From the NCBI RefSeq assembly GCF_028641065.1, contig NC_073408.1:12462001-12526000 (forward strand): 64,000 nucleotides of DNA. Direction: 5' to 3'. Positions 1 through 64,000 of the stretch are shown piece by piece. Under the pieces are notes generated by a model. That model saw nothing but the letters and a program-made list of their open reading frames with translations, was not told the DNA's origin and ran no database searches. The position numbers and the translations under genes are program-made. This DNA comes from Leucoraja erinacea (taxonomy: Eukaryota). The stretch's first letter is position 1; each line of letters starts with the position of its first letter.

Positions 1-59
1 TAAGTTTCAGGGCAATTTATTTTACTGGAATTCTGAGACATTTATTTTAAACAACCATC

Positions 60-770
60 ACAACAGTAGGTGGTACATATATGGAACAAGCAGTTAGTTG
101 AAGTAGTTGAGGCACGTACAATAACATTTAAAAGATATTTGTTTAAGAAGGAACTGCAGATGCTGGAAAATTGAAGGTAAACAAAAATGCTGGAGAAACT
201 CATGTGCAGCATGGAGTCTGTGGAGTCTGAAGAAGGGTTTCGGCCCGAAACGTTGCCTATTTCCTTCGCTCCATAGATGCTGCTGCACCCGCTGAGTTTC
301 TCCAGCATTTTTGTGTACCTAACATTTAAAAGATATTTGGGCAGGTACATGGATAGGGAAAATAGGGCTAGCATGGTCAGCATAGATGAAGTTGGGCCGA
401 AAGGTATGTTTCTGTGCCGTATGACTCTGGATATCAGAAAGGCTTGGATAGGGTGGATGTGGAGAGGATGTTACCACTAGTGGGAGAGTCTAGGACCAGA
501 GGTTATAGCCACAGGATTAATGGGAGTTCTTTTAGGAAGGAGACGAGGAAAATGTATTTATTCAGAGGGTGGTGAATATGTGGAAATCTTTGTGGAAGTC
601 AGTGGATATTTTTACGGCAGAGATAGATAGATTCTTGATTAGTACAGGTGTCAGAGATTATGGGGAGAAGGCATGAGAATGGAGTTAGGAGGGAGAGATA
701 GATCAGCCATGATTGAATGGCGGAGTAGACTTGATGGGCCGAATGGCCTAATTCTACTATCACATGATCT
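60..770 (+). mobile_element. Two CR1 LINE 3'-end fragments, interrupted by a Penelope-derived insert
   Basis: Typical CR1 ORF2 C-terminus and 3'UTR motifs (gagtctaggaccagagg, cagagggtggtgaat, gatgggccgaatggcctaattct). Boundaries approximate. Confidence 0.75.
142..319. mobile_element. Penelope-like pLTR-derived inverted-repeat insert carrying a minimal hammerhead core
   Basis: 20-bp TSD taacatttaaaagatatttg at 122-141 and 320-339. Inverted arms acaaaaatgctggagaaactca / tgagtttctccagcatttttgt. Core CTGAAGA-a-GGGT-TTCG-GCCC-GAAAC-GTT at 227-254. Confidence 0.75.
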
Positions 771-899
771 TATGATTATAAGCCCTCCACTGATAACTGG
801 CAAGGAATCTGCATCCATGCCTCTGCTTAAATTTGCAGTGGCAAAGACGATTACATCACAGTTTGAGATGATCAAGTAAAGTAAAATTCTTTATTTTTC

Positions 900-1110
900 A
901 CGATAATAAAGCGATTTACTCGAGCGAGTTTTAACCAGTTAAAATAATGAAACTCCTTCGAACAGGGTCGAGCTTGAATGAATGCTTTACCAAAAGCCAG
1001 CGAAAACCAAAGATACTAGAGGAGCTCCTCTAGTATCTTTGGCGAAAACGCTCCCGCGATCACGTGACCACGAGGGTTTGTGATTCCCCAGGCCACCACT
1101 AGGTGCCGCT
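900..1110. promoter_or_regulatory. Small CpG-enriched patch with E-box and CTCF-like motif
   Basis: Local CpG cluster, palindromic TCACGTGA near 1060-1067, and CCACTAGGTGCCGC near 1096-1109. No associated exon recognised. Confidence 0.3.
1008..1041. mobile_element. 34-bp perfect palindrome with 8-bp TSD (hAT-type micro-MITE)
   Basis: CAAAGATACTAGAGGAG|CTCCTCTAGTATCTTTG, flanked by gcgaaaac at 1000-1007 and 1042-1049. Confidence 0.75.
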
Positions 1111-1399
1111 ACAACAGTTTACTGATGCAGACATTATGGATACATTGTGTCTGTAAATAGAAATCTTTTCTTCACTCAGATCAATGCCTCAAGACAATTA
1201 CCTTGGGCACACAGTACAACTTTAGGCCTAGATTATGTAAAGCTCGGCAATTTGCAGTAGTGACTACACTGGTTCAAGTTCCGAGGCACAAATATCACCA
1301 GCAATTTGTCCTGGATCAGGATCAATCACATTGAACTACAGCGGAGAGAGTATATCACCACCTTTACTTTCTCAGAAAACTATGCATGTTCTCGGAAGG

Positions 1400-1705
1400 C
1401 TCAGAATGTAGGGAGTCTTTTACCTAGAGTATGAGAATCAAAAACCAGAGGACATAGGTTTAAGGTGTGAGGGGAAAGATTTAAGAGAAATCTCAAGGGG
1501 CAACCTTTGACACAGAGGATGGTAGGTGTATGGAACGGGCTGCCAGAGGAGGTAGTTGTGGCAAATACTATAACAACATTTAAAGGGCATTTGAACAACT
1601 ACATGGATGGGAAAAGTTTAGAGGGATATGGCCAAATGTGTACAGGTGGGACATCTTGGTCTGCAGGTTGGGTCAAAGGGGCTATTTCTGTGCTGTATGA
1701 CTCTA
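1400..1705 (+). mobile_element. CR1 LINE 3' fragment
   Basis: ORF 1507 reads TQRMVGVWNGLPEEVV..TFKGHLNNYM, the CR1 ORF2 C-terminus. Confidence 0.8.
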
Positions 1706-2150
1706 AATTTGGTATGTCTCCGATGAATCTCACCAACTTCTACAGCTACACCACAGAAAGCATTATGTTAGGATGCAGCACAGCTTGGTTTAGCAACAGT
1801 CCCCAAGACCACAAGCATGGAAACATAGAAAATAAGTGCATGAGTAGGCCATTCGGCCCTTCTAGCCAGCACCGCCATTCAATGTGATCATGGCTGATCA
1901 TCCAAAATCAACACCCCGTTCCTGCTTTCTCCCCATATCCCTTGATTCCATTAGCCCTAAGAGCTATATCTAAATCTCTCTTGAAAACATCTAGTTAATT
2001 GGCTTCCACTGCCATCTGTGGCAGAGAATTCCACAGATTCATAATTCTCTGGGTGAAAAAGTTTTTCCTCATCTGAGTCCGAAATGGCCTACCCCTTATT
2101 CTTAAGCAATTGCAGAGGGTTGTGGATGCAGCCCCGTCCATCACACAAAA
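1706..2150. mobile_element. Rex1/Babar-like LINE fragment (+) split by a CR1 3' fragment (-, about 1817-2105)
   Basis: Peptide LTNFYSYTTESIMLGCSTAWF...QRVVDAAPSIT is typical of the Rex1-type RT C-terminus. The insert begins with the CR1 tail aaacatagaaa. Confidence 0.6.
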
Positions 2151-2321
2151 TACCAGGAGAAAACCCACACAGTCTCAGGGAGAACATGCAAACAGTCAGC
2201 ACCCTAAGTCAGGATTTAACCTGGGTCTCTGGCACTTAGAGGCAGCAGCTCGATTACTGCAACGCCCTAATGGATGGAGAACAGCTGGCGAGCTGCTGTC
2301 TACCTATTTGAAACGTGTCAT

Positions 2322-2457
2322 GTTTAAGAAGGAACTGCAGATCCTGGAACTGGAAAATCCAAGTTAGACAAAAATGCTGGAGAAACTCAGCGGGTGCAGC
2401 AGCACCTATGGAGCGATGGAAATAGGCAACATTTCAGGCCGAAACTCTTCTTCAGAT
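2322..2457 (-). mobile_element. Penelope-derived short repeat with degenerate hammerhead core
   Basis: gaaggaactgcag...aaatgctggagaaactcagcggg...cttcttcaga; same family as 142-319. Confidence 0.65.
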
Positions 2458-3197
2458 GTTTTTCATTAAAAACAAAGGAGTCTTGATCTCTTAGAACTAT
2501 AACACTTAACACTTAAAACTATTAAAACACTTAAATATACCTGGCTAAAAATACCAGCACACAGAAGCAATGTGAAACTGAGGGAAGAGCCCATTAGAAT
2601 ATTGATACCCACTCACGTTAATCTGAAAATCACTGAGCTGAACATTTTAATGTAACATCAACACCAATGGTGCAGCTTAAAAGCCCCAGTTTTGAGCTAA
2701 GCTATGAAAATGGAGATGCAGTCAGTACTCCCAAATGAGAAAAAAAATAAAAAATTGAAAATGATATAAAATCCCTGATGATGCTCCTCTATCAACTGTT
2801 TATCAGCTTTTCTTAAGAAGCTTCCTGTGAGACGGTAATATGTTATCATGCTTAAACCATTGTGATCCGTTTCTGAATATATGAAGTAAAAGCTAGATAG
2901 AATGGAATAAAATAAAACAATACATCAAATAGATTTAAAAAAAACATATTCCATATATATCTTTCTTGCAATGATCGATGTCCTGATTCTATTTTGCACA
3001 TTGCTAACTCATGTGCTCTGATTTTGTGGGAAATTGCTTCCAATTTCTTGCAGAAATGGCAATTGATCAGGGATTTCCAGGAATAAAAAACATCAAAATC
3101 ATAAAACAATACCCTGGAAATTCAATTCAAAAGCAGAAAATGCTGTAAGCACTCAGTAGATCAGGATATATTGATCAGGAGAGAAACAGAGTCAGCA

Positions 3198-3485
3198 GGG
3201 AGGCACAGTGGCTCAGAGGTAGAGTTGCTGCCTTACAGCGCCAGAGACCTGGGTTTGATCCCAACTATGGGTGCTGTCTGTACGGAGTTTGTACTTTCGC
3301 CACGTGACCCACGTGGGTTTTCCCCAGGTGCTCCAGTTACCTCCCACGCCCCAAAGATGTACAGGTTTGTAGGTTCATTGGTTTCGCTAGTGTGTAGGAT
3401 AGTGTTAGTGTACGGGGATCGCTGGTTGGCACAGACTCGGTGTGCAGAAAGGCCTGTTTCCGCATTGTACCTTGAAACTAAAACT
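3198..3485 (+). mobile_element. tRNA-derived SINE (HE1/V-SINE-like)
   Basis: A-box tggctcagagg, B-box ggtttgatcc, conserved body gtgctgtctgtacggagtttgtac, and CR1-like tail ggcctgtttcc...aaactaaa. Confidence 0.8.
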
Positions 3486-4964
3486 TCAAGTCCAAGATCC
3501 TTCTTCAAAACTGAGAAAGTGAGAAGATAAGCAAGTTTATCTTCACAGAAGTGGGGACGAGATCGAGAGGCAGAGGGATGGGACAGGATGCAGACCATAG
3601 TTGTGAAGAAAACAATCCTGTGACAACTGCCATTTGGCGACAGGAAGGAAAAAGAAACAATTTGAATCAGAAAAATACAGCCACACCTGTGAACAAAGAG
3701 ATGAAAAGAAGTTAACTGAAATTATTAAATTCAATATTAAGTTTCACTGCACGTAATGTACCCAGACAAAAGATGAAAGTAGGTGATGAAAGGGCAACAT
3801 CACCCGCTGAGTTTCTCCAGCATTTTTGTCTACCTTTGATTGTTCCAGCTTCTGCAGTTCCTTCTTAAACAGACAGAAGATGAAGTGTTTTTCCTGAAAT
3901 GCACCGCCAGCGTGGAGAGACAATTCCGGACTAAGCTGGAGTTATGGGAGCGACTGTTGTGACTGGACTTGTATACTATCACTTCCTACCTGGAGCCAAA
4001 TGTTAATGATAGATCGAGGAGTTGGTGGAGAGAGTTGGCAGCTTCAAATTCCCAGGTGTAAACATCTCAGCACATAAATGTAATCATGTTGAAGGCATGC
4101 CAGCACCTTTACTTTCTTCAGAGTTTAAAGAGATTCATCATGCCACCAAACACTCTAAACAATGTGGTTGACCCTTAAACACAGCTGAAATGCCCTAGCA
4201 AATCATTCAATTCAAGGGCAATTAGATATGGGCTTATCAGTGATGCCCATATCTGAAATTATGAATAAATAACATAAGATTCCACAGGATCTGCCCTGAA
4301 CTTGCACCAGGTTCAACCAGCTGCAGGTTCAGTAACTCCATTCATCCCATGGTGAGGACGGCTGATAGGAAGAATAGTGTGCTTCAGCTAATAATCGTAT
4401 TTTTGTGTTAATATATATGTTTTTAATTGTTAGCTCAAATGATTTAAATTGTATTTAATATGCTCGTGCGTTTTAGAACTTTTGCATATTTTGTTTTATT
4501 GTTTTTGATTATGTGATTCATTTTTAATTGATCATTTTTTTCTTGTTTTGTGGGCCATTCATATTTCAGTGACAGTTTTGACAAGTTATGCCTGGAGTTA
4601 TGCATAAATCAGCCCGGGGCTGGCCATTTATTACGGGAAGGTTCGGCGTCAATCAAGAAATGGTTTCGGTGCAGGATGCCAATGCAAGGAAATATAGATG
4701 GGATGCAGGTGTTGAAGTGGCTTCTCAGGTGTTTCAGTTTCTATGCTGGCTAGAGTCAAATTGCCATGTCTGTCATTCTGTGTTTCGATAGGGTGAAGAA
4801 AAAAATAATGATTGAATTAACATCAAATTCATATCGTCACTGAGACTGAGAAATCAAGTGAAGATTGTTGGAATCTGGAGGGTATCAAACTTATTAAAAA
4901 TCATTACGCTCATCCAGGCAAATGGAGGGCATTGTTTTATGATTCTGATTTGCATCTTGTAGAT

Positions 4965-5316
4965 GGCCGGACTTAACATCGTGAAGCTGACAGTCCCTTG
5001 GTGAGGGGCCGGCTTCGGGAGCTCCAAGCCACAGGAGCTTCGACCGCGCCAAATCCGGGAGCTTCGATTACCGCAACGCTGATCGCTGGCTACGGGATCG
5101 CCCCGACTGTGGGTGATTCGACTGCCCTGACCGCGGGCGAAAAGGAGGGAAGAAGAAAATACGTTATTGCTTTCCATTGCTCTGGTGGATGTTTATGTTA
5201 ATTTTTATGTAGTTGTGTACCTTTCTTGTTGCTTTTTTGGTATGACTGTATGGCAAATCAAATTCCTTGTATGTTTTTACATACTTGACTAATAAATTAA
5301 TTACAATACAATACAA
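4965..5316 (+). mobile_element. 5'-truncated GC-rich non-autonomous retroelement with Rex1-like tail
   Basis: 3' end caaattccttgtatgt..catacttgactaataaa followed by (tacaa)n. Related to 23806-24596 and 43125-43850. Confidence 0.55.
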
Positions 5317-5409
5317 TTCCTCCATGAATACTGAGCCTAAATCCTGGAAATTCCTAGGTGATAGCATTGTAGATATACTTTCACAAGAAAGAAGGTATCT
5401 CACTTCACC

Positions 5410-5722
5410 TTAGTTTAGATACAGCATGAAAACAGGCACTTTGGACCCTTGAGGTCATGCCAATCATTGATCACCTGTTTATACTAGTTCTATGTTATCC
5501 CACTTTCACATCCATTCTCTACCCACAAGGGTCACTTTTGTAGCGGCAAATTAACCTACAAATCCCCACGATGTGGGAAGAAGCCTGAGCACCCGGAGGA
5601 AACCCACGCAGTTACAGGGAGGATATGCAAACTCCACGCAAACAACACCCGAGGTCAGGATCAAACCCGGGTCTCTGGCGTTGTGAGACAATAACTCGAC
5701 CAGCTGTGGCACAGTATCCCCC
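5410..5722 (-). mobile_element. tRNA-derived SINE
   Basis: Reverse complement of the 3198-3485 family (gtcaggatcaaacccgggtctctggcg). Confidence 0.75.
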
Positions 5723-5956
5723 AACTGGCCTTTCTTCTTAAGGGTAATTGGGGATAAACAATAAATTCTGTCCTTACAAGAGACAGCTGAATTCCTGATA
5801 AGTGACAAATAACAAAACTACCAGAACACTTCAACCTTTTAGGTGCCAGTGAGCTGATGCGGGCATGTTGGTAGCCCTGGCAACATCTTGGATGATGATA
5901 GAACAATGTTCGAACTTCTCATGGCTTCCTGTGTTAAAGATTTTATCAAGCCCCAC

Positions 5957-6098
5957 TTATTCTTCTTGCGTATGTATGGCTTGCACAGCCAAGTTGTAGG
6001 ACAACTTGTTCTAATTGATCTTATTTGATTGTGCACGCCAGGTTGATTGCATTGGTTGAAACAGGGCGGACCACGTGAAGGTTGCAATCTCCCACCCC
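5957..6098 (-). mobile_element. 142-bp non-autonomous retroposon headed by an HDV-like ribozyme, with (AAG)n-like tail
   Basis: 12-bp TSD atcaagccccac at 5945-5956 and 6099-6110. The minus strand starts GGGGTGG and ends gcaagaagaataa. Confidence 0.8.
6045..6098 (-). ncRNA. Minimal HDV/CPEB3-like self-cleaving ribozyme (predicted)
   Basis: P1 GGGGUGG/CCGCCCU with G1.U wobble; J1/2 GA; P2 GAUUGCA/UGCAAUC; P3 ACC/GGU; L3 UUCACGU; P1.1 C-G plus U.U; P4 reduced to UUCAA; J4/2 CCAA with putative catalytic C at 6055. Confidence 0.75.
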
Positions 6099-7004
6099 AT
6101 CAAGCCCCACATTTGTCCCCCTCAAAGAGCTAACTCTAATTCAACAGTTTAGTTGGTATGTTTTCTCACCCTGGAAGGCATGCATGAAAATTCAAGCCTT
6201 TGTGTTTTAATTAACACTAAGCCTTTCATTTCCTGGATTTCCTGTCATTAATGATTCAATTGTGAGACAATTTATAGGACACTTCTCCAAAGAGTAGCAA
6301 GCAATTCAGATCCTAATATTTTAAAATACCGTTACTTTGCACGTAAAAAAAACCCACTTGGAATTGTCTTATTTGTTACCTTTAATTGCGCTGTCTGAAT
6401 GGGATTGCGCAGACTGTCAACACATCCCTCTCCCTCTGTTAATGCATTAACCTTGCTTACTGTCACAATGCCTCTAGAATTGATGCTATTTATCCAATTA
6501 CATTACTCATTCACAGATTACTGTCTGCTAAAAAACAAAACGGAAGACTGTTTATTTCCTTATTAAATACCCACCATCTCTAATCACAAAGAGTAGACAG
6601 ATTAGTCAGCTGTCCAAGGTCTCAAAATCAATTTCTGACTTCCAAAACTACTTAACATTCAACAATTCGTCAAACTATAAAAATACAATTTTAACATTTT
6701 AAAGTTTATTTTAGGAAATGTCAAAATAAAATGTTTTTTTCCCAGCCACATGCTTATTTTGAAACAGAAACAGAAAATGCTGGAAGCAGTTTGCAGTTGA
6801 AGCAGCATCAGTTTGGAGAGAAATAGAATCAAGATTTTGCAACAGAATTGGAACAGTAGGAGAATGTGTTTTAATGACATGAACACGACAGGGTGCAAAC
6901 CAAAGCTGCCAAGTTATCAATTACAGGCGATCCCAGGTTACATAAGAGTTCCACTCCATACAACTGCCCATGTCCATTTCTCCATAAGTCAGGTTCATTT
7001 TAAT

Positions 7005-7097
7005 TTAGACACAAAGTGCTGGAGTTACTTAGCTGGACAGGCAGTAATTCTGGAGAGAAGGAATGGGTGACGTTTTGGGTCAAGACCCTTCTTCAGA
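7005..7097 (-). mobile_element. Penelope-derived short repeat, degenerate hammerhead (GAAA->AAAA)
   Basis: ggagagaaggaatgggtgacgttttgggtcaagacccttcttcaga. Confidence 0.65.
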
Positions 7098-7099
7098 TG

Positions 7100-7372
7100 C
7101 TAGTTTAGTTTAGTGATACAGTGCGGAAAGAAACCCTTTGGCCCACTGAGTCTGCACAGACCAGCAATCCCCACACATTAACGCTATCCTACACACACTA
7201 GGGAAAATTTACATTTATACCAAGCCAATTTACTTACAAACCTGTACGTCTTTGGAGTAAGATTTGCATCCTGGGGATTTGCAGGCAGCACCTGTAATCG
7301 GGATTGAACCCAGGTCTCTGACATGGTAAGTGCTGTAAGGCTGCAATTCTACCCGCTGCACCACCGTGCCGC
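7100..7372 (-). mobile_element. tRNA-derived SINE
   Basis: (tagtt)n tail on the plus strand; head accgtgccgc at the right end. Confidence 0.75.
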
Positions 7373-7571
7373 GTTGATTCTCTATAGCTAATATTACTCT
7401 ACACACACTAGCTATCATCCTTTCACTCATTAAATTTTCACCCTAACACTACCTGTAATTAAATGAATGGAAATCAAACTGTATCCAGTAGTTCATGAAT
7501 ACTACAAAACATTTTACTATTATTATTACTATCTTGAAAAATGCTTTAACAATAGGCTGCTATAGTGGCGC

Positions 7572-7690
7572 TAGGGTTGCCAACAGTCCCTTATTAGCCG
7601 GGACATCCCGTATATTGGGCTAAATTGGTTTGTCCCATATGGGACCACCCTTGTCCCGTATTTGACTGCTACTACATGGGTTGAGGGGAT
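7572..7690 (+). mobile_element. hAT-like DNA transposon left-end fragment
   Basis: Starts TAGGGTTGCCAAC, followed by subterminal gtccc/gggac repeats. No matching right end seen. Confidence 0.5.
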
Positions 7691-10039
7691 TGTCGGGAAG
7701 AATACAAGAAGTTCTAGTGATAGCCAAGAGGTTCGTGACTGAGTTGTTCTGCTGGACCACCAGATGCATTAAAACAGAATCTTGGCACTGATAAAAATGC
7801 AATATAAAGTTGCCCTACTTTCATGATAGAAACATATTAAATCAACAAGAAAAGAATATAACTTATGCATTACCGTCTGCAAATTGTTAAAGACACAATG
7901 ACTTAATTACCACCAAATATCCTCTGTAGGTTAGAAGATTAACACATGTGTGTATAACATCACATTCACAATATAAATATCGTTGGTGATTTTAAAAATA
8001 TTTCTCAGCTTAATTTTGTTTTATTTTTGTCCTGATTTCTTTACCTCCTACTTTGCTCTGCATACGGAATTTTTATATTGACAGAAATATCTAGGCATGC
8101 ACTTCCTGGCTATGATACTGTGAGGATGGTTTTACCATCTCAATGGCAAGTGGGGATGGTTAGCAGCAGCAACATGGAGTGGTGGGAAAAGATTAAGGTG
8201 CAAGTCACAGGATCAGACATGTCGGTGAAAGCGGGGGGAATTGGAGAGGTGTAATCTCCCCACTTCGCAACGGGTCTCCCAGTTTGGCAGATGAAGTCAG
8301 CTGAAATCAAATTCCAGTCTAAAATGTACCAGTGCCGTGGGATCGAATTTCTCAATGATTGTTCTTTGGCCTCGCCGCATAAATTGAAGGTTCCGTGCAA
8401 CGGGCACAGTGCCCCCAGTCACGGGAACTTCAAGTTCAAAACCCCATGAAAGTCAATGAGAACCTATAAGTGCATTGAATGGTTGGCAGCGTTCATTCAA
8501 CTCTGACTAAAAAATCTGGCTCTGATATAGCAGAAACATTCAGCAATTTAATCTCTCTGCTTGGTGCTCACTGCGCCAATCTGATCAATTAGTTTGAAAT
8601 TATTTGGATATCAGCATTTATTGAAGTAAGGGACTGTTGTAAAATCTTATAAACTGCCATATAAACTGAAGCATAATTTTGACCTGCCAGTCTACCCATA
8701 CCCAATCATTTAATGTCACAATCAATATCATTTAATGTCACAATCTCTCTGTATAGCGATAATTGAAACTTAGTTTCAATTATAAGCTGAGGACAATTTG
8801 TATTGCAGATTGCTGACTGTCTAAAGTAAAATATCGTGCAGAATTCAGGACTATGTGTCAGAACACTTTATTGTCCTGTAGTATCTTTAAATAGCGTTAA
8901 ATCCAAGTAGTACAGATGTACAATAATTTATTTTCTTCTGGAATATTATAATCCACTGTTAGCAAAGCAAAACCAGCTCTTTTCATATTCATGTATTTGT
9001 CAAGTTTTATTACACTCCTCTTTCTATATGAGAATCAACTTTGGAAACATAATGCATCATGGGTTAATACTCCAGTCATGCCTTTATTTTGGATTTTGTC
9101 TGTCTGGTAAAAGATGCAAAACAACAACTAACAGCAAATATTATTAATTCAATGAAGATAATTCATACTGGGATTTAGAGGCACTAGGCAGTGCAGTTAT
9201 TTCAAGGTCTTAACTTGAAACTAATCCATTCACTATTAGTATTCTGAATGCACAGCTTTAGACTGCAGCAACTTTGGGAATATTTGCTGTGGTTTAGTGC
9301 ACATTGAAGCTGAACCATGCATAGGTTTGTTCTGTGCTACGGTTTACCTCTGTTGTTGAGAGTGCAGCTGCAATTAATGTGATCAAAAGATTAATAAAGT
9401 GTTCATCTATTTCATTAAATATTTAACCAAAACATCTCAGGAGGGTAAATTTCTATTAAACAAGAACATTAAAAAAACCCCACTTAAAATAGACCATTCA
9501 TGATGAAATTTTTTTTAAAACCTGTTTTTCCATTCGGAGGCATTTTAAGGTATCAGACATCAGTGAGGAGTTGACATATTAAAGGTATTCTGCAACCTCA
9601 ATGTCACTATTTACTTATTAGGCATAATTGTCTTGACCTCAATGGGGATGAGCCACACACTGATGACTAAGTATTTCAAAGCTTTATATTCCTCTTGCCA
9701 CTTCTTCCAGTTTCTCAAATTATTGTGCATGGAGCAGCCTGAAATGTTCCTGTGATGAATGAAAGAATTATTTTACATCACTTGTTAAATTGCAAAGCAC
9801 AGTTCTACAGCGCTTACAGAAGGGGAAGCAGTTACTGTTTCAGGGCAACCAACCTTGATCGGAAAGATAGCACCATCTATTTTGAATTGAAGCTATATCA
9901 AAATTCCCCATTATATGTCCTTAAGTTTTAGTTTCTCACAGTTGTAATGTCCAGTCTGAAATTAAATCATGTTCTTAACTACCTCTACCATGCATTTCCT
10001 AGCTACTGGTTTAATATTTTATTGTTTCTTGTTGCAGAG

Positions 10040-10505
10040 CCTAAATAACATCTTTAGGGAGAGGTTGAGTAGGTTGGGTCTCCATTGGTGCGCAGGAGGA
10101 TGAGGGTGACCTTATAGATGTACAGTAGGTGTATAAGATCATGAGAGCATTAGATCGGGTAGATGCACACTCTTGACTCTCTTGCCCAGAGTATGGGAAT
10201 CGAGGAACAGAGGACAAACTGTAGATTGTAGGTGAAGGGGAAAAGATCTAATAGGAATCCGAGGGGTAACTTTTTCACACAAAGGGTGGTGGGTGTATGG
10301 AACAAGCTGTCAGAGGAGGTAGTTGAGGCTGGGACTATCCCAACATTTAAGAAACAGTTAGACAGGTACATGGATAGGACAGGTTTGGATGGGATATGGA
10401 CCAAGCGCAGGCAGGTGGGGCGTGTAGCTGGGACATGTTGGCTGGTGTGGGCAAGTTGGGCCGAAGGGCCTGTTTCCACACTGTATCACTCCATGACTCT
10501 ATCAT
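10040..10505 (+). mobile_element. CR1 LINE 3' fragment
   Basis: ORF 10232 reads FFTQRVVGVWNKLSEEVVEAGTIPTFKKQLDRYMD; tail ctccatgactctat. Confidence 0.8.
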
Positions 10506-10939
10506 GGTTCCTGCTACTTCCAACCTGTTATACGTTTTCTGAAGTAACATTGCTGTCAGGCACTTTCATTTTCTTTCCCTATATCTTGACTAGACATTTC
10601 TTTACCGCATTCTCTATTTCGATGTTGAAATAATTATCTGTTTTTTATCTAATTTTTCATTTTGTTTCAATAAATTAAAATGTAAAAAACTGCAAATGCT
10701 AGGAATCGGTAATAAAAACAGAAAATACTAGGAACTCTCACACCTTATGCAGCATCAGATTGACCAGAAAATAATCAGGAGAGAAAACCAGGGCTCATTT
10801 TTTATTTGTCTCTTTTAAAGTACTCAAGTCAAATGCAATACTCCTCGAACCAAAGTTGCTCATAAGGAAAACATAGAACAGTGCAGCACAGGAACAGGTT
10901 TTTCAGCCCACATTGACTGTACTAAGCATGTTTAGCGAT

Positions 10940-11610
10940 GTTTAGTTTAGATGCTTAGAGATATAACATGGAAATGGTCCCTTTAGCCCACGGAGCTCAT
11001 GCCGACCATTGATCAACCATAGGTACACAAAAAAGCTGGAGAAACTCAGCGGGTGCAGCAGCATCTATGGAGCGAAGGAAATAGGCCTATTTCCTTCGCT
11101 CTGATGCTGCTGCACCCGCCCCAGCTTTTTTTTGTACCTTCGATTCTCCAGCATCTGCTAAACATTGATACACACTAGTTCTGGTTACCCCACTTTTGCA
11201 TTTACAAGGGGCAATTTACAGAAGCCAATTAACCTACAAACATGCACGTCTTTGGAATGTTGGAGGAAACCGGAACATTCAGAGAACATTCATGCTGACA
11301 GACGAAGAATGTATACACTCCACAGATGGTCCCCTTAGTCAGGATTGAACCTGGATCTCCGGCTCCACTGCTGTGCCATCCATGATGCCAAGACCAACTC
11401 TTATCTGCCTGCATATATTATATCCCTCCATTCTCTGTATATCCATGTACCCATCCAAAACTCTTATGTGCCACTATTGCACCTGGCTCCACCACCAACC
11501 CAGACAGCGCTTTCCAGGCACTCACCACCTTCAGTGTAAAAATAACCTGCCTTGAACATCTCCTTTAAACTTTGCCCCTATCACCTTAAAGCTATGCCCT
11601 TTACAGTTTG
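10940..11610 (-). mobile_element. Nested SINE, Penelope-derived palindrome (about 11020-11160) and CR1 fragment
   Basis: SINE body interrupted by gctggagaaactcagcgggtgcagcagcatc...gatgctgctgcacccg; CR1 3' fragment at about 11380-11610. Confidence 0.6.
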
Positions 11611-12006
11611 AGTAAAAAGATCCTGATATCCATTCAGTTTTACATTCTGTGCTCAGTTAATTGAGTCAAGTTGAGAAAACGACAGCAGTTGTACTGGTCA
11701 CAACTGGTATTAAGCTGTTACTCCTTCAAAACTGTAAATGCAAAAAGTATGTTTATTTAAAAACTGTAAATCAGCTTGGATACTCATAACAGGAGAAATA
11801 TATGTTAAAACTGTCCCAGATTTTAATTCAATGTTTCAGGACTGTGGCTGTAAACTCATTCCCCTTTCAGCATACAAAAACTGCACTGCTTTCAGGATTT
11901 AGCAAAATAAATGAAAAATTTGGTTACATCTTTGGAAGAGACTGCCATCTGGTGGCAGCACCTGATGTTTGCAACTTTTCATTCTGCTAATGTGTTCAGA
12001 TATTAA

Positions 12007-12301
12007 AGGCCCTGTCACACGATGCGAGCTTACCCAAGAGCTCGCCCCAAGTTAAAAAAAAATCAAACTTGTGGTAAGTACGTAGAATGTACGTAGCGGG
12101 TACGTCGGAGGTCGTGGATGCCTCGTAGCGGCTCGTAATGCTAACGGCAGGTACTCGGGAAACGCGGAAACTCGTGAAGTTTTTTCAACAGTGTAGAAAA
12201 TTTCCAAGAATAAAAAAATACTCGTGATGAAGCACCACGGGTTTGATTTTTTTAAAACTCGGGAGCGCTCTTGGGTAAACTCGCATTGTGGGACAGGGGC
12301 T
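12007..12301. mobile_element. MITE with long imperfect TIRs, TTAA-flanked
   Basis: ttaa|AGGCCCTGTCACAC..GCGAGCTTACCCAAGAGC ... GCTCTTGGGTAAACTCGCATTGTGGGACAGGGGCT|ttaa. Superfamily (Kolobok or Harbinger-like) unresolved. Confidence 0.75.
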
Positions 12302-12305
12302 TTAA

Positions 12306-12610
12306 GGGGCTGTCCCACTGTACGAGCTAATTCAAGAGCTCTCCCGAGTTTAAAAAAATAATTAATTTGTGATAAGAACGTAGAATGTACGTAGCGGGTA
12401 CGTCGGAGCTCGGGACGTCTCTTAGCGGCTCGTAACGCTAACGGCAGGTGCTCGGGAAACTCGGTAAGCTCGTGAAGATTTTTCAACATGTTGAAAAATG
12501 TCCACGAGAGCCCCGAGTACCTACGAGCGGCTATTGCAGTAATTCTCCGAGTTCTAATCAGGGGAAACTCGGGACAACTCTTGAATTAGCTCGTACAGTG
12601 GGACAGCCCC
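12306..12610. mobile_element. Related MITE, directly abutting the previous copy
   Basis: TIR GGGGCTGTCCCACTGTACGAGCTAATTCAAGAG / CTCTTGAATTAGCTCGTACAGTGGGACAGCCCC; flanks ttaa and ttga. Shares the internal core gtagaatgtacgtagcgggtacgtcggag with 12007-12301. Confidence 0.8.
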
Positions 12611-15142
12611 TTGAGTTTTAAGTTTAGTTTACAAATACAGCAAGGAATGCAAATGCAATACCAGGACACACAAAAGCTGCCACCATCAATCTTTCACAGT
12701 CTGAAATGCCCATCACAGAAGATGGAAAATATTTTACAGATTTTTCCTTTATCTCTGGACTTTGAAACCATAGTGATACAACTAAACTAGTCTCTGAATA
12801 CAGACATTGATTGCATCAAGGTTATATGGGCACACATGAAACTATATGCAACGTTCTGCACTGCCCCAATGAACCATGTCAATGAGTCTACTCTGCCAGA
12901 GATTACAGTGAATCGTCTACCTTCATTGCTGTCATCTCCAACTAAATGTTTTAATATAATTAACAAAAATGCATATGTTAATTGCATATGTTAATCCCGT
13001 AAAAACATGCCCTTCCTAACAGCAAGATAAACTGCTGCAATAATTTAATTGGTCAAGCAGCATCTGTGGAGGCAAAGAGATGGTCAACATTTAGGGTCAG
13101 GCCCTGCCTACATCAGGGCTGCCCTGACCTTTACAAGCCTGTTGTGCAACTGCAAGTAAGAATTTCAGGTTTCTGTTTCAGAACATATGATAATAAAACA
13201 CTCTTGACAGATGCTGCTTGTCCCATTGAGTTCTTCCTGCAGGTTATTTCTTGCTCCAGATTCCAGTGCAAGTAGTCTCTTGTCTCCCTTACTAACAGTA
13301 TGTGTTAAGCTGCTGGATGTGGGACTTGTGGGCTGTATTTATTCTGATTTATTCTTATACTAGCTGGTTGGAGTATCCAGGTGGACACAAAAAATTGGTT
13401 ATTAAACCTTAGGTCCTGAGTTGCAATGCAATAATATTATTGTCACATTTTACGTGACAAGTAGAAAAGGTGGCATCTTATCCCAGTTCTAAGCAGGATA
13501 AAGTTGAGGAAGAGACTGGTATCATGGATTGAATCAGGTTGATTTTATCATTGTGATGTAATGAGTAAGGGATCATACTGCAAAATATTGAAGCAAATTC
13601 CTGAAAATAGAAAGTATTTGGATGTTTGGGCTTCACAATAGAAATATATAGTGCACTCGGACTTGAACAGCCCTTTGTCTAGTTAGAGGCGTACTCTTCC
13701 ATATCAGGTAGCCTTAAGTTGGTTGTTGTCCTGAATGGTAAACCTTCTGTAGAAATTATACTACTGTTGGCATATTGCTTTAAAATATTAAAAAAACACT
13801 TGCTTTGTCCAAACAAGGTTAGTAGTGCATTATTCATAAATTCACATAAATTCAAAAGCCCAAGGTTTATGCAAATTTCACCACTGTGCAGCAGCATAGT
13901 AACCTTCTGAAACTTATGTCCATCTGCCACATCCATAAAAATGTGGTCTTGGGTCTGCACCCACCCCTCTCCAGCACATCATGTCTGTGATGGTAATTTT
14001 TCTAGATTAGCACTGACTTTCATATTGCAGCGAATTAGATTGAAAGATAATAGTGCAAATGAATTTATTTAAACTCAAACAGAGCACTATCAAGATAAAC
14101 ACAATTTCCATTTTTTCTTGATATATTATTCCACATAAACTGCCATTAAACCATACTACTATATCTATCCCTGTTAGTGTATTACTATAAGGATTGAAAG
14201 AATTCCTCATCTATTTCATGAAATTGGCAGTGAGAGGGAAATTCTAATTGGCCTATATTCAAATGATTGGTGCAAGGCAGAATGAGGAACCATGTCTAAA
14301 TTTAGGTCATGCCTTAATTATAACATTCTAAGGATTTGTAGTGCCAGTTAAGGCTTTGTGAGGCAGTTATCCACTTTTTCTTGGTTTGTGTGGGTATGGT
14401 AAGCAACAGAAGAGAAGAAGTGTAAATCCAAAATTTGATTTGTTTATATTGACATGAATGAATTGACTTTCACCAACAATATTTGAGTTCACTTGCAGTT
14501 TAGTCTTGGAGTTTTAGAAACAATGAATAATCCCAGTGAAAACAATCCTATAAAACAAATCCCTTCATATTCTTCACACAAATGGCAATGATTGCTAAAT
14601 ACTACCCACTTACGCACAATATTTATTCTTTGAAATCCTTAATTTCTCGAAGAATCTTTTCCACCTCCTCTAGGTAAACAGGGTCATATTTTAAGAAAAC
14701 ATTATGAACTCCCAGGTTTTCTGGATTATAAGTCCCTGTAGAGATACATCACGAATACAGCTCTCGTTAAACAATTACTTGCTCTTCTCAGCTAAAATGA
14801 AATGAGGTAGTTCAGGCCGGCTGCAGAACAGTACTGGGTTATGTAAGTCCTCCATTCCCAAGAACTAGCTGTAACCCAGAAATGTCCATTTTGCGTTGTA
14901 ATCCATTATCATATTGCTCTACACACACTTGGTACGACTCCTTCATTTCATGAGTAATCATCTTGCTGCCTATAATTAAACTAACGCATCCAGTAATTAA
15001 TATCACAAACCATTTAATTCTTATCACTAGCTTGAAAAATGCCGTAAAAAAGTATGGGAGAATTTGCAACGTTTGATTTCTGTAAATTATATTATCCGTA
15101 ACCCATGGAGTGCCCCGACTCAAAAAGTTATCTGTCTATTTA

Positions 15143-15431
15143 AAGGCAGCACAGTGACGCAGTGATAGTGTTGATGCCTTACAGCTCCAGAACCCAGGTT
15201 CAATCCTGATTATGGGTGTTGTTTGTAGACTTTGCATTGCTCTCCCTGTGACCATGTGGGTATTCGCCAGGTGCTCTGGTCCTTTCCCACATTCCAAAGA
15301 CGTGTAGATTTGTGCAGAGGTTAATTGGCTTCTGTAAATTGTCCCTAGTGTGTAGTATTGAACTAGTGTATGGATGATCATCGACTCGGTGGGCTGAAGG
15401 GTCTGCTGCCATGCTGTATCTCTGAACTAAA
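15143..15431 (+). mobile_element. tRNA-derived SINE
   Basis: ggcagcacagtgacgcag head, B-box ggttcaatcc, aactaaac tail. Confidence 0.75.
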
Positions 15432-16796
15432 CATTTCCTCCACATATACTGCCTGGCACACTGCGTTCCTCCAGCACTTCATGTTTTGCTCAAGTTTCCA
15501 ACATGTACATTTTTGTTTCAGTCATTTAGCCACTGGGCAACAATACCTCCTGGTGGCTGTTTCCAAAAATGCACCCAGATCTCATTCAGATGTTGCATCC
15601 GAAGATTAATCAAAGCGACCATTGGCCCTGCAGAAACAAGCCAGGTGAATTTGTGATGGAAAACAACATGGGAAATAAATGGAACATATTATTGTACAAG
15701 TCTTCACTAAAGACGACAATTAGCATCCCAGAAATAGGTGTGAAATAAGAGTGGGGAACTCAGGAAAATTAGTTACCAATTTAGCCGAGCAAATTTCCAA
15801 ACTGTGGGCTGATGTCTCCAGATCCTGAAGGTTTCACTAGAATCTAAAATGAAGTGGCAAAAGATGGTTGATGCATTGGTTTTAATTCCCATGCAAAAGC
15901 AGGAGATGCAACATATATCCTTCTATTGCCTTTATTTCCTGCTGTGCAGAGCTCAAATCGTTACTCAGGTAGACATGACTTGATCTCCATGTTTCCAATT
16001 TACAGTATTGAATTTGATGCTGATGAATTGGGGGAGATTACTTTGCAGAACATCTCCATTTTGTCCCAGAATTATATTACAATCCAATTGCCTATTTAAA
16101 TTATTCAAGCTAATCTGATCCAAGCAATTGTAGCCTCATACTCCTTCCAACAAAGCTCAATGCAAGATCAAGGGATCCTAATAATCAATGGTGTGGTTAT
16201 TCACTAGCTATTACCACCATACTTCAGCCAACATCACCGGACATTCCAACAAAGGTACACAAAAATGCTGGAGAAACTCAGCGGGTGCAGCAGCATCTGC
16301 AGTTCCTTCTTAAACACTTTGACATTCCAACAATCCTGGTTCCCACCCTATCAGGACTTTCTCTTGGCCTTTCTCTCCATACTTTCCATATCTATATTAC
16401 TAAATCTCTGTTCTTGACCGCATTTGGCACACTGTGCTGCGATTTCTGACAGAACGCCGCCACCTACGGCTGTCATTTTTGGCCACCTCATTCAGAGCCC
16501 CTCTCCGCCTTATGGGTGCGGAGGATTTTTCCCATCGATGAAAAATCAGAGAGATGTTAATGTTTTTTTAAAAATCACCATTCCCTCTGCTGCCCCTGCT
16601 GGAGGGAGGGGGAGGGACTATAAAGCCAGGAAGTGGTGTGCCTCACTTAGTCTCTGCAAGATGGATGAAGCCAAGGGTCACGTCTCTCTGAGCTCTGAAT
16701 AACACTGAACACATGTCTACACAACTGTGAGTACCCTTAATGTGGTTTGAAAATGAAAATATGGTTTGTTTGAAGTAAAAAGGCACTGCCAGCACA

Positions 16797-17110
16797 TGGT
16801 TGTTTGAGTGCTTTGGCTTGAAGTTGAAATACACTACTTACTGCAAATGGTGGCTTGGGAGCTTTGGTTTAAAGTTGAAAGGCACTACTTACTGCAAATG
16901 GTGGCTCGGGAGCTTTGGCTTGAAGTTGAAAGGCACTACTTACTGCAAATGGTGGCTTGAAGTTGAAAGGCACTACTTACTGCAAATGGTGGCTTGGGTG
17001 CTTTGGCTTGAAGTTGAAAGGCACTACTACTGCAAATGCACTTACTTCCTGCTTTACACTGAATATTGACTGTTTACTGCAAATGATGGCTTGGGAGCTT
17101 TGGCTTGAAG
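16797..17110. repeat. About 51-bp minisatellite inside Helitron copy 1
   Basis: Unit ggcttgaagttgaaaggcactacttactgcaaatggtggcttgggagcttt; reads as the peptide repeat KLKGTTYCKWWLGSFGL. Confidence 0.85.
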
Positions 17111-17617
17111 TTAAAAAAAATCACCATTCTCGCTGCTGCACCGGCTGGGGGGGGGGGGAGGGGGAGGGACTATAAAACCAGGAAGTGGTGTGCCTCACAC
17201 TCTCTGCAAGATGGATGAAGCCAAGGGTCACGTCTCTATGAGCTCTGAATTACACAACTGTGAGTACCTTAGTGTGTTTGAAAATGAAAATTGAAGTAAA
17301 AGGCACTCCTGTCAATGAAAGGCACCTACTTCAAAAGCTTTGGCTTGAAGTTAAAAGGCACTACTGCAAATTTTCCCTGTGGAGGGGGATTGGGTTAAGA
17401 TAAAAACCTACGGAAGTGATTTTTGGCCATGTGGCTCAGTCCTCTCCATGATGGTCATGACTGTCAATGAGCTGTGAAAAAACTGAGAATCACACTGTCA
17501 ATGCCTACACACTTTTCCAGAACTGCGGGTTTTGGGTGTGGGTGTGGTCAGTTTTATGATGGTGGACTCTGTTCAGCTGTGAATCAATGAAACATGAATG
17601 TCTGCTGAAGCTGCATT

Positions 17618-17960
17618 TGGAATTTGGTGGCCTTCGTTTCACCCTGCTTGAAGTGGAATTAAACTGCACTTGGATTTGGCAGCCTTGCATCCTGCTTGAA
17701 GTGGTATGAAACTGCACTGAATTTGGTGGCCTTGCACCCTGCTGAAAGTGGTATGAAACTGCACTTGAATTTGGTGGCCTTGCACCCTGCTTAAAGTGGT
17801 TGGAAACTGCACTTGAATTCGGTGGCCTTTGCTTGTAGTTGCACCCTGCTCATAGTGGTAAGAAACTGCACTTGAATTTGGTGGCCTTGCACCCTGCTTG
17901 AAATGGTAGGAACATGGATTTGAATTTGGTGGCATTGCACCCTGCTTGAAATGGAATTTC
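17618..17960. repeat. About 48-bp minisatellite inside Helitron copy 1
   Basis: Unit gaatttggtggccttgcaccctgcttgaagtggtatgaaactgcactt. Confidence 0.85.
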
Positions 17961-19769
17961 AAGGAATAGTCATGAGTCAACTGCCAGCCCACCAGCCGTA
18001 AGTTAGCTGCCAGCAGATCAGGCTTGAGGGACTGAGCTGCCACCCCAAGAACCCATACCAGCACTCCAGAAAGCACTGGCCACCAATACTGGAATTGGTG
18101 GAGAGGTGGAATATTGCGTTGGGGGACCAGCCCACCCATGTGAACATGGGACCCAACGGGTCCCACTTAGTCCAGTTCTATATTAAAATCTGCACCTAAT
18201 GTTTCGCAAGTTCTGAGATGCCCAGTGTTTTTACAAACAGATCCTAATTTCCACCATTTTATTTATTTCAGATTCCAGCATCAAAGCTAAACTTTGCATT
18301 GGCTTATTGCAAAGGGAGTATTTTAATCTACAGCAATGGATCATAACTTGTATGAATAAAGATCCATAATTACATAATATATGGGACTATTTATACTTGA
18401 TTGGGATAAATAGCTATACTATCCAGCTACCCCGGCATGACTGCTGATATCTTACGAAAGCAACAACTCTTTCCCTCGTGCCAGAGGATGTCATTTAGAA
18501 ATATTGCATTTAGCAGGAAGGCAAGGATACCCTTAGCATTAAATATATTGCCAGGTCACACCATGGCTTCCACTGTTTAGTACCCTTGACCTCAGTACTT
18601 CTTAGTGAAATAGATATTACCTGGAAATTGCTATCCCCAACATTCATTCATATTTGCCAGCAGATTAAACTAGTGAGGAAATTGAAAGCCAAGTGTACAG
18701 CCTTCACCCAATCACTACAAATTGACAAATAGTTCAAACTTTTGAAATTTTAGTTGCCACTTGGTATATTGGTATCATTCAGCAGTTTGTTTTGTAAAGT
18801 ATACAGCCCAAATTCCACATCAATAAACAATGTGGATTAGAAGGCAGATAGTGGATGACATTTAAATTTGGCACATTATTAAAATTCAGAATGCAAATGA
18901 TTGTGATGAAGAATATCATTGACAGTTTATAACTGCCTGAACATCAAGTCAGTTCTTGGATTGTCATAATAGATTAAAATTCACACAATTTCAGCATTAG
19001 CAAGAGATACAGCCTTGGGGGGAAAAATAATGCGATCCCATTAAAAGCTACAAGCAGAAAATTCATTGTGCAGGGCATGAAGCATTCTTAAGATTTCTCA
19101 GCTATGTGTAATTATTAACATCAAGATTCAGATGTAGATTAGCTTTCCTCTCATTCACAAATAAGCAAAAACAAATGGTCTACTGCTAATGCATTTACAA
19201 AGTGAAGAATGTCAAATGGTTCCGATCTTAATGATCCATTTAAAACATTGGCCATCCTCAGAAGTTATTGACTCATGACTGATAGGAAGAAGACCAAACA
19301 ATTGCAGCAGGATCTCTACACAGATTTATATTTAGAAAAAGTGACCGATTTGCATTAACATTTTTAACATTACCTACATTACAAAACAGCACCTTAAAGA
19401 GTCAAGAGTCATATGGCAGGGAAACGACATTCAGTCCATGTCATCTCTATTGACTAAGTTGCTCACCTGAGCTAGTTCCATTTTCTTGCATTTGGCACAT
19501 CAATCTCAAACCTTTTCTGTCTATGTACTTACTTAAAAGCATTTGTAACTGTGACATTGTAACTACGTGTCTCTACCACTTTACCTGGCAACTAGAATCA
19601 TGCTGCAACTCCCAGTTTGCCTCAAGCTGCCCATCGTTGTATGTAGTTGTAAGCTGTAATGCATTTGCATCTCTGTTCATAAACAAAAGTGATCAGCTCT
19701 TTGAATTACGAGATTCAGAGGCTTAGAGCCTGAAAAGTCCGACCCCATTTTATACGACTCGCTGGATTT

Positions 19770-20080
19770 TTAGTTTAGTTTAGAGATACAGCATGGAAAC
19801 AGGCCCTTCGGTCCACCGAGTCCGCACCGACCAGTGATCCCCACACATTAACACTATCCCACAAGTGACAAGAGTTTGCTCCTGACCTCGGGTGCTGCCA
19901 GTGTGGATTTTGGACGTTGGCCCTGTGTCCATGCGAGTTTCTTGCCCTCCAGGTAGGTTAATTTGCTGCTGTAAATTAAGAGTGCGTACAGAGTGGATAA
20001 AAAGTGGGATAACATAGAACTGTGTGAACGGATGCTCAAAGGTGGTGTTGACTCGGTGATCCAAGCTGTATCTCTAAGTA
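19770..20080. mobile_element. Rearranged SINE fragments in opposite orientations
   Basis: Minus-strand SINE tail ttagtttagagatacagcatggaaacaggccc, followed by a plus-strand SINE body. Confidence 0.6.
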
Positions 20081-20763
20081 CCAAGCAATCCAAATGGCAC
20101 CATCAACATCCCATCCAGGTCACTGAAATTCGACATTGCTCCATGCCAGTCTTTGTTAGTCACAGATTTGGAACAAAACTCTAAACTCAGGACCAGATTA
20201 TGAATTTATAAAACCAAACTAGGTTCCAGGCACTCATCAGCCCGCGTAAAAAATAAAAAAAACTTGCCTAACGCAGCTCCTTTTAATTTTGCCCCTCCCG
20301 CCTTCAAGCTATCCCCTCTAATATTTGATGTTTCCATCCTGGGGTAAAAAGGTTCTATCTACCTTGTCTATGCCTCTCATTATTCTACATTTTATATATT
20401 TTACATGGCGAAGAGCAACTTTGAAATTTTGAAACAGAAAATAGATCACTAGACAATAAATTGCAGCAGAAAATTAATGTTGAATATATTTTTATCTGGT
20501 GCGTGAAGAATAGCAATTGACATGACAATACATCTTCAATGAAAAGTAGATTCCAAAGTTGTCAGAACTGAAATTCAGATCACAAACATATCATTCTATT
20601 AAAATATTGCACATTTAAAAAGTTGAAAATATAGCTGTACAACAGCTAATTAAAATAAGTTCAACTAGGTACAACTTTTCTTTGTATTTACAATTCTGCA
20701 ATATTTTTCTGAGGTTACCTTCTTACATCATTCCAAAGAAAACAGGACAGTATTGAATAAACA

Positions 20764-20769
20764 TTTATT
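20764..20769 (-). terminator. Candidate RBM7 polyadenylation signal (3'UTR about 1.7 kb)
   Basis: AATAAA on the minus strand at the end of a repeat-free AU-rich stretch downstream of the stop. An alternative lies at 21872-21877. Confidence 0.4.
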
Positions 20770-22440
20770 TTAATACAAAAGCTGTTAGGATATAGAAGAG
20801 TAAAGCAGCCAACACTGCACTGGAAAAATTCTAGTCCTTTTGAAAACCTCAAGTTTTGCATTTCTCTCACCCATCCCCACCCTAAAGTTACATTAAAAAA
20901 ATTTCAATTAAAAATTGCCTAATTTAGTTTATAAAACATTTTTCATTACTCCAAAAATACAAATTTGTTCTTCATATGCAGCTACAAATCGGTACAAAGC
21001 AAAGTTGAATAGTTTGGAGAGCCCAGTTTTACGAGGAAAACAAATTAGAATATTTAACTGGAAGCAGTTAAAAATATTGACTGCGGAACAAAAAAACAAA
21101 TAAGCAATATAATTGGAAATCTGCGAACTCTACAATTATTCATTGTTACTAGAATTTACCTGCGCGAAAACTACTACTCACTCATCCCCACTCCAAACAG
21201 ATTAAACAGCGTCCTTTTATATTCTCAATACATACTGATAAAACAATTAGATGATTTGGAAGAAAAACAGCAACCATAATACAAGAATAGATGCCACTCC
21301 ATTGGATTAAGTATGGGGATCAATGCCTGGTATTAAATATTGTAAAAGAGAGTTGTAGACAAGTTGTAAAACAAAATTAGCAGTTACTTCTTTCCCGCAT
21401 TCCAAACTGCTAAATTAGATTCAATTTAGGAGTGAGCCAACTTCCTATGCAGGCTCAGATACTATCAAATTCAAAATCTCCTTTATAATTCTAAGTCTTC
21501 GCTAGAGTTGATCCTTTAAAAGCAGGTTCTCTGCAATTATTCAATATCCAAACCATTATCCTATTCTGAAGTAATTTTTATTGCAGATTGATGGCAGCTT
21601 GGAGAATTCCAATCTATCAAACACTGGTCATTGTGCCAAGGAAAACCCCCTTGTGACACAAGAATTAATTACAAATACAGTGGAATTCAATTGTTTTGAC
21701 TGGAAGTTCTAAGGTTCACGATAAGGACTGAACAGTTGCAGGCAGATCCTCCCTGCTGCCAGACTTTTAAAAAGATATCTACACACCATGATGTGCTGAG
21801 GTATATGTACAGGAGACAAGCAGAGCACCTGATACAGGTCAATTGTTAAAAGGATTGGGCACTGCTACTTATTTATTCAGAGGTTGGTCATTGCTCCCAA
21901 GATACATTAGAAGGTAAAATGGAAGATAATGCTGATTTATATAATCAATATAAAAAGTCCCGTTCTATTCTTTGCATTAGTAATCAAAACTATTGCTTTC
22001 ACGTTACAATTACATTTCTACTCACATGCAAGATACAAATCATTTACAAGTTATTTGCTCTGTTGTACATAATACTTTCATTAAAACTGCAAAGATAATT
22101 CCATAACGGGCGCACCATGCACTGCAAAACCAGAATCACTTAATGAGAGGGTAGGGGGGGAGGGGGGGAAAGGTCAGAGATAATTTAAGCAAAATGCAAT
22201 GTTATACAACTCTGTCACTCTCATCCCGAGCAATGTGCAGAACAAGTTTACAAGTACTACTGAAGCAGAAACTGGCACTGATGAAAAATTGATAATATGT
22301 AAACAGAAAGAGGAACTCAACTTGTACATATTAGAGAAAATAACTCATCTTTTTTTTTTTAAAACAATTTTGTTAAATTGCAATCAATTTCAAGAGAAAA
22401 ATTGAATTGGTTAACTCCCACCATCCAACACTGTGTCAGT

Positions 22441-22857
22441 TTACTGCCGATTTCCTCGCCATCTCCCACCTCTGGAGACCTCTCTTTGAGCATTATATTC
22501 ATGCTCCCAATTTCTGCTGTGATGAGAAGTTTGGTCTTGTCGGTACTCAGACTCACGGTTTCCCCGATAGTGCCAGTCGGGATTGTGATCTTGGAAGCGA
22601 GCCTCTCGTGGGTAATGACCGTTGTCAGACGGATAGGAACTATATGCTTGTTGCCTTTGGGTGCCGGATATTTTTTCTAAATTCCACGCTGTATGTGAAT
22701 TTGGATTGGCCAAATTCTGAGGTGCCATTTGCGAGCTTGAAGGCATTCCTCGATTTGTTTGCTGCTGGTTGGAACGATTATTGGTGCTTGGCTGTTGCAC
22801 AGAAGAACTGCAACTCTGTGGCCCTCCCCTGGCATGCTGCTGCCACATATTGTTTAC
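22441..22857 (-). CDS. RBM7: RBM7 coding exon 5 (last)
   Basis: Acceptor ttttactttcag|, phase 0. VNNMWQQ...DHNPDWHYRGNRE...SRGGRWRGNRQ* resembles the human C-terminus SRDGKWRSSRH. Confidence 0.9.
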   Translation of the reverse strand, partial: VNNMWQQHARGGPQSCSSSVQQPSTNNRSNQQQTNRGMPSSSQMAPQNLANPNSHTAWNLEKISGTQRQQAYSSYPSDNGHYPREARFQDHNPDWHYRGNRESEYRQDQTSHHSRNWEHEYNAQREVSRGGRWRGNRQ

Positions 22858-22927
22858 CTGAAAGTAAAATTAAAATAGTTTAAAACATGCATGGTGCTCA
22901 ATGAAATACAATAAACAGTAAAAGTGT

Positions 22928-23010
22928 AAAGAAGAGTCTCGACCCGAAACGTCACCCATTCCTTCCCTTCGGAATGCTGCCTGTCACGCAGAGTTACGCC
23001 AGCTTTTTTA
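22928..23010 (+). mobile_element. Truncated Penelope-derived repeat
   Basis: aagaagagtctcgacccgaaacgtcacccattcc; lacks the CTG of the hammerhead core. Confidence 0.6.
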
Positions 23011-23019
23011 CAAGATAAG

Positions 23020-23805
23020 ATAGACAATAGGTGCAGGAATAGGCCATTCGGCCCTTCGAGCCAGCACCGCCATTCAATGGGATCATGGCTGATCATCCCC
23101 AATCAGTACCCCATTCCTGCCTTCTCCCCCCTATCCCCTGACTCCGCTATTTTTAAGAGCCCCATGTAGCTCTCTCCTGAAAGCATCCCGAGAACCTGCC
23201 TCCACCGCCCTGTTAGGCAGAGAATTCCACAGACTTACCACTCTCTGTGAGAAAAAGTGTTTCCTCGTCTCTGTTCTAAATGGCTTACTCCTTATTCTTA
23301 AACTGTGGCCCCTAGTTCTGGACTCGCCCAACATCGGGAACATGTTTCCTGCCTCCAGCGTGTCCAAACCCTTAACAATCTTATATGTTTCAATGAGATC
23401 CCTTCTCATCTTTCTAAACTCCAGAGTGTACAAGCCCAGCTGCTCCATTCTCTCAGCATATGACAGTCCCGCCACCCCGGGAATTAACCTTGTAAACCTA
23501 CGCTGCACTCCCTCAATAGCAAGAATGTCCATCCTCAAATTAGGGGACCAAAACTGCACACAATACTCCAGGTGTGGTCTCACTAGGGCTCTGTACAACT
23601 GCAGAAGGACCTCTTTGCTCCTATATTCGATTCCACGTGTTATAAAGGCCAACGTGCCATGCGCTTTCTTCACTGCCTGCTGTACCTGCATGCTTACTTT
23701 CATTAGACTGATGTACAAGGACCCGCGGATCCCGTTGTACTTCCCCTTTTCCCAACTTCACGCCATTTAGATAGTAATCTGCCTTCCGGTTTTTGCTACC
23801 AAAAA
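23020..23805 (-). mobile_element. Young 5'-truncated CR1 LINE in RBM7 intron 4
   Basis: 195-aa open frame LYRALVRPHLEYCVQFWSP...FFSQRVVSLWNSLP; CR1 3' tail. Confidence 0.9.
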
Positions 23806-24596
23806 TTTACAAAATACATTTATTTGTCATTGGTACAGTGAAATGTGTGGTCGCCATACAGCCATTCAAATAATAGAGCACAGAACACGATCGTTTTTAA
23901 CACAGACATCCCCACAGCTGGATCAAAGTTTCACACTGTGAGAGAAGGCTCCAAAATTCAGTCATCCTCCTCCGTTGTCCTCCCATGGTCGGGGGGCTCA
24001 CGAACCCCCCGCAGTCGCGGCTACAGGCAGCCCGATGTTCAGGCCCGCTTGCTGGGGTGATGGAAGTCCGATGTCGGGACTGGAGGACATCGTCAGCGGC
24101 TTGGGCATCTGAAAATTGCCACTTCCTACCAGAGTCCGCGGCTCCCGAAAGCCACAGGGTGGCGATTCAACGCTGGCGGCCCTCGGCAAAGGGCCACAGG
24201 TGTCCGTGATATTGAAGTCAGAGCCGCCCGCGCTGCAGACCACAGCTCCGACGTCGATGCAGCAGGCCCAACACTCCGGAGCTCCAAAACAGCGATCCCA
24301 GGTAAGGCATCGCCCGCTCTGCGGTGAATCCAGCGCCGTGCCACCGCTGAAGCTCCGGTACTGGCCGCTCCAATCCAGGTGGTAGGTCACGAGGGGGGGG
24401 GGGGGGGGGGCGAGGATGCGTCTTGGAGAAATAGTCGCGTCCTCGCCAGGAAGTGGTTTCCCCCTTACCCTACCTCCCTACCCCACATAAAAAAAGTTAA
24501 AGAAACATAGTTTTAAAACTAACTAAAAATAAAAAAGATAGAAAAACAAACAGACTGTAGGCAGAGGCTGCCTTCAGTGCAGCGCACCTAGTGGCA
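23806..24596 (-). mobile_element. GC-rich non-autonomous retroelement
   Basis: CpG-rich body with a G-run; minus-strand 3' end atttcactgtaccaatgacaaataaa. Similar layout to 43125-43850. Confidence 0.6.
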
Positions 24597-25427
24597 TTTT
24601 TATGTCTATCTAAGGAAATTGAAATGCATCCCAGTGCCAATAGTGTGGCAAAGCAAGTAGAAAACAAAGGTCACACCACCAAATGCCAATGACCTGAGAG
24701 GCAAAGAATGATTGACTCAAACTGGATAAACATCCAAGGAGAAAGAGCAGAGGGGAGTTAACGATAGCCCTTTAAAAAAAAAAATTCCTGCACTCTGCAG
24801 AAAGAGCAGAGGGGAGAATTGAATAGCTCTTTAAAACAAACAGCACAGTAATGAAGGACAATATTGCCCTTTATCGGCACGATTCCGAATATAAAACCAT
24901 TCTAATTAAATAGGGGCAAAAGAACTTCCCATTATATTCAGTATACAGCAGTGAGCTACTTCATTACTCTCTCGACAGATGCAGCAAATGACAGCATTTG
25001 TTACACATGCTATATTTCAATCACAAAATTAAAACTAAATAGTTTGGTATTCATCTCAGGCCTGCCAAGGCCCACGCAAAAGACCGTTGAATTCAGCTCA
25101 CAAATTTGATTGCTATTAAAAGATAATCTGAAATTGAAGAAAACCACCAAATGCTTTCATCCCACAACTTGAATCCTTTTCAAATATCAATCAACATGCG
25201 CACTCACTTCTGCCCCAAACTTTACCACTTCAATAAGAAAACTGGATAAGAAGCACTGGAATTTGTTATTAGGACCGAGTATTCTTACTCTCATGTCCAC
25301 CATCCCTGCCCACCAGATCATAATTTCCACCAGAGGGCCACTGACACCTCCTCATTAAAAATATATTTTGAAAATGAAGTTTATTGCAGGATCAAGACAT
25401 ACTTTTCCACAAACATGATTCACTCAC

Positions 25428-25494
25428 CATGACCTGCCTTTGAAGATTATCAGGTGTAGAAAATGATCTCTGTACATTTTGTGGAGTTGCAAGT
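25428..25494 (-). CDS. RBM7: RBM7 coding exon 4
   Basis: Polypyrimidine tract with ggtag| acceptor, |gtgagt donor, 67 nt. (R)LATPQNVQRSFSTPDNLQRQVM matches human QRSFSSPENFQRQAVM. Confidence 0.92.
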
Positions 25495-26178
25495 CTACCA
25501 AGGGGGAAGGAAAAAGAGAAACATGAATACAATGCAGAAAGTAACAGACATCTCAAAACAATGCAAGTTCATTCAGAGCAGTACAATTGTGCACACAGAA
25601 TTTCATAAACTACTTTTATCAGCATTCTTCCTCTATTACCACTGAAACAATTAACATGCGTTTTTAACCAATAGCACTCTTCTAATCTCCATAGCAAATA
25701 CACAAGCAAATTCCTGAAGTTAAATTATCCCTATTGCTATAATCAGAAAGTGAGAGCATATTTTCACCACAGAAATGTACAGTATGAAGTACATTTTGTA
25801 TCAACCAAAGAATGAAAGTGAATTTTGGTGGATGAATTAACTTTATTAAAACAGAACTACAGATAGAACAGGTGAGAAAAAAAGTTTGAGGCCAACCTTA
25901 ATGGGAGGTTTTTTTAAATTTATTTTTTTATTTTTATAAAGAGTCCAATGTCGGGACCAGATTTTGCCACAATTAACTATACTTTTGTATTGGGCACAAT
26001 AGCATCTGTTATTAATTTTGGACTTGACACCCTAAAAAAACCCAAGACACTAATAAAATCTAATTTCTGATATCATTTAAGCCATTATAGAACCAATATT
26101 CACAATGGATTAACTGGTTTCATACTTAAATTATAGCAGCATGTAGAATAAAAATAGCAGAATCTCTAAAGTTTATAC

Positions 26179-26269
26179 CGATTATTATTGAACTGGCTGG
26201 TCTGGTAGGGGCCAGGAGAAGCATTTGAATTCTGAAATTGGCTTCCTTCCCGAGATTCATGAGAACTAC
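26179..26269 (-). CDS. RBM7: RBM7 coding exon 3
   Basis: cctag| acceptor, |gtataa donor, 91 nt, phase 1 to 2. (G)SSHESREGSQFQNSNASPGPYQTSQFNNN(R). Confidence 0.85.
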
Positions 26270-27119
26270 CTAGGATGAAAACAAAAAAGATTTGATTGAG
26301 ATTCCAAGTACAAACACAATACAATTTAACATGCCCATGTTACATTGAAAAAACAATGACAATTCATGTCCCCCCCACACAAAACCAACATTTTTTTTAC
26401 TATTTTTCATAATTTAGCAGCTCAAATTTCCATAATTGGCTACTGTAAATTGCCCCCGATGTAGCTGGGTGATAGAATCTGTGGAGATGATAAAAATGCA
26501 AAGAAAATAATAAAATTAATGATTAGTGCATCTGGATGGTTGATGATTTGTGCCAACTTGGTGGGCCGAACAATCTGTTTCTTTGCTGTATGACTCTATA
26601 ATTCCTGAAAGATAAGCACCATCTATCTACATTTCAGGCAAAAGCCAAAAATCTAATTGTTTTTCAGGTTAGCAGTGACAGCAGTATTATTCCACATTTC
26701 AGCTGCATTTCTTATACCCATGATCTCTACCACGGAAAAAGGACAGAGGGAACAAAATCAACTGCAAATCCTCTCCCAGGGTCTCAAACGTGCCAACACT
26801 GGGCCAAAGTGCTGGAACTCCTTGCACAGTATTTTCACCAGATTCACTGCAGGGACTTTTTTCCTTAATGCCTAACAACATACTTTGCTTAACACTCAGA
26901 ATGTGTTTCCATGAACAAGACCCCAGAGAATCTGTGCTAATTTATGGCCCAGACGCATTACTAAGAGTGTTGCAGGGCAGAAACTTGTCATGAACCCCTA
27001 TCCTCCTCAATTAAATCAGACCAGCTACATGCATATTTGTCTATAAGAGGCAGAAGGCTGATATATTGTGGCAAATGATTAACCAAAGACTTTTAGTTAT
27101 CAATGAGACACTAGTTGGA

Positions 27120-28790
27120 TCAGTAGAATTCTACAGCACAGAAAGAGTCCTATCAGCTCACCACAGCCATGCTAACTGCGATCTCTGCCTAATCCCATTT
27201 ACCTGAAATAGGTCAGTATCCTTCTATTACTATAGATTTAAGTGCCTATGTAAATGCCTTTTAAATGCTGTAATTGTATTCACATCTACCACCTTCTCTG
27301 GCAGTTCATTCCCCACAACCCAGTGTGCAAAATGTGTCGTTCAAGTTCAAGTGAGTTTATTGTCATGTGTCCCCTTGTATAGGACAATGAAATTCTTGCT
27401 TTGCTTCAGCACACAGAACATAGTAGGCAGATCTTTCTTTCATTTTGCACTCATGTTGTACACTTTTCTGCCCACGTGAACAAAAAGACAAATCTTACAT
27501 GAAGAGCTCTAGAGTGTTAATTTATCATATGCACTGGGAACAGAAAAATGAAATTCTTACTTGCTGTTGCTGCTTTACAGGAACGTTAACACAACAACAA
27601 TATTCTAATACTCCAACAAATCATCAGTAATAAGAGTAATAACCTGCAAAAGCCCTTCACTTTCATAAACTTCTGCAAAGTAATTCCTCAATTTCCTATA
27701 TTCTAGCAAGTTAACCCAGCCTCTTCAATGTTTCATTATAACTACAGCCCTTCATTTCAGGTAATTCCTGGTGCATCTCATCTGCACTCTCTCTATTGCT
27801 GCATCATTCCTGTAGTTCGACGACCAGAACTGTCTACAATTTTCTAGGAAATTGGTGAGGCCCACTACACTAGGATAGAAATGTGCAGCTTCACTGTAGT
27901 CGGGTCCATAATATGCAAGTCATAGATCACCATGACCATCCACTCATCATCCCTCTTTCCACTATCTACACTACTACCGTCTCCACATCTATCTAATAAA
28001 ACACACTGCACTTCCTCAGCAAGGCTCAGACCTATACCTCAGAGGGAGATACAGAGACACCACCACTCTTTCCTCCCTTCAAGTCACACAGATAAACTTC
28101 TCCTCTAAATATAATTTTGAGCATGATGAGAACCTTCACGATCTGTTCAATACAGCTAAGTGTGAAGTGTTGTATTCTCGGAAGTTAAGCAAGACTTGCA
28201 CAGTAAATAGCAGGGCTCTGGTGAGTGTTGAAGGACAGAGAGGTGCAGGGTTACAAGCACACAGTTCCCTGAAAGATTTGACCCAATTAGGCTGGTTGTG
28301 AAGGCAGCGTTGGTAATACACTTAAAGAGTATTATGGAAAACTCTGGTCACCATTGGAGGAAGGATAACATGAGCTGCAAAGAGTGCAGAAAAGATTCAT
28401 TAAAAAAGGGCTTGAGTTATAAAGAGACTGGGTCTTTTTTCATGGAGCGCAAGAGTCTGAGAGATGATAGAGGTATGCAAGATCATAAGGTGTATCAGGT
28501 GAATGGTTTGTCTTTTTCACCTATTACGAGAGTCTAAAACTAGACAGCAGAGTTTTAGGGTGAGAGGGGAAAGATTTTTTTTAAAAGGGCCCGAGGGTCT
28601 ACTTTTTCCCCATCTGGTGGATATACAGGGCGAGCTACCAAATGAAGTGGTAGAAACAAGTACAAATATGCTTAAGACATTAGAGAGAGATATGCAAGTA
28701 GAACAGGATTAGAGGGATACGAGCCAAACACAGGCAGATAACACTGGTTCAGGTCGGCAACATGGGCCAAAGGTGGGATAAGTATATGTA
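27120..28790. mobile_element. Old CR1 fragments in both orientations in RBM7 intron 2
   Basis: Decayed CR1 motifs (gaccagaactg, gagtctaaaactaga..tttagggtgagaggggaaagattt). Boundaries approximate. Confidence 0.55.
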
Positions 28791-29292
28791 TGTGTGGACA
28801 GTACGTACAAACAAGGGGTGCCCCTCTGCTTCCCTTTGTACTGCCCTCCGGGAGATATAATGGGCTTCCATTCCATCAGTCTGCACATGAAATAGATCAT
28901 CATTGTCGACTTTCAGCTTTCACATAACTTCAATGCGGCTCAATATACAGCTCAAGAAAAAGCATCACAACATTAGAAACTTGTAGGCTCAATACAGAGG
29001 TAGATATTTTCCAAATCAAGAAATACTAATGTGTCCTGAGGCAATGATTTTATACTAGCTCCGTTTTCCATTTAATTTCCAACACCCAGTCACAAATAAA
29101 AACCATTGTAATCTCGGGTACTACTTGCATCCTCCAATCAAGCATCCCAATCCCAGGCTTCTGTTTAATCTCTGCATTTATCAAAACCACTGCCTTAAAA
29201 ATTGACTAGTTTCTCCAGAACATTTCGAATTGTTTATTGCATATCTCAGGTACCAAGCAAATATTTTGATTGACCATTATGTTAATTCTTAC

Positions 29293-29455
29293 CTGATCTG
29301 AACTGGACTTTGATTGCCCTGCCATACAGCTGGATTCCATTCAGCAAATCCTTCCCGTAATGGACAGACTCCTCGTGCTTAAAATTCACGAACGCGAACA
29401 GTTTTGATTTCCCGTCTTTATCCCGAGGAATTTTTACCGCCAATAGCGGGCCAGC
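29293..29455 (-). CDS. RBM7: RBM7 coding exon 2 (RRM, RNP1)
   Basis: accag| acceptor, |gtaaga donor, 163 nt. AGPLLAVKIPRDKDGKSKLFAFVNFKHEESVHYGKDLLNGIQLYGRAIKVQFRS(G). Confidence 0.95.
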
Positions 29456-30079
29456 CTGGTAAACAGAAAATGAATCTGTCAATTGTACATTGTGAAACTG
29501 CGATTTATGGGATGCGAGGGCTGCCTCAGAGACCTGGGTTTATGTGTCGTGCGGTTTTGTAGGTAGATTGGCCTCTGTAAAATTGCCCCGTATGTGGAGG
29601 AAGTGATGAGAAGTGGGATAACAGAACTTGTTGTGCTGATTGGAGTGGACTCGATGGTGGGTCGAATGATCCGTTTCCATTTGTATCACTAAACAAGGGT
29701 TAAAGTAGAGTTTGAAATAAAGTGGTTAAAGCCTGTACAGCGATTTAATCTGCAGGAGCGAGAATAAAATCCCTCCTGGGAGCCTTTCGGAGTGTAAATA
29801 ACCCAAATCCCGCCAGCAGGGCAACGACTCTGCGAGACGGCGTCTGCTTCTGATTAGATGGAAACTTTGCGGGAGTTTCGTTTAAACTGAGCGCCGGGCA
29901 AGTTCGCCGCAGCACGAGGGGGCGAAATATATCTGAAATCAAACAATTCGAGGGGGAGAAAAGGGACGAAGTCCACCGGAAAATATTACAATCAGCCCGT
30001 CCCAGGGTATCGGCACTTCGGGAGCACAAGGGACGTGGCCGGAGGAGGCAGGCCGGCGCCTGAGCAACAGGCCTCGATA

Positions 30080-30172
30080 GAAACAAAAAGCTGGAGTAAC
30101 TCAGCGGGACAAGCAGTATCTCTGGAGAGAAGGAATGGGTGACGTTTCGGGTGGTGACCCTTCTTCAGACAG
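30080..30172 (-). mobile_element. Penelope-derived repeat with intact hammerhead core in RBM7 intron 1 (sense)
   Basis: The minus strand reads CUGAAGA-A-GGGU-CACC-ACCC-GAAAC-GUC at 30168-30141. Confidence 0.7.
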
Positions 30173-30241
30173 AGTCGGGGGAGAGGGGGTCGATAGAGGG
30201 GAGAGAAGGCCTCGATAGGCCGGCCGCCCGCCCTCCCTTAC

Positions 30242-30334
30242 CTGGAGGAACAGCTCGAACAGGAGCTCCTCCGTCACTTTAATGTCCAGGTTCCCGATAA
30301 ACAACGTCTTATTCGCATCGTCCGATACCCCCAT
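30242..30334 (-). CDS. RBM7: RBM7 coding exon 1, RNA-binding protein 7 (NEXT complex); full CDS 93+163+91+67+417 = 831 nt, 276 aa
   Basis: Kozak gccaccATGg; MGVSDDANKTLFIGNLDIKVTEELLFELFLQ (RNP2); donor cag|gtaagg. Adjacency to REXO2 favours RBM7 over its paralog RBM11. Confidence 0.95.
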
Positions 30335-30639
30335 GGTGGCTGCAGTCCCCTGCCCGCCCGGCACCCGAGGGTAAAACCAGCCCGTAAATCCGATTAAGGC
30401 GCCTTTTTAAAAGCCGCGTCTTCCCCTTCCTCAGGCCCCGCTTCCGCCCCGCTGGTTTCGTCACCCGGGCACACTTCCGCCCCGCAAGCCTCCATCTCAG
30501 ACAACAAACTAAAGTCATTATAGGAAGGGAGCACAGTTTTTATATCTTCTGTGGTATATAAAGTAATGCTCTATGACCTACTTCACAACTTTTTTGATAG
30601 TGCATTTCCTAGTATTTAGAAACTGATATGGAATAGTAG

Positions 30640-30832
30640 TAGAAATAAGGATCTGCAGATGATGGTTTACAAAAAAAGACACAAAGTGTTGGAGTAGCTC
30701 AGGTGGTCAGGCAGCATCTCCGAACAAAAATGGATAGGTGACGTTTTGAGTCAGCACACCTACTTTAGACTGACATGCAACAAAATGAAGGTAGTTCGAA
30801 GAAGGGTCCCAACCCAAAACATCGCCTATCCA
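30640..30832. mobile_element. Degenerate Penelope-derived inverted repeat
   Basis: aaggatctgcagatgatgg...gacacaaagtgttggagtagctcagg...gaagaagggtcccaacccaaaacatcgcc. Confidence 0.55.
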
Positions 30833-32544
30833 GGAACAAGAACCAATTTGTAAAATAGTTTCAAATTATTTTTATTTTCTAGTGGTGGAAATATTTCCCA
30901 ACTACACTTCTACAATGGATAATACACGTGGTGATGGAGCCAAGTGAAAGATACCAGTAAAAAAAAAAAAAAAACAGGGAGTATATCAGTTAGAGGGAAG
31001 GTGATGAATAAAATCTGAAATTAACAAAAGAAAATAAACTATGAATTCTGCAAATGTGAAAATCAAAAAGCTAATTATCTGAAAGAGTTGAAGTCAATGT
31101 TTAGCCTACAAGATTGTAATGTAAAAGATAACGCAGTCATAAGACAAGGTATTATTCTTCTGTCTGGAAAATAACGAGAATGACAAATCCAAAGAATCAG
31201 ATAGATTCAATGTCCAGTGCTTTAACAGACATAGGTGAGGATACTGCAGTTATACTTCTCTTTCAGCTTTACTTTTGTTGCGCTGACTAGGTAGCACACA
31301 ACAAAAGCTTTTCACTGTACCTCGGTACGTGACAAACTAAACTAACTTAACCGCTCTGTTAGACTGGAATATTATACATAATACTATTCTTTAGGAAAGA
31401 GGGATAAAACTGAATTCTAACAGCGATATAGGTGACAGAGATGCAAAGAAACTAAGATATTAGGCATATTTGAAACAGTCAGACAGATTTTGTAAACAAA
31501 AACACACTTCAGTTTGCTGCTTTGCTGTATATTACATCCAATCATGAATGATGGTTGACATTTAGTCAACTAACCAGAAGAAACTCCCAAAACATCTCAA
31601 TCCTCAACATAGCAGGGCTCACAGCAAGGCTGAATTATTCACAACCACGTTTCGGCAGAAGTGAACACCAGATGATTTATCTTGACTTCTTCCTGAGATT
31701 CCCATTATCACAGAAGCTGGCTTCCATTCACTCCAATATATATCACTGAAAGCACTCAATGCAGCAAAACATATGGGACCAGAGAATATCCCGAGTGCAG
31801 TACTAAAATTTACACTTAAAACCTAGCTGCGTCTCAAGCTAAGGTGTCATTGTACACTTACAACATTGGCATCCACCAGAGGTGGAAAAACTACCCAGCC
31901 ATGACCTGTTCAGAAACTGCATGACAAATCCAATCCAGCTAATCGCCAACAACTCGGTCTACTCTCAATGATCAGTAACATGATGAAAGATTCCATAGAC
32001 AATATTATCAAACACTTGCTCACCGATAACTCAAATTAGAGATTAACCAGCAGGTTTCACCAGACGATTGGGTTCCAGACCACATCACAGTCTTGGTTAA
32101 AATGTGGATCAAAGAACTGAATTGCAACGGTGACCTGAGAGTGAAAGTGAATCAACTTAACGTCTTTTAATCTAAATATGGACATCGAGCCCTGCTAAAG
32201 CTGAAGTCAATAGGATTCAAAGAAAAAAAAACATTCCAGTGGTTGAAAGTTTAAAAAAACACACACATAAAGGAAGGTAGACAAAAATGCTGGAGAAACT
32301 CAGTGGGTGAAGCAGTATCTATGGAGCGAAGGAATAGGTGATGTTTTGGGTCGAGACCTTTCTTCAGACTGAGGAAGATGATTTTGTTTGTGGGTCAAAA
32401 TCCAATCCCTGAACATCATTATAGGAATTCTTCAGGGTGATTTCCCAGAGTCAACATCAATGCTTCTTCAATGACCCAACTACTACAGCCACAATTACCA
32501 AGCAATGACGATAGAGAATCTAATCAGCTAACCTTGACATTCAG

Positions 32545-32765
32545 CGTAGGAAGGAACTGTAGATGCTGGTTTACACCAAAGATAGACACAACATGTTAGA
32601 GTAACTCAAGGGGTCAGGTAGTATCACTGGAGAAAAGGAGTAAGTGACGTCTCAGGTTAAGACCCTTCTTCAGACCGAATCTGAATGATTGCAACCTGAA
32701 ACATCACCTATTCCTTTTCTCCAGAGATGCTGCCTGACCTACTGAATTACTCCAGCATTTTGTAT
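32545..32765. mobile_element. Penelope-derived palindromic insert
   Basis: Inverted arms ctggagaaaaggag..gacccttcttcaga / tctgaa..gaaacatcacctattccttttctccag. Flanked by the duplication aaccttgacatt. Confidence 0.65.
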
Positions 32766-33332
32766 CAACCTTGACATTTTATTGCTCAACGATTGCCAAG
32801 TCCTTGACCATCAATATCCTGAGGATTCCCATTGACCATGAACTATACTAGAACAGCCAGATACTGTAACTACATGGTTGAGTGTCCCGAGGTGAATGAT
32901 AATCCAAAGCTTTTCAACCATACACAATGCAAATGTGGGGAAATGATGGAATACTTCGCACTTGCCTGGATGAGTGCAGCACTAATAACCCTCAAGAGCT
33001 TGGCATCATTTAGCATGGCAACATACTTGATTGGCACTTTGTCCACCACCCTAAACATAATTTCCTTTCATCAACTACAAAATATACTGGCCCAGGTTAC
33101 TCCAAGAGCACCACCTAAATACATGATCTCTACCACTGCATAAGGGTACAGAACCTGCCAAGTTATTTTCCAGGGTGTACACCATCTTCTAGGGGTTATG
33201 GGGCGAAGGCAGGGGAATGGAGTTGAGAGGGAAAGATAGATCAGTCATGATTGAATGGCGGCGTAGACTTGATGGGCCAAATGGCCTAATTCTGCTCCTA
33301 GAACTTATGAACTGATTTGGAAATATACATTA

Positions 33333-34734
33333 CTAAACTAAGTGGGACCCGTTGGGTCCCATGTTCACACGGGAGGGCTGGTCCCCCAACACAATATTCC
33401 ACCTCTCCACCAATTCCAATATTGGTGGACAATGGGGGGGGGGACTCAGTCTCTCAAGCCTGATGTGCGGGCAGCTCACTCACGGCTGGTGGGCCGGCAG
33501 TTGACTCACGGCTATTCCTTGAAATTCCATCAAGCCAGCAAATTCAAGTGCAGTTTTATACCACTTCAAGCAGGGTGCAAGGCCACCAAATTCAGGTGCA
33601 GTTTCCTACCACTTCAAGCAGGGTGCAAGGCCACCAAATTCAAGAGCAGTTTCCGACTACTTCCAGCAGGGCACAAGGCCACCGAATTCAAGTGCAGTTT
33701 CATACCACTTCAAGCAGGGTGCAAGGCCACCTAATTCAAGTGCAGTTTCATCCACTTTAAGAAGGGTGAAACCACCATAAAACCACACAAAACACCACAC
33801 TCACAGTTCAGTAGACATTCAGTGTGTTCAGTTGATTCACAGCTCAGAGTCGTGACCCCTCCCTCCCCCATCACGCAGAGACTGAGCCACGCCCACACTT
33901 CTGGGTTTTATGATCCCTCCCTACACCCACCGGAAAAGGTGTGGCCTTCATGGCGTGATTGACAGGAGAAAGATTCTAACATTTTTTTAAAACACTAATA
34001 ACACTATTATTTTTCATTGATGGGAATAATCCTCTGCACCTGATGAGCGGAGGGGGACTAAGATGGCCAAAAATCACAGCCGCAAGTGGTAGCATTTTAT
34101 CTAAAATCAATATACATTGCAAACAGCAAGTTGTTAAGTTTAGACTTCCAACCATTTGCAGTGCGTTTACTTCACCCCAACCCCCACCAACCATTTGCAG
34201 TGCTTTTACTTCAACCCAACCCCCACCAACCATTTGCAGTGCTTTTACTTCAACCCAAACCCCACCAACCATTTGCAGTGCTTTTACTTCAACCCAACCT
34301 ACACCAACCATTTGCAACCTCCACCAACCATTTTCATTTTCAAACCTCATTAAGGGCACTCAAGGTCAGTAAAACCACACACAGTTTAGTAGACATGTGT
34401 TCAGTGTTATTCACAGCTCAGACTGAGAGACGTGACCCTCTCACTTTCCCCCATCTTGCAGAGACTGACTGAGGCACAACATTTCCATATGTTATAGTCC
34501 CTCTCCCCCCTCCCCCACCCCACGAGCAGGGGCAGCAGACAGAATCTCGAATTTGTTTTAAACATTAATAACTCTTTTATTTTTCATTGATGGGAAAAAT
34601 CTTCTTCTCCTGCGCAGTGGACGGGGACTCTGGGTACGATGGCCAAAAATCACAGCCATACGTGGCAGCGTTTTTCTAAAATCATGAAACAGAAAAACAG
34701 GGAGTGCTCAAGATCAGACTTTTAGTAATATAGA
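33333..34734 (-). mobile_element. Non-autonomous Helitron, second copy of the 16391-18175 family
   Basis: Minus strand A|TCTATATTACTAAAAG...GGGACCCAACGGGTCCC-ACTTAGT-TTAG|T. 48-bp array at about 33540-33765 and 39-bp array at about 34147-34330. Confidence 0.8.
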
Positions 34735-35229
34735 TTGTCAATTCTTTGGTGTTACTGTTTATAAATCCTGAAATTCCTTTTTCAGTGGTACTGTGACAGT
34801 ATCTTCACCACAAAGACTGCAGGTCAATATGGCAGCTCACCGCCTTCACAGGAGCAACAAGACAACAAACACAGATAAGACAAGCAATGTCTTGATCCTG
34901 GAAAATTAATGCAATTAAAATACTGGAATTTTACTGATGAGAGAACCAGCGATGTATAAAAAAAAGTCATGTCCAATGAACCAAAAGGCTTTTATTTTAC
35001 AAGAGGTTTATAAATAGTAGACAACGGAACATTTATTTATTTAGGCTTCCAGTCAGTAGAGTTTGCCACAAGACAGAATAAGCAACACGAAAACTTGGAG
35101 AATTGAAGACAAGTTATTGATGTCTGAGATATTGACAGAAGCACAGTGGTGCATTTGGAAGAGCTGCTGCCTCACAGCGCCAGTGACCTGGACCTGCTAA
35201 GTTATCAGCCCTACATTCCATAGCCTGGT

Positions 35230-35343
35230 GAAAACAAGTTTCCAGATGCGTTTGCCTCTCGAAAACAAGTTTCCAGACGCGCCTGCCTCTCGAAAACAAG
35301 TTTCCAGATGCGTTTGTCTCTCAAAAACAAGTTTTCAGACGCA
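35230..35343. repeat. 31-bp tandem repeat, about 3.7 copies
   Basis: Unit gaaaacaagtttccagatgcgtttgcctctc. Confidence 0.9.
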
Positions 35344-35517
35344 TTATCTCCTCGCACCTGTGATCCTTGCCTGGGAACACAGTCTTCAAGGCCATTCTAT
35401 GTGAAAGTGTAACGTTGGCAAACACAACATAACAGCAAAGGTTGGGTAGACCACCCACACCCCCTGCCAGTAGTAGCGCAGAAATGTTGCAGACAAGAGG
35501 GGCTTATAATTGTTTCA

Positions 35518-35544
<27 letters not shown>
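35518..35544. repeat. Poly-G run (27 nt)
   Basis: Directly visible homopolymer. Confidence 0.9.
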
Positions 35545-35550
<6 letters not shown>

Positions 35551-37839
35551 CACGGTATGCTCTGATAAGAAATGCCATAACGATTGGTGTTGGGCGATTG
35601 GTGTTTCGGTGAGAGAAATCCAGCCTCGGAACATGTCGTGAACGAAACATCCTGTGCACTGATAAGTTTGGGAGTGTGTACAGGTTTACGTGAGTGTATG
35701 TAGAAACATCCTGCGGCGTGCTTTGCTGTATACTCGGGGTTTGCGAGCACGTTCGGGGATAATCGCGGATACATGAGTTTATGTGCCTCATTTAGTAGTG
35801 TAATAAATTACTAAGTAAATCAAAACTTATCTGAATCCAGTGATTTATCAAATACAACACCGTCTTTGAAAAGTCCATGCTTGGCCTAAAGATATGCAAT
35901 TTCTCACTTTCTCACTCTGAGGCACTGGGTCCTGGCAACACTGGATTGATGAAGTAGGGGTCAGCCTGGCCTAGCACAATACCGTTGGCACCTTCCACTG
36001 CCACTCCATGCAGCTGCTTGCCCGCAGACTCCGTTCAATTCACTCACCCAGCTACTGTGGGGCCTAGCATTGCTGCCGCCACAATCACCAAGATCTACGA
36101 CCACATATTACCATATTAGCTGATTACAGAACTTTAGGGGACTTAGCCGGAGCGTGGGAGACGGGTTTGTGGACCTTTCACAGTTGTCAATTTTCCCCTT
36201 CACCTTCCACCAGCGCTTTGTATGGCAATATTCAATTCAATTCAATTCAACTTTAATGTCATCGCACAAATACAAGTATCAGTACAACGAAATGCAGTTT
36301 TGCGTCAGTCCGTAGTAGTTGTACATAAAGAGAAAAAAAAACAAGAAAAAAATAGAAAGAGTAGGACTTGGATGAGCTACCCTAATTGATAGGACATTAA
36401 TTGATAGCTGACTGGTGGCACCTCATAGTAATCAGTATTGTGCTCTCAAATATTCATTGCATTTATCGTCAACTTTGCATGACAGGACAATATTATGGTA
36501 AAGCAAAATATATTTTTTAAATGTATCCACATATCCAAGTTTGCTGATACCACAAAGCATCAAAGATATTAAAAATATAATTGATTTAAATTAGAACAGA
36601 AAATGTAGTACTCTTCGGATCGAGAATACAATACTAGAGCTATGCATAGTCCTGGCTCCATGTCCTGCTGCCCATTTGTATTGACACAGATATCTTCTGA
36701 ACCTTGCTGGAACAATGAATGTCATGTTAAAAGTGATGCATGAACAGATTTCCGTCAACCAACTTTATTAAATTACTCACGATGTATATATACACCTGAA
36801 TTTGATAACATGATTAAAATTAGAGGTCCTTTACAAAAATAAACTTGTTATTGGAAACATATTCATGATTTGCAGTTTGTTCCATATGTGACTCAGTAAA
36901 TAATACCAGGGCCTGGGTATATCATATAGACAAACAAGGCCTTCTGTTCGACCACAGTCTGCTAATTTAACAAAGGTAAATCAGAAATAGGATGATGCAC
37001 ATGCCATCAGTGAATTTGTCAGTGAGAAGAAAGTGAGCCACAGTTATTTCTCATGAATTCCAAAGACTTAAATGCCAAGAATGATTTGCTGCATCTTATC
37101 CCGAACTGGTTAAATACGCAGCAAGCTCAAAATTCATATGCTAAGGAAGGCAACAAAAGTTTCACAAACATTACCAAGTATTCCCAGTAGCCGCCAAAGA
37201 CGAGATAAAATTGATGGACAAGAAATCAAAAATGAATTAAAAGAAAAGAGAAATAGCCATTTTTCCTGGACCAGCCTCATCATCCAGAATCACCACAATA
37301 AGGCCCAGGGCTTCCACAAGTATTTGGGCAGATACTTGAAGCTGCCTTCGCTTTAACTCACTCCAGTTAAGGGCAAGGTTTACCTGGTAATGAGTTACTG
37401 GGCAATGTAGTTGAAAAAATCCTGCTCCAGGAACTCATTGGCCAGTTGGCTGTAGGCAAATCTAGATTCTTGATTAGTAAGGGTGTGGGAGAGGCAGGGG
37501 TATGGGGTTGAGAGTGAAAGGTAGATCAGCCGTGATTTAATAATGGAGTGGACTCGATGGGCCAATTCAGCTCCTACGACTTATGAAGCTAGAACTGGAG
37601 ATTCTGTCGAATCGGTTGTGAGTAATGAGTTTTCAAATATTTTGCTTTAAACAAACGAAATGAATATAACTAACATGTTAACAATGAAACGGTATAATGT
37701 AAACATGAAGGTAAAGCAAAATATTTTTTTAAACCTACCTTGTGGGTGGTCTCCAATCTTGGGTCCCCAGTAAATCAATGAGATCTTGGGTCTATAACAA
37801 CCGATTACACCAGCAAAGATAAAAGGTGAACTGCTGGAT

Positions 37840-38037
37840 GAGGCAGTTGAGGCCAGTTCATTGGCCATATTTAAGAGGGAGTTAGATGTGACCTTTGTGG
37901 GTAAAGGGATCAGGGGATATGGAGAGAAGGCAGGTACAGGATACTGAGTTGGATGATCAGCCATGATCATATTGAATGGCGGTGCAGGCTCGAAGGTCCG
38001 AATGGCCTACTCCTGCACCTATTTTCTATGTTTCTAT
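37840..38037 (+). mobile_element. Young CR1 3' end
   Basis: gaggccagttcattggccatatttaagagggagttag...cacctattttctatgtttctat tail; near-identical to 50245-50440. Confidence 0.85.
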
Positions 38038-38179
38038 CTCTGGAGGGAAATGTTCAGCCGACGGTTCGGGTCCACACCTTGCAGGTGGACTCCAGGCAGT
38101 GTCCCTCCACTGATGCTGCCTGACCTGCTAAGTTGCTCCAGCAAATCTCCTGCTTTTTGCTCCAGGTCCCAGCATCCGA

Positions 38180-38650
38180 AGTCTCTTGTCCCAGCCCAAG
38201 CGCCCAGTCTGACGCCGCAGATCCCGGCCAGGCTGTGTCTCGCCGCTGCATCCCAAGCGGCGGATCCAACTCATGGAAGGTGGTCGGTAAGTCCCGGACT
38301 TGGTGCACTTCGAGAGGATGGGCGATGGCAGCTTTGTCGGTATCAATGAACTGCGATTTATTCTGCACCAAGGCTCGACGACGGCGACAATATCCATCTA
38401 TCTATCTCACCGTGCAACAGATGAGGGAGAACCCACAGGACAACTTGCAGCTTCACGTTTAATCTGCAGCGTTAATGGGCATGTACAGTCAATATTAAAT
38501 AACGCGCATCCTCACTAAATGAAGTGGGAGGATAAACAAGCCAGGCGGAGCTCGACTCCTGGCCTCCTTGACGACATGTTTTTGCGACAATGCGGGAGGG
38601 AGAGGGCGAGGCCTGTTGCTAAGCAATGCCGGAGGGCCGATTGGCCGCCA
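38180..38650 (+). promoter_or_regulatory. CpG island / promoter of REXO2
   Basis: CpG-rich region immediately upstream of and overlapping exon 1; inverted CCAAT (attgg) near 38640. Confidence 0.65.
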
Positions 38651-38883
38651 TGCTGATGCTGCGTGGTCACAGGGCCGCTCTTAAAGCTAAGAACTTACCC
38701 CTTGTCACCGCCATTCAGTTTCCCCGCCGCAGCCATTTCACCGAGCGCTCAGTCGGCCGCCCTCACTCGCCTTCTCCTCATCCACCCTTCGCCTCTGGAC
38801 CGGCAGCTCGGCTGTTGCCCCGACGTTTGACCACCATGGCAGAGGAGAGTATGGCAAAGAGGATGGTCTGGGTGGACCTGGAG
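38650..38883 (+). CDS. REXO2: REXO2 exon 1, oligoribonuclease; long form from ATG 38650 (275 aa), short form from ATG 38836 (213 aa)
   Basis: gccgccATG then an Arg-rich presequence; accATGg then MAEESMAKRMVWVDLE (DEDDh ExoI motif); donor gag|gtaac. Another in-frame ATG lies at 38626. Confidence 0.9.
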
Positions 38884-39901
38884 GTAACTTGCTTTGCTGC
38901 TCGAAAACTCTTTCAATGCCAAATCTTTCGGTCAGCTTGGAGTCTGGAGAGCGAAAGCAAAGTTTCATCATCCAATTATTGCACAATTTGTAAAAATATT
39001 TATTGTACCCCGAAAATAATGTAATTGTTTCATTAAGTGGCTTTTCTTGAATCGTTCCGTGTTTTAATTACGTCACATTTAGGCACTCGTATTTGCCTTT
39101 CCTGTTTGACGGATTTTTGCATTTAATCTCATGGGAGAAAGAAATGTATATTTTTGCAGAGATGGGGTAAAGCTAAAACAGTACTGTATATAGTGTGACA
39201 TTGTTTAATTCCCCATTTTCTCAGTAGTAAAATCACAATGTATTTACTATAAGATCTCTTGAAAATGTTGACATTCAATTCAACAGTGATTTAAATGAGG
39301 GAAGATTATTACGCTTGGAACTGTTGTCCTGCATATGTAATGTGCCAGAGTCATATAAATTCTCCAAATTACTTTTATTGCTGGTGAACTGTTTAGTTGA
39401 TTATGGAGGTGTTCGATGTAAAATGGCCACATGGCACATGGCCACATTATTAAAAAGAACTGGGATATGAAAGTGAATTAAGAGAGAGTTAAACCTAAAG
39501 ATTCAAGGTATCTGCCCCAGTTGGAAAACTTTAGTGATGTACACAGCTGGGAAATTAATGAAGGAGATACACATGAGAAGTATCTATCCAGTTAAAATTG
39601 GTTAATGTACTGAGATTGTAAAATTGAGTAAGCACATTTTGCTCTGCACTGCAAATGAAACATTGGCATGTTGTACTTAATGCTGCAAATAGTGCTAATA
39701 ATTAAAGGATTAATATGATTATTTTTTTTGCTGTGGAGCTTGTGTAAAAGGATTACATGCTTGGAAGCATTTTTGGAAACTTTCTAGGTTATCAAAGGAG
39801 TATTACACTTTATAAAGATACTCATTGCCAATGTGTCTTTTACTATCAATCAAATCTTAATTTGTACTATGGTCTGATAATTTCCTTTTTTACCCAAATA
39901 G

Positions 39902-39985
39902 CTGACCGGATTGGATGTAGAAAAAGACAAAATCATAGAAATGGCTTGCATTATAACCGATTCAGAATTGAATATATTGGCTGAG
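39902..39985 (+). CDS. REXO2: REXO2 exon 2
   Basis: atag| ... |gtaagg, 84 nt. [28 protein letters not shown]. Confidence 0.95.
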
Positions 39986-40094
39986 GTAAGGTGCCTAAAA
40001 AATTGACAGGATTCACCTGATAATTGTGAAAGTTGTCAAAATTTGTATTTTTATTTAATTTAACACTGAATCTCTAGTATTTCTTTATTGTCAG

Positions 40095-40172
40095 GGTCCA
40101 CACTTGATTGTTAACCAACCAAATGAGCTCCTGGATGGCATGTCAGAATGGTGTGTGGAACACCATGGAAAG
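40095..40172 (+). CDS. REXO2: REXO2 exon 3
   Basis: tcag| ... |gtatag, 78 nt. GPHLIVNQPNELLDGMSEWCVEHHGK. Confidence 0.95.
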
Positions 40173-40899
40173 GTATAGTATTTCCCACTAATGTTTACAT
40201 TGGCAGTTCTGCACAGCAAACGTTAAAGTCTCTGCTCTTTTGATCCTGCAAAAAAAATTCTGCTTGCCTTTCAATGGAAGACGTATTACATTTTGTTTGC
40301 TATACTCTTACTTTGGTTTATATGTTGCTTTTAATGATTCGTCGTTGAAGTTCAAAAAAATAGAATTAAATCTTTTCTCTAAAAATTGAAATATTGTACT
40401 TCAACATTATCTTTGTACATTATTTAAACAGTTTTGATATCTTTGAAGGATTTTCTGTGATATCCTCTGTGGTATTGTGGACTAAATATCTTTTCACTTT
40501 TCAAAACTATTTTGAAGATCTTTATGAAATGTTGTTATTTGGCTAACCGACATCTTGATTTCAACTCTGTTCCACAAGGTAAATTGAAAATAAATTTAAG
40601 TAAATGTTTTTTGTGAAGTACAATTGTGATAATTGCCATTCTTTGTTTTTGGGGAGATAGAAATAGACGCATTTAGTCTTGCAACAAAAGCACAAATATT
40701 TGATTTCAATATCACTTTCCCAAGACAAGAAAATAAGGGCCTGAAGAGGCTACCATGCTATAAAGCCTAATTTTCCATTCAGTATGATCATTGCTTATCT
40801 TTGCCAGCCTCGACTATTGTGTCATTCCCCATACTCTTTGGTTCAGTCTTTCAAATATTGTCTCTAACTTAACGTGTAATCATATACATACTTTGCATC

Positions 40900-42618
40900 T
40901 GTTTTCACCAAGGAGAAAGACATTGAAACAGTGAGATCAGTGTGGAGAATACTAATATGCAAGGGCAGTTTGAGATTAAGAAGGAGGTACACTTCAAAAG
41001 TGGATAAATCCCAAGGACCTAATGGGATCTTTCCTAGATTATTAAGAGAGGAAGTTGCAGGAGCTTAGACAAAAATCTTAAAATTTTTAGTCAGATGGAT
41101 TCAGAACTGACATTGATAGAAGACAAAGGGTTATGGTAGAAGGACAATATTCAGGCTGCAGGTCTGTGACTAGTGGAGATCCATAGGGTCCTATGCTGGG
41201 GCCTCTGTTTGTGATGTATATAAATGTAGGCGGAAAGGTTACTAAGTTTACAGATGACACCGAGTATTGTGATAGACTGTAAGGAAGTCTATCAAAGTAT
41301 ACAGCATGATATGGAACAGTTACCGAAATGGCAGGTGCAGTTTAATCTGAGCAATTGTGAGATTTTGTACTTTGGGAGGCCAAATGTAAGAGGGACATAG
41401 GCACAAAATGCCCGAGTAACTCAGCGGGACAGGCAGCATCTAGAGAAGGAATGGGTGAAGTTTCAGGTGGAGACCCTTCTTCAGTAAGAGAGATATGGGT
41501 GTTTCTGTAAATACAGCAATCAGTAGTGAAACTGAAGGTCTCCATACTTCCAGGTTATTTTCCTGTTTTTTATGTAATATTCCCATTGTTTCATATCCTG
41601 TATTTTAAGTAGTATAAATCATAGTGTATAGCCAAAATAATGAGATGAAGCAAAAATAAATAAATCTGTTTTTACAATTAAAATATCAGATATGTCCCTG
41701 TGTTTTCTTGCCTGTTTTGTGACATTTTTCAAGTGGGATTTCATCAAATCCTTGGGCTAATTTATACCAGAACGATTACACAAATTTTAAATATTACATT
41801 TTGATCACAAATTAGTGCAAAAGGATCATGGGTGGGCCAGTTTTTAATGCTGTGGTATTTTGTTATAATTTAATAACTTTCAAATTTGGCCACCCATGTC
41901 GCAGGTTGCTATCTTTATTTATGGAAACGCCCATATACAATTAATGACATTACCCTTAACGGCATTGATGTACAGAGGAACCTTGAGATCCAAATTCCTA
42001 ACTGCAAAAAATGACAATACAAGTAGAGTGGTAAAAGAAGGCATATGGTATGCTTGCCTTTGTTCATCAGACCATTGAGTATTAGAATCGGGGATCCAAC
42101 TCTATAAGACTTTGATTAGGCTGCAATTGGAGTATTACGTACAGTTCTGGTTGCCATGTAACAGGAAGGATGTGGAGACTTTAGAAAGGATGCAGAGGAC
42201 GTTTACCAGAATGATACCTGGATTAAGCTACATGGAGAAGTTTGACAGACTCTGATTGTTTACTCTGGAATTTTGAACGTATTAAATTTTGATCAAATTT
42301 TCAGGGAGACTTAATAGACGAATATAGATAGTCAGAACCTACTTACCAGGAAGGAAATATCAAATACTAGAGAATATAGCTTTACGGTCAAAGTTTAAAG
42401 GCGATGTGCAGGGCAAATTTTTTTTGCAGTGTGGCGAATGCTTGGAACGTGATTCCAGGGATGGTGGCAGATCATGGTGCTTTTAAAAACCTTTGGATAT
42501 GCATATAGATATATGGGGCTGGAGGGATGCTGATTATGTGCAGAAAGATAAGGGTTGGTCTTTTTCACAAACATTGTGGGCCGAAGGGCCTATTCCTGCG
42601 CTATTCTGTTCTATGTTA
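40900..42618 (+). mobile_element. Old fragmented CR1 LINE in REXO2 intron 3, with a Penelope insert at about 41400-41485
   Basis: Decayed RT motifs (aagtttacagatgacacc, similar to FADD; ggagtattacgtacagttctgg) and tail ctgttctatgtt. Interrupted by unrelated sequence at about 41500-41960. Confidence 0.6.
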
Positions 42619-42897
42619 TAATAACTGGAAGCGCATATCTTTATTACAGGAAAATCCTGGCCTTTGGCGTGGGTTTGGTGTAAAAAAATAATAGAAATGG
42701 ATATTGAATGTTAATTTTAGTATCAACTGTACAAGGTTTGTTCAGTTCACTGATGTTTAAAAGTTGCCACCGAACCATGACGTTGCTGTGGCTGTAGGTT
42801 TGATTGTACCAGTGAATAACTATGAACTTTGCCAAGAATTTGTACTTTTGCCTTTGAAACAGTAAGTATATATACTTTGTGATTTATTTCCTTTTAG

Positions 42898-43009
42898 TCG
42901 GGTCTCACACAGGCAGTGAAGGACAGCAAAATCAGCCAGCAGCAAGCAGAATATGAATTCCTGTCCTTTGTACGTCAGCATATCCCTCCGGGCCACTGTC
43001 CTCTTGCAG
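42898..43009 (+). CDS. REXO2: REXO2 exon 4
   Basis: tttag| ... |gtatgt, 112 nt. [37 protein letters not shown](G). Confidence 0.95.
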
Positions 43010-43124
43010 GTATGTTTGGGCAGTTAAATTATTCTCTAGCTTCCATGGGTGTTCTTATTCTGCAGTGCCCATTGTTTCATTTATTTAAAATAAGTCTGCA
43101 ATTAGAGTAAATATGAACTTCATA

Positions 43125-43850
43125 ATCATACTTTATTAGCCAAGTATGTTTTGCAACATACAAGGAATTTGATTTGCCATATAGTCATACTAATAAAAAG
43201 TAACAGATCACACAAATTACATTTTAACATAAACATGCACCACAGTGACTCCTCCACATTCCTCGCTCTAATGGAAGGCAAAAAAAGGTTCAATCTCTTC
43301 CCTTCTTTGTCGTCCAGCGGTCAGGGGCTTCGAGCCTTTCGTTGACGGGACAATCTTACTCCCTTAGCCGGAGGCGGGCCTCCTCGTCGGGGCGATCAAG
43401 CTCCTGCATCAGGAGGGGGGAGAAGGAGAATCTCTGCTCCCCTGGGCTGGGTGATCTGACGGTCTAGGCGAGTCGAACGTTGTGCGGTTTTGGAGCTTTC
43501 CGACGTCAGTCTCTTACCCGAGACTGCAAGCTCCTTGATGTTAAAGTCCGCAGGCCGCGGTTGGAGCATCGATCCCAGGCAAGGGATCGGCTCCGATGGC
43601 AAATCCATGTCCCCGCGGTGGGGCTCAAAGTCAGTCCCGAGCAAGGCCTCCAGCTCCACGACGTTAGGCCGCATAGCGACCGGAGATACGACCCGGAAAA
43701 CAATCGCATCTCCGGCAAGGTAAGAGATTGAAAAAAACGTTTCCCCCTGACCCCCCCCGCCCAACCCCCACATAAAACAAACCAGAGGACATTAACACAT
43801 ACTTTTTAAACACACTAAAAATAACAAAAAAAAGACAAAGGACAGACAGA
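43125..43850 (-). mobile_element. GC-rich non-autonomous retroelement with Rex1-like tail
   Basis: Minus-strand tail ggcaaatcaaattccttgtatgttgcaaaacatacttggctaataaagtatg; matches the 3' end of 4965-5316. Confidence 0.65.
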
Positions 43851-44186
43851 TTCTTCAACTCTTCAAGCAATCAAGACAAGGAATCACATGGGTAGTAAAA
43901 GAATTGTCTTGTGAAATAACTTTTCACTTCAAGGCATAGCCCTTCTCAAAATGTTTAATGTCAGAGTAATTCTAAAATGAATGTTTGGAAGAACCTATGA
44001 TTTTGAATTCTGACCATCCTCCCTGTGCTCAGTTTGAGTGAGTAATTGGTCAGTTATTTTTAAAATTACATTAGATTCTCAGAATTGCTGAGATATGCTG
44101 TCACATGGTACATGTCTTTCAAAAGGAGTGGAAAGTTCAAAGGGATGAAGTGCAACAGCAGAAAATTTTATGTTTTTAACTTGCAG

Positions 44187-44295
44187 GAAGTTCAGTCCAT
44201 GCTGACAAAAAATTTCTCGACAAGTATATGCCACAGTTCATGGAGCACTTGCATTACAGAATAATTGACGTCAGCACCATCAAGGAATTGTGCAG
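44187..44295 (+). CDS. REXO2: REXO2 exon 5
   Basis: gcag| ... |gtaaa, 109 nt. (G)[35 protein letters not shown](R). Confidence 0.95.
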
Positions 44296-45093
44296 GTAAA
44301 ATTTTACAATTGCCAATTGCAGATCATCGCTGCAAAGTGTGGTGCTTACAGCTGCACATAAACTAAGACCATTCAGGTTGCAATTGATGGCTGTCAATCA
44401 AGCCCTTGCCATACTGACTTATCAAGATCCTTGATAAACATTAATTTCTTGTTCACGGATAGACTTTTAGCCCCTTAAGCCTATTCCTATATTCTTTAAA
44501 CCAAAGCTAGTATATGCCATAAATCCATCCACTTGCCATGCTTCCGTATCAAACAATCTTATGTGATCTAGAAAAAACTTCTAATTTTAAAACTTAAACT
44601 TTTTGTGGGGGAGTTTAGTCTTAAGTGGTAGGATGTGGGAGGAAAACAGATCACCTGATAGAAACCCACAGTGAGAATTTGTAAACTCCACACAGAGATG
44701 GAACCCCAGGTTAGCATCGAACCTTGGTGTCCCATCATGTGAGGCAGTGGCTCTACCAGCTGCACCACTGTGCTGATTTTTGTAATAGATGTTTAAATTA
44801 ACCAGTCTGGTTTTCTTGCTTCCTGAAAGTATAACACATCTGCCATTTTTTCCCTAATGTAAGTGGTAGTATTGGTCAAGGACTTCTGTACTTGCAAATT
44901 CAGCAAAATATGGTGCTTTGAGAGTAACATTGACACTTGGATTTCATAATTCTGTCTCATTTTTATTCAGTAGTACTTTTTCTATTTTATATTTAAAAAA
45001 AAAAAACCCTGTTTATCTCTCCTGTTCCATCAGTTGGCGTTGTTCCTAAACCTGATTTAGGTTTGATAGAACTAAGTTCATGTTTTGTTTTAG

Positions 45094-45147
45094 ACGCTGG
45101 TACCCAGATGAATTTGAAAATGCACCAAAGAAGAAATTTTCCCATAG
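45094..45147 (+). CDS. REXO2: REXO2 exon 6
   Basis: tttag| ... |gtaagt, 54 nt. RWYPDEFENAPKKKFSH(R). Confidence 0.95.
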
Positions 45148-45258
45148 GTAAGTAGTACCCACATTTACTATTTGAATAAATGCATTAGAGCAAGTTTGTT
45201 TGTTTGTTTAAAATGTTGCCTCTTTAATCAGTTCAAACAATACTGATGTAATACTTAA

Positions 45259-45512
45259 GGGCGGCACGGTGGTGCAGCGGTGGAGTTGCTGCCTTACAGC
45301 GAATGCAGCAGCGGTGACCCGGGTTCGATCCTGACTACGGGTGCTGTCTGTACGGAGTTTGTACGTTCTCCCCGTGACCTGCGTGGTTGTTCTCCGAGAT
45401 CTTCGGTTTCCTAGGTTAATTGGCTTGGTAAGTGTAAAAAAACAAAAAAACAAATTGGCCCTAGTGGGTATAGGATAGTGTTAATGTGCAGGGATCGCTT
45501 GTCAGCACGGAC
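45259..45512 (+). mobile_element. tRNA-derived SINE in REXO2 intron 6
   Basis: A-box tggtgcagcgg, B-box ggttcgatcc (45322-45331), conserved body. Confidence 0.85.
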
Positions 45513-45957
45513 TTTATTTTTGCTTTCTGAAACTATTTAAAGGTTTGGGAGCTGGACAAATTCATTCCACTGCTTTTATATTATAATGTATTGTGAATTT
45601 TGGATAATCATGGTTATCTTTGCTCTGTGATATTATGGTTTTTGCTTTATTTTGCAGGAAGGCAGAGTCAAGATAACATAATTGGGGCATTGAGTGTAAA
45701 AAGATGAAATTAATAATGTAATGGAAGGGCTGTGCTTAGCTGAGTGCAGAAATGATGGGAGGGAAAAGGGGGAATATGATAACTGCCTAGAATGTGATGG
45801 CTTTTTAGTTAAAGTAAATTTTCAAAAGTTGAAAGTACCAATCTTGTGTAATCTTGAGTTTTTGGAATTTAGATTTTTTTGAAGCATATTACTTTTCTTT
45901 CAAGAACTCCCCTAAAATGTTATTACTACATTAACTAATTCTGGTTTAATCTTTCAG

Positions 45958-46114
45958 AGCGTTGGATGACATCCGTGAGAGCATCAAAGAGCTGCAATAT
46001 TATAGGATGCATGTATTTAAAGAAAGCAAAGCAGAGGAGAAGAAAAGAAAAACACACTTCGAAAATGGTGATAAAACCAAGCGAGAGAGTCTGAATCAAG
46101 AGGCTAATAACTAA
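45958..46114 (+). CDS. REXO2: REXO2 exon 7 (last coding)
   Basis: ttcag| acceptor. ALDDIRESIKELQYYRMHVFKESKAEEKKRKTHFENGDKTKRESLNQEANN*; HRALDD is the ExoIII motif and KKRK is NLS-like. Confidence 0.95.
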
Positions 46115-47590
46115 GAGACACAAACAGCTCTCCCAACTTATCTGAAATGTCCATTTGCCCAATACTTGCTTAAATATGCAATATGATTAGTGACAGATAA
46201 AAGCAACGACTAAACCTGCTTCTGTTTAGTCTTGTTTCAATTGTTTTTCTGAGCAATTGCTATGAAACCATAGTAATTAGCTCTTTTCTGTTTTAACTGG
46301 AACCTTTAACTTTTAGACGTTAGCAGTTGTATAATTTAGAACACTTGCTTTAAATTTGAACATTGCATAAATCTTGCATCAACTAATTTTCAGGGAGAGG
46401 TGGTATTTCGTTAAGCTACAAACTACAAAGAGTAGTGCATGCTCAGTGACTTAGGTTTTTTTTGGCTGATCCCAAGATGCTTTATTTTTTTAAATCATGT
46501 GTTGACCATGGATAAGGACATGTTCTGCTTACTGGAGCCTTTTACATTAATGGTTTCACTCGGCCTCAGCTTTGATATATGCCATGTAACTTAAAGAAAA
46601 AAACGTTAAATGTAAACCATTTTTATTCTGAATTAAACTCTGTAATAACAAATAGTGTATGTGGGCTTGACTATCACACTGACTATGTAAAAAAAATATA
46701 CAACGAAAAACATGAACTATAAATTGTAAGATTTGTGTCCAACAGGTTGGGAAGCATTTTATGTTGCTGTTTCAGCTTAATGACCTTTTGTCAGAAGCAA
46801 TATTACTTAATTATGAACTAACCTCTTGTGGACAAATATATCAATATTTTTAAGATAAATACAAGGTACATGAATCTTTTGGGAAACATTTTATTAAAGG
46901 ATTTGGAAGTGGGTGGAAAGTATCATTTGAGAGAATATGACCCCATAATAGCATGTCTATTTTTCAATGTGGCCACTGGTGTGAAAGCACTATAGTGCAA
47001 CTAGTTTCCTAATTTAGTGGCAGTTAGTTGGAAATTAATTGTATCAACGCATGTGAATGGAATGATTTAAGCAATTTAAGTGCCAAAACATTATCTTATC
47101 GGTAGGCCAATAATAAAATGATGTACTGAGGCGTGAAAGATAAGTACTTTCACTACTAAAACTCTATCTCTTGTGGTTGATGCAGTGAAAAATGGATGAA
47201 ATATTTTGGGTTTGTTCTCCCACTTCTATTTTAGTTTCATACTTTATTCTCGCATGTACGAATTTCTTAAACTATTGCAATAGTTGGAATTTCCCTCAGC
47301 AAGCCCGAAAACTGGAGAAAGAACAAAGGGAATGGTGATCTGCACAAGTTTTAAACCTATGCAATTTTTATTTATAAGCTCTGTTGCAAAATTACATTTT
47401 AAAAGGTTAATTTGACTCCAGCTTCCCACGGTCACGATCCACCATCAATAGGCAAAAGCTGCAATGAGGAGTAGATAGTATAACAAAATAGAATGTACTC
47501 TGCAAGCTGAAATTCCTTTAAAGTTGAGCAATGTTTTGGTTCCATAATGTCAAGGATTTTCGTTCATATCTCCCTTACAACAACATTGTG

Positions 47591-47673
47591 TTGATTAAAT
47601 TAAATCATAAGACCACTTGTTATTTTAATTGAAGTTAAATTGAAATAACAAGTGGTCTTTTCAATTTAATTAA
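47591..47673. repeat. AT-rich inverted repeat (22-bp core stem, 7-nt loop)
   Basis: aagaccacttgttattttaatt (47609-47630) / aattgaaataacaagtggtctt (47638-47659). Confidence 0.85.
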
Positions 47674-47859
47674 CTTAAATTTTAAGTAATAAGCAGCTTT
47701 ACATTTATATTGTTCATGCAATTTAATTGCAGACTAAGCAAAACATGCACAAATTTGATTTTTCAATATGTAGACCTTGGAATAGGCATCCATTTTTGAG
47801 AGTACAAACTGTATTTCCAAAGTATATTAGGAAATGTAGCTGTATTCTGTGTGGTTCTA

Positions 47860-48095
47860 CAGTGGCAGGCCCTCCGTTTCCATGACGATGGCAGCCTGGC
47901 CCAGGGCCACAGGCTTCACTCGGCTCAGCGGCGCTCCTCGGGTGAAAGGAGCCTACGTTATATCTCCGAAGGCGAAGCTGCTTCTGCGAGGGACGGAGTA
48001 GGTGCAGGGACGTCGCCGCCCTCGGTGAGAGCGAAGTCGGCCCGAGCATCGGTTTTACTTGTTCAGGGCATGAAGGCCGCGGATTGTGGCTGCAA
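47860..48095 (+). promoter_or_regulatory. CpG island with putative non-coding exon 1 of the AAMDC-like gene
   Basis: CpG cluster with candidate donor ctcg|gtgaga at 48024/48025. The first coding exon at 53522 has an acceptor, so an upstream exon is required. Confidence 0.55.
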
Positions 48096-48269
48096 ACTGT
48101 CAGCTCACAGATAAACAATTGAAGGAAATTAAATGTGAAATCGGCCCTCAGTGTTATGTTGCTGGCTGCCACGTCAGATCTGGGCAGTGCATGAAACCAG
48201 CAATGGGAGTTGTCCAAGTGTGACAGTACCTTTAAAACTGCGGTCTTCTGTTTTACTAAGTCGTTCTGC

Positions 48270-49158
48270 TTCGGCATTGCCAGAATGCTGCCTGGATTAG
48301 GGGGTATTTGGCTCAGGGAGACGTTGGACAGACTTGAATTGCTTCTCAGGAGTGTTGAGTTTGAGGAGCGTTGGACTTGATAGAAGTATATAACATTCTG
48401 AGAGGCACAGATTGAGGAGACAGGATCTTTTCCCCAGCATGGAAAATATCAAATACAGGAAGGCATAGCTTGAAGGTGAGAGGAGCAAAGTTTAAAGGAG
48501 ATGAGCAGGGCATTTTTTTTACACAGAGAATGGTGGGTGCACTGGAATGTACTAGCAGGCGTGGCAGCACATTTTAGGGTGGCATATTGGCTCAGCAGTA
48601 GAGTTGATGCCTTATGGCGTCACAGACCCTCGTGCTGTCTGTACAGGGTACACGAAAATGCTAGAGAAACTCAGCGGGTGCAGCAGCATCTATGGAGCGA
48701 AGGAGATCGGTAACGTTTCGGGCCGAAACCCTTCTTCAGACTTCACGCTGTCTGTACAGAGTTTGTACGTTCTCCCTGTGACTGCTTTGGTTTTCTCTGG
48801 GTGTGCTGGTTTCCTCCCACATTCCAAAGATGAAAAGATGTACTGGTTTGTAGGTTAATTGGCTATGTAAAAAAATTGTAGATGGTCCCTGGTGTTTAGG
48901 ATGGTGTTGGTGTACGGGGTGATCGCTGGCTGGCTCGGACTAGGGTTGAAGGATCAGTTTCTGCACTAAAGTCTAAAGAGTGGTGCTGGAGGCAGATAGG
49001 GTAGTGGTGTTTTAAGAAGCGTTTAGATAGACACATGGATATGCTGGGAACTGAGGAGTATGGATAATGTGTAGACAGATGAGATTAGTTTATCTAGGCA
49101 TGATATTTGGCACAAACATTGTGGGCTAAAGGGCCTGTTCCTGTGCTGTTCTATGTTC
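48270..49158 (+). mobile_element. CR1 3' fragment containing a SINE (about 48578-48975), which contains a Penelope repeat (48647-48746)
   Basis: Triple nesting. The innermost insert has a 13-bp TSD gctgtctgtacag (48634-48646, 48747-48759) and an intact minus-strand hammerhead core at 48712-48739. Confidence 0.75.
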
Positions 49159-50244
49159 AGTGCAGACATGTGGTGTCATAGGGATATTTCTCTTTTGCAG
49201 TCAATGGCTTTTGGATCAAGTTTTCATTTGGATATCGGAGGGAGCTAAAATTAACTTCCAGCTGGGATTAAAGTGTAATTTTGTTTCTGCATTTAATGCA
49301 TGTTCTGCAAAAAAAATGTGGGATTATCCCTGAGTAATACTTTGATACTTCAGTGGAGTCACATTCTTGAGGCTGAACAACTAAAGCCGGGCAACCTCTG
49401 TGAGAAAATCTATTCCTTTTCAGAAACCGCTTAACATACTGAGTATGACCTTGACCCTGATTTGAGCATTTAAAACTAACTTGCCTTAAACAGTATAAAA
49501 TCTGAAGGTGAATAAGAAGACCATCTTAAGTTTGAACCATATTATGATGTTCTGGTATTTTCAGTCTCAGAAAGATACAGCATAAAACGGGTCCCTCAGC
49601 TAATCAAGTTGTGCTGATCATCAACCATCTGTTTGCATTAGATAATCCTGCATTAATTCAATTTATTTTCTTTCCGCATTCACTGCAAGGCAGGAAAGGG
49701 GTACTGATTGGGGATGATCAGCCATGATCACATTGAATGGCGGTGCTGGCTTGAAGGGCCAAATGGCCTACTCCTGCACCTATTGTCTTTTGCCTATATT
49801 TTACTACTCACTGACACATTATGAGTGATGTACAGTGACCAATTAACATACTAACTAGCACATCTTGTGATATGATAGGAAACTGGAGCACCCAAACAAA
49901 ACACTCAGTCACAATTGGAATATGCTAACTCCACACATAATACCAAAGGTCAAGATTTATCCCTGGTCACTGTGAAAAGGTAGGTCTATGAGATGTGGTG
50001 CCCAACAGCATTCAGTCTACGCTGACAACACCATCACATTTTAAAGTGGTGCGTTTTAGTTATAAACATCCCATCCCAATTTACCTTTCATATTGGGATA
50101 AATTTAAAGTGGCAAATGAACCACATGCTGGTTCAAGCAGAGGAAAGCCACAAGCTAGGACTGGCAAACTGCATACAGACAGTACTGGAGGTCAGGATTT
50201 TGATTGAGATTCTGATTAGTTCATTGCTCCATGCACCAGGGGTC

Positions 50245-52310
50245 ATAGAAACATAGAAATTAGGTGCATGAGTAGGCCATTCGGCCCTTCGAGCCTGCAC
50301 CGCCATTCAATATGATCATGGCTGATCATCCAACTCGGTATCCTGTACCTGCCTTCTCTCCATACCCCCTGATCCCTTTAGCCACAAGGGCCACATCTAA
50401 CTCCCTCTTAAATATAGCCAATGAACTGGCCTCAACTACCTTCTGTGGCAGAGAATTCCAGAGATTCACCATTCTGTGTGAAAAATGTTTTTCTCATCTC
50501 AGTCCTAAAAGATTTCCCCCTTATCCTTAAACTGTGACCCCTAGTTCTGGACTTCCCCAACATCGGGAACAATCTTCCTGCATCTAGCCTGTCCAACCCC
50601 CTACGAATTTTGTAAGATTCTATAAAATCCCCCCTCAATCTTCTAAATTCTAGCGAGTACAAGCCGAGTCTATCCAGTCTTTCTTCATATGAAAGTCCTG
50701 ACATCCCAGGAACAGCCTGGTGAATCTTCTCTGTACTCCCTCTATGGCAAGAATGTCTTTTCTCAGATTAGGAGACCAAAACTGTACGCAATACTCCAGG
50801 TGTGGTCTCATCAAGACCCTGTACAACTGCAGTAGAACCTCCCTGCTCCTATACTCAAACCCTTTTGCTATGAATGCTAACATACCATTCGCTTTCTTCA
50901 CTACCTGCTGCACCTGCATGCCTACTTTCAATGTGTTCAAGAAGGAACTGCCGATGCTGGAAGATCGAAAGTACACAAAATTGCCAGCAATTTTGTGTAC
51001 CGTACCTGCCTACTTTCAATGACTGGTGTACCATTGATGGAAACATTTATGTAACTATTTCCTTGTGTATTCTATCTGTGTCTGCACAAGATTGTTTACC
51101 AAAACTGCCTAGGGCACAAGTAATTGACAGGTCTCGGAGATTAAGAGTCACAGAACTTGCAGAACGGCTAATCTTGCTCCAGTGTAACTTTCCACAGCTA
51201 AATGTTATTTCCTTTGAATTCTGAGTGTCCTTGTTGATTACCATTTGTCTGGATGCTTTTTTGTCTAAATCAATGTATAAAAGAGATGGTTTTCAGCATT
51301 AGCTCAGAGAGGACTCCCACAGACACTTGGGCTCTGTGTGACTCTCTCTCTCACAATAAAGTTCGTTCAGTTTCTACCTCCGTTTTTGTAATAGTCTTTG
51401 TTGGAAAATTTCTAACAACCATGACACCCAGGTCTCGTTGCATCTCCCCTTTTCCTAACCGGCCACCATTCAGATAATAGTCTAGTTTCCTGGATAACCT
51501 CACATTTATCCACATTAAACTGCATCTGCCATGCATTTGCCTACTCACCCAGCCTATCCAAGTCACCTTGCAGCATCCTAGCATCCTCCTCACAGCTAAA
51601 GCTGCCCCCCAGCTTCGTGTCATCCGCAAACTTGGAGATGTTGCATTCAATTATCTTGCCCAAATTATTAATATATATTGTAAATAGCTGGGGTCCCAGC
51701 ACTGAACCTTGCGGTACCCCACTAGTCACTGCCTGCCATTGTGAAAAGGACCCGTTTACTCCTACTCTTTGCTTCCTGTCTGCCACATCAATCCACATCA
51801 CTCTATCCACATCAATACTGAACCCCCAATACCGTGTGCTTTAAGTTTGTATACTAATCTCTTATGTGGGACCTTGTCGAAAGCCTTCTGAAAGTCCAGA
51901 TATAACACATCCACTGGTTCTCCCTTATCCACTCTACTAGTTACATCCTCGAAAAATTCTATAAGATTCGTCAGACATGATTTACCTTTCATAAATCCAT
52001 GCTGACTTTGCCCAATGATTTCACCACTTTTCAAATGTGCTGCTATCCCATCTTTAATAACTGACTTTAGCAGTTTCCCCACTACCGATGTTAGACTAAC
52101 TGGTCTGTAATTCCCTGTTTTCTCTCTCCCTCCCTTTTAAAAAGTGGGGTTGCATTAGCTACCCTCCAATCCTCAGGAACTACTCCAGAATCTAAAGCGT
52201 TTTGAAATATTATCACTAATGCATGCACTATTTCTGCGGCTACTTCCTTAAGTACTCTGGGATGCAGCCTATCTGGCCCTTGGGATTTATCGGCCTTTAA
52301 TCCATTCAAT
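50245..52310 (-). mobile_element. 5'-truncated CR1 LINE (RT domain to 3' end), frameshifted, with two nested inserts
   Basis: ORF pieces QHGFMKGKSCLTNL, YLDFQKAFDKVPH, SGVPQGSVLGP, SKFADDTKL and RPHLEYCVQFWSP; (tttctatg)n tail. Penelope insert at 50934-51006 has a 15-bp TSD tgcctactttcaatg. Confidence 0.92.
51035..51417 (+). mobile_element. Solo LTR (383 bp)
   Basis: TG...CA termini; 5-bp TSD accat (51030-51034, 51418-51422); TATAAAA at 51276-51282; AATAAA at 51355-51360. Interrupts otherwise continuous CR1 sequence. Confidence 0.85.
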
Positions 52311-52605
52311 TCATTATGAATTGATGGAATTTCTTGTTCACATGAAGCTCTCAAGATTGAAACTGGCTCACAGGAGCTTTGAGGCAGCAGCTCTGCTTGC
52401 TGCACCACTGTGTTACCCTTACTTTTGTGACGTTTTACTAAAGAACTGATATATATCAGGCTTCTTGATTACATTCCCGAATAGCATAGATCCAGGTTTG
52501 TGATTATGTCGATTTGGTCTCCATTTTAGCTTCCTCCAATTCCCACCACCAAACAATTACCAACACATGTCACTAGGTTAATCCTATTATATGTGCTTTT
52601 AAAAG

Positions 52606-52795
52606 GTCCAAAGTGCTGGAGAACAAGTCAGGCAGTCTCTCTGGAGGATTGGGATTGGTGACGTTTCGAGTTGGGACTCTTCTTCAGAACCGACTTGAAT
52701 TGTCACTCATCCATGTTCTTCAGAGAAGCTGCCTGACCCGCTGAATTACTCCAACACTTTTATTGCCAACCAGCATCTGCGCTTCCTTATGTTTC
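52606..52795. mobile_element. Penelope-derived palindromic repeat
   Basis: caaagtgctggag...gtgacgtttcgagttgggactcttcttcaga...gctgcctgacccgctgaattactcc. Confidence 0.6.
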
Positions 52796-53528
52796 CATGT
52801 GCTTTTCGCTTTTTCTCATTTTGTAAGTAATATCAGCCAAATACTTGCTGGAATTTCATACGTTAACATGCATTGATACTTCACGGTGCAGAATATCTCC
52901 CCCAAGTGATAAAACCAAATTACCCAGACATGATCGAACCTTCACAATTAAAATTTGCTAATTAGTGATTACTTTTTTTAAGTAAAGTCTCCTGTGGATT
53001 AACTAATTGTGAATTATAAATCCAATAAGTAGAACATTCTAGGTATAACTGCTATGAAATTCACTAGGCACTAATAGTCGCCTCGGCGCAGAGGGAGAAT
53101 AAGAAGGGAAGAGACGAAGACTTAAGACTTTTGCCTTCCATCACAGTGAGGAGGTGCCTGGTGAACTCACTATGGTGGATGTTAATTTGTGTCATTTTTA
53201 ATATATGTAGGACTGCAAGGCAACAAAATTTTGTTCAGACTGCAAGGTCTGAATGACAATAAAGGCTACTTTTACTTTGATAGCAGTCTTTGCATTAGAA
53301 TTTAAATAATAAAATTTTTCTGGTGACGAAATAATTCAATCAGAAAATGCAATTTTCAAATGGATTATTAGTTTACGTTATGAACTTCCAGTTATAGTAT
53401 ATTGTATCTTTTGGGAAGATGGTCACAAAAAGCTGGACAGGCAGGATCTCTGGACAGAAGGAATGGGTGACTTTTCCAGTCGAGATACTTCTTCAGCCCT
53501 TATGTTTCCTTACCTCAACAGAGAATGA

Positions 53529-53687
<159 letters not shown>

Positions 53688-54482
53688 TAAACAATTGTAA
53701 CCAGCAAAATGCAGTTTAAAATAGCAGCATTCACATGTCGTCTGTTGGCAGAGAACACAAAATAATTTTGTTTTACACTTGAGTAGAATTTCATTGCGAA
53801 CAGTGTGCTAAAAACAAGCTTATTAATGCCCATATATGTTTTGCAACATTTTCAATTAAAACAGTTATGTTAAATTCAAGGTCTTGCACCTGATATTGCC
53901 TTTAGTCCTTTACTATAATGTCACCTCATTGCCAGACATTTGTTTAACCTTTTGCTGCTACCCTCTGGAATTGCTTCCCAACCACCTTCTTCCTTGCTTT
54001 CAGAAATCTTTTTTGCTCAACCTATTTCTCAACTCTCCTCTGGTTTCCATTTTACCTGATGTTCCCTTTCATATTCAGTCTCTAGTATTCTGATATCTCT
54101 GATACAATATTATGTAAATGGTTAAAGTGCACTTGAGTGTTCTTTAGTTATTTTCTGATGGCTTTTGTTTAGAAGACTTTAACTGTTCTTCTGAATGTAT
54201 TAAAGGAAGTATCAAACAGAAAGAGGAGCACATGGTAAGAATTACCCCAATTATACATTCACTCAGCAGCTTTAGACCATTCTCATTGAATCTGGCATCC
54301 ATGAAAGTGAAAAGATATTCACCTGCAATCTGCCATACACACTGACTCTGGAGTGGCCTGGCTTCCCAGTTTGACAATCTTCAGCACTGAAACAATATTA
54401 ACTAATATCATATTAATATTATACAATATTTCAACAGGGCCTCTAAGATGACATCACTCACAGCACCAATATTCTTATTTGT

Positions 54483-54983
<501 letters not shown>

Positions 54984-56122
54984 TAAATCCTTTTTCGTTT
55001 TTTGAAATCCATTGTCTGTATTCAATCAACTCAATAGACCATTTTTAGTTTTGGTGATATGTTTATCATTTATGTATTGACCATACATATTGAAAGAAAA
55101 ATCTAGCTAACTACCAAGTCTTAATATTTCCCTAACAATCATGAAACTGATGGTGGCAATTAGCAATCTCAAACAACCAGAGTAAAACAATGTTGATCTA
55201 CACAAAATATGTTATTGTTCCATTAAAAACAAAATTCCCACATGACATTCTCTGGGGAGCCACTATGTAGTTGCTTGGATCAACCTGTAGATAGCAAGTG
55301 TTTATAGATTTAAACTGAATTATGAAAGGGTGTGTGCAAACTGTCATACTCGTGCATCTTTACCCGATCCTCCCTTTGCTCCACCTTACCCATTTTCTAG
55401 TATCAGAGTATTCACTGACAGCTGTGCATCAGCCAATTAGATAGAGACGAGGTACAGCAATTGTTATTGTACAGCAAAATTAATTTACTGGAAACAATAT
55501 ATCATGTGCCTGGTAATCATTTCCAAGAACATATAGGTAATTTATCCAGAAAACTGCACAGTTCAGTCATGAATGATGGACATAACATTAATATCCAGAA
55601 CTGTGGTCAGTAAGCTTGATTGACAGGGGAATTACCTAATGATTTCTCCTTTGGCAGGTCATAATGTTATCATTGAATAGTGGCTCCTTTGACATCAGCA
55701 ATTAGTGGATTTGAGTCCCACCCACATAGTTGCATAATCTGGACAGACATTTCAGTATGGTACAAGGGAATGCAACATTGTCAATTGCCATCTTAGATGA
55801 GGATGATATCTTGGACCAAGGCCTGCCTGTGTGTAGATTTTGATAAAACAAATGATCTCAAGATGTGATGAGGGACTATGAATACATTTTAACTTTTTAA
55901 TCAAATTAAATGAAACTGTGGTATCTTGTGACTCTTTTGACTTTTTGAATAGTGTTATTCGAAATTAATCCTTTAAGCATCAATGTGTTTTTCTTTTTTT
56001 GTATGAATATCAAATGTCATATTTTACACATCAGATCCACATTTAGATTTGACCTAGTGTGGTAATGAGTGTACATTTTAACAGATGCCTTTACTGAATC
56101 TAATTTACTGTGTGGGTTGCAG

Positions 56123-56263
56123 GTGCCTGAGGAGACATTGGCTTTCATCAGAAGTAAGGGCATTCATGCCTTAGTTCTGCAAACGGAAAAAGCTGTGGCA
56201 CAGTATAATAAATTGGTGAAAGAGGGGGTTGCTGTTGGAGGAATCTTCCATTCAACCTGCTAA
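56123..56263 (+). CDS. AAMDC: AAMDC-like last coding exon
   Basis: gcag| acceptor. VPEETLAFIRSKGIHALVLQTEKAVAQYNKLVKEGVAVGGIFHSTC*, with the conserved GGxFHSTC end. Confidence 0.95.
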   Translation: MPEETLAFIRSKGIHALVLQTEKAVAQYNKLVKEGVAVGGIFHSTC

Positions 56264-56993
56264 AGTATCCTGTTATTACACTTCATGTCTTGATTTTACC
56301 AAAGGAGAATAACTCACTTTGCTTGGTTGCCAAGGTTAAGCATTCCGTTGTAATTTTTTTAATGCAAGATGAAAAATTGATTACATATGTGGACTGAAAA
56401 ACTAAAACAGATACTGGTATTTCTATGACAACCTGATAGTTTCATTCCTAGGAAACCTTGTGTTTAAAAAAAAAGAATATTGTCATTAGGGAAAAGGTTA
56501 GGGCCTGAAGAGTGCCAGACTTGTAATAACAAAGTTAATTTAAAAAAAAAGTCTTATTAATAGCTACAAATGTATTATTTGTTACTAAAAATATAAAAAG
56601 GCTGAATGTAGCGTTGTCTAATTGCACAATAGAAATGATTGTCAATTTCCCAGTGACCACCTACGGTGAATTCTTTTTTTAAAAGACAATGGTGGCTTAT
56701 TTCTGCCAGGAGGGAGAGGTTACATGAAAAGTTTTTTTCCCCCAAGACTTTTTTTCAGGTCAGCTTTTGATTCGGCTTGTTATTTTCCAAAGTAATTTTG
56801 AAGTAGTTCTCTAATTCCCGTTAGAAATTGTCTTATAACCAAATTGGTCAGCATAATACAAACAATTTCCCCTGATATTCAATTTGCATTATTAAAACAT
56901 ATGCTGGACCATAACTAGCTATACTAAAAGATGGTTGGACATTTCATGCAGTCAGTATTTCATAACTTCCACTTCAAAGATTATTTAAACTGT

Positions 56994-57040
56994 AATAAAG
57001 CATTATGTAATTTCTATTTTCGATTTGAATGGCTAATAAA
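56994..57040 (+). terminator. Candidate AAMDC polyadenylation signals
   Basis: AATAAA at 56994-56999 and 57035-57040, about 750 nt after the stop. Confidence 0.5.
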
Positions 57041-59300
57041 CATTCCATGTTGTTTGCTGCTTAAACATGCGTTAAATACTGTTCTATCACATCTAGTCAC
57101 TTCGCATGTGTTGGATTATAATCAGTACTAGAAATTTGGGACTTCTTCAATATATCTCAACGTACAGAGATGTAGATTTAGTTTTAAAATGGACAATTCC
57201 GCAAATAGACTCTTCATTACTAACATAACCAAATGACCTACATTTCTTTCCTGCATCCCACTGCTAATTTGAAAGTCAATGGATCAACTATTTGCTAACT
57301 GCCTTCATTGGTAAACACCAGCTGTGGCCTGGGTAGTGAGTTTGACAAAATAATTTACAAGAATTCTGAAGTATCGAGGCTGGAATAAGGACTCGGATAG
57401 TAATTATCAACTGATAAATTTGACAAAAATCTTGCATGAAACATTACCTAAATGAAGTCAAATATGATCTTCACAATAATCTCATCATATAGCTATATAT
57501 ATATATACACATACCATCCCACAACCAAATTATAAGTAATAACACTCAAAGTATGATAGTCTAAATCATTCACAAATAGGGATGTTACAAAATCCTTTGC
57601 ATTACAATTATGCCCATTTAAGTTATTTTACATTTCTTCAACTATACTCCAGTCATAAATGGTTCAACAGCTAACAAGAGGAAAATACTTCAATAATATC
57701 CTCATCTTCAACATTGCCCAAGTCTTGGAAATTAGTATCAAAATGAAAACATTTGCAAACCAACTTTAAGAAATTGACCCCTGCTGTCTATATGAGACAT
57801 GTACCTCCTTTCGAAGCTGAATACGAAAAACTGTGAATACTGTTAATCTTAAATATAAGCACAAAATGCCCAGTTTAACATGTTTGATATCTAACTCTTC
57901 CTATGAAAGATAATAAACCTGAAACTTTGACGATGTTTCTTTTCCCATAGATGTTTCGTAACCTGTTGAATTTTTCCAGCATCTCTGTTTATATTCCTAA
58001 TTAACACTTCTTTGTCTCTTTCCTGTAATGCCTGCCATGCTTGAACGTTCCCATTGCAGCCTGACCTGCTTATATAACATTCAAGCAGTGGGAGTGAAAA
58101 TGTTATCAGCGCCACTGAAAATGTTAACAGTATCCAATGTAAACTCTTCTAGTTCTTTTGAAAGCTAGCTCACTATGAGATAAATTCCAGATGTTCCAGC
58201 TGTACACATGTCATTTCCACCTGGTGACTGTTTCAAGAACAGTCTGGAGTGCGAGTCTTGGGATGGCATTTTCTATTTCTTCACGACTTGCTGATTCAAG
58301 TCATCATGCCTATGTCAGCTCTCAGAGCAATCCCAACAATTCATTCCCCTGTAACTCACACAATCATTAATTTCTCCTGCCATACAATCACAATTTACTC
58401 TGTGCAATTTACTGTGAACCAGTAACCTACCAACCAGAACATCTTTATTATGGGGAAGGATACCAAAGCAATCAAGAGAAATTCACATAGTCACAGTGAG
58501 AATGTACAATGAGCCAAAGCAGATGGCAGCAGAGGTCAGAATGAAACCTGGGTGTCTGAATCGCTGTGACAACCATATTACCCATTGCAGCACCATGCAA
58601 CCTTTCAGCTGTTTCGGTATGAGGGTGGAGGAGAAGGTAAGGAGATGGTGGTTGGCACGGTGTTGATGATGATAGTAATGTTACTAAATCCAGTTATGTT
58701 CTTACCATCTTCTATTACATCCAGAAGTAAGGAATGTAAAACTCCTGCTTACCTGAGGTATTAAAGTTAGCTGTTATACATGGAGTCACTCAGCTGAAAT
58801 CGGCAATCATAATGCTGACCAAATATTGAATAATCATAGACAACCATAGACCTTCAGAAAGCTATTGCTCTTTCGATGTTTCTATTTATGCATATTAATG
58901 ATGTTTCGTCCCCCAGTGCTGAAGATTTAAAACAAAACTATAGAGAAGCAAGATGATTGGCCTTTTTTTTTAATTTTATGGAGATTACTTACAACATCCA
59001 AAACAGAACATGTTGTGGTAAATTACAAAAATATACATTTACACTTGAAATAAGAAACTTTAATTTGTGTTGCATTTTGCAGGAACAGTGTTCTTACTTT
59101 CATGTCATACTATGCATTGAGATGTGAGCAAGCATTGTGTATGACAGTTTAAAGATGATCCCTTAAAGGTTGGAGTCTCTTTAATTTTTCTAATGAAGCA
59201 TCTTTAAGGAGAAAACTTCAAACAGAACTATAAAAGGAAACATTATACCACAGTCCAAGAATTACAGCATTTTCGTTATCCCTTTTAACATTTAGCACTA

Positions 59301-60774
59301 CAGGTGCACAACCTTTTATCCGGTGTTCCAGAAACCGAAAAGCTCCGAAAACCGGCCATTTTTTCCAGATGTCGTCTGTGCACCAAAGCTCGCGTTTGGC
59401 GCCAAACCTGACCCAAAACGACCCACGGTCAACCCAGGTCTGTACTACTGTAGCGGCTGCCTCCTCCCTGGAGACCGGGGAGTCGTCAATAGCTGTAATT
59501 AAGTCCATGCTGTGAAGGCCATCTTTGACACCATGTCTGCTTCAAGCACTCTTAATAGGTTATTGTAGTTTTAAAATGCCAATGGTAGTTGTTACTTTGG
59601 TACATGAGAAGCTATTAGTTACTGGAGGAATCTGCGCTTGGAAGTTGATTCCTTATATAGAAAATAACTTCACTTTTAATTCTAGTCTGAATCATGGAAA
59701 TATCCAATCTGTAAAGTATGTTTTAGCTGAACTTAAACATCTGTAAATCATTGCTTAAATGTTAGTCAGTTAGTTTGGAGGGCTTTTATGTGAAGGGGGG
59801 TGAAGGGGTAAACTTTAATTCTTAGTCCCCTACCTGGTCGGAGAGGCGGGGAGCGGTCAATGCCTTACCGGGTCGCCATGCAGTAAGCTCCGCAGCGCTG
59901 TGGCCGGTGGGGCTGCGGGCGGCGCCAGTTGTAGCTCCGACCCCGGCAACTCTACCCCTGGCTGCGAGGCGCTCCAAATCCAGCGCGGCCCGCGGCCGGA
60001 CGCCCCAGCTCCGCGAATGTCGGGAGTCGGCGACGTCGCAGCGCTGGGATACCAGCGGGGTGCGGGCAATGCCTTACCGGGTCGCCGTGCGGCAAGCTCC
60101 GGAGCGCTGTGGCCGCCGACACACAACATCGCGGAGCGTCGCTGGATTTGGAGCCGCGCAGCCAGGGGTAGAGTTGCCGGGGTCGGAGCTCCAACCGGCG
60201 CCGCCCGCGGCTGGACGGAGCCCCCAGCTCCGCGGCTCCAAATCCAGCGACGCTCCGCGAATGTTGGAAGAAGGCGGCCACAGCGTTCCGGAGCTTGCCG
60301 CACGGCGACCCGGTAAGGCATTGCCCGCGCTGGTATGCGACGCCGCCGACTCCCGACATTCCCGGAGCTGGGACGTCCGGCCGCGGGCCGCGCTGGATTT
60401 GGAGCGCCTCGCAGCCAGGGGTAGAGTTGCCGGGGTCGGAGCCACAACCGGCGCCGCCCGCGGCCGGACGGACGGAGCCCCCAGCTCCGCGAGGTTGGGA
60501 GTCGCCGACCAGGTAGGTAGGGGACTAAGAATTAAAGTTTCCCCCTTCACCCCTACACCACCACCACCACATAAAATCCCTCCAAACTAACTGGCTAACA
60601 TTTATGCAATGATTCTCCCGGTCTCCGGGGAGGAGGCAGCTGCTCCAGACTTTTCAAGCCGCCCGCGCTACCTACCTAATCTACGCTAAAAATCTTCCAT
60701 TCTGAAATCCGAAAATGTCCGAAATCCGACAAGTGTCTGGTCCCAAGGCTTTCGGATAAAAGGTTGTGCACCTG
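59301..60774. mobile_element. Non-autonomous Tc1/mariner (pogo/Tigger-like) foldback element
   Basis: TA TSD; perfect 22-bp TIR CAGGTGCACAACCTTTTATCCG; long internal inverted repeats and a GC-rich core. Confidence 0.88.
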
Positions 60775-61245
60775 TATTTAATTTTGATAAGAAAATTTAA
60801 GCTCCATTCATTCTACCCACAATTTCTCTATTCTTTCCATATATGACTATTAGTTAGGACTGAATCACAGCTTATTTTGCAGCATGAAATGTTATGGTTT
60901 CCTATTTATTTTTGTATCTAACCAAATAAAACATGTAGAGCATCCACTGAATGTTAAAGTGGTTTACTTTGACTAATACTCAAGTTATATTTATAATGCT
61001 TTATTTAGGCACATATTCTAAAAATAGCAGATTAATAGAATGTCCTGAACCAAAGAATATTAGTACACCATTCACAGGGATTTGCACAAGAAAGGTTGGG
61101 GGGGGAGCAAGGGCATGGGCCTAACTTAGTAATCATACAAAAATATTGTATAAATGCAAGGTGTTAGATGCACATGCATGTTTTCCCATTACATTAAGAA
61201 TGCATGTGCATGATCCTCCAAAAGCTGATATATTTAAATTCATGT

Positions 61246-61560
61246 GTAGGAAGGAACTGCAGATGCTTTTTTAAACCGAAGACAGACACAAAATGCTGGA
61301 GTAACTCAGAGGGACAGGCAGCATCTCTGGAGAGAAGGAATGGGTGATGTTTCGGGTCGAGACCCTTCTTCAGACTCGCCCATTCCTCTCCAGAGATTCT
61401 GCCTGAGTTACTACAGCATTTTGTGTCTATATGTCTATATTTAAGTTCCTGACTGATCAGTCTGAAGAAGGGTCACGACGTGAATCATCACCTATGTTCT
61501 CCAGAGATACTGCCTGACCCACTGAGTTACTCCAGCACTTTATGCCTATCTTTGTAAACC
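61246..61560. mobile_element. Two Penelope-derived short repeats
   Basis: gtaggaaggaactgcagatgc...gtttcgggtcgagacccttcttcagact, and agtctgaagaagggtcacgac...gagttactccagcac. Confidence 0.65.
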
Positions 61561-64000
61561 TATCTTGTTTCTCTATTTAAATTCCTGGTTCATTTATTTC
61601 CAGGATTTTAGTTCCAATTATGCATTGCTTATGTCGTGTTCATTTTACAATAACTTGCATTTAATTGAACTAGAATCTCTGTTATCTTCAGGAATATCAA
61701 CTACAGTTTACCTTGCCTCATTAGCACAGCCTTATGACATGGGTTTTATTTAATTATATTAAAGCCTCACTTGGTTCCACAGCTACAAGTGTTGAACTAA
61801 TTGGCTACAAATTATAATATGTGGAAAGGTTTTTTATTATTTTCCCTTCATATGTGAATTTGCCGATCAAATTGTCATGCACAGTTGATGTGAGAGTTCA
61901 AAACCCTGCTGTAAAGTATTAATTATCAAAAGGATGACTGAAAGCAAAAAATAAAATATACATTACAAGCCTGTACCGTATTTAAAATCTGAAGTAATGT
62001 GCTCCTAAAGTATTTTTCAATGTGACACAAAGATAGGAATGTCCAAGAAAATAATTCAATATACATGCACAAAATAAAACATTAAAAAAAAATAGAGCAG
62101 GCCTATCCACAACTAAAACTAAAATATAGTTTGTTGTTTTAAATGGTGGGCTTTTTCACAGAATAGTCAATGAAGAACAGCCTTTGTTGATTTCTTTTCA
62201 GATGTTAACAGGCCCACAGTACATTACAATATTTCTGTTTTGATTTTAGATTTATCATTCACAGTTTTCATTTTTTATCTCTGCTGCTCAATTTTAAACT
62301 GCATAAATGCCTACTCCCTCATTTGTATACATTTTGAATCCAAGTGTAAACATGCTTCACATTAAATCTGCAGCAACAGTATCCTTGGTGTTATGAAAGT
62401 ATTCTCAGCACCCTGATGCCTTACAGGTATTTTTTAAGTTTACTTATTTGATACCGTTTGGTGCTCTCAGTGGGGCTTGGATTGGTTTGGGGAAGGGGAG
62501 GCTGTTTGCTGTAGAACTATCAAGAATCTTCATTAAAAGAGGGAAGGAAATATTAAAGATTATCCAGTGTGCCTACCATTAGGTGAAAGACTAACGTAGG
62601 CCTACCAGCCCATTATCAAGCACTTCAGTAAAGGAAGAATTTTAAACAAGGGGAAAATAAAGTTGATATTCTAAAAGCTATCTTTTTTCACAGAATGTGG
62701 CAAGTTTCAGCTTATAGAGCTTGTAGTCATAAAACAAAAGCTAGAAATAAATTTGTAGTACATACAAAGAAAACCTCTTGCATGCCCTTTAGTTAACAGC
62801 GACTCTGACAACACTTGGAATAGGAAGTAGTGGATGGTTAAACAATGTGCTAGTTTGATTCTTCATGTTTATGAATTTGTTAAATTCAGATGGCAACCTG
62901 TTTAGGTATCATTTCTCATTTTAAAGATCACGACAGATAATTAACATCAATTTCTCGTTAAACTTTCAACTAAAAGATGTGCCAGTGTTACCTTTAAATT
63001 AAAACTGCAAAACAAATCACAGGTAACCACCAGATCAGAGATTAACATTGTTCAATTCCACAATTGATGAAATAAGGGCAAGGAGAACCAAGGGAATACG
63101 TTTTACTCTGCATCATCTCAGACACACAATAAATCTCCAACAGGTTTTTAACTGTGAATAATTTAACCAAACTAAAGACCACACTTACCCAATGGAATAA
63201 GACTGGGCACAGTGACTTTTGTAACTCAGCTCAACTGAAGAAAATGCAACAGGACAAGGGATTCTATTTAAACGTTAACAATCGCTGCATTCAGACTTCC
63301 TCTCATTAATAACATAATCAACAGACACTGGCAGTTTTTAAAAGAAACAGTAAACAAACATTTGCAGACAAAAAATGAACATAAAGTTGACTAGCTATTT
63401 AAATACAAATGTAAAAAATGTTTTGCACAAAACAGTAAGCTTTCATGTCCCTTTTGAAAAGAAGTGTACACTCCCAAAATGTTGTGACATGTTCATACAT
63501 GCAGATACCTCTTTTAAAAAAATCACTTAATCTGCTCGTATCTTTTTAATGCAAATGCATATGCATTTGATGTGATTTTTGAAAAACATTAAATGTAAAA
63601 CTTTGTTTTGCATATTTCCCTTCTTAAATTATGTTACAAATAACATAGGCACACATCATTTTATTAAAAAAAAAACACCTTATAGCCTTTGTTCATTACT
63701 TTGTGACTCTTAGTAAGTGCCAAACATCTGCTTTGAAACATGTTCTCTCTGTGTGAATGATACAAGCACAGGGGTTTGTAACTATATTTGGCCCATGTCC
63801 CTGAATTTCAGTATACTGCACTATAATCACAAAGTTGGATAAACAAACTCCCTAACCCAACAGTCATGTGCTTCCCAGGTGCTTGCACACTAGTTTTAGT
63901 TAATTAACATTCCTCACTAGAAAGCCTACATTTCAAATATTTCCTTTCTACATTTGGCCCACTGAGTCACAGAGCAATCAATCCCATCCCATTCTTATTT

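Follow-up and report, generated by a model that had tools for sequence, protein, structure and literature searches.

A short retroposon descended from a Vingi-type LINE and headed by a putative P4-less HDV-like ribozyme

The window analysed here (the whole stretch of DNA, 64,000 nucleotides) contains on its minus strand a short insert whose first base coincides with the first base (G1) of a predicted HDV-like ribozyme fold. The locus raises the questions of what this insert is, which element mobilised it, and whether the fold could form its 5' end by self-cleavage. A sequence-only reading had proposed a promoterless, ribozyme-headed SINE, probably mobilised by an RTE-clade LINE.

Direct-repeat analysis bore out an insert of 142 nt (window 5957-6098, minus-strand orientation) flanked by 12-nt direct repeats (TSD) that are 100% identical, as first described. 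The features are as follows:

6099-6110, no strand: TSD on the element 5' side, 12 bp, 100% repeat match
5945-5956, no strand: TSD on the element 3' side, 12 bp, identical to 6099-6110
6045-6098, minus strand: HDV-like nested double-pseudoknot fold, P4-less, 54 nt, predicted from descriptor and pairing; derives from the parent LINE 5' end
6098, minus strand: G1, the element's first base
6092-6098 with 6063-6069, minus strand: P1
6083-6089 with 6045-6051, minus strand: P2
6080-6082 with 6070-6072, minus strand: P3
6073-6079, minus strand: L3; P1.1 pairs 6077 with 6062
6056-6060, minus strand: loop in the place of P4; J4/2 at 6052-6055
6055, minus strand: C44, first base of J4/2, at the position of the catalytic cytosine (HDV C75, CPEB3 C57)
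6022-6044, minus strand: remainder of the LINE 5'-UTR piece, element nt 55-77, from similarity to L304/L303 over nt 1-77
6030-6040, minus strand: outer-stem 5' arm, within the LINE 5'-UTR piece
6000-6021, minus strand: middle segment unlike either LINE end, a rearranged junction, from comparison with the LINE ends
6001-6008, minus strand: inner-hairpin 5' arm, within the middle segment
5968-5999, minus strand: LINE 3'-end piece (the ORF's last codons, stop and a 3' UTR of about 20 nt), from the identical terminus after the ORF in LINE copies
5977-5987, minus strand: outer-stem 3' arm, within the LINE 3'-end piece
5957-5967, minus strand: (AAG)n microsatellite tail, from element and family comparison

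The 3' hairpin of the earlier description was recovered as two inverted repeats (folding z = -3.09 in the window copy and -4.0 in a consensus-like copy), and the AAG-repeat tail was present in the window copy, in other copies and in the parent LINE. The middle segment (6000-6021) may have arisen by local duplication. A search with the Pol III A/B box consensus found no ordered A-box and B-box pair in the element, in agreement with the absence of visible boxes reported before. No tRNA-, 5S- or 7SL-derived head was found by Rfam scan and box search; the head of the element is the 5' end of a LINE, described below.

Read on the minus strand, nt 1-54 are GGGGUGG GA GAUUGCA ACC UUCACGU GGU CCGCCCU GU UUCAA CCAA UGCAAUC. 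These bases can form P1 of 7 bp (including the wobbles G1.U36 and U5.G32), J1/2 of 2 nt, P2 of 7 Watson-Crick pairs, P3 of 3 bp, L3 (UUCACGU) and P1.1 (a C22-G37 pair, with U21 facing U38); 5 nt replace P4, and J4/2 is CCAA in the window copy, with C44 at window 6055. The element head has the nested double pseudoknot with its helices in the proper order (P1 7 bp, P2, P3 3 bp, P1.1), and the window copy carries the core bases: G1.U36, the L3 bases U20 and G25, and a J4/2 that opens with C and closes with A. A purpose-built topology descriptor gave one match in the 64-kb window (both strands) and none in 100 dinucleotide shuffles; with a looser L3, the same descriptor matched in 1/100 dinucleotide shuffles. 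The claim of a full HDV double-pseudoknot pattern in the first 54 nt therefore stands, with two amendments: the 7-bp P1 with its G1.U was correct, and the second wobble (U5.G32) had gone unmentioned; J4/2 CCAA was correct for the window copy and is a minority form in the family (consensus CGAA; parent LINE CUAA).

An Rfam scan of the element gave no ribozyme match at E<=10, and neither the element nor any of five LINE heads, a pair of distant heads and an RTE-like family's head reached an Rfam gathering threshold; no Rfam model suits a P4-less head of this sequence. The head was not singled out by minimum free energy (MFE) folding (z = +0.98), which is the expected outcome with a pseudoknot. 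By analogy with published ribozymes, C44 would be the catalytic cytosine (PMC4836649, PMC10879173). A U.U as second P1.1 pair is compatible with fast cleavage (PMC13635239) and HDV ribozymes without P4 are active (PMC10879173). With the 5-nt replacement of P4, the pairs G37-C44 and U38-A43 could close a UUCG hairpin that would hide C44.

For family size, the genome was searched by similarity with the 142-mer (1570 candidates; 40 were scored, each 92-100% identical). Exact matches to the first 38 nt numbered 955, and those to a 35-mer close to the 3' end 1616. Extrapolation from one contig, C1, where the tail word lay at 9 of 53 head places, gave a genome-wide estimate of about 9,500 copies, which is a minimum, since young copies tend to carry both words. 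The family is thus a large one of about 10^4 copies. In the tail-anchored set, 22 distinct copies aligned over >110 nt (from 30 fetched) diverged from the consensus by a mean of 7.0% (median 6.0%).

The 5' ends were assessed on 30 tail-anchored places, the first among the 1616, with the head disregarded in the choice (L077 and L078 among them are one duplicated insertion). Element sequence began at nt 1-2 in 23/30 and by nt 8 in 26/30. A TSD of at least 8 was found in 20/30 (16 of these 20 being 11-13 bp) vs 1/138 mismatched flank pairs. In all four sequencing runs that were mapped, loose read ends clustered at places 1499-1501, where G1 is 1501. The proposal of a retroposon that begins at G1 was borne out by both the copies and the read ends. 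Each of 14 DNA-type sequencing runs, under six organism labels, contained at least half of the sampled element words (one may be the source sample); among the runs listed, no RNA run did so. One insertion (L018) had identical flanks joined in organisms D and F, so amplification is at least partly older than the D/F split.

The parent was sought with the element tail plus non-consensus bases upstream (80 matches, 30 fetched). In 3/30 (L218, L223, L236), the end of an ORF runs directly into the element's last ~35 nt, and this LINE 3' region has 645 candidates in the genome. When the element was compared by blastn with the 30 LINE 3'-end loci, the tail was listed in 22/30 loci (23 listed matches), and it can be read at nearly all of the locus ends. 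Upstream walking led to L303 and L304, which both begin with element nt 1-77 (80% and 87% identity), and L303 carries both element ends, head and tail. The parent LINE is about 3.0 kb long, with a single-ORF architecture and an (AAG)n tail. Reading frames of L304 matched Exo_endo_phos and RVT_1 in a domain scan and were colinear with P0001, a 1019-aa APE+RT protein, to which the parent protein is 40-84% identical over residues 29-1011; an RNase H family was absent from P0001 and from the six L304 pieces scanned. Stops and frameshifts interrupt the translated LINE copies (L250, L254, L304). A consensus built from 19 LINE 5' regions had the same fold, with A32 (U5-A32), J4/2 CUAA and a P1 that is fully Watson-Crick below G1.U.

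The C-terminal Cys/His motif of the parent protein presumably corresponds to that of Vingi. Vingi elements are compact, with one ORF and an APE endonuclease, and lack RNase H (PMC13708176). The parent is accordingly labelled Vingi-type by its architecture and this C-terminal motif; among the 120 homologues listed there was no named Vingi sequence.

Two forms of the derivative were recognised. In a minor subfamily (L215, L216, L222), LINE nt 1-97 are fused to the tail at a 2-nt microhomology, a plain deletion product of the LINE. The window copy falls in the major subfamily, whose middle is rearranged and whose outer stem, formed between the 5'-UTR and 3'-UTR pieces, has been lengthened by two changes from about 8 pairs to 11. 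The element holds the extreme 5' end of the LINE and its extreme 3' end with the tail, lacks the ORF and has its own amplification with TSDs: it is a bipartite internal-deletion derivative of a Vingi-type LINE, in which the first ~80-100 nt were joined to the last ~35 nt plus (AAG)n and then copied about 10^4 times. The label SINE was therefore loose, for an internally deleted LINE without a small-RNA head; that the element is non-autonomous holds.

Within the family, no two-sided (compensatory) changes were found. Frequent source variants fell at sites that are unpaired or tolerate change, nt 8 (J1/2), 42 (loop) and 45 (G, T, A or C as the J4/2 second base); nt 32 was also variable (G or A, each of which pairs with U5). 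C44 was T in 4/59 copies vs 6-8/60 for other CpG cytosines, so no selection on C44 after insertion was seen and it decayed like the other CpG cytosines. The whole fold was kept in 3/22 tail-anchored copies, 19/30 best matches, 21/27 head-anchored copies and 8/39 others. Decay after insertion looks neutral in these alignments, and the window copy appears simply to have retained all its pairs.

For distant relatives, an alignment of 25 homologues was used to fetch 78 metagenome loci. The strict fold lay 103-216 nt upstream of the protein match in 3 of the 21 loci that reach the protein N-terminus; it occurred 0 times on the opposite strands of those 21 loci and 0 times in 321,021 minus-strand bases. 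The distant Vingi-type elements with the fold before the ORF have 39-45% protein identity, and one locus (L329, 39%) has a perfect fold that starts 12 nt from the contig end. Under relaxed rules, the fold was found in 4 of the 18 distant loci having at least 87 upstream bases; by eye, four more had it (L336, L366, L386, L397) and one had it in part, and in 9/18 no fold was recognised by relaxed rules or by eye.

For covariation, seven heads of five families were compared, L355 and L366 being left out of the pair count. Pairs were counted segment by segment, as MAFFT could not align the P2 3' strands across differing P4 lengths. In this table 108/119 cells pair, a percentage inflated because segments were picked by pairing, the independent signal being position and background; 12 of 17 pairs were changed on both sides. 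P2 and P3 strands crossed between families paired in 5.45/10 on average, vs 9-10/10 within their own family. The G1 pair, counted apart from the 17-pair table, was G.U in 5 heads, G-C in 1 and U.U in 1, and the C44 position was C in 7/7. P4 measured 22-28 nt in all distant heads and 5 nt only in the lineage of the window element. Covariation of P1 and P2 thus exists between families and not within the family, and the compensatory changes in P1, P2 and P3 across distant Vingi-type families support a real ribozyme, as far as comparative evidence reaches. Two distant heads showed features of their own: L342:54-131 can be aligned to P1, P3 and L3 of the Rfam CPEB3 model (15.8 bits, below the 35-bit cut-off), and in L331:1-130 the ORF is preceded by a long hairpin and by GC-rich complementary segments that are nested; these do not match the HDV core pattern and by eye are possibly another fold.

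Taken as a whole, we consider it probable that the insert is a Vingi-type bipartite derivative that uses HDV-type self-cleavage at G1 and is inserted in trans by target-primed reverse transcription. In this scheme, Pol II would transcribe a source copy, either reading through into it or starting at a promoter within its head. With Mg2+, and with C44 acting as general acid, the 54-nt ribozyme would cleave 5' of G1; this would strip off host sequence, and the new 5'-OH end would sit inside P1. Acting in trans, the LINE protein would recognise the shared 3' end, and the RNA of about 135 nt would be reverse transcribed from the primed target, nearly always to its end; as the template would be copied to its end, each new copy would regain the whole ribozyme. 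The 11-bp stem between the 5'-UTR and 3'-UTR pieces may mimic end-to-end pairing in the LINE RNA.

The fixed RNA end is also visible in the parent. An inverted piece lies at most 30 nt from the start of the forward body in 12/61 LINE loci (rows mapping past reference nt 2600 were excluded on account of a different repeat in that part of the reference). Of these 12 inverted pieces, 7 stop at element nt 4-16, and in no locus does the piece extend beyond nt 1. Inversions of 5' ends are known from L1 work to arise by twin priming, and these are read as twin priming in which reverse transcription ran off a template ending near G1. They show a fixed RNA end and are silent on how that end forms.

An internal Pol II promoter with its start site at +1 would set the same end on the same Vingi-type bipartite derivative, the fold being slow or inactive, and either protective or a relic. 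It predicts an equal pile-up of 5' ends, and the 5'-end and inversion data fit both readings. The first 77 nt of L1Tc (Pr77) are a promoter and a ribozyme at once (PMC3383444), a precedent for a promoter at this place, so 'promoterless' should not be assumed for the element. The 22-28-nt P4 kept by distant families and lost in this lineage points the same way, as do poly(A) reads without a start pile-up or depletion at the junction. These came from X23, a poly(A) RNA run of a different organism, of which 6% was read and whose strandedness is not recorded; it yielded 902 element reads, in both directions. Of these, 94% continue into other sequence; no site was seen where many molecules start, and there was no loss of reads across G1 (junction-spanning depth 0.60 and 0.61 of the next bin, by direction). 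In X23 the element is a passenger in host transcripts, and the run gives cleavage in vivo no support; it is a weak test, because the majority of copies have decayed and the products of cleavage may escape recovery. Against an inactive fold, the LINE and derivative consensus keep G1.U36, U20, G25, C22-G37, C44, A46 and A47, source variants avoid the catalytic-core positions, and P4-less HDV ribozymes are active (PMC10879173). A ribozyme and a promoter can also coexist. We regard a promoter without an effective ribozyme as rather unlikely.

Mobilisation of an independent ribozyme-headed SINE by an RTE-clade LINE, as first proposed, fared worse. For the RTE search, the PF20049 profile, which we take to be linked to RTE, was followed by a walk to six full-length copies, and 20 weaker matches were checked. 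One RTE-like family was found (3.25 kb, (AAG)n tail, ~88% pairwise identity, age similar to the element's). It has an HDV-like head of its own, and cross-mobilisation through the common tail repeat is conceivable. As a parent it was rejected: neither end is shared, only the AAG repeat and a 19-nt fold core being common, whereas the Vingi-type LINE matches both ends. Its protein matched P0001 at 31% identity over one short piece, as against 40-84% for the parent. The RTE-clade attribution is not upheld, and we hold this origin to be very improbable.

The head of the RTE-like family was recorded in its own right (L153-L158, e.g. L154:2354-2500, plus strand). It has a perfect 7-bp P1 of other sequence and a long P4. 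Its P1.1 is swapped relative to the element (G22 in L3, C after P1), there is an A.A mismatch in P3 and one unpaired base is needed in P2; the strict descriptor misses this head because of the last two features.

An accidental resemblance to the fold in the first 54 bases of a repeat would agree with the missing Rfam match and the unremarkable MFE z-score, and is refuted, to a negligible residue, by 0/100 shuffles, the identity of G1 with the element boundary and the covariation at the same place in distant families.

Several published systems resemble the Vingi-type bipartite derivative. NARTc, RIME (from L1Tc/ingi) and SIDERs are likewise internally deleted derivatives of Ingi-group LINEs with an HDV-like ribozyme in the first ~77 nt and the cleavage site at +1 (PMC4035085, PMC3383444). 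Their TSD are 11-12 nt, near the 11-13 bp of most element copies, and the ribozyme was shown to be active in NARTco and several SIDERs (PMC4035085, PMC3383444). These are trypanosomatid elements, with an RNase H-bearing parent and a P4-containing ribozyme; the present element lies in an animal genome, has a parent without RNase H and a P4-less 54-nt fold, is about 135 nt long and has about 10^4 copies. Bipartite derivatives of Vingi-1_EE also consist of Vingi LINE 5' and 3' ends joined by internal deletion (Kojima 2018, PMC5786205), and SINE2-1_ACar contains Vingi-derived parts (PMC5786205). R2 SIDEs are ribozyme-headed, ORF-less LINE parasites freed from a co-transcript, a scheme similar to that proposed here, but are specific to 28S rDNA, with a ~184-nt ribozyme and an RLE-clade parent, in contrast to the dispersed element and its APE clade (PMC3414825, PMC6765202). 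Ribozyme-headed LINE deletion derivatives and bipartite Vingi derivatives are thus already known (PMC4035085, PMC6765202, PMC5786205).

The fold itself is closest to two groups of ribozymes. Minimal HDV-like and theta ribozymes also have no P4, a short J1/2 and the catalytic C first in a 4-nt J4/2; nearly 99% of the minimal HDV ribozymes are in phages, beside tRNAs, and the eukaryotes surveyed were human, mouse and protists (PMC10879173). Unlike these phage ribozymes, the minimal fold described here heads an animal retroposon. The element core equals the Rfam CPEB3 (RF00622) consensus in L3, in the GU after P1 and in the CGAA junction (family consensus). The CPEB3 ribozyme has the same G1.U36, U20/G25 numbering and P1.1 of one G-C plus U-U, but is single-copy and intronic, with P4 and other P1-P3 sequences (PMC4836649). 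From these comparisons, the resemblance to CPEB3 is best described as a likeness of core.

In the literature searched, neither a Vingi ribozyme nor the element's family is described; Repbase, Dfam and patents lay outside that search and a prior description is possible. Ruminski 2011 may cover, under the name 'Ingi', elements now called Vingi. A Vingi ribozyme was likewise unreported in the accessible sections of PMC5753468, PMC3894237 and PMC3391268. As far as this search reaches, a putative HDV fold in the Vingi clade and its P4-less version in an animal retroposon appear to be new. Knowledge of mechanism is unchanged, LINE deletion derivatives with ribozyme heads being already established.

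The question of why only RTE, Ingi, Vingi and R2 yield bipartite derivatives was left open in PMC5786205, and becomes testable if Vingi joins the LINEs with an HDV-like head. Tentatively, and with less confidence than the reading of the insert itself, a 5' HDV-like ribozyme may be general in Vingi LINEs, with an active 54-nt P4-less form here as the first not to come from phages or metagenomes, and with the ~135-nt derivative as a minimal mobilisation cassette. If so, ribozyme, end-to-end stem and tail would make up the cassette for Vingi mobilisation, and RTE, Ingi, Vingi and R2 would all have a self-cleaving head, which would answer the question of Kojima 2018. Vingi-type heads with a CPEB3-like core would then be a candidate source of vertebrate host HDV-like ribozymes. 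The family itself provides, at thousands of loci, naturally varying copies of an HDV fold that lacks P4 and comes from an animal genome. Vingi-1 proteins serve in RNA gene writing, where driver and template both carry native 5' UTRs, and the accessible part of that report mentions HDV ribozymes for R2 only (PMC13708176); a cleaving head and a minimal template of ~135 nt would bear on the design of gene-writer templates.

Some observations concern the parent LINE and neighbouring repeats. The 5' inversions are frequent in the Vingi-type LINE (12/61 loci: L249, L257, L273, L276, L277, L294, L218 and five others), and in four of the inverted loci the inverted piece spans nt ~5 to 79-108, near the deletion breakpoints of the short element. 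A candidate longer variant (L091, 469-838) was rejected, as a ~225-bp fragment of another repeat interrupts a copy. A composite repeat was seen in 11/30 fetched loci (L181-L184, L187, L197, L199, L203, L204, L207, L208): an element copy without nt ~31-58 and the tail lies between common upstream sequence and a C-rich tract, and this repeat, in which the fold is destroyed, was spread by some other element. Finally, 97 frames from window 1-32,000 were scanned, and the sole host-gene find there was an RBM7-like exon at 29,285-29,539; exons of this RBM7-like gene lie at window 29285-29539 and 30104-30406 (minus strand), about 23 kb from the element and on the same strand.
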